64,000 bases of DNA. Source: Takakia lepidozioides. Lineage: Eukaryota > Plantae > Bryophyta. This document shows positions 1-64,000 of this stretch, piece by piece; within the stretch, counting starts at the first letter, position 1; each line of letters opens with the position of its first letter. Both the position numbers and the translations under genes were made by a program. The stretch is from positions 70,060,001 through 70,124,000 of the forward strand of contig CM060733.1 in the NCBI GenBank assembly GCA_030704615.1. The letters run 5' to 3'. The notes beneath the pieces are model-generated. The model was not told the origin of the DNA and made no database searches. It saw only the letters and a list, made by a program, of their open reading frames with translations.

Positions 1-2484
1 TTCAGAAAGTCATGGATAGAATTCTAGCAGGGGTGGACTTTGCTCGGTGCTACATAGATGACATCATCATCTTTAGTGTTACGATGGAGGAGCATGAGAG
101 ACACCTTCAGGTGGTATTGGAGCGCTTGAGAGCGCACGAATTGAAGTTACATCCGGGGAAGTGCAAGTTTTTCCACAACCAGATTGAGTATCTGGGTCAC
201 ATGATATATCCTGGAGGATTGGGGGTACAACAGACTAAGGTAGAGGCCATTGCACAAATTCCACGCCCCACGGATGTGAGCCGAGTTCGAGCTTTCATGG
301 GGTTGGCAAACTATTATAGACGGTTTGTCAAGGGATTTAGTACCATTACAAAGGCTCTAACCAAGCTGACCAAGGTGGACCAGGAGTGGCAGTGGGAAGA
401 TGAGCAGGAACGAGCTTTTCAAGAGCTCAAGGCGAGGTTGACCTCGGCGCCTATCCTGAGACGACCTATCAGGGGGCGTCCTTTTCAGCTGCATACGGAT
501 TAGAGCATGCTGGGGCTTGGAGCGGTGCTCACACAGGTGGATGATGAGGGAAGAGAGTTCGTAGTGGCTTATGCTAGCCGCTCGAACAACGCTGCAGAGG
601 CTAAGTACAGCTCATATGAGGGAGAGTGCTTAGCTGCAGTGTTGTGTGGCACACTTCAAGTGCTATCTATACGGCAATCTTTTCACCCTTGTCACGGATC
701 ACCAGCCACTCAAGTGGTTGATGGAGTCAGACAAGCTTACGGGGAAGCTTTCACGGTGGGCACTCATACTCCAGGAGTATGACTTTCAGGTTGTGCATCG
801 ACCGGGTTTGGTCAATCGGGATGCGGATGGATTGAGTCGCAATCCATGCATGAGCCAGCAGGATGACACTGGAGCTCGGTGGCATGGTGAGACGGACGAG
901 GAGATGGTGCCGGGATGGCACGCATCTGCATTTTTGTGTATCTTGGCATCGGGAGGTCAGGTTGGACCTACAACAGGGATGACTGTAGACGGAGTGTCTG
1001 AGGACCCTGAGGCTAGTGATGAGCCAGGTGGTGCCAGAGATATACATGAGGATTCGGCTGTGTTGGACTACCTCCGCACTGGAGACACGGCAGCCACTGT
1101 GACTGCCAGGGAGAGGGATCGGATCCTGCAACGAGCCAAGAGGTTCAAGTGGGAGGGGATACACCTACTTCAAGTGTGGGAGGATGGTCGGGTGAGGATT
1201 GTGCCTCACCCCACAGAGCGTGCACGGTTGGTGCGGCATGCCCATGAGGAGTTGGGGCATTTTGGAGTGCGACGCACTCACAGTTTACTGCAAGGGCAAT
1301 ATTGGTGGCGTGGTATGCATACAGAGGTACAACAGTTCGTGGCTAGGTGCATGGTGTGTGACAGGGTGCATGCTTCATTCAACACCCCTACACCACAATT
1401 GCATCATTTACCAATCATGGGATTGGGCTACAGGTGGAGTCTTGACTTCGCAGGACCGTTGCCACTGACTATGCGCCACCACAGATATGTGTTGGTGATG
1501 GTAGAGCACTTCTCCAAGTGGATTGAGTTGGTTCCATTGCCTGACAAGGCTAGTGAGGGGGCTGCGTATGCATTCTTGGATCGTGTGCTTAGCCGATTTG
1601 ATGCTCCAGCTGAGGTACTCACGGACCAAGGGAGAGAGTTCTTGGGGGAGTTTCAGGCTTTGTGTGATAAAGCCTTGATAGACCACCACACCACTTCTCG
1701 GGATCATCCTGAGGCCGATGGCTTAGCAGAGAGAGTTGTTCAGACGGTGAAGAGGGGTTTGCGCAAGTATGGCTTGCATAAGGGACACCTAGGAGATTGG
1801 GATCTTCAGGTTCCTTGGTTAGCCATGGGCTACAGGTTCAGCAAACAAGCATCACTTGCCTCCTTCTCACCATATTTCCTTCTCTTTGGCCGAGAGCCGG
1901 ATTTGCCTGCAGCCATTCGTAGGGACATTGCTCAAGTCCTTAACCTTGACGATCCGGATGTGGGGGTACGTGCATGTGATCAGCGTGCAAAGTTGTTCAA
2001 GAAAGTCATGCCCATGGCTTTTGAGAACCTTGCCATTGCACAGCACCGTGATACGTTGAGGTATGCCACTATACGTGGTGGAGGATATCGTCCTAGGGTT
2101 CGGAGGTTTAGCCCTGGTGACTATGTTTATTTGCAGCAAACTGCTCCTACAACTCTAGATGTTACTGCAGGGCGTGTTATTCTGAGGGTTCGAGAGGTGT
2201 TGCCTTCAGGGGTCCTGATCTTGGAGGGTCGGGATGGCATGACTTGGAAGGACCATGTGCGTAATTGTGTGCCATGTCACCTTCCCAATGTCGATGGCAG
2301 AGTTGACCCAAACTTGGCAGTGGTACCTGCAGGTTTGAGGTGCATGCTCTGTGGGTCTGCCAAAGGGGCAGCCACCATGCTGGTGTATGATCGATGCTCA
2401 AGGGGTTGGCATATGGGATGCTTGACACCACCTCTTGAGAAGGTTCCTGACGGAGATTGGTTGTGTCCACACTGCTTGGGATAG
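1..2484 (+). mobile_element. Ty3/Gypsy LTR retrotransposon pol (RT C-terminal part, RNase H, integrase, C-terminal PHD finger); disrupted, truncated by window start
   Basis: RT motif YIDDII, FMGLANYYRRF, RNase H LHTD*..LGAVL..VAYASR, TDHQPL, integrase HHCC zinc finger (HEELGH..CMVC), DDE core (TDQG..DGLAER), terminal CMLC..DRCSRGWHMGCLTPPL..WLCPHC. Stop at 501-503 and frameshift near 645. Confidence 0.95.
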
Positions 2485-2730
2485 TGGCAATGGACATGAC
2501 TGGAGGCAGCTAACAAGACATGGGAGGCCAAGCTCATAGGAGTCAATACATGAGATCCCAAGCTCAAGTTCACAGGTTGCAAGACGGCGACTAATGATGG
2601 GGCAACTCTTGCACCCGGCCTCTTGATCTATCGAGTTTGAGTGTAGTAGGGATAGTGGTGGAGGACTTAGTGAGGCTATGGTCACTATCACATCTTGTGG
2701 CTACCTGGACTTAGAGGGACCTAAGCACCA

Positions 2731-2930
2731 GCTAGGGGGCGATTGTGTGGACTAGTGACTGCCATAGTGGGCAGCATAGTGGCAACCTAGTGACTGACTA
2801 GCTGTAGCCTAGTGGTTGGACTAGTGGTTGGACTAGTGGTATACTAGTGTGTGGTGTGCACATGTGTTGTGTGGTTTTGGACAGCGATGTAGTTGTGTAG
2901 CGATATGTATGCGCACGACATGTATTTTGC
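2731..2930 (+). mobile_element. Probable polypurine tract and start of 3' LTR of the Gypsy element (LTR truncated or interrupted)
   Basis: AGGGGGCGA followed by T-TGT at ~2744, about 250 bp after the pol stop; short ACTAGTGG repeats follow. Confidence 0.5.
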
Positions 2931-2954
2931 GGTAATAGGTGCCTCCGGCAAAAA

Positions 2955-3190
2955 ATGGTGCCGAATTTTGCAGCTATAGGTCCCTCCATGTGAAGTGTGT
3001 TGGCCCAAAAATTGGAAATGTGGCGCCGAATTTCGGGAGATGGTGCTCAGGACTGCATAAATGTTGGGCAGTTTTGGGCCACATAACTGGAAATTCGGCG
3101 CCATATTTCCAGACATCGTTCCCGGACATGTTGGGACTTAGTCAGTTTTTGGCCCAAAATAGGGAAATTCGGCGTCATATTTCCAAAAAT
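2955..3190. repeat. Cluster of degenerate GGAAAT-N-GGCGCC-N-ATTTCC palindromic motifs downstream of the Mutator-like gene
   Basis: GGAAATGTGGCGCCGAATTTC (~3014), GGAAATTCGGCGCCATATTTCC (~3089), GGAAATTCGGCGTCATATTTCC (~3163); same core as arrays at 11.7 and 61.4 kb. Confidence 0.7.
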
Positions 3191-3447
3191 GGCTTCGATT
3201 GGAACTCAGTTTTTTGGAAGATCTGCAAATTTCCTGCCGCCATCTTATTATGGATTCTATTTCGACATTGAACTGCCACTGGACGTCAACGGATATCCAG
3301 AAGTCCATAATGTGTTTGAAAGAGATTACTTTAATATTGCAGGTCTCATTCCTGGAGTTTTGGGGTGGATTCAGTACACTGCAAAACATAGTCTAATGCA
3401 TAAAAATGCAATTGAAAATATCAATATGGTAGATTCCCTTTGCCCCA

Positions 3448-6400
3448 TCAATGATTTCTGGAATCCCTGCCGAGGAGTTTGTGCAGCTCGTTTACGCTCA
3501 ACGCTGGTGCATGAACAAAGTCATCAATACTCAAGTTCATCCTCAGCCTCTTCAGGTAAATGTAATACAGATGCTTGCACTGATAATACTTTGTCCCCTT
3601 CTTTGCTTCCATCAACGAAAAGTCCGTACAATTGCAGGTCGGCTCCACTCCGATTGTAATTGTGTATACGTCGTCGCGTACAGCTGAACCGGCCGTTGCC
3701 ATCCGATAAACACGCCCAAGGCCGGGTGCAGGTACGTCCCGGGAGCTCTGAAAAATGCAAGCCATCCCAAGAGCATTGGCAATCCGAGTCTCATTCAATT
3801 TGTTGGGAGGGTGTCATCTCGTTACTCTTCCGAATCGTATTGTGGGATGTGCAGAATTGTACAATCCGTCTCTACTGGACCTCGCAGTCTGCAATGGTTG
3901 GGACTGAGGAACTAGAAATGGGTGGGCCGGGACGTCTGTGCGTTGCACCATTCAAAATCCTGCTGCAGAAAGAGCATCCGCCTCATTCTGAGAGAGGTTG
4001 CAACCCGGTGCAACAGGCCAGACGCCGAGAGGCCCCGACATTCCCTGAATCCCGTACTTGGGTTTGCCAAATACACAAGTCATTATGTCGTGCCTACAGA
4101 ACCAAAACGTCTACGTTGTGGCGTGAGAAAATCTGGGAGTCATAAATCTGCCGCCAAAACAAGGTGCAGGTACAGCACCGTGTGGGTTCCTCCGAATCAT
4201 CTCACTGCAGCATATTCTCGTATCCACCCGGATGGCGCAGCACTTCCCTCAAAATGCCGACAATGTCCTTGCAATTCTCCACTGTGACTCCGACACTCTT
4301 GTCTCCACAATGGGTATGTTGTACTGCGTGACGACAGATGGCTCGTTATGTTCCTTGTGCACGTGCCCTGTGCTCAAAGGAGATGGTGATCTTGAACGTG
4401 CAGGGCTTGCGGTGCTCGACGAGACGTCGTCGGGCAACATTACGAGACCCCGAGGGAACGTGCGAATATTCTTGTCAGCTCGCCATGAATCCTCTTCTCC
4501 GCCAGGTGGCTTGTCAAGTCTTTGTCTCACTGGACGGGTGTGAACATCTCCTTCCAAGTGTTGGCCTCTTCGAAGAAAATGCGTGTCTCGAAGGCCCTCT
4601 CGCAAGGCTGCTGCCCACTTCCAAGGATTCTTGGATCTGGAGGCAGTCCGCATCAGCATTTCCTACCTGTCCGGCCCCAAGCCCCACTGTTTCCTTTTCA
4701 AGAACTCGTTGTACCTGCATTGCTGCATAATTGACCTCACAATGTCCTCCGTTGTGGTAGTGAGGATGTCCACCAGATGCGCCGTAGAGGAGGCACGCTA
4801 GGAAGAATGTACTGATTTGGCCATGTTTGTTGTCGACATGTCGGTGTCGGAGTCCAGACACATTTCCTTCACATGCACATTCTCAGGTTAGAAGCAAGTT
4901 ACAATTAATGACTAGCATAATATTGAACGGGACGTGAAATCGTCCAACTCACCTCCCGCATATAGTCGTCGAACTGGAGGAAACGATAATGCCACCATGC
5001 TAGTCAACTGACCATAGCTCCCTCGTCTGATTTCTTTACAGCACCTGACGTTGTCCACCAAGCCCGTATACATGCAAACTGTGTTTCTGCATCATCCAAG
5101 GTGGGAGCACGCTTCCACACAAGACACATGGAACGGTGCTACTCTCTGAATTCTGGCGCCACAAGCCTCATTGTGTACTATGACAAGCTCTGGAGAAAAT
5201 GGAACCCACAAGATCTCTCCTTGCCTTCTATTGGAACATTGGGGTCTTCCCCATACACCCTTCGGATTGCAGCCCAATTTGCTTGTGCGTTGTCCGCCAT
5301 GAAACCACGGAAATTCGGTGGGGGCAATCCCGCCCTTGCCATCTATTCGTTTATTCCCTACCAAAGAAGCATCTCCAATTGTGTGTCATTTTCATCTCAC
5401 AAATAACAATTGTCATTAGCATCCTGTTGTGGGGGTCGTAGACATGTGCACCCATTGTCACCCACTGGTGATTTGTAATTTGCTTGATATGGTCGAACAT
5501 GACCCAACTATTTGACAAGTTTCCACTCGTCATCCGGTGGACCAGATCCACGCCGCTGCCAGGCCCACACGTTGACATTTTGAATACGAAACAACGATCT
5601 GCCTTAGTCCCTTGTCCTGGAAACCTACTTCCATGAATGTAGTCGTATCCACATCGTCGCTTCACCTCCAGAATGGAGTGCATATCCGAGCCTCGCCCAA
5701 TTCTCTGTTTGCAGGAGACAATGCGGTTTCGGACATTCGGTGAACAGACATGGGACACTGACTCTAGCAATGCCTCCATTTCCTTCTCATCGAGAGGAAC
5801 TCTATCGGAGCCATCTTCCGACATTATTTTGCCCAATGCCATCTTATGGGCACCCCGCAGCTGTATCTGTTTGGGTTTGGCACCAGGTCTCAACTTAACC
5901 TCCTCCTCAATGAGCTGCTCTACCTCCTGGGCAGCCTCCCGCGATTCCCCCTCGCCAACTTGTGACAATGCACACCAATGTGTATGCAAGCTCGTGTGAG
6001 GTCAGGGAAACGGTGCAACACATAGAACTGCTTGGCATTACAAACAGACATGCAATGGGGTGGTTCTTTGCAATGCACACACTTAAATGTAGAGTTTGGA
6101 ACTTTTTCCTGAGCTTGAAATGGTTGCTGAGCTGTGCCTATCCAATCCGTCTCATTCATGTGACCTCTAGATTTAAAGTGGAAGCAAGTTGGGGAGAAAC
6201 ACCGCAGCGCGCTCGCACACACAACGTAGTGCACCCGCACACCATCGAACATCTTCATGCTGGTGGTTCTGGTGACGCACCAAGGATGGCCGTCATGTTT
6301 CCTATCCATATCTGTCAACATTCCGGACGCCCTAGAACAGTCCGTTCGAGGAGGGAACTCAAAAAAGATATTGTCGTCGACGTCTGCGGGAAGGCGTGTC

Positions 6401-7031
6401 ACGGATTTGATTGTGAACTTGCTGTAGTCCAGCCCAGCCAGCTCGGAGCGGTGTCCCTCCGTCTGAAGCCCTTGCTATCAAGAATGGATTGAGTTGCTGA
6501 GCTCGTGCTGGGAATATGACTCCCTCGTCCGCTAATGTCCATTGAGGACTTGCCTGATCTCCAAGATGATCTTGGAACTTCTATGACCTCGTCTAAGTCG
6601 GACAGGTTGTGAACAACCCGGTTCTTGCTCATCTTCATTGATGGGGTCAGCTCAGGATTAACTCCGTTGCGGATTTCTCTCTTTGAGGTACCAACTCTCT
6701 GATTCGCGGATTGTTTCGTGGAAGGCGGCAGGAGAGAAGGCGCATTTGGCGGGCAAATGAAGTCCCCAACAGCTCTGTATATGATGTTGTCCGATGGTGG
6801 AATTCGCCATTCCCTGCCGTCGCCGAAATCATCGTGGAGCACAACAATACTTTCGACTACAATTCCATTTGAATCCTTCCTTTCCTCCTCCAGGAATACT
6901 GACCCCGGTTTCAGGTGGTATTGGACGCAGAGATATTTCTCCATCACCCGACAGATCCCCCCTCTGCACGGAAATGTAGCTCTATGCTCGTGAGGAGGGC
7001 AAAACACTATAGCGCTCGAGTTTTCAGCCAT
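3448..7031 (-). mobile_element. Mutator-like (MULE) transposase pseudogene: GCM/WRKY-like zinc domain, DDE core, C-terminal SWIM finger
   Basis: Cys/His-rich N-terminal domain (CASALRC..CVHC..C..C..HIGVHCH, 5950-6300). Core has VMFDH..VYD..TIVICEM (5400-5500), then FMADNAQANWAAIRRVYG..ERSCGFH (read from minus strand ~5200-5300). SWIM CNC-x-CKH at 3570-3640. Frameshifts, stops and probable introns. Confidence 0.8.
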
Positions 7032-8779
7032 GGGAGATGTGTACACAAGACTGCGAGCACGGCGTTCGGGCAAGCGCCCTGGGAGAAGCGGGAATGCAGC
7101 AAGGGAAAGTAATGCAGGGCCGATGTTTCCCAACGACGAAGCCTATTCACGAATCCCACGAGCCCACACTCCCAAAAATCCACTGTCAGAGTTTTCATGA
7201 ACCTTGTCTCCGGAATGCGGCCCCTGGCCTTTGCGCAATAACTGCCAACGGTATGCAGTCAGAAGGCTGTAGACCTGTGCAGGTGCCCTGCGCAAACCAA
7301 TAATTGCGGCGTCTGGGGGGGGCGAGCGTGCAAGCACAGGTCTAGAGGGTCTGATTACAAGCTTGAGTGCTGGACCCGGAGTGGCAAAAGTCAACATTCA
7401 ACAAAATGCATGGTTAACTAGAATTACCTACTTCTAGTTAACTCGGACATTTTGGATATTTATATTTGTATTTTGTGTGTTGGGACTTCATTTGGTCTTA
7501 CATGCCAAGTGAGATTGCACAAAAAGTGGATCTTTTTTGGCGGCGGCATGGGGGTCGCAGATGACCATGGGCTTTTCTTTTTTTCTTTTTGGGTGTATTG
7601 GAATTGCATTTTGGGTTTTTTTTTTTTTTTTTTTTGGGGTGCTTTCATTAACCACCCTTAGTCCTTCAATCCCTGTAGGTTATGGTGCGACATCATCACC
7701 GGGCGAGTATCGACGACTTTGATGCGGTGCCCTTGGATGGCCCCTCGACCTCGTCCGCTCATGACTAGGATACACCTGCTGGGCCTTCACGACCCACACG
7801 GCGGCGTAGACTTGATCCCGGGCACAGTCCACAAGGGCATGGTGTGCCACCTTGCTTGCCACCTTGAGGGCGTAGGCCTCCAAGTCCGGAGCCGCGAAGG
7901 CTCGATGGGCCTACGACGGACCGTCCCCCAAAGATGGAATGTTGGTGCAAGCAGTGTTGGTGACAAATGGGGCCGGGTCTTATACCAATTTTGCGCCGAC
8001 GACATGTTGTCAAAGCACATTACAAGTTAAATGGCATTGCCGATGCAGCGAGGGTGAGTCTTCCATAAACCCTTTTGGATTTAATTAATTGGACACATGC
8101 AATTAATTAATGAATACATGCAATATACATTGCGGTAGTTTCATGGTAGAAATGATTGCTAACTAGTGTTGCAACATATATTGTATATTGCAGCCACGGC
8201 TTGATGTCCAGGCAGCCCGCAATCATATTGCATTGGAGGCATTTGAGAGCAGACTCCTTTCGACATTCGATGTCCATCCAGTGCCGGATGTGACCAGCTT
8301 CTTTCCCCAGGATGGATAGGATCCGTGAGACGATGGGTTATAAGTATTGCTATAGTCTGTATGGTAGGCGAGCAGGCCATTCCTCACCACCGGCATCTCC
8401 GCATCCACCATCACCCCCATCTCTTGCACAATCCTTGCACACACCCAATCCACACCCATCCCCGCCTCTTTCTCCACCTCTAGTTATACCTCCGGCCCCC
8501 TTGGTTGTACCTTGGAGTGCGGTATGGCCACAAGTTGTTCGACCACAACGACTATATGCACCTCACACTCCTAGGAGATGCAAGAGGGCATTCCCCACTC
8601 CTCTTCGACGGACCTTGGACCACAATATTAAGTACACAGCCGCATGTAGGAAATTGCTTACAAGGCCCTTCCAAAGCATGTGGTGGCAGCCTCTTGTGCC
8701 TGCAGTCCCAATTCCTGATATCGAGCCATTTGAGTTCTGGGGTCGACGATATTGCGTGAGACTTGCGACCGACCCTACC

Positions 8780-9177
8780 ATGGGTCGTGGACTATCACAA
8801 TGGATGACATTGTGGTGCCCGACCGACGTTTGGTGGATTTGTTTCCTTAAATTGGTCCTTACTACATCGCTACGGAGTGGGCCACATTGCGCCGCTGCGC
8901 TTCTTTCATTGGCCCCTATATTCTGGGTGTCAATGACATTGAGGTGGTGCATATAGGGATTGGCCAATGAGCCGCCTAATTTATTGTGATGGCAACCCCG
9001 ATATTTTTGGCAATGTTGCGGGACTCATCAATAGCTCCATTTCAGATAGGAGCCTCACCAATGTAGAGTGGGAGGAGCGACATGATGGGAAGGCTCCATC
9101 CAGAGATAGGCACATTTAACATGACATGTACATGTAGGACAATCCCAGCCGGATTTGAGTTGTTTGTTGTATACTAG
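8780..9177 (+). pseudogene. Degenerate SET-domain (lysine methyltransferase-like) coding relic
   Basis: Manual translation across frameshifts: MGRGL (8780), DGNPDIFGNVAGLINSS (8987-9038) and RTIPAGFELFVVY* (9136-9177). These match SET motifs GxGL, GNxARFINHS and RDIxxGEELxxDY in the right order and spacing. Confidence 0.65.
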
Positions 9178-9369
9178 TTATTTCATGCCTCGGGGTAGGC
9201 AATACGGATGTGTGATCATACTTGTACATTGACCACATATTTTTTCCATGTATAAAAATGAGCATGTATACATTCGGTTCCAATTCGGGTCTACGGACCC
9301 TATTGTTATTCATACGTCATTCGATAATGTTACTTTTGCAAATTGTCATGCTTAATTTGGAGCGACGCT

Positions 9370-9490
9370 ACGGCGTGAGCGGTGAGGCATGAGCGGTGAG
9401 CGCATGCTCACGCGGGGCTGACGTGGCGTGAGCGCAGGCTGACGCACTGTGACGTGGCGTGAGCCCATGCTCACGCCATGTCAGCATGAG
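9370..9490. repeat. GC-rich cluster of direct/inverted GCGTGAGC / GCTCACGC motifs
   Basis: Repeated cgtggcgtgagc...gctcacgc hairpin-capable units; typical of transposon subterminal sequence. Confidence 0.55.
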
Positions 9491-9709
9491 TGGATGCCAC
9501 GTCAGCAAATGGGACGGGCGGTCGAAGAAAGGGTACCTATTCCCGTTGCACCGATATCCGTGGGAATAGGCATGTACAGTATGATGAAATTAGACCCCAT
9601 TATGTAAGAAGACCCCATGGCTTCAATGAATAGGTAGGACTGTAAACCGCCGACCTATGCTGCATATTGCATACAAGATGACAAAGAATCCACCATCTTC
9701 AAAGACATT

Positions 9710-10600
9710 CAATACATAGTAGAAATGGCGTGCTTCGAAGCACACCGTTTCTGCCCCATCCAAAAGCCTATTTTTGAGGTCTCTTCAAACAGCAACAGAA
9801 AGCATGGAGGGTAATGGAAAGGGATTGCATACATAGCAGAAATGGTGTGCTTTGAAGCACACCGTTTCGGCCCCACCCAAAAGGCTCTTTTTGAGGTCTC
9901 TTCACACAACAATAGAAAGCATGGAGGGTACTTGAAATGGATTGAATAAATAGCAGAAATGGTGTGCTTCGAAGAAGCATCTGGAAATGGGGTCAGGCAG
10001 GATGGTGTGCGGCGCCGCACACCATTTTTCCAACCAACCACACCACACCACTTTCCTACATTGTTGTGAATCCCAAACAGCAGCCCCCATCACCTGCGCG
10101 GCCTTGCTTTCATAGTATGCATCCTCCACATCTCCCTCCATGTCCTCTGTCTGGACCTCCTCTGTCTCTACAGGTGGGTTCTCGACAACCACTCTCTGCA
10201 TCTTCCCCTGCAATGTTTCGACAAACGGGTCAGTATCCGGACTACAGAAATGGTGTGCGGTGCCGCACACCACTTTCCTACATCGTTGTGAACCCCAAAG
10301 AGTAGCCTCCATTCCTACCATTCCAGTCAAAGCACACATTCAGAAGGGAGCTTAAAGGGTGTGCGGCGTCGCAGACCGTTTGTGCATTCTTCTCTACCCC
10401 CTTCAACACTCCATAGAACCTTCTCCATGAGCTTGATGGGGTCCCAAATTTGATGTTTTTCAATGGGCAGAAAGGGTGTGCGGCGCCGCACACTCTTTTT
10501 CCAACCAACCACCTGGGGGGGAATTTTAAGATTTGTTTTTTTTTAATAAAAAAAAATGGTTGGAAAAAGGGTGTGCACAGCGCCGCACACACACCCTTTT
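9710..10600. repeat. ~120-bp tandem repeat (2-3 copies) followed by five dispersed GGTGTGCGGCGCCGCACACC palindromes
   Basis: agaaatggtgtgcttcgaagca recurs at ~9721, 9838, 9956; palindromes at ~10004, 10252, 10358, 10475, 10570. Confidence 0.8.
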
Positions 10601-11734
10601 TGCCCATTGAAAAACACAAATCTTGCAAGCTAAAGCAAGGGAATAAAAGTGACCTAACGAAGCACTTTCCACATTTTATGGGCAATGTTGAACATAATAT
10701 ATGGACTTCGGAGAGTCAAACAAGACTAGCAGGGTTTATAAGATTCTCCAGCTCTCAGGAAGGAAATTTTTTATTAATAATGAATTGTGACAAGTATGCA
10801 TGCCCTCACAAGGTGAGGTAAGCCAAAAGTATGCATGCAATCCATGCTTGGCTAAGTTGGGAATTTGCTGCCGTGTTGCACTGTTCTCACCAAGAAGCTG
10901 GAACCTCAATTGGCCTCTCAACAAGCTCCTGGCTGACAGGGTGTCGGTAAGTGAAGACGATGGATGCAGCCCGCTCCCCTTTGGTGTAGTGGACAACGGT
11001 GTCATGTCCTCCGATATATGCACCATCGTAAATGGAGATCTTTGTTGTGGAGACTCGGTGTCCATATGACTCATCCTCGTAGCTTATGAGAATGTCCCCA
11101 TAGACTGTTTGCGAGGGAATCCTCTGAGGCCTGTACGTACAGCCGATGCAATCCTCGTAGGCCCACTGGCAGCACCTCCAATGATACAGGAAGGCTGTGC
11201 GGCTTTTGGGGATGTTCCATGCAGGCGGATACTACAGATCAACGATTCGCAGGCACCACAACCACGCAAGCCCGTCCCCACGAGGCCCATCGTGGAAGCC
11301 AGGAAGGTACTCAAGAGCGGACAGGTCGCCTCTGCTAAGACTGGTCTATCCAATCATGCCAAAATATGAAAATGTCCCCTGACTTGGGCGAGAAGTCCCA
11401 CGGGGTGAGACCCTTGTTGGGGCAATTGCTGGGATCCCGGCACGCCATCGCCGAGTATTGAAAGGGCTGCCAGGAAGCAGAGAGGGTGCACAAGGAAGTG
11501 GGAGTGTCGGAGGAGAGTGAAAGGAGCTCAGAGCTCAGATTGGAGTTGCTCGCTCGGTTTGAAACGCAGTGGGTGACGGGGAAATTTGGACAAGTGGCAA
11601 ACAAATGCGCAACATTTAATATGCCCGTACCCGGGAATGAGGCGCAACATTTCTTTCGTGGTCGGCTCCATAAAACCGCGTCCCACGAACGACCTCCCGG
11701 GGGGAGATGGCGCCAACATGTTCATCCAAGTCCA

Positions 11735-12175
11735 TCCCCCGGATGGAAAAATAGCGCCGGATTTCCATCGGAGGGTGCTCGGATGGAGTCGTCCCGGGGG
11801 GAGAGGCCTCCACATGGCTGCCAGAGTTCGTCCCCCGGATGGAAAAATGGCGCCGGATTTCCATCGGAGGGTGCTCGGATGCAGTCGTCCCGGGGGGAGA
11901 GGCCTCCACGTGGCTGCCAGAGTTCGTCCCCCGGATGGAAAAATGGCGTCGGATTTCCATCGGAGGGTGCTCGGATGCAGTCGTCGCAGGGGGAGAGGCC
12001 TCCACGTGGCTGCCAGAGTTCCTCCCCCGGATGGAAAAATGGCGCCGGATTTCCATCGGAGGGTGCTCGGATGCAGTCGTCGCGGGGGGAGAGGCCTCCA
12101 TGTGGCTGCTAGAGTTCGTCCCCCGGATGGAAAAATGGCGCCGGATTTCCATCGGAGGGGGCTCGGATGGAGTCG
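11735..12175. repeat. 96-bp tandem array, 5 palindromic cores GGATGGAAAAATGGCGCCGGATTTCCATC
   Basis: Cores start at 11741, 11837, 11933, 12029, 12125 (period 96). Confidence 0.95.
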
Positions 12176-12368
12176 GGGAGATGCCAGAATCCATCCCCCG
12201 GACCTCCATAAGGTCGTTCAAATCCGCCATGGACGTCTCTGCAGGTGCTATGCATGTACCCCCGAGCACAACTCCAACCTACTCCATTATGGAACTCCTA
12301 CGGCAACTACACCTGGATGGTTCTCGCTTCGAGCTGGCTGCTCTTGACTATACCAAATTTTCAGTTAC

Positions 12369-13120
12369 TTAGGTTGCGTATTTTCCTCCCGACGTCAATG
12401 GGAACGTGACCTTCGAGTTTCCACCTCTGTCTTCGTCAAACAAAGCCTCTGGGATGTTAACGAACATAGATCGAAAGCATGACGAACACCCTTGGTGTGG
12501 ACGAGGACCAATAGCACAAAAATTGCAGATGGTGTTCGTGTAAGATATGTCCTCTGTGCGGGGAAGCTGAGGTACCTCAATCCGACTTGCTTCCACTTTC
12601 TCTCGAAAGGAGGGTGGAGAAACGAGACGGATTGGACGGGCACAACCCCTCAACCATTCATTGTCTCCAGTCAGGCTCCTGCGGGTACTTTCAAGTGCGC
12701 CCATTGCAAAGATCCACCAACATGCATGTCAGTGTGCAAAGCCAAGCAATATTATGTTGGTAGTCAGTTCCCAGACTTGACAAGAGCTTGCATACACGTT
12801 GGGGTCCACTGCCACCCCTTGGCGATAGACAACATGTGGGAGGCTGTGCAGGAAGCACATGACATCATAAAAGATGAGGTGAAATTGAGCCTCGGAGCCA
12901 GACCAAAGCAGATACAGCTGAAGGTAGCCCACAAGATTGCTCTGGGAGAAATTATGTCTGAAGATGGAAAGGACCGAGTGCCCTTGGATGAGAGGGAGAT
13001 GGTGGACCACTTGGAGTCCGTCTTGCACGTTTGCAGCCCGAATGTGCGGAATCACATCGTATCTTGCAAGCAAGAATCTGGCCGGGGGTCGGACATGCAC
13101 TCTATCCTGGAGGTGAAAGT
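12369..13120 (+). mobile_element. Second, truncated copy of the GCM/MULE transposase N-terminal region
   Basis: ORF 12492-13178 closely matches the 5650-6400 minus-strand protein (NETDW.GT..QPF, FPDLTRACIH.GVHCH, PKQIQL, GRGSDMHSILEVK); homology stops abruptly at ~13118. Confidence 0.9.
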
Positions 13121-15150
13121 GGTAGCCCTTAGCACCACTGACAACCTCAAGCTCAAGAGAAAGCTATTTAAAAGCTAACTATCCACATCTCTAGGAAAGA
13201 GGAATAGACATAGGAGAAGCATCTAGACCTCTTACTCCTCCAAAACCAGAGGGTACATCACCATTGTTTGAAGATCCTAATTTAGGTGCCACATCTTTTT
13301 ATTCTTTACAAAAAAAATTAAGGGAGTTGGTGCAGGAAGAAGGTAGACCACAAGAGAAAAGGTAGGAGGTGCATCCCTAGATCAAGGATTTGGGAGAAAT
13401 CTCTGATCAAAGTTAGCATGGTACACCAAGGGCAGGAACTCCAGTTTCTGATACGCCAGCCAACGAAGGAGAGGAGAATGAGGAAGAGCCTGCTGAGAGT
13501 GCAAACTCTCCAACGGCGACTCATTTAAGCTATGTTAGTGAGGAAGAAAGAAACCAAGTCGAGGACTTGGAAGATGAAGGCTATGAGGAAGTAGAACCAA
13601 CAACAACTGTTGATACTACCACTGGGACTACCCAAACCATTGTAGCATGATCAAATGGTCCACTTGGATCACTAGCAAACAAAGGTGTCGGTTCAAAGGG
13701 ATCAAGCGGGCAGCTTGGATCGCCTTCTGGAGGGACAGGGAGTGTGGGAAATAGTACAACGGTAGCTGCGGCTACTACAAGTTCTCCGGGACTACAACTG
13801 GATTTGGACCAACACCAACCACAGGGCCGGTAATAGTACAACAGATGGCAGCAGTAGCTCAACTCGTATGAGACCACCTTTCCCAGTCTACTCAGGGAAA
13901 GGAGATCCTGATGTACACGTCAATCAATATGAGCACATGTGTATAGTGAACACTGAGAATGATGATGCAGCAAAGCTGAGACTATTTCCCTGTTCACTTA
14001 CCAAGAAAACAATTCTAGAGTGGTGTGATTGATTTCCTGATAACCATTTTGCAAATTGGAATGCTCTTAGAACAACATTCCGGAACAGATTCAGGACAAG
14101 CAAAATCACAGGAGAAGTGTACAGTAGTCTACAACAGTTGAGACAAAAAAAACATGAAACTGTTGAAGAGCCTGGTGTTCAAAATGCCAAAATGAAGGCC
14201 GAATGCCACATGAAGGAGAAACACTGTGCTATCTGTAAAATGAGTAACCATTCTACTGAGAATTGTTACTACAATTGAAAGATAGCAACAAGGGAGAATA
14301 GACAGGTGGGAGTGCATCAGGTGCAACCCCAGCCAAGAAGGAACAATGACCAAGGTAACTATGGAAGACCTGATGGATATAACAATGGCATGGCAAGAAG
14401 GGGTAATCCAAGAGGAAATTACCAAGGCAATCCCAGAGGCAACTATTAGGGTAATCCAAGGGGGAATTACCAGCCAGGGAATCAGGATTATAGGAATAAT
14501 CCCATAATGGACCAAGGGCGAGGACCCAATGGTGAAGAATTGTGTTACTATTGTAACCAACCAGGACATCGTAAGGTAGCCTGTCCATTGTGGATTAGAC
14601 ATCAAAATGAGATGAGAAATCCTGTAAATGAAGGCCCAATAGTGGCAGCTCACATGGTAATGCCATGTTTCGTACCAGAAGTGAGTACCATGATAGTTAC
14701 CAGAAGTAAAGCTAAGTTATTGCCTCCAGTGGATGAGGAAGAAGAAGACAATGAGGATGAGATGTGCCTAAAGATGATGAGGCCTGGAGGGAAGAGAAGG
14801 AACTGCACAAGGAGGTGGCAGATACTATAAGGGAAATGCAGAAGGATACAAAGATCCCTATAGCAAAGTCATCAGACTCTGAAGAAGAGGATGAAGATGA
14901 TGAAACATTGAAGCATGATGCTACACAGGTGCTAAATGCTGAAGGGGCATTGGCTGAAGTAATATGCCAATCAAAAGCTGAGATAACAATTGGGCAGCTA
15001 CTGGTTTTAGCACCCCACTGTAGGCACAGGCTATATCAGGCAATCAATCAAATTGCTGAAGTAACAGGAGATACAGAGAAGAGCAATAGAGTAACAAGTT
15101 ATAATGTGAAGCCAGAAGGGCGGGAAAGTGTCATGGATTTTGATGATTCC
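13120..15150 (+). mobile_element. Decayed LTR-retrotransposon gag region
   Basis: PPFPVYSGKGDPDVHVNQYE (~13875-13935, retrotransposon gag-like), GNYQG-rich linker, zinc knuckle CYYCNQPGHRKVAC (~14542-14583), IVTRSK and EITIGQLL motifs; many stops. Confidence 0.75.
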
Positions 15151-15733
15151 ATGCGAGACATCGGTTCTCACATAGGGCCCACCCCTGAAAAGGGGCAGTA
15201 GCCGTAAGGCAAAGTGGCTCTTAGTTACTCAATCAAATTGTCTTCCAACCCTAAGCTCTCAAGTCTTTCTGGCCATGTGTGCAGGTGTTCAGGCGAGCCC
15301 GCAGAAAGACACGGGGTTGCTTGCTTGCGCTAGTCTTGGGATGGGCCCACACATGATAAGACACCCTACATGTGCTAAAAATAAAGAAAGAATAGGGGCG
15401 GGCCCGTCCTACATGTGGTAAGAAATGAAGCATAGTGGCCGGCCATTGGGCCGGGCATGCCCTCCCTAACATGTGCACCCTCTTAGCCCTGACCAAACCC
15501 CTCGACATATTGTGCACCCAGCCAATTTCCTATTCATACCATGGTATAGTCCTTGTTTTTGCCCATAATACGGGTATGCACCCGGGTATTGCCTTGGCAG
15601 CCAGACCCTATATACCAGTCCAACACTGGTTTTAACCCCATTAGTTGCGGCGTAGAAAGTAGCAAGGAAGGCAGTCGATGATTTGAGTCTAGGGAGATCA
15701 GAAACCTGCTGGCGAGCTGTTTGGGAGAGACGA

Positions 15734-16249
15734 AGGGACCATTTGAACATCTCTCTCTCACTCTCTCTCTCACCACAAACTGCGGAGCTACATCATGCCC
15801 GTTCTTTGTTTTTTCTTCCACCGTATGCATATCTTGTGCAAATAAGTGCTCACGTGGGTGCCAATTTGAAATAGTTTCCCAGTTGTTTCAAGTTTGGCAT
15901 GAGCATGTTTTCTGCATTTTCCCGGAGTATAGCATGTGGAATATCCTATTTCGCTCACAGTAGCCTGAGTTACCCAACCTCGAGAAATAAAAGGGACCAT
16001 TTGAACATCTCTCTCTCACTCTCTCTCTCTCCACAAACTGCGGAGCTACATCATGCCCGTTCTTTCTTTTTTCTTCCATAGTATGCATATTTTGTGCAAA
16101 TAAGTGCTCGCGTGGGTGCCAATTTGAAATAGTTTCCCAGTTGTTTCAAGTTTGGCATGAGCATGTTTTCTGCATTTTCCCGGAGTATAGCATGTGGAAT
16201 ATCCTATTTCGCTCGCGGTAGCCTGATTTACCCAACCTCGAGAAATAAA
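15734..16249. repeat. Near-perfect ~258-bp tandem duplication
   Basis: agggaccatttgaacatctctc...caacctcgagaaataaaa occurs twice in succession. Confidence 0.9.
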
Positions 16250-16464
16250 ACCCAAGATGGCCACAACCACACATGTACGAAAAGCAAAGGCAAGAAAGTG
16301 CACCACATTTCCATCTCATTTGTCCCAAAGGAAAAGGGTCAGGATTAAGTAGAGTTGCCCACAGGGACCACGAAAGCACAACACTTCCTCATTCATCATT
16401 ACAACTGAAAGAAAGAGACATGTTTCCAAACTGAGACTACAGTTCTCTGTACTGTCACACACAC

Positions 16465-19400
16465 TCAAAATGCTGCAGCAAGAGCTTTACTCATTGCTGT
16501 TTGCTCAGCTCCTCCTAAGCTCTATAAGGACAAGATAGGACCTGTCTCAAAAATGTCAACTTAACAGGCATTGTCAGCAAGTAATGCAGCTTTGTCAAAG
16601 ATGCGACCACAAAGACACTACACATAGCTCACACATTCTCTCTCTCTCTGTCTCTCTCTCTCTCTCACACACACACATATGCCCTTCCTCTCCCCGATTC
16701 CCTGCTTAACAGCACTCTCTCAATAAATCTACAAAGAGTTTGCTGCCAGGTTCTTTAGAATCTGACAATGCCAAACAACGACCAGGTAGAGCTACTCAAT
16801 ACTATAGATTGAACAGAAATATGGGAAAGCTACCAGGACTATACGACAACCCTGCAACACATTTCTTGTGACTGAAGCATCCGCCCTTGGTATTCAAGGA
16901 AGTGAAGTTGAAGGGAAGCTAAGGTAGACAAGGAAGGCAATCTTGATACTCACTTGCAATCCTCAACTTAAAGAAAAATCATCCAGTTTCCGCAAGAGCC
17001 CTCATTGCCATCATTGGCCGGCGAACTTGTGGCCAGCGATTTGCACGCAGCAACCAACAACTTCCACAGAGGCTCTAGCTTACCTGCTGTGGATAATTCC
17101 CATACCCCGGGTAGTTTCCATATGCATACACTCCTGCATCCTGAAGTGGTGGAGGCGCATATCCATATCCATCATAGCCTTGCGGATATCCTCCATAATA
17201 CCCCCCAGCTCCATTCCATTGGTTGGGATCTTGGTGTGGCTGTCCCCACCCTGCCGGTGATTGCTGCCTCTGCAAACCCCAATCACTGGTCAGTAAAGCC
17301 AGCCCTGTGAAAGAATAATGCACCGAAACAAATACAATAGGCTAAACCTTTCAAGTTTACAACATTCCCAGAACAGAATTGCAGGCTTCCCCGTTGAAAT
17401 CACCAGAGGTAGTTGACCTATTGAGGATGCTTAAATCAAGTTCAGTGGTCGACTAATGAAAGCACATGGGAGCTTCAGACAAAGGGAAGAGAACTTACAT
17501 CGTGGGTTACCTGCTTGTTGCCGGGACTTCGGCCCCACGACAAGCGCACAGACTGTGAGCCAACAACACTGCCATGTAACCTTTGCAAAGCCTCCTCTGC
17601 ACATGCCCTACAAAGTCCAAAACAAGAACCACATCCAAATTTCCATCAAAAGTCAAACCCCCAAAAAAGACATTGTCAAGGCAAGTCCATAAGAGTACCA
17701 CAGGTAGCTTTCTGAGACTAGATATACAAATGAAGACACAAACCCCCGTGTCCCATCAGCCACATTCACCATGACATTCCATCTTCAAAACTCAACATAT
17801 AAAAGACTGAGAAGACATCCACCATTTCCAACCAACACCACCAGCAAGTGGCCAGGTGAAACCTGATGTGATGCCCAGTGGCAGACTGGACAATGGTGTT
17901 GTCAAACAAGCGCCGGCAGCTCTTGCAGAATGGAGTCCAAGAAAAAGCACAGAATAGATGAGCTTGCAATATCTTCTCAGCAGGATTTTATATACAGAAG
18001 TCAAAAGGACTACCTGTGAGAAAACTGGACAAAGCCACAGCCTTTGCCAGCTGGTATCTTGACATAAACCAGATCTCCAAACTGCCCAAACACAGCTTTC
18101 AAATCATCATCGGTTACGCTGGGATCCAGACCTCCCACAAATATCTGCAGAGTCAAATATCATCCATGTGAGATTTAACCATACCAAGATGATGGTACCT
18201 GTTCAACAAGTTATTATTCTATAAATCAAGATGAAATACATTTTAAGTCATGGTGGCACTTGCAAAAAGACGCTTCACATAATTTGCACAATTTAGGTTT
18301 TAGAGATGCCCGCACTTTTGTTCAGTTTCAACAATACATTGAAAATGTAGTCACTTTAAGAACTAACTCCTGCACTTCTCTACTTGTCTATCTTAATCAT
18401 GTGCCCCTCAAGATCTCGCCCGTAAGGTTGCACACACAACGGATAATACTGACACCTAGGCCACAATTTGGAAGCATTCTACTTGCACGTTCAGAAGTGA
18501 AACTGCCAAAACCGGAAAATTGGAAAACATAACTGATGGTGCACAACCCCTGCATACAGGGAAAATGCAGAACTTGAAATTGATTTGACATTGAACTTAC
18601 TGTTGTGTTGTTGGGATCATTGTCAGATGCAAATGCCTGTTGAGGTGGCACAGGTCCACCATAGGCTGAAGCAGCTTGATAAGGCCCAGCGGCAGCTGGA
18701 CAAACTATCCACCCACACCCACATATCATCCTTCACTGAAAAACTGTGAAGAGGACCTTAGGTACATCCAATGCAGAAAACCTGATAAATCATGGAAGCT
18801 AATCGAACCACTAGCTACAGCAAAATGTCATTCCATTCTTGGGTAAAAAAGGCCTACTCTTCCAAAGATGCGAGGAGAGATCATGTGAATCTTCATGGCA
18901 ATACAAATAGTATCAATTCTGAAAGGATAGCGACACCTGGGAATCTCAGTATGGAGGAAATAAGATATCCCAAAGATTGTGTAGTTCACAAGCAAAGCAC
19001 ATGACAGTGACATCCTCCCTTTGGTGGAGAGTAAGGGCACTGAGAATAATAACTTGTCGAAGCCCCTATCTGACATTGCGTGACATGCCTCAGATATAAA
19101 TAGCTAGCCTTAGTCAGAGGATGGGTGGCTTTGAAAAAAGACAGCATAAGCAAAAAAGACTAGCATATATAAACATAAAATACCTATATCTATATCTATA
19201 TAATCACGCATCGGATGAACAGAACAATGCATTGAAACCAGAGACAGAAAACAAAAGCCTCTCAAGTTGGGAGAGGCACTTCTTTTCCACTCTGTGGACA
19301 TGCAGTCCAGGTCATAAAAGCCCTTAGAGCATCAACTTGTCTTCACATGAACGACAAATCTTGAAGGAATGGCAGGAAGAGGAAAGGAGTTCCGGAACAA

Positions 19401-21791
19401 AATAGCCTCCACAGAAAGGAGAAATAAGTTGGCACTGTAGCTAGCAGAAACAAAGTGGAATTGTAGGTGTTGAAATGAAGATAAGATGGCTTCAGTCAAC
19501 AGAATGCGCGAAATGCAGCAGCAAAATCGTGCAAACAGCGAGACTGACCTAAATCAGAGGTCACCCACTATAATGAGGGTGCTTTCCCAGTTGCCGGGTT
19601 TTGTTCCAAGGCACCCCTGTAGCAAGCCTCTTTCCCTCCTGCTTTGAAACAATTTATGCCTTAATAAGCTTCCCCCACCATTACAGCCTCTCAGCACTGA
19701 TGCTTACAGCTTTGCAAAACACAACATCTTGCCCTCAGGATTTGCCACTGTCGGCCAGGTCGCGAGAGAAGAAATTCTTGTAAGATCTTGCTTAAATGAA
19801 AAATACTGAAGTATGAACTTCAGTAATGGATAATGAGGGCACATCAATATAGAAGTCTTCTCATAAATCAGAAACTAACATTCCGGATTGGCTGCCACAT
19901 CCATCAAGCATGTCCAAAATAGAAAATTAAAAAGCTTATACAAACTGGGGGCAGTAAACCATCTTGTGTAGGTAGTTACGATGAGCTGAGGACATGCTTT
20001 CACTAAGGTTTTATTTATTCATATTCCACAAATCAAAACCAAGCTCCATTTCCACCACGTAACTGGTAGCAGATACTGCATAGAACCACTGTTAGGCTCA
20101 ACAGTAAGAACTGGTCAAAACCCAGGGTCCGTTGACAAGTTCTTTATCTATCCTTCAGTCTTGCTGACAAGTCATCATACCTTTTGTGTTGGGCTGTTGA
20201 GCTGGACCCAAAGACTTTTTGGGAGTGGCTGCACTAATCCGCATTGGCCTGCTAGAGCAGTAAATTCCGTTCATCTCAGACATAGCCCGGTTCCTCTCCA
20301 TTTCATCACCAAACCTCACAAAGCCATAACCCTTAGAGCGGCCAGTGTTGGGATCTGTGACAACCTTCGCACCTTTCACAGAAGGATAACGGGAGCGAAA
20401 AGTCTCTTGCAGAATGTAATCGGTCACATCAGGAGCCAAATCTCCTACAAAAATGGAGTGCTCTGGTCCAGCTTCAGGTCGCCTTTCTCCAATTCCAAAA
20501 GATGCCCAATTAAGACGTAAAGGTTGCTCCGTATTAGGCATTTGTGTACCATTGTAGTTTTGAAGGATGTTCTCTGCTGCTGCATGAGAAACAAACTCTA
20601 CAAATCCATATCCCTCTGAATACCCTGTCTGCTTGTTGCGAATGATTTTCACAGACTGCACCTGAAATTTTTCATCAACCCCCCAGTATTAACACAAGCC
20701 ATCCTGCCATTTAATTTAGTACTAGGCAGCAAGAATCTCTCAAGAGCCTTAAAGATAACAAGGGTGCACCTGAACAAGCAAATTCCCAAGTGTGTCCAAG
20801 TGTAGTCTGTAGACAAAGAGGACCCCATGTGACCAGCACTCACTTTGGAGCAAATCAAGAACGTCCATAGACAGTTTGATAAATGGAGGCCATGACCTGT
20901 GACCTCTTAGGTGGAGAAGTACAATACACATTTGGTCATAATACAAAAAACCCACTTGGAAGGAAATCCCCTCTTAGGGTCTGAGGTTTCTGCCCGGACT
21001 AGTGAGGTGAAACAACTGAGAGCACAAAAATCCGTTTCACCTTGTTTTCAAGCACCTCTGACCATCTACCTGGAGAGGAGTAAGGAAAAGCTCGAGTCTC
21101 ATAAACTTCACGGAAATAGGGTACAAAATGAGACAAGGATAACTGGCTCACACTCAGTAAGATGTCTAACTTGACTACTTGAACGACCCTTGGCCTCTTC
21201 TAACAATTACTCGGAACTTCCATCACCCTATCCTTTCGTGCTTAGTTCTCCAAAACAAGTCATCGGAATGCACAAACTTGTGCTTCATCTTACAAACTGC
21301 CAGGAAAATATTTCGATTGAAACACATTCCTAGACATGTTCATGAACAGGAATCATATTGCCCCACAAGGAAGTCTGGTAACATATGCTAAAATGTAAGG
21401 AAATAAGCAACCTTCAATCGTTTATTCTGTGGAATATTTCCTTGGAATACCTTTCAAAAGTACATGAAGAGCGTCAAATAGACATTGCACATCCAAGCAG
21501 ACATGACGGGGTCGGATTTTGACTCACGAATCATGTAACTCTTCGACGTTACTAGCCCAAAACATATGAGACAAGCCTTCCAAAACCACCTACCTCTCCA
21601 GTGTGCACAAAGCAGTTATGCAAGTAGTTCTCGTCCATCCAATACTGGAGGTCGCCTACCCAGAGGGTTTTCACTTCCTCGTGAGGCTGCTGCGATTGTT
21701 GCACGCCCGGTTGCTGCTGCATCATCATCCACTGCTGCCCTTCTCCGCCCTGCTGCACAGGAGGCCCTACACCCACAGGCGATTGCATCAT
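16465..21791 (-). CDS. RBP47: Polyadenylate-binding RBP45/RBP47-family protein (Q-rich N-terminus, 3 RRMs). Exons approx. 21791-21594, 20661-20181, 18695-18601, 18144-18014, 17607-17511, 17269-17084, putative last exon 16521-16465 (or read-through stop at 17075)
   Basis: KTLWVGDLQYWMDENYL, SEGYGFVEF, SIFVGDLAPDVTD, SKGYGFVRF, DNDPNNTT|IFVGGLD, KGCGFVQF, VRLSWGRSP. GT-AG junctions are phase-compatible with no stops. The last two exon boundaries are less certain, and RBP45 versus RBP47 cannot be separated by eye. Confidence 0.93.
16637..16680. repeat. (TC)n(CA)n microsatellite
   Basis: tctctctctctctgtctctctctctctctcacacacacac. Confidence 0.9.
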
Positions 21792-22683
21792 CTCTCTCCT
21801 TCTCTCTGATTCTTTTCTTTCTCAATAGTCTCTCTTACTTTCGTCCAAACTCGGTACAGTATCTGTCCGCTGTGCGACCCTTCCCAAGTATGACCGAAGA
21901 AACTCCCGGACAAATAGCTCTTTCTCTGCTTTCAAATTCTCCTTCCTCTCTACCCTTTCCTTCTCCCTAATCACTGAGTCTTAAATTCCGTTTCAACAGC
22001 CGCAAAGCAGCCCCAAGCTCCTTTCAAACACTCTCCAGACATGAACCACGCGAATGCTGCTGCTCCCGCACACAATCTGTGCTGCTCCCGCGCGCACTTT
22101 GCCTACCGGTACATGAGAGGGCGCCCAGCCGGGGCGCGGCCCTAAGCTACGCCAACCCACGGCCCAGAACTATCCCTCGCGCCACGTGCCTCCATCCCAC
22201 GAGCTAAGCCCTTTAAACCACCATCTTAACCCGGGCTAGTTACAAACCCTGGCGCCAGGTCACGTCGCTGTTGATGATGAGGATCCCTGCGACGGCGCCA
22301 TCGCTCCCTGGGCGTCCGTCGACGGCGCACACGGCCTCCGTCTAATCTCCGTGGACAGAATGTGGGCCGCGGTAGATCGGTTTTCGGGTGCGGAAGGCCC
22401 CGCTTGGGAGATCCAATGGTCAGAACTCGCAATCTCTGGATCGGACGGTTATGGACGTAGATAACGTTGACGATAGAGTTGCTGACTCCGCATTTCATGC
22501 ACCACCCGCACCTCGCCACGTGCTGGCTATCTGCCGAATTCGTGGCCAATATCTTCTTAAGCGGATAATAAACGGAGCCAAAGGTGGCTATACTTGGCTA
22601 TTCCTTCCAATAACTATAATAATAATATTTGACGCCTCCCCAAGGAAGCGTAAATCATGGTGTTCGAAGGAGGTGGACACCTT

Positions 22684-22762
22684 TGTGACACCAAGGGTGG
22701 ATTGAACCCACAACCACTTCTGAAGTTATATGTGCGTATGTGCCCATTACCACTGGGCTACA
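22684..22762 (-). other. tRNA-like / tRNA-derived SINE-head relic
   Basis: Minus strand reads TAGCCCAGTGGTAATGG (A box) ... GGGTTCAATCC (B box); cloverleaf not convincing. Confidence 0.5.
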
Positions 22763-24639
22763 ACTTGGTTGTCTCCCATGACTAGATAACCTTACCAACT
22801 ACCAGCTGCGACTTCTGAGAACAACGTCCAAATAGATGGGCTACATAAAGTTTTATATGAAAAAATGAAAATTTATTTAATTTGATAGTAATTTGACAAG
22901 ATCGTTTTGATACAACAAGTTAGCAATTTTTATTTTTTTGTAAATTTGGATTATGAATGTTGTTTATATGATATATTTTTCATCTTCAATTCGTTTGGAT
23001 TTTGACTTAACATCGCGGTTTCGTGAAAAAGCTTCTAGTTAATGCATATTTGTTCCAGCGTTCATCATGTATTTTGTCTTTAATTAAAACATATTTTATC
23101 CGGCTCTCTGCAATAACATTTTGTTTTTCCATATTATTTGAAGTTATACACATGCCCAAGTTGTTTTGATAAAAATATTTGTCTTGATAAAATTTATTGA
23201 TATTTTGTTCTGTCACTTTGCAATACATTTGTCCACGTTTTTTTTATTGGCGAATTTTTGTCAGATTTCGACGTCAAAAAATAAAATGGAATATTTTGTC
23301 AAAAATCACCTGTTTTTTCATGGATGAATTCGCCAAATATGGATAATATATATGGATTATAATAAAGAGATGGATGAATTTCAGTGGATGAACAGAATGT
23401 ACTCCTATTTTTCGCAAAACTCTGTAGCCTCTTGTGTTGTTTTCCAAATTTCTTAGAAAATAGACTGCACCTGCCAGTCTATCCTTTTCACTCAAGCTGT
23501 GCAAAATTGGATGCCATCCTTGGGGCCGGTACATGTCAAAAGGAAGTTTCTGAGATTTGTAAGTATGTCAGTCTTAATATTACAAAACATTCTGGTCTAA
23601 TATGGGCACTTGGTTGTATGTGATAGCCTCCCGATAGCCTCTTGGGCCATGCAGTTTTACTACCATGGAGGCCGTTATATTTCGACGGACCCCTGCCGGA
23701 ATCATTATGTGAATACATGCAGGTCACCAGGTTCGGCAGACTTAATGACAATATTAATTTTTTCATCTAAGCTTCATCCGATTTTTTCATGAAAATTATT
23801 CGCCTCTTTCATCTACTCCAAGGGCAAAATTTTAAAATATTCACAATCTCTTAAAATGAATTTATTGAAGTCGGAATAGAGCGACCTCTACGGTATATGT
23901 TTTAATTAAGGGACAACTAAAATTGTTAAGCAATATTGAATTCTCATGTACACCTACTCAAAAAATATTGTACCAGCACATCTAAGGTGGTTATCCAGGT
24001 TTGCTAGACTACCTACTTCTCCCATATACATTCTTCCAGCTTGAGTGCATGCAGGCCCAGGTTTAATATTAAAGAAGGTGGTTATTTGAGCTGGAAAATA
24101 AACTCTGTAGGACTATTTGAGGCAGGATAAGATATAAGGTCATGCAGTGAATTGACAAGACAACTTGGTGGATAGCTGGATCACACCATGTCCAGACAGA
24201 CAGAACAAATTCAGTCCCAACCTATTGTAAGAAGAAAGCGGGAAAGAATAAGTATCAATAATTATGTTGGAGAATGGCCCCAAGAAATAAAGGATTCAGT
24301 CCACTCCTCGAATACAACCCCCAAATCACGCCTGACCATGAAGGCTGCACATTACAGGAGGAAATAGTACCTCCAATACAGTGCAAAACCCTGGCCATAC
24401 CTGGAATTCCCAACCAAGCAGGGGCCCTGCGCTGGACAGCAAGAGAGAGCATAATCTCCCTCAAAACCTCCTTGGGGAGCCGAAGCTCCTCAGGCTGTTC
24501 AAGGAGTATTACACAATTTTTCGTAAGGAGGAAAAGAATATAATCTCGAATGATAGATATCGGTGGCTCGTACCGAAGGCTACTTGCAGCCACCCAGCAG
24601 CCTTGGACCAAGAGAGCCACAGAGCTGAACCCACAACCT

Positions 24640-25285
24640 GCGGCAGCAGGGACAAGTCCTCCACTAGTCCCAAATACTCATTTGCTTCTTTCTGCAGTCC
24701 CAAACACTCGGCAGGCCTCCTCAATGTTCCTGCATTTGGCATACATGTCAAGCAAGGCAGTATCTAGTGTGGTATCTGGCACAATTCTAGCCTTTTGAAT
24801 GTCAGCATGGACCTCCTTGCCCATCTCCCAGGCTGCGAGGCTGGCACAAACATTGGCAACACAGACAAATGTGACTTTGTTAGGGATCACCCATTGCTGA
24901 ATCATTTGCTCATAGGTCTCCAAAGCCTCCCGACCACATCCATGCTGGGCATATCATGTGATCATTGTGTTCCATGAGACCACACTGCGTTGAGCCCTAT
25001 TGTCAAATACATGATGGGTATCCTGTATGTCGTCGCATTCGGCATATATGTCAACCAAGGCAGTATCCAGAACAATATATGTCACAATTCTAGCTTTCAT
25101 GATGTCGGCATTGACAACTTTGCCCTTCTCTAGGGCTGCCAGACTTGCACAGACATTGACAATGCAGATGAACGTGACCTGGTCCGGTGTCACCACTTCT
25201 TGTATCATTTTCTCATAGGTCTCCAAAGCCTCCTTACAAAACCCATGCTGGGCATATCCTGCAATCATTGCACTCCATGACGTCG
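24640..25285 (-). pseudogene. PLS-class PPR gene fragments (two P-L-S-like units)
   Basis: SWSAMIAGYAQHG..EALETY, PDQVTFICIVNVCASLAALEKGK, TALVDIYAEC, VVSWNTMI, TALLDMYAKC; stops and frameshifts. Confidence 0.9.
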
Positions 25286-26506
25286 GCTCCATAAAACCAC
25301 GTTTCCATCCAACATGGATGGAAATTTGGCGCCGTATTTCCATCCACGGGGTTGGATGAAACCATATTGGGACCAATCAGTGAACTTGGAATGGTGGATG
25401 GGGTGAGGAGGTATAGCAATGATTTTCCATATTCCATATTGATAGGGACCTCCCAATGAACTTGGAATGGTGGGTAGGGTAAAAAATACCACCTTGCTGC
25501 AGGATGAGCAATGATTTTACAAATTCCATTTTGAAACCCCGAGGTTTAAATTCATTGTCATGGTCCTGGATACAACGGATGTCGATATCAGAGGCCAACA
25601 TCTTTACGTGCACATCCTAGACACTGAATGTCAAATAGTGATGGTATGTTGCAGGGCCCCGTATCACTTTGCTGTCAGGCTTTGGCAACTCAGAAGGGCC
25701 TATGGCTCTTGTTGATTTCCATGGCAGCATTATAATTGCCTATTGCCGGGGTGGGGGTGGGGGCAGCGGGTGGGTAGAAGGTAGGGCGGTGGTTTGGATA
25801 TGAAGAGGGTTTATATATTTTTGATGGAACAATACAATATTATTGTTAACTATATTGTTGTGGGTGTGGGGATGGAGGATGCAGCTTCACAAACACACTA
25901 GCAGAACTTCCGTTGTTTGGGTGGCATCAGAAAGCAGATATACTAGGGGCCATTCTTTACTGTGTTTTACTTGTCCGTACCCTCATATTTATTATAATGT
26001 CCATAGTGCACATGTCTGACCACACATTCAATGGAAAGTTTTGCACTTGCATGCTTAGATCCACTCTGCATATAAGCATGTCCTTGTAATACTTGTGATG
26101 TTGTATTTGATTGGTGATGTGAGGTCATGTGAGGTCATGTAATGTTGCATTTGATTGGTGGTTGGCAGGGCTTTCTTAAGTTCAGCATACTTCAGGAGTG
26201 GATTGTTTATCAGTCATTCAGAATTGTGGCCTATGGTATGTGATATTGCAGAATTTTGAACAGATGAAATTGATGGGCAGGGTTGCATACGTCAGTGACA
26301 TCACGTCACGTCGGACCTGACGCTGACGCGACCAACGTCACGTCAGTTTTGTCGAAAAATCAGTAAAACATGAGTTAGGTGAAAATATGCCACGTAGGTG
26401 GACACGTTGTATTCCAAGCGACACCTTGGCAAGTGAATGAATTGTTTTATAACTTACTCCATCCGCCAATATTTGAGATAATTTTTAAATCATTATTGTT
26501 AAATTG

Positions 26507-26690
26507 GTGCGACCTCCAAATGGTGGTGGTCGCAGAATTTATCTTATTTTCTAATAGTTGTGACCACCAGCAGAGGGGTTGTCGCAGCATTTTTCTTTTT
26601 TCTAATAGGTGCGACCATCAGTAGGGGGGTGGTCGCAACAATTTTCTTTTTTTAATAGGTGCGACCACCAGCAAGGGGGTGGTCGCAACA
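26507..26690. repeat. Left array of TGCGACCACC-N-GGTGGTCGCA palindromes (continues at 31204-31340 after the CACTA insertion)
   Basis: Four ~50-bp units with T-rich spacers. Confidence 0.9.
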
Positions 26691-26707
26691 ATTTTTTTTT
26701 TTTAATA

Positions 26708-29700
26708 CACTACAACAGATCGCGGTATATCTGACTGCCGAGCCGTGGTAGTCATGGTTTTTCTGACTTTGACCATGACTTCCCTGTATTTTTGGATCAA
26801 ATGGGGCTTCACGTAGTCGTTGAAATGACTATGTGACTATGTAGTCCTCTGGGCGACTACTTTGGTAGACGTCGTCATGACTGCATGGCTCCGCACTAGA
26901 GGGATGGTTGGTCAACGATGGTTGACCAGCGCGAGCTCACCACCAAATAGTCGACAGAATGACTTCTAGTGCAAGCCTGGTAGCCAAAAGGTTAATTTTT
27001 TTTTAAAAATTGCTTATAGGGTTGCGCATGAGAAGGTTGGGACTTAGTTTTTTTTTTTTTTTTTCTCCTATGCGGTTTCTTAGTATCGAGCTGTTGTGTT
27101 GGGTCATGGAACGCAATGATCGCTGGATAGGGGCGTGGGATGGAGGCTTTGCAGACCTATTCTTGAGCTACTGATGCAGGAAGGGGCGAAGCGCAATTTG
27201 CACCGCAATCGCAATGGGCTCTTGGCTCCTGTTAGTACCATGATTTGGTATTCTTCCTGATGTTTACAAGGTTATTGGGAGAGAGAGCTTGGTCTTAGCA
27301 GTCCATGTTTCAATTGATGCCCGCTCAGCTGCACCGTGGTGGTTCTCACAGACCAATACGACATTACCTGACTACAGACACAAGCAACACACACAAGAGG
27401 TCCTATTGTGTTCATGGTCAGTCAAATCCTCCATGGGTCATGACACAAAGGTCGAGGACAATGTGGTGAGGGCACCTTCTTCTTCGACCTATTTCAGCCT
27501 GTTTTGACCTCTCATCAGACTCGGCCCTGAATTTCTTCACGATGGTGGGACAACCGCAATCACAAGGTGTGGCTTTTTCTTAATGTACCATGTAAAGTTC
27601 TAAGTTAGTCCATCCTGCAAATGTGGGCTCTTGGCTCTTGTTATGATTTGGTATTCTTCCTAATGTTTACAAGGTTCTTGGGAGAGTCAGCTTGGTCTTA
27701 GCAAGCTGCGTTTCAATCTCTGCCAGTTCAGTTGTGGAAATTGCAACAGCGGCACAATTGATAAAATCTGGCACTGCTACTCAAGGTACCTTCTTCAATA
27801 CATTTCACCCTGTTTTCTCCTCTTATCAGAATCGGCCCTAAATTGGTGAGGGCACCTTTTCTTCAACCTGTTTAAGTCTGTTTTGCCCTCTCATCATTAG
27901 GGTTGGGGTGTTTGCTGGAAGAGGGCCGGATTTCAAGCACAAGATTACCTATGATTCCCTGTGGATCCATTGCTACAAGAAACCTGCATGGGTAGATGGT
28001 GAACTGGAAGCCGCAGCAGCAGCGGCACAATTGATAAATTAGGCACTGCTAATGAAGGCAACCTTCTTCAACACATTTCACCCTATTTTCCCTTCTTATC
28101 AAAATCGGCCCTAAATTTTCAAGTTGAATTTCTGTAAGTTACTGGTTGAGTGAACCTTTGATAGTTTGCAGTGTGTGCAGGCCTGGCAGCTCTGGAGAAG
28201 GGCAAAGAGGTCCACGGCAACATTGTCAGAGCTGCAATTATACCACACGTCATTCTTAACAATACCCTCGTGGACATGTATGAAGGGAGTGTTTGACAGT
28301 ATGCTTGAACAAGATGTGGGTGTCGTGGAGTGCGATGCTTGCAGGATATGCACAGTTACGGCGTGGATGGAGGCTTTTGAGAACTATGACCAAATGATGT
28401 GCGAAAGGGAGAAGCCCAACCACTTTACATTCGTTTGTGTTTGCAATGTGTGTGTAAGCCTAGGAGCTCTAGGAAAGGGGAAAGAGGTTCATGGTGACAT
28501 CATCAAAGCTGAATTTGTACCAGATGTCATTATGAACACTGCCCTGGTGGACATGTATGCCAAATGTGGGTGCAACAAGCCTGATGCAAAGGGGGAGTTC
28601 GACAATATGGCTGAACGAGATGTGGTGTTTTGGAATGCCATGATTGCAAGGTATGGGATGGCAAGGCATGGGTATGGGATTAAGGCTCTGGAAACCTAAG
28701 AGCAAATGATGTGGGAAGGGATGAAGGCAGACCGGGTCATGTTCATTTGTGTTTATAATATGCATATGTGAGCTTAGCAGCCCTGGGAATGGTCAAAGAG
28801 GTTCATGGTGACATTATCAAAGTTGGAATTGTATCAGATGTCATTCTGAACCTTCCCCTGGTGTACATCTATGCTCACCAAGTGTTCAATAGAATCCCTC
28901 AACGATCTTTGATCATGTGGAATATAATGTTGGCAGGATTTACCAAGCATGGGTTGGTAGGAATGCTTTGGAGACCTATGAGCAAATGTTGCGCGAAGGG
29001 TTGAAGCCCAACCGCATCACATTTGTTTGTGTTTGCAATGCGTATGCAAGCCTGGGAGCGTTCTGTTGTAGTGAATACTTTTCTGACCCCAGTCAACGGT
29101 GGGACAATCAAGGCAAAAAAGGTGAATTCCTATTGGATTATAGAGAGTAGAAGATGCAATTGAGCATAGGAACTAGTGTGATAAGTTGAGTTGGGTGTTT
29201 CCTAGAACAATTCGAGGCTTTCATTATCAGCTGCTAGCAGCAAGGCAAGGGTGAATGCATGATTTTGGTAGAGGCATGGATAGCTAAAGGAGCAGGGATA
29301 GAGTGTGGGTCCAAATTCATTGAAGAGGGCCGGACTTCAAGATCCTATGATTCCCTGTGGATCAATAGCTACTAGCAACCTGCATGGATAGATGGTCAAT
29401 TGGAAGCTGCAGCAGTAGTGGTGGAATTGATAAATCAGGCACTACTAATGAAGGCACCTTCTTCAACACATTTCACCCTGTTTTTCCTGCTTATCAGAAT
29501 TGACCCTAAGTTTCCATGTTGAATTCTGCATGCTAGCTGGTTGAGTGAACCTTGACTTGACATGATACTGCCAATGTGACAATAGGAAAGCATCCAGAAA
29601 CAGGTAACAGAGATGAGGAGAAGCTGTGGAATGAATACTTTTCTTACCCAGTCAATGGTGGGACAATCCAGGCAAGAAGGTGAATGTCTGTCTGATTCTA

Positions 29701-31198
29701 GAGAGTAGCGGATGCAATTGAGCATAGGAACTAGTGTGATAAGTTGAGTTGGGCGTTTCCTAGAATAAATCTAGGCTGTCATCGTCAGCTGCTAGCAGCC
29801 AGGCAAGGATGTATGCATGATTTATGCATAGGCATGGATAGCTGAAGGAGCAGGGATAGAGTGTGGGTCCAGATTCATCCAAGAGGGCTAGAAAGAGGTC
29901 CATGGTGACATCGTCAAAGCTGGAATTGTACCGGATGTCATTCTGAACACTGCCCTGGTGACATATATGCCAAATGTGGGTGCACTAAGGATGCGAAAGG
30001 GAGTTTTCAACACTATGGCTGAACGAGATGTGGTGTCATGGAACGCGATGCTTGCAGGGTATGCACAGCAAGTCGGACGTGGTATGGAGGCTTTGGAGAC
30101 CTATGATCAAATGATGGTGGAAGGGGGTGAAGCCTGACCACATCACATTTTTGTGCATTTGCGATGCATGTGTAAGCCTGACAGCTCTGGAAAAGGCACA
30201 AAAGTCCATGGCAACATTGTCAGAGCTGGAATTTTACCAAATGTCATTCTAAACAATACCTTTGTGGACATATACATGCAAAATGTGGGTGCACCCTATC
30301 CTGCTAATTTGTTGTTATGCTGGAACAGTAGCAAACGTAGAAGGCATACGCATTTTACATCTGTTGTTATCAGTGGCATATGTAGTGTCATTTGCACTTG
30401 TCATACTATTGTTTTTGAGGAGCAGATTTTGGGACTCAGGTGCTATATTGTAAATTTGACTGGCAGCAGTTTAAGAGAAGCTCTTACAATCTACTGTTGT
30501 ATTTATGTTCTTTCCTGTGATTCTTGCCTGTGAATAAAGCATTCATTTGCAGAGTCATTTTTTGTGTCTTTGTTCTTCCCTTTGTTCTTCTCTTTGTTTA
30601 GTATTGAATATACTAACCCTAACTGACTAACCCTAATGAGATAAGCATAGTCGTGGCTCTGCCTGTCCAATACATTTAAAAGTTCAAAACAACCCTCATA
30701 TGACACCAACGTGTCCATATATCAACATGTCATAGTCAGGATCATGACTGCAAGACCTCCTCAATACATGCCACGTGTCCACATATTAGGATGTTTGTAG
30801 TCATGACAATGACTGCAAGACCTCCTCATTATATGCCACGTATCTATATATTAGCATGGTTGTAGTCAGGATAATGACTGCAGATCCTCCTCATGGATAT
30901 GCCACGTGGCAGTTTCGGGAGACGTCATATGGCGCGCACATCCACAAAACCTCCTGGACTTATTAGAAAGAAACACGTGTACAATTTGCAGCAGCACACT
31001 AAGTCATGTATGGTAGAAGTACGTATGACTGCCACATGACAGTGAGATGTATCACTTGGTTCATCTGACTGCAGTCATCCATGACCGACCATACTGTACT
31101 CATTGTATTGACTTGGTTTGCACGACTTAAAGTCATAGAAGTCATATGTATCGTTTATGAATACGGGATAGTCATATATACCGCGATCTGTTGTAGTG
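26708..31198. mobile_element. Non-autonomous CACTA (Pack-type) element 1, ~4.5 kb, carrying PPR fragments
   Basis: Perfect 23-bp TIR CACTACAACAGATCGCGGTATAT; 3-bp TSD ATA (26705-26707 / 31199-31201); ATGAC/GTCAT subterminal repeats; no transposase seen. Confidence 0.95.
28150..30290 (+). pseudogene. PLS-class PPR fragments inside CACTA element 1
   Basis: PNHFTFVCVCNVC..GKEVHGDIIK..TALVDMYAKCG..ERDVVFWNAMI; further decayed units at 28770-29060 and 29890-30290. Confidence 0.9.
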
Positions 31199-31705
31199 AT
31201 AGGTGCGACCACCAGCAGGGGGGTGGTCGCAACAATTTTCTGTTTTTTAATATCTGCGACCACCAGCATGAGGGTGGTCGCAGCAGTTTTTTTTTTAAAA
31301 TAACATGCGACTTCCTCATTCGACCTGAAGCGGTCGCAGCATTGGATTATGGTTCGTCGAGCGTGTGAGGCTTGGAGGCTGGAGGGTATATAAGGTGGTC
31401 ATAATGCTCCTCACTTCTTTTGTGGCAAACACTTTTGTGATGAGTGAATGTTCTCTATTCTTTGAGCAAGAGTGTAAGCCCAAGAGGAGGGTGCGGACCG
31501 TTTGCTGTTGTGGCTTCCACCAGAGCCACTACAACAAATTGTCGAAAAGCACAATATTACATGGTGCATTGATCCACTTGGATTGATGCCGTAGTGTTGG
31601 GCCATCGCATTCTGTTCTAACTTCTATTGCTCTTGACAAATTTACCAAGTACACTAGTGTTCTTCGTTCAACCTTAAGTCTGTGGTTAGGGTTTTGGGTG
31701 TGAGG

Positions 31706-34660
31706 ATGAGGGAGGAGTGGATCCCTTGGTTCACCGTAGACCCGCACAAAAAGGACGGTGTTCAATGCAATCTCTGTGCATTGAAGCTGGCGGGTCGCAA
31801 AGATCGCATGTTATATCACCTCGGCTACAAAGATGGGAAGAATGCAGGGGTTAGTTTGTGCCCAAAAGCCTCAATGCAAGTGAAAGCCCACTTTGCCCAA
31901 TGTGGAGGCAATATCCCACCGTCTCTTGATGTGGCCGCAGCTTCTGAGCCAAACACTCCATGTTCGAATCAAAATGTCCCTTAGAGTTGTACCCAGGGGG
32001 ATTCTTGCGAGGCGTCTGCTGTTTGTGGAGAAGCCGGTGGGTCAGGAGCAACACCCGATTGTACGCCAACACTTGTACGGACCAGACCATTGAGGCAACA
32101 ATCAATGCAAGAAGGCTTAAATTTGTTGCACAGGAGGACTCTAGATAAGAAGTGGGCCCAATTTTTCTACGAGGCCAATATTCCGTTCAATGTCTCGAGG
32201 CTTCCTGCGTTTGTGGCTGCTGTCAAAGCCACGTCCGATTCCAAGTCCACATACACACCTCCGAGTTATCGCGATCTTCGCACATGATTGCTAGAAGAGA
32301 CTATGTCTGACCTCACCCAAAAGGTGAATGAAAAGACAGGTGATTCTCTCCGGAAATATGGAAGCACTATATGTGCGGACGGTTGGAGTTCTGTTACTAA
32401 TCGACCACTGTTCGATGTCATGCTGGTCTGTCCTGCGGGGGAACAATTTTTGGGATCCGTTGACACAAGCGAGGAGAGAAAAGATGCATGTTATCAAGCA
32501 GGGTTGTTGACGAGTTTCATCGATAAAATTGGAGCTGATAAAATTGTCCAAGTGTGCACGGACAATGCATCTAACATGGTTAATATGGCCAATATTTTGA
32601 TGGTACGATATCCCCATCTATATTACCAAGGGTGTGCTGTTCATATCTTTGATCTCATTTTGGAGGATTGGGGAAAAAAATCATGGATGAAACAACTAGT
32701 AAAAAGGACAAAGTCGGTTGTGATGTTCATTCGTACACATCACATCCCTCTGGCATTGTTTAGAAAGCATGAACCCAAATACAGCCTTAGGAACCCGGGT
32801 GAAACCCACTTTGCCACAAACTTTTTGATGGTGGATTGATTAGTGACTGTGAGGGCGGGTCTGGAGCAGGTGATCATTGACCCTCAATGAGATGCGTATG
32901 TGGGCACCTTACGCGACTCTCGTAAGTCCAAGTCTTTGAGCAAAAGTCGGAGGGTCCGTGCAATCATTCGTTCCGATGGTTTCTGGACGAAATGTGCAAA
33001 TTTTGTGTACATGGTGGAACCGGTGTTGATTGCTTTGCGGGAGTTTGATGGAAAACAACCAATAATGGATAAAACATGGTTGATATTGGAAAACCTTGAG
33101 AAGCACGTGCAATCCTTGAGGCGTCATCCATTTTCTATGGACGATGATTTGGCGGCAAGGACCGAGGATGCATTTTACGATCGCAAACGGATGGTTCGCA
33201 CGGACTTGCATTATGCCGGGGCCTTGTTGAATCCATTCTTGCTAGACAATACGGATTTGAGAGACGACGTGGATGCCAAAGCCGGGCTTGTACGGGTCAT
33301 CATGCAACTCGTGCCCTTGAACATGACAGAGCGAGTTTTGTCCGAGTACCAGTGCTTCTCGGATCGCCAGAATCCTTTCCATGACATGCCGGATCCAAAA
33401 GCAATGAACATGTTGCCACATGAATGGTGGGATCTGATTGGAGCTGGAGCAAAGACGTTAGCTCCCATTGCAAAGCGTATTCTTGCTCAAGTGTGCTCTA
33501 CCTCGTCCTGTGAGCGAAACTAGAGCAGTTACTCGTTTGTTCACAACAAGATTCGCAACAGGTTGAATCCTGCCAGGGCTGACAAATTGGTTTATGTCTA
33601 CACGAATTGTAGGCTACTACGAGAGAGGACAGCAATTGACGCATCTGCATGGTACGAGAAGAATCTGTTGTCTGAAAAATCTGCCTCAGAGGTCCAATCA
33701 AGCAGCAATGATGACACCGACGCCGTGAGGAACTCCGACTCCGACAGTTGGGATGGGTCCGATGATGTGGGCAATCCTCCACATGACCCATATGAATTTA
33801 ATGACAATGATGCTGCAATGCATCCATCCTTCGATGACCTTGTTATTGATGAACTGTGACATGGTGTCATCCCAATTGCGGACCCCCTTCCCCCAGTGGA
33901 GCACACTCTCAACAATGAAGTTGAGGTCAACTCTCCCTTACCACGAGTTCCACGGACTGCGGGAGATGTGCAAGTCGAATCGTCGGATGATGACAACCGG
34001 CCGTTGTCATTCCTTCACCGACATCGTGCCCCTGTGAACCGTGCTTCATCTCACGCCGCTCCATCTCATGTTTCTCTTTCTCAAGCCGGTCCATCCTATG
34101 CTGGTCCATCTAGTCTCTCTCCCCCTCATGTAATTCCTTCCATCGCTACTCCGATCCTGGGAGATGCTTCTTCTACTGTGGGACTTTTGCAAGTCGAACC
34201 ATCGGATGACGACGACCAGCCATTGTCGTTTCATCTGGCCCAACGACGTCCGCATGTGAACCGTGCTCCCTCGACCCTCGCTGGTCCATCTCATGCCCCT
34301 TCCTCTCATGTCGGCCTCTCTGATGTATGTGCGAGTAGCCTTCCTCATATGAGACCTGCTCCAAGGCCACCACGAAATCCGGGACAAGCCCAGAAACAGC
34401 AGAGAATTGTGCAACTTTTTGTTGGTGACCGACCTGTGAACAGGCCTGATACCCTAGATGGTATTCATGATAGAAGTGGAAATCGACCAAAGAGACAACT
34501 GAACGTACTCCGAGGACGGCCAGTTGCCTCTGGAAACGAAAGAATAGATGGAGATCATGATTCTAGCACTGATCATGGGAACGGGGGTGAAGTGAGTGGG
34601 GACGAAGATTTTGTACTAGGCGTGAGATCATACCATCGTCGTCGTGCTAGACAGAACTAG
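31706..34660 (+). pseudogene. hAT transposase (BED finger, DUF659-type core, dimerisation domain, low-complexity tail), interrupted only by in-frame stops
   Basis: W..F..VQCNLC..RMLYHL..C; FFYEANIPFN; ICADGWS; QVCTDNASN; CAVHIFDL; THFATNF; WWDLIG..AKRILAQVCSTSSCERN. ORF pieces 31682, 32090, 32288, 32900, 33563 and 33896 are all in one frame. Confidence 0.93.
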
Positions 34661-34954
34661 GTACAGCTATAACTTCTGTCACATGATGTGTAGTATGTTT
34701 CCATGGATATCCATGTTTCAGTTTGGGTACATGCATACGTGTACGGAAATAAAAATGGTGGAATATGTGTACCCAAGAAAGGGTTTGGTGGTTGTGCGCG
34801 TGTTTGTCTTTCGTCATTACCTTTACATTGTTGATTTCCTATTATGGTTTCGAAAGCCACAAAGGCCAGGTGCAGCTCCCAACATTCATCTTCCCCTTCA
34901 CAAATCCATGGGGAGTCGATACATTTTCATCTGCCTCTCCAAACACAGGTGCAG

Positions 34955-35505
34955 GGGGACCAACCTCCTGGTGGTCGCACCTATATTAAAAAAAAAAATT
35001 GTGCGACCACCAGTAACGGTCGTCGCAACTGTTAAAATTAAAAAAAAATGTTGCGACCACCCCCCTGCTGGTAGTCGCACCTATTTACTGATTTAATAGG
35101 TAGTAAGTTAGTACGTAGTAAGAGGGGGGGGTTCCCTTATATAGCCTCTCAGGGCGGTGGGACCCTTCTAGAAGCCCACCGACCCTGGGAGCCTTCTAGA
35201 AGGCCCTGGACACATGTCAACCCTACATGACTCCCTATTCTAAATTTAGCCAATTCCTCCATTCTTTTTTTGGACCCCCTCATCTCATTCCTCAATACAC
35301 GTGGCCTTCCTACATAGGCGCCCCACTCTAATTCCTGGGCCACAGTAATTCCTGGACCACTCTAGAATCAGGGCCCGAATGAAACTACTCTACATATTAT
35401 TTGTACCTATTTAACAAAAAGAAAAATGGTCCGACCACCCCCCTGCTGGTGGTCGCAGCTATTTAAAAATAGTGCATTCCGCGACCACCCCCTTGCTGGT
35501 GGGAC
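34955..35505. repeat. Internal TGCGACCACC palindrome copies flanking a ~300-bp TATA-containing segment
   Basis: Copies at ~34958, 35002, 35053, 35430, 35481; CCCTTATATAG at ~35134. Confidence 0.75.
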
Positions 35506-37070
35506 CTGTTGGACTGCGTTTCGCGTGCTCATGTTTTTTTTTTCATTCCGTTTTTTAATGGGGCGTGTAATGACTCCATATGCAACGTGCGTGCCAAATT
35601 TGGGAGCGATCAAAACTCATTTGGACCCAAAACCACAGTTTCTTGCCCCTTTTGCACTCCAAACTTGATTTGTGCTCTACTTCATGCACTCTTCATAAAA
35701 GAGTTCTGCAATAGTGAGCGAAGAGAATTTTTTTTTTTTGGGGCATTTTTTATTGGTCCAAATTTTGGCTGGGGAGTAGCAGTGGGATGCTTGAAGCTGC
35801 AGAACAAAATTGAGCCAAAAACAAAATCAATACGTGCCAGAAACCCCCACTGAAAGGCAGTGCAAACCTATTTATTGGCTTAAAATTAATTTAAATTCAA
35901 TTACATTCTGGAATGGCTTGGTGTCGATGGGGAGGCAAATGATTTATTTGTTTGTTGTATCTCCGCACATGTGTTGCACACATGTTCAAGCACATGCGGG
36001 CAAAAGAGGGGCTTCAACCACATCCGTTCAATGGGTGCAATAGCCGTGCACGCATTGCAGGATTTTTTTTTCGCAATGAACAAAAACCAGATGACAATTG
36101 AACGCCTCATTGGCCCATTGAACAAATTTTGATTGATCTCATATTACACTGGGACCTATCAGAGGGTACATTGAACACACTGGCCAAGTCTCAAAACGAA
36201 TGAAAATCATTTGGATGGGCAACCATCCGTTGGCCCATTGAACGAATTTCGATTGATCTCATATTACTCTGGGGCCTCTTCCATGATACATTGAACATAT
36301 TGGCCAAGTCTCAATCATTTGAATGGCCAACCATCCATTGAGCCATTGTATGAATTTCGATTGATCTGATATTAGTCCGGGAGCTGTGGGTGTCTCGAAT
36401 ATACTGGCAAAGTTTGGAAGCAAATAAAAATGATTTGGATGGGCAACCATCCGTTCACCCATTGAATGTATTCTGTTGGATCTTCTATTACTTTGGGACC
36501 TGTTGGGCTGCGTTTCGCGTGCTCATGTTTTTTTTTTTCATTCCATTTTTGAATGAGGCGTGTAATGACTCCATATGCAACGTGCATATGCCAAATTTGG
36601 GAGCGATCAAAATTCATTTGGACCCAAAACCACAGTTTCTTGCCCCTTTTGCACTCCAAACTTTGATTTGGCAAATGATTTATTGGTCTGTTGTGTCTCC
36701 GCACATGTGTTGCATACATGTTCAAGCACATGCGGGCAAAGGAGGGGCTTCAACCACAGCCATTCAATGGGTGCAATAGCCGTGCACGCATTGCAGGATT
36801 TCTTTTTCGCAATGAACAAAAACCAGATGACAACTGAACGCCTCATTGGCCCATCGAACAAATTTCGATTGATCTCATATTACACTAGGACCTATCAGAG
36901 GGTACATTGAACACACTGGCCAAGTCTCAAAGCGAACGAAAATCATTTGGATGGGCAACCATCCGTTGGCCCATTAAACAAATTTCGATTGATCTCATAT
37001 TACTCTGGGGCTTCTTCCATGGTACATTGAATATACTGGCCAAGTCTCAAAGCAAACCAAAATCATTTGG
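35500..37070. repeat. ~1-kb direct duplication inside the hAT element
   Basis: 35502-36310 versus 36495-37050 are nearly identical apart from a ~270-bp indel (e.g. gcgtttcgcgtgctcatg, caatgggtgcaatagccgtgcacgcattgc). Confidence 0.85.
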
Positions 37071-37609
37071 AGGCAAATGATTTATTCGTCTGTTCATTTA
37101 TTTGTGATTAATCGTTGATGGTGAAAAGGATAAACCAAAAGTTCCTTGATAAAAAAAAATTTGAATGATTTGAAATTTTGCCAGTATGTTCTACATGTCT
37201 CTTACATGGACCGGACAAGTATGAGATCAATCAAAAATGGTTCACAGGAGGAACCAATGGTTACTTGTGCCGATTTTTGAATGCTTTCAAACTTTGCCAT
37301 TGCATTGTACATGCCCTCTTAAAGGTACCGGACAAGTATGAGTTCGATTTAAAATATTGCAATGGGTGAACCAATGGTATCTTCATTCAGCAATTTTTGA
37401 TTGTTTTGAAACTTTGCCAGTAAATTGTACATGCCGTCAAACAGGTACCGAACAAGTATGAGGTCATTCAAAAATGGTTCAAAGGATGAACCTCGTATTT
37501 TCAAAAATTACGTAGACTATACAGTGGGTTGCACATTTAAGTTTTCGCAACTTGAGACCTTTGGCCTACTCCCTACGTTTCTAGCCTTTCTAGTCATCTT
37601 CATCTAGAT

Positions 37610-40096
37610 TTATTACTTCGTTGTCGTCATCTCCAGATGTTGATGAAGATGCTCCGGGTTTAGAGGATGTGCCTCCACCAGTACGGAGAGCTCGAGTGGT
37701 CAAAGATGGACCCAGTGTTGTGTGGTCCACCCTTGTCATCATGCGTAGCGTTCTAGGCGAGTGCTAACTCTCTTCCACATTTGCCAGAGCTGGATTTATC
37801 GCTCTTGCTACGGCTTCATGCAATTTTTCAATTAAATCCGATATGTTTGGAAGTGGCAAGAACACCCCTGGAATAGGGGCAACTTGGTCACGCCATGTGT
37901 TCTGCCAAAACTTTACAACACTCGTGATGGCAGCCTTGAAATTGTCCAACACCTCCTCCTGCTGGGGGTCTTTGCGCAACTCTAGAAATGGCCCTTCATC
38001 CCGACGAGGCACCCAGTACCTCTCATTCATATCATCCCAACGGATGCTAGCGGCCTCCAACTCCCTCAGAAATAGGTCTCTCCCAATCAGTTCGCGATTG
38101 TTTGGGTCGTTTTCCGCTGGCACCCACGGATCCTCAGGCAGTCAGAAGAATCTTTGTCTGGTACAGCTCCAATGCCCTCCCAAGTTCCGGCAAAAAAAAC
38201 TTCCTTTGGACTGGGTCCCGTATGCCTCTAGCACGCACGGTTATTTCCCAGTTGGATGTCACCCAAAAAGTCACCGGATCTTTAACCCTAGTTAACGTCT
38301 TAGCATCCAAGGCGTGCATCTCTCTTGGAGCATCCCATGTCATTGTCTCCCCCCAGTGCTGACAATTTAAAAAATCGTAAGGCGATACATCCAACGGCAT
38401 GTTGTACCGGTTGTACTCGTATCCCGTGGGCATATTGTCTTGCAACCCAAACAACTCGTAGAAACGTCGATAGATTGGTCCACGGCAGTCAGGGCATTGG
38501 CTGGCTTGCATGGCTGCCGATATGAGACATACGGGGTGGACCAAATGGCCACATGAACCAAACATATAGCATCCCTCCGGTCCGTAAGGGTTTAGGCACA
38601 TTGTGCACACCGTACCATCTGTTACCCATGACGCTGGATTGCTCCATGGTATCCACGTCCGTTCATCCTCATGAATGTCGGATGACATCCTCGGCCTGCT
38701 CTCCCACTCCTCCTCTACTTCCAAATCCCAGTTTATGCTCTTATTGGTATCGGAAATTGTATGCACTCAGTGCTCAAACATGACATCCACATCACCCCAT
38801 GTGGTGAATCCAGTGTATTTCGACGTGAATACATCACGCACAGTGTCGTGCCTTTGCAAATTAACAGAGATGTTATCTACACTTTGATTCGACAAAGGGT
38901 GTTGCACGTTGGAGGGAGGACAACGCTTCTTCTATCCGTATTTCCTGCCATGCCCATGTCACCCAATTCCGCCAATTCCCCTTCAACCATGGCCACGATC
39001 GGATTTGCATGACATTTGAGTACCGATATGCAACAGCCCCAGCTTGCTCGCGTTCCCCCACAAACTGCTCTAATTCTTGTTCCTGGGCCGATGTAATTTG
39101 CACGGCTGAACATTCCTCAGTTTCCACTATGGGGTCCTTCCTTTTTCTTGCCCTCTCCGCCGCAAGTCTTTCTTCCTCAACCCTCGCTGGGTCCAGTTCA
39201 GGCGTTTGCACTTCATTCCCATGCCCGATTGAGTCAACCCCGTCTATGACGCAGTCAATGTCCATTGGTGGCATATCCAAATGCGCCAATATGTCTTGCT
39301 CGTTGGTGATTGGCCTCGGGTCCTGAAGCACACCGCGTACGCTGTCGAGAGTCCCCAACCCCATTGTTTCCAGCAACTTCGCTATTTGCCAGCGTTGCAA
39401 ATGAACAATGTCTTGCAGGTCCTTGATGTGCTGTTCATGTGCAGCCAACTGTTCCTCCAACGGAAAGCGTACCTCGCCCCCCACCTCAAACATTGAAGGC
39501 CCGGTTGCGGAGACCTGTTGCGGCGTAAAATCTGGAGGTTGGTCTGTCTTTCCTTCTTCTTCCACCTCGTCGTTTCCATCCAATCGTATGATGTCTTGCC
39601 CCTGACGTATATACAAGTCTGGGATATCAGAGAACATGTATAGTCTAGTACGTTGTCTTGCAGTGGCAGTTTGCCAATCCACTGGTCGCAATAAAATCAA
39701 CTTTATGTACAACATGGCTGCAAATAAATACATGACCTTGTTGTTGACGAGCGGTTGACCCCACAATGTTGTATATACCTCCTCTGCCCTGTGGCGGAAA
39801 TGCGGATTAGCGCAGGAATGCAAGCTAGCTTGATTTTGTTTGGTTTGTGGATCATGCCTATCTCTGGGTCACAAACGATTTATGTGACACCAGTCCACAA
39901 ATTTCCTGCAATCACCAAGCGACCACCGCTGCCCCAACCTCCAAACTTCCCAACCTGGTTCTGCAAGAATGTTGGGGTCATTGTATATGTCCCAACAAAG
40001 TTCGCGCCTGGCCCCTTTCGGTTTTTTTTTGGGAGGTCCAGGTTCATTATCGTCATCCCTGGGATGACCTCCTCTGTCTTCCTCCTCCGCCATTTA
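37610..40096 (-). pseudogene. RING-finger (RING-H2-like) protein cargo gene with NLS and coiled coil, frameshifted
   Basis: Start MAEEED..PPKKKPK; pieces 39823-38873, 38766-38134, 38123-37764; RING CTMC-x13-CGH-x2-H-x2-C-x10-CPDC at ~38490-38610. Confidence 0.75.
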
Positions 40097-40519
40097 TGGC
40101 TCTGGCTTACCCCTACTCGACAGGTGATTGCTAAGAAAAATGTTCTCCCAACCCTCCTAAATCGTACCTAATCCTACTCCCTAAAGAATCCTCCCCAAGT
40201 ACTAGAGGCACGTGTCACTCCCTCCGCAGTTCTAAGTGATATGACGCAATGTGCAATGAAAAAAACGTGGGTGCCAGAGGAGGGCTTCCCGGGAGGTACT
40301 CAGCATCGATTTCGTAGGAACCAACGGCCCAAAATACCCCCCACCCGACCAATAGCACCCCTCTCCACTTGGACTCAATGACAAGGAATGCAACATCCCA
40401 TCGCCCACCAAGTCCTGGTGTGGAGAAAAGTGAGGGAGAGAATGGCCTCGAAGGCCTTATAAGCCCCCCCTCCACACTCGGGGCGCGCGCTGTCATCATG
40501 ACTGCGCACGCTAATAATA

Positions 40520-41090
40520 GCTGCGACCGCCAGCAGGGGGTGGTCGCATCATTTTTTCTTTTCTTTATTATGTGCGACCACCAGCAGGGGGGTGTCGCAG
40601 AAATTTTGTTTAAAACAAATAGGTGCGACCACCACCTGCTGGTGGTCGCACTATTTTCCTTTTCTTTAATAGATGCGACCACCAGCAGGGGGGTGGTCGC
40701 ATAATTTTCCGATTTTTTAATATCTACCAATAGTCAGTAGCTCAGTTGGTTAAGTGCACTGAGTGCGACCCGGACGATTCTGGGGTCAAATCTTGCTACT
40801 TGATGGGTGTGGTATGGTTCGTGGGTGGTGCCCCATTCCTACGCCTCATGGCACATAAATGAAAGAGGTTATTTTCTCATCTCACTACTGAGGGGCCTGA
40901 TTTGTGTGCTGTCGCTCCCAGGTGTTTCCCAAATATATATATATATAAATCTGCGACCACCAGCAGGGGGGTGGTCGCACCATTTATTTTAAGGTGCGAC
41001 CACCAGCAGGGGGATCCTCGCAGGGGGGTGGTCACATAATTTTCTTTTTTTTTAATATCTGCGACCACCAGTAGGGGGGTGGTCGCACCA
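40520..41090. repeat. TGCGACCACC palindrome arrays upstream of the RING gene
   Basis: Four copies at 40522-40701 and three to four at 40952-41087; TTATAA at 40457-40462. Confidence 0.9.
40732..40800 (+). other. tRNA-like (Pol III A/B box) relic within the palindrome array
   Basis: TAGCTCAGTTGGTTAAGTGC ... GGGGTCAAATC. Confidence 0.5.
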
Positions 41091-42726
41091 TTTTTTTTTA
41101 GGGCTAGAGTAGGGATAAATTGTAGGGCTGAAAGCTAAAAATGTAGTTTGGGCTGGAAAGTTTAGATTGATGTCATACTTCTCAAAGACGTGTAAGAGGG
41201 CATGTAGAAGACACTTGCAAAGTTTTGGAGCAATAAAATATCATTTCATTGGGGAAGTTTCCGTTCACCCTTTCATCCAATTTTGAATTGAACTGGATTT
41301 TTATTAAATAAAATAATTTAGAGGGCATAGGATTGTGGGGCGCAATGATTTTGTTTTTGGCTTGATTTTGTTCTGTGAGTTGAACCCTCACACCACCACA
41401 TCCTAGCCAAAACATGTACCAAAGAAAAATGTTTGAAAAAAAACGTTCATCATTTGCTCTATTCTCACTATTGCAAAACTCTCTATGAAGAGTGCATGAA
41501 GTTGAAGATAACTTCACCTTAGAGTGCAAATGAGGGAATAAAATATGTTTTGGATGCAGACGATGTCTGTTCATGGTGATATTTTGCATGCAACTCTTCA
41601 TGTTGTTATCAGGCATATGGCTTCAGAAGGAATTAAAAACAATTCATGTGCAGGCGAAAGGTTGTTTATCGTCTATACGACATATACCTCCGTTATGAAT
41701 TTGAATAACCCATTCAAACAACTTTGTTGAAGTTCAACTTTGGTCCATATGTGCTTAAGTACGTACAAATCACATACACAAAGTTGCAAGCGAAGAAATA
41801 ATTATTTGCCACCCGAACGACTCGTTAAACCTTTCAACCAATTTTCAATCATGAATCATTTAATAGGGGAAGTATTGGTTCACCCTTAGAACCATTTTAG
41901 ATTGACCTCATACTTGTCCGGTAACTTAAAGAGGGCATGTATAAGACACTCCCAAAGTTTCAAATCAATCTAAAATCATTTGACAGGGGAACGATTGGTT
42001 CACCCATTGACCCGGTGTACACTGTCACTCTTCAAGATTCGTGGGTGTGGTGCTTGATTATCCCATATGATGGACCCAGGTGCCATGCCAAATAACAAAC
42101 CATTAAAACATTATGGTACGAGACAAACATAATTGAAAACAACATTTATTCAAACATGATGTACAGTCAGAGGTCTACAAGTTTCTATCCATCCTCCAAC
42201 AATTTTTGGGCTCAGGCCAATTGAATAGCCCCGTCATGAGACGCTTCACAACATTTTCTAGTTTGTACCGCAACTCTACTGTGTTTACACACAAGTTTTC
42301 CAAAGCCGAAGCAAAACAAGTTCCAGTAGACATATCGTTGAACAGGCTTGCATCGAACGTGTTATCCCCATTTATTGCTTGGGCTATCTTCCCAATTGCA
42401 AAGGTATTTGATGGCACGGTTAGAGGAGGCCTACGAGGTGTCCCATCTGACTGGTTGTTGGCTACATTATGAACAATTGCAATTTCAGGTGCAATCCACC
42501 ATCTATGTGTGAGAGTTTTTATCATCTTGTCTCTGCTCTCGAAAATGTACAACGTGGTTTTTGGGTCATCCATCGTGGAAGCCATCCCCCAATCGCATAC
42601 CTCGATGTACACATCTTCAGACCCTTGTGGAAAATGCAACAAGATGTTGTCGGGGGACATGTTGTTGTGCAAGAGGTGGTGATTATGGACGTTGAGCATG
42701 GTGTGCAAATGCGCCCATGCTAATTG

Positions 42727-45700
42727 CACTACAACAGATTGCGGCTTTTATGACTTCCATGGGTGCGTAGTCATGACAGATTTGTGGCAGAAATGCCATT
42801 TGCAGTCGTAAAATGCTTTTGAAGTCATAATGCAGGTCTAGGGAAGGTGTATATGCGACTGCATGGCTCCGGACTCTGCGCAACACAAATCAAACATATT
42901 TGACCACAAATATTGGCATGGTAGATATGACTACCAGTCACGGTCATGGCTACACTGGAATGACATGTGCATATTGCTAGACAGACATATAACTTCATGA
43001 CTCTCACTCTAATGCATTCTGCCAAATCATCACATTGATGAATCACTACATGACTGCACGTGTCGACACATCCTTTTCTGTTTATATATATAATATATGA
43101 GTATTTATATTTTGAAAAACCGGAGACTCTGACCACTAGAATGAATTTAAAAAATCAAAATCAAAATCAAAGTGCAAAAAGGTTTAAAAAAAAAGCACAT
43201 CGGCTGGTAAGTGCACAGTGTGTCGCCCTGGTGGTTTGGGGTTCAAACCCGTTGCCCTTATCCCGTGTGTGGGATTGTTCGTGACAGTATGTCTGGGCCT
43301 TGATCGTCATATAGGTCTTATGGCCCATAAATGAAGGCGGGTGAATTTTTCCCCCTCCTCAAGGGCCTGTTGTTTCCTTGAAGAAAAAAAAAACAAACAA
43401 AAAAAAAACAAAAAGGGGCTTTTAGGGTTTACAAAAAGGTTAAAAAACTTAAAAAATTGCTTATCGCGGTAGTCGTGAACAGACTTAGAGCGAGCGGGAG
43501 GGAGAGAGAAAGAGGGCTGGGACTTAGAGTGAGCGAGCGGGAGGGAGGGCAAACATGCATGGGAGGCCCGCAATTGGAGCAGCCTTCGCATCTGAAGCAA
43601 GCATCCTAGAAATGGTAGGGTATGTTTGTGAGGAGGTGCTAGGGTATGTGTCCGAGGAGGTTTCGGCTGGGAACTCGCCGTTCTTGGGAGATTCAGCTTG
43701 GTCTTAGCAGGCCGTGTTTCAATCTCTACCCGCTCAGCTGCACCGTGGTGGTTCTGACAGACCAATCCGACATTACCTGACTACAGACACAAACAGCACA
43801 CACAAGAGGTCATCTTGGGTTCATGGTCAGTCAAATCCTCCATGGGTCATGACACAAGGTCGAGGACAATGTGGTGAAGGTCCTCAAAATGAAGTTGGGG
43901 TCGACCCTCGCCCCCCACTACACGCTGAAGCCACTGATAGTGCCCCAATGGAGCGACCGGGTGATGTACTGCCAGGACCGATCGACGTACGCAACCATGT
44001 TCATACAAACGATGGTGTCGAACCCATTGTACAGTCAACGGGACGGGATCATGCCTCACCGATACAACCAGCTCCACCACAATGCCAAAACTGATCCAGC
44101 TCCCCATCAACACAGCGGGCATTAAGGAGCAACAGGGTTGATCTGTTTTCCACACGCATGCATCATTCTGTTGCACCTTCTTCTTCGACCTATTTCAGCC
44201 TGTTTTGCCCTCTCATCAGACTCGGCCCAGAATTTGAATCATGGAGCAGAGCTGGCATGATTTTTTTAAAGATCCTTCACGATGGTGCGACAACCGCAAT
44301 CGCAAGGTGTGGCTTCTTCTTAATGTACGATGTGAAGAAGTTTGTCCATCCTGCAAATGTGGGCTGTTGGCTCCTGTTAGTACCATGATTTGATATTCTT
44401 CCTGATGTTTACAGGGTTCTTAGGAGAGTCAGCTTGGTCTTAGCAGGCCGTGTTTCAATGTCTGCCTGCTTAGCTGCACCGTGGTGTAGGTTCTCACAGA
44501 CCAATCTGACATTACCTGACTACAAAACACAAGCAGCACACACAAGAGGTCCTTTTGGGTTGATGGTCGGTCAAATCCTCCATGGGTCATGACACAAGGT
44601 CAAGGCCAATGTGGTGAGGGAACCTTCTTCTTCGACCTATTTCAGCCTGTTTTGCCCTCTCATCAGACTCGGCCTTGAGATGCATATTGAATTTTGTAAG
44701 TTAGTTCATTGCTCGTTGATAAGTAGGGTTGGGGGTGTTTGCTGGAACAATTCTAGGCTGTCATTGTCTGCTGCTAGCAGGAAGGCAAGGATGTATGCAT
44801 GATTTTGTGCAGAGGCATAGATAGCTGAAGGAGCAGGGATAGAGTGTGGGCCTAGATTCGTCCAAGAGGGCCGGATTTCAAGCTCCATTATTTCAGTGTC
44901 ATCCATTCAGCCAGGGATTTCCTGGTGACATTGCCAAGGCTTTACTCGCAACACGATGCTTGTAAAGCTTCCTTAGCTTGAATGCTGATTATGCTTGAAT
45001 TATTAGGTTTGTAAAGCCAGTTTTGAAATTTTCAGACGTGTAGGGACTTGGACGAGAGTAAGGGGGAGTTTGTTGGGCCGTGGAGCTCTTCGGTGCCAAG
45101 AATGTCGTGCCGCTACACCACTATACTCTTGACTGCTATCCTCTTACATCCATGGGTTGTGTAAGGAATATATTCAGTGGCAGCATGCATCTTCTCAAGT
45201 GACTAAAGAGTGTATTTTCTCTTCAGTACGCCACAGTTATAGGAAGCGTCTCACTAGAATCAAAAAGTTGAAATGGGATAGGAGAGTCTCGGTACGTGCA
45301 TGATGAGCAAGGCTGGAATGTCTGACTTGGTTTTCATGGCAAATGATGTGGCAGTTTTGGCAATTTGAATGATGTATAGCTTGGAACCCACATGGCCACT
45401 ATGTTGATGGGATGGCCCTAAAGGTTTGCCTTCTCTCCTTCCTATTTGTCTCTAATTTATGTTCCACTTTGGGTTTTGCATTACAATGCTTACCAGGGTG
45501 TGAAGAAAGTAAAGGTGCGAATAGGTGCTATGTTAACAATTCAACTGTTGTTTTCAAGAAAGGTTGGTGGTGCGCTAAATGACTGGCGTGGATCTTGGAC
45601 TCATAGCATTACAGATACTGATTATGGTATCTTTCTCTCTGATGATTCCTATTTTCTTTGTTTTTGTGCTTCACAAGATAGCTTTGTGTTTACTCTTACT

Positions 45701-48700
45701 TGTTTTCAAGCTGGTGTGAGTATGTTGTCACCAGGACCTTGTCAAATGTGTCCCCTCGTAGGAAAGCTTGCAAAGTAGAAATTACTTCAGATGTTGTAGA
45801 AATACTGAGCAGAGTCTCTGCAGGGCTGGTGCTATCTGATATAGCCCTTATGGCACCATGGGAAGCACTGGTAGCTACAGCTTTGAGTTTGCGAGGCCAC
45901 TTTGCACGTTTGATCGATTTCAGGAGGTGTGCATGTCCAGACATTGACGATACCATTTCAAAGTTCTCCCGTCCACATTTTGCTTGATACCGGGATATTG
46001 TGGGTAAAGTAGCAGGGTGGTTTTATATATGTTTAAATCTCATCTTCTATTGGCAATTGTGGCTCAAAAGTCCACAGATAGGTTGGTCATGGGTCATAGC
46101 AGGGTCCATGGGGGCATGAAATCTCACCTTGTTGACATGCCCATGCAGGATGCTCAGTTCAGATTTTTCCGGGAGCAGTTAGTAGTGAGCGAGGTGTTTC
46201 AAGGGCAACTGCAGGTGCCATTGGTGCATTCTCCCTTCTTTTGTCGTTGGCAGTTGTATCCGTGTCTTGGATACTAGTAGAATTTTTCCTATATCAGTCA
46301 TGGCAGTAGATGCAAAGCCAAAACAGGGCAACAGAAGGAAAAGAAGGGCCTAGCATAGAGAGACTATAATTGCCACCAAGAGAGGCAGAGACAAAAGATG
46401 GGTGGAAGAATTAGGTTTTAAATCATACTTCCATGTTTGCTCTGGCTGCTGCGGAAGACTTTGACCCCATGATCAGCATAGTTCTTCAGTTGGATCTTAG
46501 AAGGCTATGCCCCCAAGGAGAACTCTACTTTTCATTATATGTTAGAGCTGTGATTTTAGTTAAACTGCAGCCATGAGTGTCCTCCTGACTGGGTTAGGGG
46601 TAATCCTGGTGCAGGTTAATACCAGTGGAGAGCAGTGTAAGCTTCATATGCCCTTTTGGTGCTAGTTATCTTCATGTATGGTACTGTTGAACCACCAACA
46701 ATCTTTTGGTGAGATTCTGTCTTGGTGCACGTGTCTGATAAAGAAAGACGGTAATGTTTGTTCTGAAACCTGAAGGCGTGAAATGATTCAACACAGCAAG
46801 AGCATTACGCGTGTCACAGTACAAGTTGTAAGAAAGCAAGAGATACATAGTTATACAGTCAAACAGACAACTATCAGTTTATGTGGAATCTCTTGCCAAT
46901 GGCAGGATGGGTTGGGAACAGCCAAGTCAGGAGGTGAATGCATGTCAAATTACCACATGTCCTTTTGAACACTGCCCCTGCCCTGGTGGACATGTATGCC
47001 AAATGTGGTTGCATCAAGGATGCCAAGGGAGTGTTCAACACTGTGGCTGAACGAGATGTGGTGTCGTGGAGTGCGATGCTTGCAGGGTATGCACAGCTGG
47101 GGTGCGGGATGGAGAGCAAATGATGGGGAAGGGGTGAAGGCCGCCAACATAACGTTTGTGTGCGTTTGCAGTGCGCCTGGCAGCCCTGGAAAAAGGCAAA
47201 GAGATCCCTGGTGACATCATCAAATCTGCAATTGTACCAGATGTCATCCTGAACATTGCTCTGGTGGCCATGCATGCTAAATGTGGGAGCATTGAGGATG
47301 CCAAGGGAGTGTTTAACACTATGGCTGAACCAGATGTGGTGTCATGGAATGCGATGCTTGCAGGGTATGCAGAGCAAGAGCGCGGGATGGGGCTTTGGAC
47401 ACCTGAAAGCAAATGATGGGGAAAGGGGTGAAGGTACCTTCTTCAACATATTTCACCCTGTTTTCCCTACTAGTGTTTGCTTTGACAATTCTAGGCTGTC
47501 ATTGTCAGCTGCTAGCAGCAAGGCGAGGATGTATGCATGATTGTGCAGAGGCATGGATAGCTGAAGGAGTAGGGATTTTGTGTGGGTCCAGATTCATCCA
47601 AGAGGGCCAGATTTCAAGCACAAGATTACCTGTGATTCCCTATGGATCAATAGCTACAAGAAACCTGCATGGGTAGATGGTCAACTGGCAGCAGCAACAG
47701 TGATAAAAATCAGGCACTGCTAATGAAGGCATCTTCTTCAACACATTTCACCCTGTTTTTCCCTCTTATGAGAATCGGCCCTAAATTTCCATGTTCAATT
47801 CTACAAGTTAGCTGGTTGAGTGAATCTAGTTTGGAGTGACTTTGACATGATACTGCCAATGTGACAACAAGAAAGTGTCAAAAAACAGGTAACAAAGATG
47901 AGGAGAAGCTGTGGAATGAATACTTATCTGAGCCCAGTCACTGATGGGTCAACCGGGGCAGAAAGGTGAATGCCTGCTACATTTCAGAGAGTAGCAGACG
48001 CAATTCAGCATAAGAACTAGTGTGCTACGTTGAGTTGGGTGTTTCCTAGAACAAATGTAGGCTGTCATTGTCAGCTACTAGCAGCAAGGCAAGGATGAAT
48101 GCTTGATTTGTGCAGAGGCATGGATAGCTGAAGGAGTAGAGATAGAATGTGGGTGACGTAGGGTGTTGGGCAATGGGCAAGACGTCTTTGTATAAACGTG
48201 AGTAACCTTCCTATCCTCCTGGCTCTCATTTTTAGTGCATGTTTCGTTGTGAAGTATCTGACGACTTCACCAACACACACCAACCTTTTTGCTTTGGTTT
48301 GTTTACGAGTCCATGGGATAGAAGTGACCATAAACAACACTGGCATTGGTTTTTCATATATGGTATTAGATAATTCTCTTAATTGTTTTCGCCTTGGCAG
48401 GTTGCTCAGTGACCTTCCCTGGACGCTTTGGAGTATAGCGAGTGAGTGTCTCACAATGCAATGTTGGTTGGTGCATCTTATGCAAGAACTTGGAAAAGAA
48501 ACAGATGTCCTTGCTGTAGTAATTCTTAAAGACATGCAAGCCTTAGTTTTTGATGGGTTGTAGATTGATGGAATACATGAGTAGTTAGAAGATTCTGGGT
48601 GAACACTTTTCAAAGTGTTATAGTTAGACAATATAATTCACATGAGAAAATGTGACTATTTTATGTATTTTTAGATCGCGACAAAAATGATAATGATAAA

Positions 48701-49329
48701 TAGATTGGTAAATAGAGATGGTGTACAATCTCTTGGTTTTGCTCAGCTTGTTGCAGTTATGTCTTGTTGCCTTGTTCTCTTTGTATTTATTATATTTCAT
48801 TGTTGTAATAGACATGTACATGACTACTATCATAGTCATAATAATGACTACATCTATTTTCATTCTCCAATAGTACTACACCACGTGGCAGAAATACAAA
48901 TATGTAAAAAAATTAGCAATACACCCAAAAAAACATCCATCATGACACATGTCGATCTGCTGAGGGACCACGTGTAAAAACTGCAACGCGCCACGTCTTG
49001 CAACCAGATTAGCACACCTGTAGTCATAGTTCGCAGTCATGGAGAGCGAACACTTTGCCACGTGTCATTTCCTGTATCGAGCACGTGTCACTCTTGCATA
49101 GCCGCTGACATGGACTACACTGTCCGTTCAGTCATTCAGTAAAGCCAGTGTGTATGACTACCCCCACAGCTGCTCAGGCGCCACGTCACAGCCAGCCTGG
49201 AGAGTCATATCTGTCATGTCACAATTGACTAGGCTTTTACGTCTTCAGAGTCAGGAAGTCGTAAATGGCTTCCATAACTGCATTTGCAGTCATAACACAG
49301 AGACGTAAAAACCGCAATCTGTTGTAGTG
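42727..49329. mobile_element. Non-autonomous CACTA (Pack-type) element 2, ~6.6 kb, carrying PPR and other fragments
   Basis: Perfect 18-bp TIR CACTACAACAGATTGCGG; TSD TTG (42724-42726 / 49330-49332); internal blocks homologous to CACTA element 1. Confidence 0.95.
46960..47430 (+). pseudogene. PLS-class PPR fragments inside CACTA element 2
   Basis: ALVDMYAKCGCIKDAKGVFNTVAERDVVSWSAMLAGYAQLG and a second unit AKCGSIEDAKGVF..DVVSWNAMLAGY. Confidence 0.9.
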
Positions 49330-50659
49330 TTGGGTGCGATTCTGTCGGAATCGAACCAGTTGGTTGACCTCTTGCATTTCCTGTTCCGTCCCTCGTCGTT
49401 CCATTAACTTCTTGTTATCCCGATCATTCCCCCATTTCCTGTCAATACTCAACCATGATCGTATGGTCCCCCCATTCCACCAATGTGTGTAACCTTCATT
49501 TCGACATGGATGCAACGCAAAATACTTTATGATGCCGAAATGATGGAACTTTACAGCCAACGCCTCATTGTTATGTTGGACTTTGGCAAGCTTAGCATTT
49601 GTTTCCCTGGGCGTTTTCCCTGCTAGCTCCCAAGATGGAGAAATGAATTGATCCTCAACAATTCTAACCCTCCGAATTGTACCATACCCTCCCTGTTTGG
49701 GCGCATCGAGTTGTTGTACCTGTGCGTTTGTGGATATGTATCTCACGTTCAATGCCGCATCCGCGAACGAGGACCCTGCCTTCCATGGGAGTGGTTTCGT
49801 ACGTCGTTTGGCATGGGCCTTTGCCATGTCAGACCACCAATCCACAAGCACAAACAACTCCTCCTCTGATGTTGGCATGCGACCTTCAGCTACAGGTGTT
49901 CTCGTAACAAACTTGTCCATGGTTTGCCTCAGATTCCATAAGGCATCATGGGCCCGGTCCTCCATCCATTTCGTGAACTGGAACTTCGCCCTGTCCTCCT
50001 CCCATTCATCCCCGGCCAAAGCCTCCCTCGTTCTCATCTCCATATTGTGTTGGAATCTAAGGAACCCCTCATTCCCATGTCGGACATACAAAAGATTCAA
50101 ACGCATTATGTTATTGTCCTTCAAATAATCCAGCACTACTTGCTTCACCACCTTCGCGGGCCTCTACGCTTGGATAGTTTTTTTGGTTGACCTAACTATC
50201 CCGTTTATGTGCATGTTTACGCTTCTTGCCTTTACGCCCACTTCCCGAGGAACCCCCTGACACTGCGCTCGAAGCAACGTTTCCGGACATGATGAAAGTA
50301 CTCTGCGACGCGGCTTCGTAACGGAAAACTAAACCCAAACTATTGATAACCTTATATACTAGCAGACCAATTTCCTCACCCTCTATTGGTATAGTACCCA
50401 AAGCAAACTCTCCCGCAGTCCCAGGAAAAAAAAGCAAAAACTCCTCCTCCACACAAATCCACTTTCTCCCCCCCCCACGGCTCAGTCCTGGCCACCGAAG
50501 TTGAAACTCCAATAAGCCCCAGAACTGCACTCACAGAGAGGGAAAAAAATGGGTTGGGAATGAGGGGTAGGCCCTTATATACTGCCTGGAGAGGCCTGCC
50601 TTGAGCGGCGCGCAACCGCCTCTGCTGCCCATTCACGCCTCGCCACGTGTCCAGGTAGC

Positions 50660-51090
50660 GGTCGCACCTATGGGTGGTCGCAGCTAATAACAAAACAAAA
50701 AAAATGTTGTGACCCCCCCTGCTGGTGGTCGCACCTTTTTAAAAACAAAACGAAAATGTGCGACCCCCCATAAGCGGTCGCACCTAATAACAAAAAAGAA
50801 AAAGTTTGCGACCACCACAGGCTGGTGGTCGCACCTATTTTAAAAAAATGAAAATGTTGCGACCACCACCTGCTGGTGGTCGAACCCAATTTAAAAAAAA
50901 AGAAAAAATGTGCAACCACCCTCTGCTTGTGGTCGCACCTATTAAAAAAATGAAAATGCTGCGACCACCACCTGCTGGTGGTCGCACCCATTTAAAAAAT
51001 AAGAAAAAATGTGTGACCACCCCCTTCTGGTGGTCGCACCTATTTTTTTAAAAAGAAAATTGTCCGACCAACCTTTGCTGACGGTCGCAT
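50660..51090. repeat. Right array of TGCGACCACC palindromes (about 8 units), upstream of the kinase gene
   Basis: ~50-bp units with A-rich spacers, mirror image of the left array; TATATAA on minus strand at 50581-50575. Confidence 0.9.
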
Positions 51091-51610
51091 GATTGACAAT
51101 ATAAATCATAATATATAAATTTTACAGATAAATAATGAAGTCCACGTAATGAGGCCACATCGGTTGCCACGTCGGTTCTTGTAGTAAAGTAAAAAAATAA
51201 ACATATTTATGTACAGTAACGTCCGTTTAGGACGTGACGTGACGCACGTCCGTCGCTGACGTCGGACGTGACGCTGACGCATCAACGCCACGTCACGTCC
51301 AAATTTGCAACTAGGTTGATTGGCGAGGACCAGCAGGAGAGCGCTGGCGATATATCATGATTCAGGAACATCTGATCTGGTTACTCTCTACCTCAAGGTG
51401 GCGCTCTACTTTTATTGACTGGAATTGCTTAGCTTGGGAGGGATATACTGATATACTTGGTGATTGGCGTGCACAAGTGGCCATCAGGGTCGGGAGCCAG
51501 TGTATGAGCAGATAGATTTTTTGTTTCAGCTTTCACGGTGCTTCCTGACCAGCTTAGTGGGCTGGTTGAATGGACTTGTTTTGATTTGTGTTTTTCGAAT
51601 AATTGTTTCA

Positions 51611-51745
51611 GAAGTGGTGCAAGGGAAAGCAAAAAGAGAAGGTAAACAACTTAGTGTTGTTCAATCAAGGCACTTACGACAAGCTGCTGAGTGAAGTGCC
51701 CAAATACAAGCTCATTACCCCTTCAGTGTTGTCCGACCATCTTGG
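51611..51745 (+). pseudogene. RPS25: Orphan exon of 40S ribosomal protein S25
   Basis: After acceptor tttcag: [42 protein letters not shown], with small indels. Not in the ORF track. Confidence 0.85.
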
Positions 51746-51767
51746 GTACTAACTCTATGAATATGAC

Positions 51768-51935
51768 ATGTGGATAGGTGATAGTGAGCCAGTGGTTGCA
51801 TTTGTCTTGTATAGATTTTTAGTGGAGCATGACTTGTCAGCTCTGTATGTTTATGAGCTGCAGCTGGAGCAATGCGTTCAAGGAAAGGGGCTTGGCAAAT
51901 TCCTAATGCAGTTCCTTGAATTGATTGCACGAAAG
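51768..51935 (+). pseudogene. NAA40: Orphan exon of N-alpha-acetyltransferase 40 (NatD)-like GNAT
   Basis: VVAFVLYRFLVEHDLSALYVYELQLEQCVQGKGLGKFLMQFLELIARK followed by a GT donor. Confidence 0.8.
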
Positions 51936-53425
51936 GTGTATCTCTTTCCTTATTTTGTCCTGGGAGCATAAGTGTAAACTAGATATGTTAATTTCAGCTC
52001 ATGCTTTGTTATAGGTCAGTCATTCTCTTTGCCAACATCGAGATGTGATAAGTGGTCCCTACAATCAAGAATGGCTTTGGTGTTGATTGTGTGTTGATTT
52101 AGTCATACAAATCCATCTACCAATCTATCCTGAATGAATCATTTAGTTGGAGGACTCGTAGATAATCAAGATGATTTCTATGGTGTGATGACATCACAAG
52201 AACCATGGGGGGGGGGGGGGGCTGTGCAGCAGCAGACCATTCAAAGGCTGCTACCCGCAACCATAAGCTGCTGCTATGAGTGTGAAGCATTCAAGTTGTC
52301 CGTCTGCCAAGGCTGCAGTGAGTAGCTTGCGAAGACCTTTTCACATATTTCCCACCAGGTGCTGGGACAGGTGCTACAGCAAACAACGTTGTATATGTTG
52401 CTGGCCCTGATATCAGAACATGGTGCCATCAATCTTAGTAATGCGAAAGCTGAATATAAGAGCTCATCTGGGGAGGACCTCATCTGGTACTTCGGGACGG
52501 ATGACATTTGTACATAATGTAGAAAAGAATGTAGAAATGACATGGTTCTGTTTGCACATTTGAAGTGAAGTTTGGGACCTTGAACCGAGAAAGAGGGAAT
52601 GGTCAAAATCAATTCTGACCTGCATTGCTCAAGTTTGCAGTTGGGATATCGGATGGGAAGTGGAACTTTTGCAGGTCAAAATTGCTGAAGCCACACCTTG
52701 AGCAATGCCATTTGAGGCTGTGGTTGACAAAGATCTGCCTTTGATGGACACCTGTTCTGTATGATAGCAAGTGCACTCATCCCTGTAAAATGTACCACCA
52801 TTGGTATCTCCATGGAAAGGAGAGATCAGCTGAGCTCAGGTGCTGGATAACAACTTGTTTCCCCACTTGGCTGGTCCTTCATGAACTTATGTTAAAATTA
52901 ACGGGGAATGGATTGGGAAAACTTCTTATGCTGGTTTTTTCTGATTCATGCAAACCAAAAATTATATGGCATTACCTCACCTGGTGAGCTAACCCCTGAT
53001 ACAAGAAAAAGGAGACAAACAAGGTGCCAAAGTCCTGAACCCCTCACACCAAAGTAGCCAAAGCTAGAACCAAAATCACTTGGCTCCTTAACAAAGTGTT
53101 GTAGATGCATATGGCCTTATCTCTGAATTGAAGCTAAATCAAATAAATCAGTATTTGAATCAGATAACAAAGCCACACTTTATGAAGTGTTGCCGCACGT
53201 CATATACCAAATCCAGACGTGCGATCAGCATCTGAACTTCAGGCAATTCCTAATACCCTCACAACTTTTGTAAAATTGGAGCACTCCATTAGTCAGACAA
53301 TACCAAGGAATTAACAAACGGGATATTGGCTTTTGTAAAATTGGAGCACTCCATTAGTCAGACAATACCAAGGAATTAATAAACATGATACTGGCTTTTT
53401 ACCTTCAGGCACTTAGCTACTGAGA

Positions 53426-56400
53426 ATGGCATTGTCGGAGATCACAAATTTGTCGTTGAGCAAGCAGCCTCCTTATAACGCGCGGGTTGCAATTGATGGA
53501 AAGTATGCACCGTTGATTTTGAGAGGTCGATTACTAGAGGAGCAGACACCGAAGTCAAACTTCCCTAAAAAATGGAGAGCGGGAGGTATGAACATAGATC
53601 TCTGGCTTGATTCATCCCTTTATCCCATTGACCCAGCTACAGAAGTACGTCCCAACATGAGTTCCATAAGAGACTTGCTTCAATTCGTGGGAGATGGAGA
53701 GGAGGGTTTTCTGGGTTATGTGAAACACATTCAAAGTGTTTGCTCAACCTCTGTAGAGACCGCAAATTGGCAAATTCTATTCGAAGCTGCACAACAGCAA
53801 AGCGCAGTAGAGATTCAAAAATTGAGGGATCAAGTTCAAGTAGAAAGTTCCTCCTGCATGGAGAGTGATTCATTGAGTGCTCAGATCACTACTCTCGAAA
53901 GCAACATGAGCAACATGAGAGCTTCATATGAGAGTCAGCTGTCTGCGGTTACAAGTTCAAAATAAAGAAGAAGAAGTTCGTGTAATGGAGGGTGTTTGTG
54001 AAGCTCAATTGGAAGTTGTACGATCAATTCATGCGATGGAGTTAGATCAGATTGAGAGTTCCCACAAGTCCGAATTGAGATCCCTCAGGTTGCAGCTCAC
54101 AAGGTCTAGGGCAACTTATACTTGCTTGGAACAAAAACTGAGTAAGGTTCACAACACTCCCTATGGACCGAGAAGCCAAATACGCCAGAGGAAAGATCTG
54201 AACAATCTTGCACCAAACGGTGGACAAGCCAAGGCGCTTAGAAGATTCGCGCGGAGTATCATTATGCCAGCGATTGCACAAAAAGTGCAACAAGAGAACG
54301 TTGCATCAAACAACAAGAAGAGGCTTTATGGCAATAGAAGTACCTAAGAAGAATCTGGAAAAGTCTTTGCTCAAATTCTATCAAGGACTGAGCTAGATTC
54401 GATGTTGCATGTGCCTACTTTTACTCACGTAGGTGCAAAAATGGCAAATCAATATCTTAATGAAATCGGCAAACAGGTTGGGCCCAGTGAATGCCAGGAA
54501 TGGGATCACCCAAGCAGGTTACAGTGCAATTTACAAGAAGTTTAAAGGTGATGTAAAAGTTGCCTCCAAAGGGATGAGAGTAGGATGTCTGCCCAATCCG
54601 CATCGAGTGTCGAAATTGCGCAAGGAATTGAACTCCAAGCTTCAGGATTTCGTAGGTGAATACTACCACTTGAACAACAGCCTTGAAGTTCCTAAAAAGG
54701 TCAAGCACGGTGAAAAGAATGAGGCTACTTGAGTGACACTATCCGAGCACAATTCTTTTTTCGCGGATGTGGAGTAGGTGCAGCGTAGCATGGTCGAACT
54801 GTATGAGATCACACTTGCCGGTAAGTTTTCTACATCGTGCACCTACAAATTTTGTGTTTTTAATCTTTAATTTCATATATTCTTAGTATTGATCGCTTCA
54901 TTTTGATTTTATAGAATTGAAGGGGAGCCCTCTACAGTTTGTCTTGAAGCTTGATGAGGCAGAGATCATTCATGCCCAAAAGCTAGAAAGAGTGAGTATT
55001 ACCCTCATGAACCGTGCATTAGACCCATCCATCACTCCTGATAGTGAAAAGTTTTTCAGTGTGCAAAGTGAGAGAGAGATTTGGCCTATAGCTTGTTTTC
55101 AAGTGGCAAAGGAGAACACAGAGGTTCTGAACTGGGTGTTCCAACAAACCAAACTCCCTTCGCTAATTCAAGCCCAAGAAGATGGGCAACTTCTTCACGT
55201 CCCAGGTTTTGGTGATTACAAGATAGAGTGGCACATGGCAGCCGACATGAAGACAATAAAAGCCATGTTCGGTTTGAAGGGAGGTGCAAATAGTTTGCAT
55301 TCTTGCATTTATTGCATGCGGGAGAGAGTTAAGTCTGTAGAGGGGTCCATGAAGGACGCCGCTGCTGCTATTAGTAAGCGTTCCCATACATGGAATGGAG
55401 GCTTATTTGCCCAAAACATTACTGCCAAACCTGTGAGTGGGAGTCAGGGAAAAGATCGTTGGAAACCAGTGTTGCCCATCCCCATTGAAAGAGTGCATAT
55501 TTTCACTTTACACGCCATGAATAGGATCATTGAGAAAATGGTCCACCTCTATTTCATGTTCGTCTGGACCATTCGCGATAAGAAATTACAAGAGTTAGCT
55601 ATTGCTGACATGGAAAAAGTGTTGTCCAGCACTGGTGCATACGGTGGTATGGTTAAGATAATGAAAGATGATCAATTGTCTGGCAAATTGAGTAATATCC
55701 CCAACAAACCTTCGTTCAGTGGCCCACATGCTGCCAAACTCTTTAAACCGAGTACTTTAGAGGGAGGCTCCGACAAGTTGTACATTGATGTGGTAAAGTC
55801 CGAGCACAACCACACTGAAGATGGGGCATGTAGGAGAAATCGATTAGCATGTTGGGTTGCATTTGATAAATTGTGACCCTATCTTTCTGGCCTTACACTC
55901 ACCGGTGGACAAAAAGCTGAATATAAGAAATGCGTGGAGGAATTTGGATGCGCTTTCATCAAGAGTTGGGGGGAGGGTCCAGTTACACACTATATTGTGA
56001 GTATCTAAAACATCCCTTGATATTGATTGGAATGCTTATAGTAAAATTTTGCATTTCAATTATAGCACTTATAGATGACAATGCTAATTGTTCAAATTGA
56101 TTGGAATGCTTGTAGTAAAATAGCATAGATGACAATGCTAATTGTTTAAGTTGATAATTTGCAGCACGTATTGGTCAAGCACACCCCGTGGTTTGTTGAA
56201 AGGTATGGAAGCTTATCTGTCTGGTCATGTCAAGGAATGGAAAACTCGCATCACGCGGCAAAAGCGGCATATCAGCGTCATACTCAACATGCTGGAACAA
56301 AATGCAAGAAAAGTCCTTTGGTACAAACCTATGAACATTGGTTGAGGATCATTCAACATAGATTCAGAAACAAAAGCCTTCAATCGAATGTTGCCATTGG

Positions 56401-56596
56401 TAGCCTTAGAGGTGAGGAGGCAATTCAGGCCCGACGTACAGCATCCTTAAACTCAAGCGCAGCAGCGTACAGCGCTTTGTGGCGATTAAGATGCACTAGG
56501 GTTGGCAGTAGATGGGTACCAAACTCTGAAGAGCCGATTGTAGAAGAGCCGATTGAAGAGTCACCGGAGGAGCCAATTGCGGACTCCCGGGTATGA
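53426..56596 (+). mobile_element. RAG1/Transib-like DDE transposase pseudogene with two introns (54821-54914, 55997-56164)
   Basis: VLKLDEAE, SVQSE..WPI..KEN, AADMKTIK..GL..SCIYC, TLHA..R, spliced VTHYI|HVLVKH..RYGSLSVWSCQGMENSHH. Both introns are GT-AG and phase-compatible. Stops and frameshifts in the N-terminal coiled-coil half, and TGA at 55874. Confidence 0.8.
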
Positions 56597-57329
56597 GGTT
56601 CAAAGTTTAAACGTAGTCACCACTTCATGCGTTGTAAACAACATTCGGTACTTTCCTATGTTTTGTTTTGCTTGTTTTATTTTGTGTTGTTTTGTTTTGT
56701 TTTGTTTTTACTTAACCTTGTAAAATTGAAGGGATTTTAGACTCAAACACATTTACAAACATAGCCTTTCACATAGCCTTTCACTTCCATTTCTCTCCTC
56801 AGCCTTCTTGCTTGTGTTTCAAGTCAAGGATCTGAACCATTGATATAGTAACTCTGGCTGACATAGTAACTCTATACCATTGATACCAGACACTACCAGA
56901 TACTATACCATTGATATAGTAACTCCTAGTAACTCATTGCTAGACCCACGAGGGTTGATAACTCTGCCCTTGTTGTGGCTGTAGTAATTGGTGTACGTGC
57001 TGATGTTCTTACAGGTGCCCGCATCATCCGTTGCGAGCTAACAAAACTGCGATGGAACCAAGCCTAGGTCCTGCAGGTGAGGGATGCACATCTTCAGCAT
57101 CTGCCTTACTCATCGACATCTTACATGTAAACACAAGCTACCTACAGACCTAACTATACCTGCAACATTAGTACCTCATCAACAAATTCTGGCTTTTGGT
57201 TTGTGTCAGAGCAGTCAAGCGCCTTCTTGGCAGCTTCAGCCTCAGCTCGAGCTTCTTCAACAATAGCCTGCAGGCAGCTCCCTCATGTTGTCATGTTGTC
57301 ATGTGCAGGCAGCTCTTGCAAGCGCCTCT

Positions 57330-57625
57330 GCCGAAAGCTACATCTGGAGGCAAATCGAGTTGCCGTTGCATGTAAGCATGTTGAACATAGATTTGGATAC
57401 CACTGTGGATCCACCTTCGAAATGAAACTTCAACACCTTCGCCTTATACGCCCCCTCTGTTGTAGAAGTTCCGCCGTGCTTCGATGAATTTTTAGAATGA
57501 TCGCCTCTTTTATCCGGCATCAATGCTACCCAAGAGTTACTCTCCACCTTCATGGGAATCCAATGATCATCCTCGTCTTTTGAATTGAACAATATCACAG
57601 ATCCTACTTCACTTCGTGGCCGCAT
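57330..57625 (-). pseudogene. Small coding relic convergent with the RAG1-like gene, function unknown
   Basis: SNSWVALMPD..AYKAKVLKFHFEGGSTVVSK, continuing by frameshift as YVQHAYMQRQLDL; protein-like composition. Confidence 0.4.
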
Positions 57626-58549
57626 TGTGTTTTGGATTCACAATTCCCTCTGTATCCCACCAAGGAATCAACTTAGGATCTCGTTCCTAGCTGGCTCAGT
57701 TAGTGATTAACAACCTACTAAAATCAAGGTCCAGGGTATTGTATCATGTGTCCAAGTGATGCTTCTTGAGTTCTACTTCTTGCAAACTCAGAACAGGTTC
57801 AAAAAAGTTCATGTAGGAAAGCCAATGGCCTCATTACATAGCCTTGGCCCGCACACTGTTTGGGCAAAACAAGAGGGATACCTTTGTGAGGAGCTTACAC
57901 CAATACAATGCAGTCGGTGAATACAGGGGTCCCTCTCCGATGAGAATACAGGCTGGACATTATATCAGAAAATGGAGATTGCATATTGGAAATTTGATAT
58001 TGGATATTGATATTTGGAACCAGTTTGTCACATACAAAAACCCATCGATAGTGGCTTGAAATTGTAGTTCAACGAAAGCTTTACTCGCATAACCTGTTGA
58101 AACGATACTTGACAACAGACAAAGAAGAGAATAAAAACCAGAGAAACTTTAGGACTGGACCTAGCCTTGATAGAGACCTTAATCATGCATGCCTCAACAG
58201 AGCCAAGGCTTGGCGAGGGTGGTGCGCATGCCGGTTGATACCACGGAAAACTACTGGTTTGAACTACTAGTTCGGGACTAAACTGCCATGATAGGAGCAT
58301 GTACCCGTAAAACCATGTTGCTGATTTTAAAAGAAATTTTCGGCAGATTTCTGCAAGCCAGCCTATGTAATTAGGAAAAATAATTGTTCATGTTTCTCAC
58401 AAGTGCTCAGAGACCTTCAAAGATACTGGCAACCAGCAGCAAAACTGATTGCTGCCCAAACCCAACTTCCACTTTGCTTGTTCAACCAAAGCATGAAAAA
58501 AATCTGTCAGAAATTGCATAGATTGCAGCAGGACCTACATGTTCACACC

Positions 58550-58693
58550 GTAGTCGTCGGTAGCACTCCAAAGCTGTACACATCACTTTTCTCCGTTGGT
58601 CACATATTTAGGGTCCACATATCCAAATGTTCCCCTCACACCTGATGTTGTGGAATCTGTACTAGCCTCTTTGGATAGTCCAAAATCAGCCAC
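58550..58693 (-). pseudogene. Orphan exon of a receptor-like kinase (subdomains VII-IX)
   Basis: After acceptor cag: VADFGLSKEASTDSTTSGVRGTFGYVDPKY, then by frameshift TEKSDVYSFGVL. Confidence 0.9.
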
Positions 58694-59240
58694 CTGTAGC
58701 CACACCATTATGTCATTCATTAGAAGTTTAATGGGCCCTTAGGAAGGTGCGAGTTTTGTTTTCTTGAATTCTGCCCGTTCTTGGTTGTTGTACTTAATGA
58801 GACCTTACAGGCATGATAAAAATAGTACATGTTGGCACTGACAGTGGCACGTAGGCGCATCGCAAGGGACAATAGGGTCTCCACTATACGTTTCCCTAGA
58901 CTTTGAAGCTCCAGTGCGATCTGCCATTGTCACGTAAGCTTCAGGGTTTCCCACCATCGTTGCAAGCTTTTGGCCTTCTCGCCATCGTTTCACCTTGCAA
59001 GCGGTGCTCAACGCAAACCATGGCCTGTCCCTCGCTGTCTCTGCGGACTCCGCGCATCTTGCTTGCACGGGACACTCGGGAGGCGATGTTCGCCCGCGCT
59101 TTCGAGCTTCTCCGTGCGAGGCGCTCTTGTTGACTTTGCTCGGTGTTTAACTCCTACTATGTTTTGTCTTTCGAACGCGTTTTGTACTTCAGTTTCATTC
59201 ACAAAGACCAGACTCTTAGAAACGATGCTCAAATATGCAG

Positions 59241-59455
59241 GTTTTCATTTGCTTGGTGGGCTTACACGTTTCCCATGACCGCAGCTGCCATCGCCGCAAT
59301 CCATTATTCTCAGGAAGCTACTTGGCAGCTCAGGCCCTAGCATTAATTTGTTCTTGCACCTCATCTGTCACATATTCTTGTTAACAATCCAACATGCATT
59401 TTTCTCTTGCTCTTTTCCCGAATGACCTAGCCAAAGCGATCACTGCCCAAAAGTA
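59241..59455 (+). pseudogene. Orphan last exon of a SLAC1/SLAH anion channel
   Basis: After acceptor tgcag: FSFAWWAYTFPMTAAAIAAIHYS ... LFPNDLAKAIT. Confidence 0.85.
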
Positions 59456-59619
59456 AAAAAGAATACACAGGTTGTGTCATTATTGAGTGCCAGTAACGTG
59501 TGCGGGATGTGTATGAGTGGCAAGCGCTCCTCGCCACCTGCGGCATTCTCTGGACGTGGTCACACTACTGGTGATCTCTTTATTCTTCCATTGCTTGTTT
59601 ATCGCTTACATTGCATGCA

Positions 59620-61290
59620 TCTGTTGTGCAGGTCCAAGTTTCTTGGAAGGGCCAAGAAACCTTGTAGCAGATGGCAAGCTTGCGAATTTTACTGTAGAGG
59701 GTATTTTGTTTGAGTCATTTCCACTTGCACTGGCTGGCTTCATAGAAGTGAACGTGTGTGTGTTTGAGAAAGATGTTGACCCTGCAAACGTTGGCTTGCC
59801 ATACCTTAACGGCCATTGACCCCGGGGGATACTAACCCTGGGCCCATGTGACAAATTGTGTAGGATCCATCTCTGGAATCGCCCTAAGCCTGCCTGCGCT
59901 GCTAAGGTTCATACGACGATCAATTTCTGAACAGTGAAATGGATATTTATGTGCAGAGCATGGGCTTCATACTCTTTGTGCACCCACATTTCTGGTCAGT
60001 GAGAAGGCATTCGAAGTCCACACTGGAACATTATGGCGCCGTGGTTTACTTCGGATCCCTGTGGTATGGTTTGTGGCCCAGTGTGCAGGCGCAGTGTATA
60101 AGTAACTACTCAGCCCTGTGGGTAGTTGGCCTGCAGGCCTACTGCCCCCCTCTCTACAGATTGCTTGTAGACAATGTTGACAATGAGCTAGTGCAATTTT
60201 TGTAGAACAAGCTTAGGGTGTGCTGGTTTACCGACCTGACACATACGTCTGCAGTTGCACGGGCCAATGGGCACCATTTTGAGTTGCGAGACTTGTTTTC
60301 GCTGATGCTGGGCGCCTTCGTGTCTGGATTGCGTTGGACAGGCGCCCAAATGCTCCTTCAGGTCAGAATCTTTAAAGTGGTATTTCGATGGAATGCTTCA
60401 TGCGCGCGGGAATCAGTCAAGGTGTACAGATGATAACACCACCAACATGGTTGTTGAACCAACTGTGAGATGATTGAAAAGCTCATTGATAAGGTAGTTT
60501 TGCAGATGACGAACCATGTATGGGATTTCAGTTTGATCTTCAGAACGGTGTGATGTGAGGTGCCCACTTACCAACTGTAGTTCTCTGTGTATGTGGGTAC
60601 CCTTGGCGGGAATGTCATGGCAACGCTTTGGCAGAAAGAAGGTCTGTTCTATTTCCTCCTCTCCTAGTGCATGCTTTGGCCGCATCTATGTCAACACTTA
60701 ACACGCACGCACCACATTTCTATCACACTCATCTTAATTTACAACCACGTCAAAGGATGTGGCAGTATTTTGACTGGTGCTTGTCAGACTATGTGCAGGG
60801 ATTTTCATCTCACACCACCTCGTCTTCCTCCAAGTTGTCGCATCCATTGTAGAAATGGATCGATACCGCAGCCTCGGAATATACGTTCATTTCCTCATCC
60901 CTGATCCAAACATCCCCAAATGATGTTGGGTCCGGATAGCACTCCCGGTTGTATTGCATGTAGATCTGATCAACAAACCACCACTGACAACACTTCCACT
61001 CATGTACCATTGATGTGCGAAATCTATCCGGGTCCTCCGAAAGTGGGAAATCCTGGTCTCCAATCCGCACGTTCCAGAGTCGCCAAATACCACTACGTAG
61101 CTGGTCTCCCCACCTGTCTAGCAGATCCCGTGTCCACTCGTGGACATGTATGGACACCAGGTGTTCAGGCGCGTCATCGCTGAAAAGAGGACCTGGACAT
61201 AGCAAGACGACAACGTCGCCAACCCGGGCAGAATAACCTCTGTCCCAACCTTCAACCCAAGGGCACCCTGCTCGACCACACCCCATAGAA
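59620..61290 (-). pseudogene. Decayed coding region of unknown function downstream of the 96-bp array
   Basis: Protein-like ORF pieces 61286-60810 and 60685-60413, with further stop-broken frames; no family recognised. Confidence 0.4.
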
Positions 61291-61419
61291 ATGACGAAGG
61301 GATTGAGGAAAGAAGCGGCGGAAGGGGAATTGGGGATTGTGAAGAAAGTTGGACACTAGGAATGAAGTATATAGAGTCCGGAGGAGCACGATAGCCAAGT
61401 GCGAAAGGAGCCAAACGAT

Positions 61420-62190
61420 CCCCCGGATGGAAATCCGGCGCCGAATTTCCATCCAGGGGGTGTGGATGAAGTCGTGTCGGGGGAGGGAGGGCCATGTGGC
61501 ACACCAAGTTCATCCCAGGATGGAAATACGGCGCCGAATTTCCATCCATTTGGGAGGAGATCCAATCACGTTCAACCCATTTTCGTCCTGCCGGATGGAA
61601 ATACGGCGTTGAATTTCCATCAGGTGGAAGTTGGATGAAGTCGTTTCGGGGGGAGAGCCGTCCAGCTGGAACCCAAGTTCATCCCACCGGATGAAAATAC
61701 AACGCCGAATTTCCATCCAGGGGGATTTAGATGAAGTCATCTAGGGGAGAGAGGCTCCTAGTGACTCCCAAATTTCATCCCCCGGATGGAAATATGGCGC
61801 CGAATTTCCATCCAGGGGGGTTTGGATAAAGTCTTCTCGAGGGAAGGGAGCGACAAGTGGCACACCAAGTTCATCCCCTGGATGGAAATACGGTGCCGAA
61901 TTTCTATCCAAGGGGGGTTTGGATATAGTCCTCTTGGGGGAAGGGAGTGACAGGTGGCACACCAAGTTCATCCCCCGGATAGAAATACGGCGCCGAATTT
62001 CCATCCAAGGGTGGTTTTATGAAGTTGTCTCGGGGGGACGGTGCGACAGGTGGCACACCAAGTTCATTCCCTAGATGGAAAAACGGCGCTGAATTTCCAT
62101 TGCAGGGGAATTGGATGAAGTCGTCTCGGGGGGAGGGAGCGACAGGGGGCACACCAAGTTCATCCCCTGGATGGAAATACGTTTTCCAGG
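61420..62190. repeat. ~95-96-bp tandem array, about 9 palindromic cores GGATGGAAATACGGCGCCGAATTTCCATCC
   Basis: Cores at ~61425, 61518, 61593, 61689, 61784, 61880, 61977, 62073, 62169. Confidence 0.95.
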
Positions 62191-64000
62191 CTATGTTGTA
62201 CTGGAGCAAGGGAGGAGGAGCTGCACAGGTTTGTGCAATCAGATGTACTCAACGTCAATCTCACTCTGCACGAGACAACCACAAGCGACGCTTCATAATA
62301 GCTGAGCTGTTTGTGTTGTTGGAAGGAGATGCAATCCTTCGCAACGAGGATACCCATCTCAAAGCTTTCGAGTTGAGAGACCGTCAGACCCTACCTTTAT
62401 TTTCCTTGGTATTCAGTGAGCGGGAGATAGGGGAATTTTGTTTTGTTTTTACCTGGTAGAGACAGGAGGATGGTTGGTTAGAGAGGGCTACTGTAGCTTG
62501 GGATAGGATTAGTGGCCGGTTCTTTGATATATATATACCTCTCACACCTTACCATCCTGCAGAACGAGGTACCTTGAGAGCAATCTGGCATCCGGGTTTG
62601 GGCTGGGGTGTTCTGTAGGGGATACTGCAAAGGATTTTTAGTGTGGGGGTGTTGTTGTTTGATTTTCTTGTGTTTGGATCCCCTCCACACCTGCATGCTT
62701 GACTGTGCGCCATGATAGTTTTGTGTGGGCACTTATTTTCGTAAGGGTTAGGCCGGATTTGATCACCAATCAATCCTAGAGTATGCTGTCGGTGGGCTGG
62801 AGTGATGGCCAGTAGACCACCAGTGTTCTTTCTATGGTGAGTCTGCATTGATGAGCAGCAGACCATAGGAGTTCTTGCAGTGGATACTGGTGCATGTGCC
62901 CTTAGCCATTGGGATATGACCCTTAAGCCGTGTCAAGTAAATTTTACTATAGTGTGAAACTAACTAAAATATATATGGTTATTTGATTATTTTAACACTT
63001 GAAATTAGTTCAAGTGCTAAATCAGGTGTCAATATTTTTAAACTTGACACCTGGAATATCTTATCTTCACACTCGTCAGTCGTGCGGTTCATCTCTCTCG
63101 AGTTGAGCCTGCACGACTGAGAGCTCCCTCGCTGCTTAGCATGTGAGCGTGTGAGTGTACTTGTGGAGGGAAAGTATGATGTTGTGGGGTGGAGTCCCCA
63201 TAGTTTGGGGTGCCTTTGGCTCGACTGCCTATTTTAATGAGTGATTGTGTTTAGTGTTTATGTGTGTCATGACAGTGTGAGTTTAGTTTAGATTTCACTC
63301 GAGAGAGATGCTCTCTTACCTGTGAGTGCAAGGTAGGAGTTGAGAGTTAGCACTTGTATGATTACATGTATGTAAGTCATGCTTAGTTTGAAAGGTTTAA
63401 AAAAAGAAACAACGTGCAGGTTTAGACCATCCCAGTTTGGTTTCTAGGTATATAGATGGTCATGGGAAGCAGAGCGATCGGAAGAGCGCTCCTGGTTTTG
63501 GCTTTGGTTTTGCTTAAAGGCTGAGTGAGAAGCAGTTTCCGTTGCTTTATGGGTCAGCATTACAAGGACGCCGAGAGGATGGCGATGAGAGGATGCAGCT
63601 GGTACTGTTGGCATCAACGGTAGAGGTGGTGACGATAGCTGTTGCGACTGAGCACTTATCCCCGTGCAGGCCGACTCTATCATTGAATATTTTGGTTGGA
63701 AGAGGCTGGTAGCGGGGACATGAGTAGCCGTTTATCTTTTTAGGCGGGTCTGGAACCTGTGTGATCTGCAGAGAAGGAAGAGCCCCTGTGCGATCAAGAG
63801 TCGTACATGATGGCTATGGTCACTATCTAAGTCCTACCGGCAAAGAGAAGTTACGTACTCCTCTTCACAGGGTGAGTTTGCATTTCTAAGTCCTACGGTA
63901 TTCTACAATCTACTCAGTAACTGACTTCCAAGTCTTTTGTTTTATTGTCTAATTCCTATCGCCTAGGCCCTCGAGCCGCCTATAGCCGGGATATGTTTTA

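Follow-up and report, generated by a model that had tools for sequence, protein, structure and literature searches.

The window analysed here, a 64,000-nucleotide stretch of the Takakia lepidozioides genome, contains a spliced, decayed gene on its forward strand at positions 53426 to 56596. A reading made earlier from the sequence alone (below, the sequence-only reading) had taken this gene for a RAG1/Transib-like transposase of a plant, and as far as the host is concerned it was correct, the gene being embedded in a land-plant-type genome. Exons were delimited with the help of relatives, among them three full-length intronless proteins (P0169, P0191, and P0193) that are colinear with the window gene. 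A fragment of a second gene lies tail to tail with it. The features are as follows:

53426 to 54339, + strand: exon 1 (tblastn of P0169, P0191, and pieces of the relative L003; translations)
54340 to 54432, + strand: probable intron 1, GT..AG, phase 1 (position from splice-site letters and from alignment to P0191 and P0169, which lack introns and with which the gene is colinear)
54433 to 54820, + strand: exon 2 (tblastn and translations)
54821 to 54914, + strand: intron 2, G/GTAAGT ... TATAG/, phase 1 (placed by a colinear alignment to P0169, which is intronless, that spans the junction)
54915 to 55996, + strand: exon 3, the catalytic core, ending in ...PVTHYI (tblastn, relatives, translation)
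55997 to 56164, + strand: intron 3, GT..AG, 168 nt (joint 55996->56165 in RNA-like contigs)
56165 to 56596, + strand: exon 4, with HVLVKH, GSLSVWSCQGME, a conserved tail at the C terminus, and a stop codon (56594 to 56596)
57345 to 57622, - strand: second-gene fragment (tblastn of L002:18921-20132, E 1e-10)

Both GT-AG introns of the sequence-only reading are there, while its count of two probably falls short: a third intron is likely at 54340 to 54432, at a place where the tblastn alignment of L003 shows a matching gap of approximately 490 bp. No RNA contig spans the junction of intron 2 (54821 to 54914). Contigs of the RNA-like runs X6 and X7, which represent a close paralog, show the joint of intron 3, and those of DNA run X1 do not; the position of this intron is conserved in the family, many called proteins of relatives ending in THY[IM]-VS, that is, in intron read-through. 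The expressed paralog seen in the RNA-like contigs lacks the second catalytic Asp.

Exon 1 of the window gene has a conserved start (MALSEITN). It encodes an N-terminal motif (DLWxDxSxYPxDP...GxxGFLGY), a region of coiled coil, and the motif GPRSQIRQRK, and its reading frame is disrupted by a shift at about 53940, after which most DNA contigs of the organism (paralogs) have 5 more bases. Exon 2 covers the pre-core region (GITQAGYSAIYKK...LPNPHRVSKLRKELN...GEYYH), the counterpart of which in P0169 is the modelled part resembling RAG1 residues 462 to 510, and is damaged by stops at 54730 and 54775 and by a second frameshift near 54500; exon 3 contains an in-frame TGA at 55874 to 55876. With these lesions, and with a Phe in place of the Cys of VHxCTLH, the copy is dead, as had been proposed, and is unable to make the enzyme.

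The ordered RAG1-core motifs listed in the sequence-only reading were all recovered at their places in a single colinear reading. The first catalytic Asp (D1) is encoded at 54953 to 54955 (LKLDEAE) and the second (D2) at 55244 to 55246 (AADMK, followed by FGL), with the SVQSEREIWPIACFQVAKE strand (QSE) between them. A CxxC pair (CIYC) follows at 55304 to 55315 and the His of TLH at 55511 to 55513, where the window reads VHIFTLH and thus has Phe for the family-invariant Cys. The motif THYI/HVLVKH is split by an intron, with the H-x4-H zinc pair (HVLVKH) in exon 4, and the catalytic Glu (56240 to 56242; QGME) lies in the same exon within GSLSVWSCQGME and is invariant across the 33 relatives found for that exon. 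In P0169, the order is D379, D476, C496-x2-C499, H559, H729-x4-H734, and E753, identical to that of the window gene. No variation occurs across the family in D, QSE, D, H-C-H, or E, and almost none at the first Cys of CxxC. In one outlier, P0124, the two Cys and the two His residues are missing together, as would be expected if the four ligands form one zinc site. The proposed DDE triad and C2H2 zinc ligands are present, in the right order and spacing.

A search with a 319-amino-acid exon returned 312 relatives among 1.8 billion representatives (best E 4e-91), and tblastn with an intronless 813-amino-acid relative spans the window gene colinearly (E 2e-78), so that the motifs are far beyond chance. 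Intact relatives are proteins of 800 to 900 amino acids, and the hosts among the matches of the various searches include a fern (an Adiantum protein), Streptophyta (one cluster), and Mucoromycota (a cluster of 242 members that ranks among the top fold matches). In the organism itself the family is multicopy: a 3.5-kb part of the window attracts 223 contig pieces of its DNA run, at 85 to 100% likeness. When exon 4 was compared with PDB sequences by phmmer, all ten matches were to RAG1 residues 937 to 997, with identical H-x4-H-x19-E spacing, at an E value of approximately 0.6; family profiles against the same sequences returned coiled-coil noise only and no RAG1, and did not strengthen the match. 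Pfam searches with 72 family members, at E values up to 10, matched neither a RAG1_* model nor the EnSpm model (Transposase_21, PF02992), and Pfam on all window pieces yielded nothing relevant and no Transposase_21. A word-index search with the C-terminal region of P0169 and an Rfam search of the window had no matches. In a language-model (feature) search, RAG1 clusters ranked beside the family's own cluster, at 0.95.

For structure prediction, an intact natural relative was folded in place of the window copy (pLDDT 82.7, pTM 0.83). The model puts D1 in strand 1 and D2 where strand 4 ends, and the catalytic Glu falls in a low-confidence stretch. RAG1, BbRAGL, and HzTransib make up the entire top 47 of the Foldseek matches, at E values down to 6e-8, and VIA gave Z scores of 18.1 for the RAG1 core (residues 531 to 1008), 16.3 for BbRAGL, and 16.1 for HzTransib, followed by the P element (9.9) and Hermes (6.5). 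Model residues 90 to 146 of the pre-core region were superposed on RAG1 462 to 510 with an rmsd of 1.3 to 1.6 (Z 6.1 to 6.7); the top five rows of that search are all RAG1, the next row has a Z of 3.9, and in one chain the fit is colinear from RAG1 residue 391. The predicted core of the relatives is thus a RAG1-core fold, with pre-RNase H, RNase H, ZnC2, ZnH2, and C-terminal domains, bearing out the RAG1/Transib core fold claimed earlier, and part of the pre-core region resembles, in the model, the RAG1 dimerization and DNA-binding domain. No counterpart is known for the family's N-terminal domain or for its coiled coil. Against the ESM Atlas, the best rows were unannotated Rotifera and Mucoromycota clusters (TM 0.73), followed by Transposase_21 (EnSpm) clusters, including a Streptophyta one, at 0.65 to 0.66 and RAG1 clusters at 0.62 to 0.65.

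A related element of 18 to 19 kb encodes a transposase 47 to 49% identical to that of the window. Four copies share 96 to 98% identity and an exact left end, and three of the four could be read to both ends; with four copies and one exact shared end, relatives of the window gene are demonstrably mobile. The termini (CATTAGAAAAC...GTTTTCTAATG) begin with CATTAG and have the form CA..TG. The sequence-only reading had suggested looking for RSS-like CAC ends and a 5-bp target site duplication, and in this element neither was found: its ends, 5'-CATTAGAAAACTTT ... AAAGTTTTCTAATG-3', are unlike the Transib RSS heptamer (5'-CAC(A/T)(A/G)TG, CACAATG type), and no target duplication of 2 to 10 bp flanks any of the three full copies, a small sample. 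The ends also differ from those of EnSpm/CACTA (CATTAG, not CACTA), and the 3-bp duplication of that group is absent. Inverted-repeat and self-BLAST searches did not find ends for the window copy itself. The fragment at 57345 to 57622 is homologous to the N terminus of a 404-amino-acid open reading frame of the related element (39% over 69 amino acids plus 62% over 16 amino acids). Searches of Pfam, PDB, and the Atlas with this element's second gene gave no match, and the downstream open reading frames at 58 to 63 kb of the window have no Pfam match.

A D-D-E triad combined with C(2)C, H(3-4)H, and a third His is the signature of the entire CMCT clade (Kojima 2025, PMC12730594), which comprises EnSpm/CACTA, Mirage, Chapaev, Transib, Plavaka, ESTA, Lanisha, and RAG1 and whose elements have 5'-CA..TG-3' termini and 2- to 5-bp duplications (PMC12730594). 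The family carries the complete signature, the third His lying between the second D and E. Since these motifs are common to the clade, EnSpm/CACTA and Lanisha included, the window gene probably belongs to a known kind. Moreover, RAG1 and Transib are the sole solved structures in the clade and hence top any PDB search; because RAG1 would do so for any CMCT transposase, DDE plus C2H2 alone is no proof of RAG lineage. The proposal of a RAG/Transib lineage distinct from the catalogued plant superfamilies is not supported, its motifs being CMCT-wide (PMC12730594) and EnSpm folds matching equally.

The Lanisha superfamily, which has GenBank MT647524 as its reference, was named in 2020-21 from the moss Ceratodon purpureus (PMC8245031). 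It is described in the literature as "showing similarity to EnSpm," with C(2)C and H(3-4)H motifs, and in a published tree it falls outside the 100%-supported Transib clade. Repbase lists Lanisha families under the codes DrEr, RhIr, and StPi. We take these to denote, probably, a fern, the Mucoromycota fungus Rhizophagus, and a coral, respectively, and the footprint of the family found here (fern, Streptophyta, Mucoromycota) overlaps these probable hosts. We consider it likely, albeit well short of certain, that the window gene is the decayed transposase of a cut-and-paste DNA transposon of the CMCT clade, most likely of the Lanisha lineage and not of Transib proper. Lanisha is the best fit by host range, by published motif description, and by exclusion, as distinct from sequence comparison. 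The absence of target duplication in all three full related copies, against the 2 to 5 bp of CMCT, and the rank of the RAG1 clusters beside the family's cluster (0.95) speak against this assignment, as do the match to the RAG1 DNA-binding domain, which is not known for EnSpm, the failure to find ends for the window copy, and the low model confidence around the catalytic Glu. "Little-described," the earlier characterization, is fair, the likely family being only briefly mentioned in the literature searched.

That the gene belongs to, or is sister to, the Transib/RAG1-like superfamily in plants, as the sequence-only reading proposed, would agree with the all-RAG1 phmmer matches of the last exon and their spacing, with the position of RAG1 at the head of the Foldseek and VIA lists and its 0.95 in the feature search, and with the pre-core fit to RAG1 462 to 510 (colinear from 391 in one chain). 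However, the sequence matches are nonsignificant (E of about 0.6) and vanish with family profiles, the Pfam RAG1 domain models match 0 of 72 members, EnSpm-type clusters fit the model as well as RAG1 does, the related element lacks a 5-bp duplication and CACAATG-type ends, Lanisha branches outside the Transib clade, and canonical Transib-like proteins reported from angiosperm assemblies form a different sequence set. Transib membership, with neither a 5-bp duplication nor CAC ends in the related element and with no sequence similarity to RAG1 models, is thus disfavored, and we regard this proposal as quite unlikely; if true, plant copies would bear directly on RAG origin. A bolder form, unlikely as well if slightly less so, would be a deep, independent Transib/RAG sister in green plants, with a RAG1-like dimerization/DNA-binding module, Gly-x-Arg-x-Arg where RAG1 has the nonamer-binding GGRPR, and giant, duplication-less cargo elements, possibly with one past domestication as a host gene that has lost its catalytic function, which would amount to a second natural experiment on the domestication of RAG-type transposases.

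That the family is a highly diverged offshoot of the ordinary EnSpm/CACTA superfamily of plants (CMC proper) seems improbable, a shade more so than Transib membership: Transposase_21 clusters, a Streptophyta one among them, do match the model (TM 0.65 to 0.66), and the published likening of Lanisha to EnSpm points the same way, but no member matches Pfam Transposase_21 even at an E value of 10, and the CATTAG ends without a 3-bp duplication are not those of CACTA. Finally, the window gene might not be a transposon copy; it might have arisen by duplication and decay from a host gene that was domesticated from such a transposase. The RNA-like contigs of the paralog are spliced, with most pieces 90 to 97% identical to the window; they lack the 27 codons at 55204 to 55284, on either side of and including the second catalytic Asp, and have AGC at the TGA of the window. 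Nevertheless, many divergent DNA variants fall on this stretch, the window copy keeps D, D, and E yet is full of stops and frameshifts, a partner-gene fragment of a related mobile element adjoins it, and relatives are mobile, as their exact shared end attests; we regard this last explanation as very improbable.

As to mechanism, a dimer of the intact enzyme would bind the CA...TG terminal inverted repeats and cut by means of a two-metal DDE RNase-H active site braced by the C2H2 zinc site, and it may move elements of up to 18 to 19 kb carrying several further genes. As one dead copy, the locus itself is of little import. What a sparsely described family of Lanisha type gains is a predicted core architecture resembling that of RAG1, an intron at a conserved position, termini defined for one relative, and an apparent lack of target duplication. 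These features, and the expressed paralog without the second Asp, would bear on any search for a plant counterpart to RAG domestication.

Compared with known systems, the family shares with RAG1, RAG1-like proteins, and Transib (4WWX, 6B40, and 6PQX) the predicted core fold over approximately 390 residues (Z 16 to 18). The order D, D, CxxC, His, H-x4-H, E and the H-x4-H-x19-E spacing are the same as in RAG1, the pre-core region resembles RAG1 462 to 510, and the distance from D2 to CxxC is 20 residues, close to the 19 residues of RAG1. It differs from RAG1 in showing no significant sequence similarity to that protein and no match to Pfam RAG1 models, and in having a long N-terminal domain and coiled coil in place of the N-terminal zinc and RING region; a RAG2-like partner was not seen with the family. 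The related element, with its CATTAG ends and no 5-bp duplication, departs from Transib, and spliceosomal introns and elements of up to 18 to 19 kb set the family apart from RAG1 and Transib alike. With EnSpm/CACTA and Chapaev (CMC), it has in common the clade-wide motif set, equal predicted folds (TM 0.65 to 0.66), 5'-CA...TG-3' termini, and large elements with several genes and internal repeat arrays, whereas it differs from them in the missing Transposase_21 match, in its non-CACTA ends, and in that a 2- to 4-bp duplication was not seen. With Lanisha, compared by description only, it shares occurrence in a moss, a multicopy state, and an EnSpm-like character with C(2)C and H(3-4)H motifs.

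The decayed gene at window positions 53426-56596 (+) consists of a series of ORF pieces in differing frames, none of which matched a Pfam family. With the 319-aa piece (54917-55873), a search of 1.8 billion representative proteins returned 312 relatives (best E 4e-91), the majority being fragments that terminate at ...THY[IM]-VS because the reading runs on into an intron whose position is conserved. In these searches each exon served as its own query. A few relatives are both intact and intronless (P0169, 813 aa; P0191, 898 aa; P0193, 900 aa). When these proteins and pieces of L003, a DNA piece carrying a closer relative of the window gene, were used in tblastn, the gene proved colinear from a conserved start (MALSEITN, compared with MALRDISN in a relative) to the stop codon at 56594-56596. 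Direct evidence exists for the last intron: in two runs of the same organism, here called RNA-like since their RNA label is a guess, contigs join 55996 to 56165, a joint that is absent from the DNA run.

Exons and introns of the window gene
53426-54339, +, exon 1 (tblastn colinearity)
54340-54432, +, probable intron (from colinearity with intronless relatives)
54433-54820, +, exon 2 (tblastn colinearity)
54821-54914, +, putative intron, G/GTAAGT...TATAG/ (from colinearity with intronless relatives)
54915-55996, +, exon 3
55997-56164, +, last intron, GT..AG (seen in RNA-like contigs)
56165-56596, +, exon 4, stop at 56594-56596

Immediately upstream of the start codon, a 65-bp unit is tandemly duplicated (53265-53399); one metagenome contig goes back 65 at this place, so the copy number of the unit varies.

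All motifs listed by the sequence-only reading were found in the gene, in the order that it gave.

Motifs of the window gene
54953-54955, +, D1 in LKLDEAE
between D1 and D2, +, QSE motif
55244-55246, +, D2 in AADMK
55304-55315, +, CIYC
55511-55513, +, TLH
split by the last intron, +, THYI/HVLVKH
56240-56242, +, E in QGME

D, QSE, D, H-C-H and E do not vary within the family, and the first Cys of CxxC hardly does. A distant member, P0124 (635 aa; JGI metagenome), retains D, D and E and has G and D at both Cys of CxxC and Y and V at both His of H-x4-H, a joint replacement that would be expected if the four presumed zinc ligands act as a unit. The window copy is indeed dead, with in-frame stops at 54730, 54775 and 55874, frameshifts near 53940 (a place at which most paralog contigs are five bases longer) and near 54500, and Phe in place of the invariant Cys of VHxCTLH.

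The family is multi-copy, as 223 contig pieces of the organism's DNA run, with 85-100% likeness, fall on 3.5 kb of the window. The source of the RNA-like contigs is a paralog (most pieces 90-97% identical to the window, none identical). In this paralog the last intron is spliced out, AGC stands in place of the window's TGA (55874-55876), and 55204-55284 are missing, a loss of 81 bases or 27 codons, the second catalytic Asp among them. The skipped stretch ends in AG..GG and is not a canonical intron; neither the skip nor the AGC was found in contigs of the DNA run.

For the intact relative P0169, a model of the core (residues 335-813, from a checked alignment) reached a pLDDT of 82.7 and a pTM of 0.83. 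It places D1 on the first long strand and D2 at a strand end followed by a helix, an arrangement known from RNase-H-like transposases; the catalytic E falls within a low-confidence stretch. In a Foldseek search of the PDB, the top 47 matches were all RAG1, amphioxus RAG-like or HzTransib (E down to 6e-8). By VIA, the core aligned with RAG1 531-1008 at Z 18.1 (394 residues, rmsd 4.7), followed by BbRAGL (16.3) and HzTransib (16.1), the next folds being P element (9.9), ISCth4 (7.7) and Hermes (6.5). Ahead of the core, P0169 165-345 (pLDDT 85) gave only weak Foldseek rows; by VIA, five RAG1 entries lead, with residues 90-146 of this model fitting RAG1 462-510 (rmsd 1.3-1.6, Z 6.1-6.7; following row, 3.9), and in one RAG1 chain the colinear fit starts at residue 391. 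P0169 may possibly carry a RAG1-like DNA-binding module before its core, but with Z under 8 the likeness is no more than suggestive. At the sequence level, the last exon had ten PDB matches; each is to RAG1 937-997 and keeps the H-x4-H-x19-E spacing, but E is ~0.6 and family profiles did not recover the match.

Four loci in one ENA assembly encode a transposase 47-49% identical to that of the window, with the same exon layout. The four copies of this related element are 96-98% mutually identical and start at an exact common left end, and three were followed to the right end.

Full copies of the related element (~97% identity)
L003:7406 to L005:17682
L002:7430 to L006:16891
L004:7404 to L007:17110

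These three end in 5'-CATTAGAAAACTTT...AAAGTTTTCTAATG-3', with 20-bp terminal inverted repeats (CATTAGAAAACTTT...). Two copies measured 18.4 and 19.4 kb, and the transposase gene begins 640 bp inside the left end. Internal repeat arrays include a 20-bp unit x10 and a 268-bp unit x5.6. A target-site duplication was absent in all three full copies; given this and the terminal sequences, the element shows neither the 5-bp duplication and heptamer-like ends of Transib nor the ends and 3-bp duplication of CACTA. Several further ORFs had no match in Pfam. Nothing of this element recurs in the window beyond the transposase gene and some 100 aa of a 404-aa ORF (L002:18921-20132), a second gene that accompanies the transposase in two species and has no match in Pfam, the PDB or the Atlas. 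The window fragment, its N-terminal ~100 aa, lies at 57345-57622 (-), tail-to-tail with the transposase gene. A search for terminal repeats of the window copy found none.

Left of the window gene lie palindrome arrays (TGCGACCACC-N6-GGTGGTCGCA, 51-bp units). The window has 26 occurrences of the 8-mer TGGTGGTC/GACCACCA (~2 expected). On an unrelated contig (L008; 19 versus 0.4 expected), this 8-mer forms the half-site of other palindrome arrays next to the P0169 gene; it is absent from the third related element. L008 also has a 322-aa ORF with a core-histone fold (Pfam Histone, E 1e-26), immediately downstream of a palindrome array; 1.5 kb separates it from the intronless transposase gene. The other ORFs listed here are remains of other mobile elements.

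Surroundings of the window gene and of the P0169 gene
window 646-2484, +, Ty3-type RNase H and integrase ORF, PHD finger at end
window 26502-26707, 31204-31311, 34969-35457, 40515-41087 and 50673-51089, palindrome arrays
window 32900-33523, +, ORF with hAT dimerisation domain
window 38134-38766, -, ORF with RING finger
window 61591-62181, 96-bp tandem repeat x6.2 containing a palindrome of its own (GGATGGAAAT...ATTTCCATCC), 5 kb downstream of the gene
L008 8276-9247, -, histone-fold ORF
L008 9392-9815 and 10593-11271, palindrome arrays

The sequence-only reading had taken the gene for a RAG1/Transib-like lineage little described in plants. What it says on the fold, on the layout of the catalytic residues, on decay and on a plant host stands, but a RAG/Transib lineage apart from the catalogued superfamilies does not, as the motif set is common to the CMCT clade and EnSpm clusters fit the fold about as well as RAG1 does. 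In an ESM Atlas fold search with the P0169 model, the best rows were unannotated Rotifera and Mucoromycota clusters (TM 0.72-0.73), with Pfam Transposase_21 (EnSpm) clusters, one of Streptophyta among them, at 0.65-0.66 and RAG1 clusters at 0.62-0.65; neither the Pfam RAG1 domain models nor Transposase_21 matched any family member searched. To our knowledge, solved structures in the CMCT clade are limited to RAG1 and Transib, so a PDB search is unable to separate its branches. The clade, made up of EnSpm/CACTA, Mirage, Chapaev, Transib, Plavaka, ESTA, Lanisha and RAG1, has a common signature of three catalytic residues, two Cys and three His in the same order, and HHpred returned RAG1 for a fungal EnSpm-like lineage (Kojima 2025, PMC12730594). 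For angiosperm assemblies, 39 "Transib-like" proteins were reported in 2022 (PMC9435367); these lie on small scaffolds, are canonical Transibs and are distinct from the window family.

On the best reading, the window gene is a dead copy of a CMCT-clade transposase gene, probably of Lanisha type, Lanisha having been compared by description and host range. Lanisha was described from the moss Ceratodon purpureus, where it is V-chromosome enriched (deposited as MT647524; PMC8245031), and is recorded in Repbase Reports 2020. The Repbase families in the published tree (Lanisha-cDNA-1_DrEr, Lanisha-1_RhIr and Lanisha-2_StPi) fall outside its 100%-supported Transib clade. The host footprint of the window family, which takes in a fern protein, a cluster of Streptophyta and a large one of Mucoromycota besides a genome labelled as land plant, fits the published Lanisha families.
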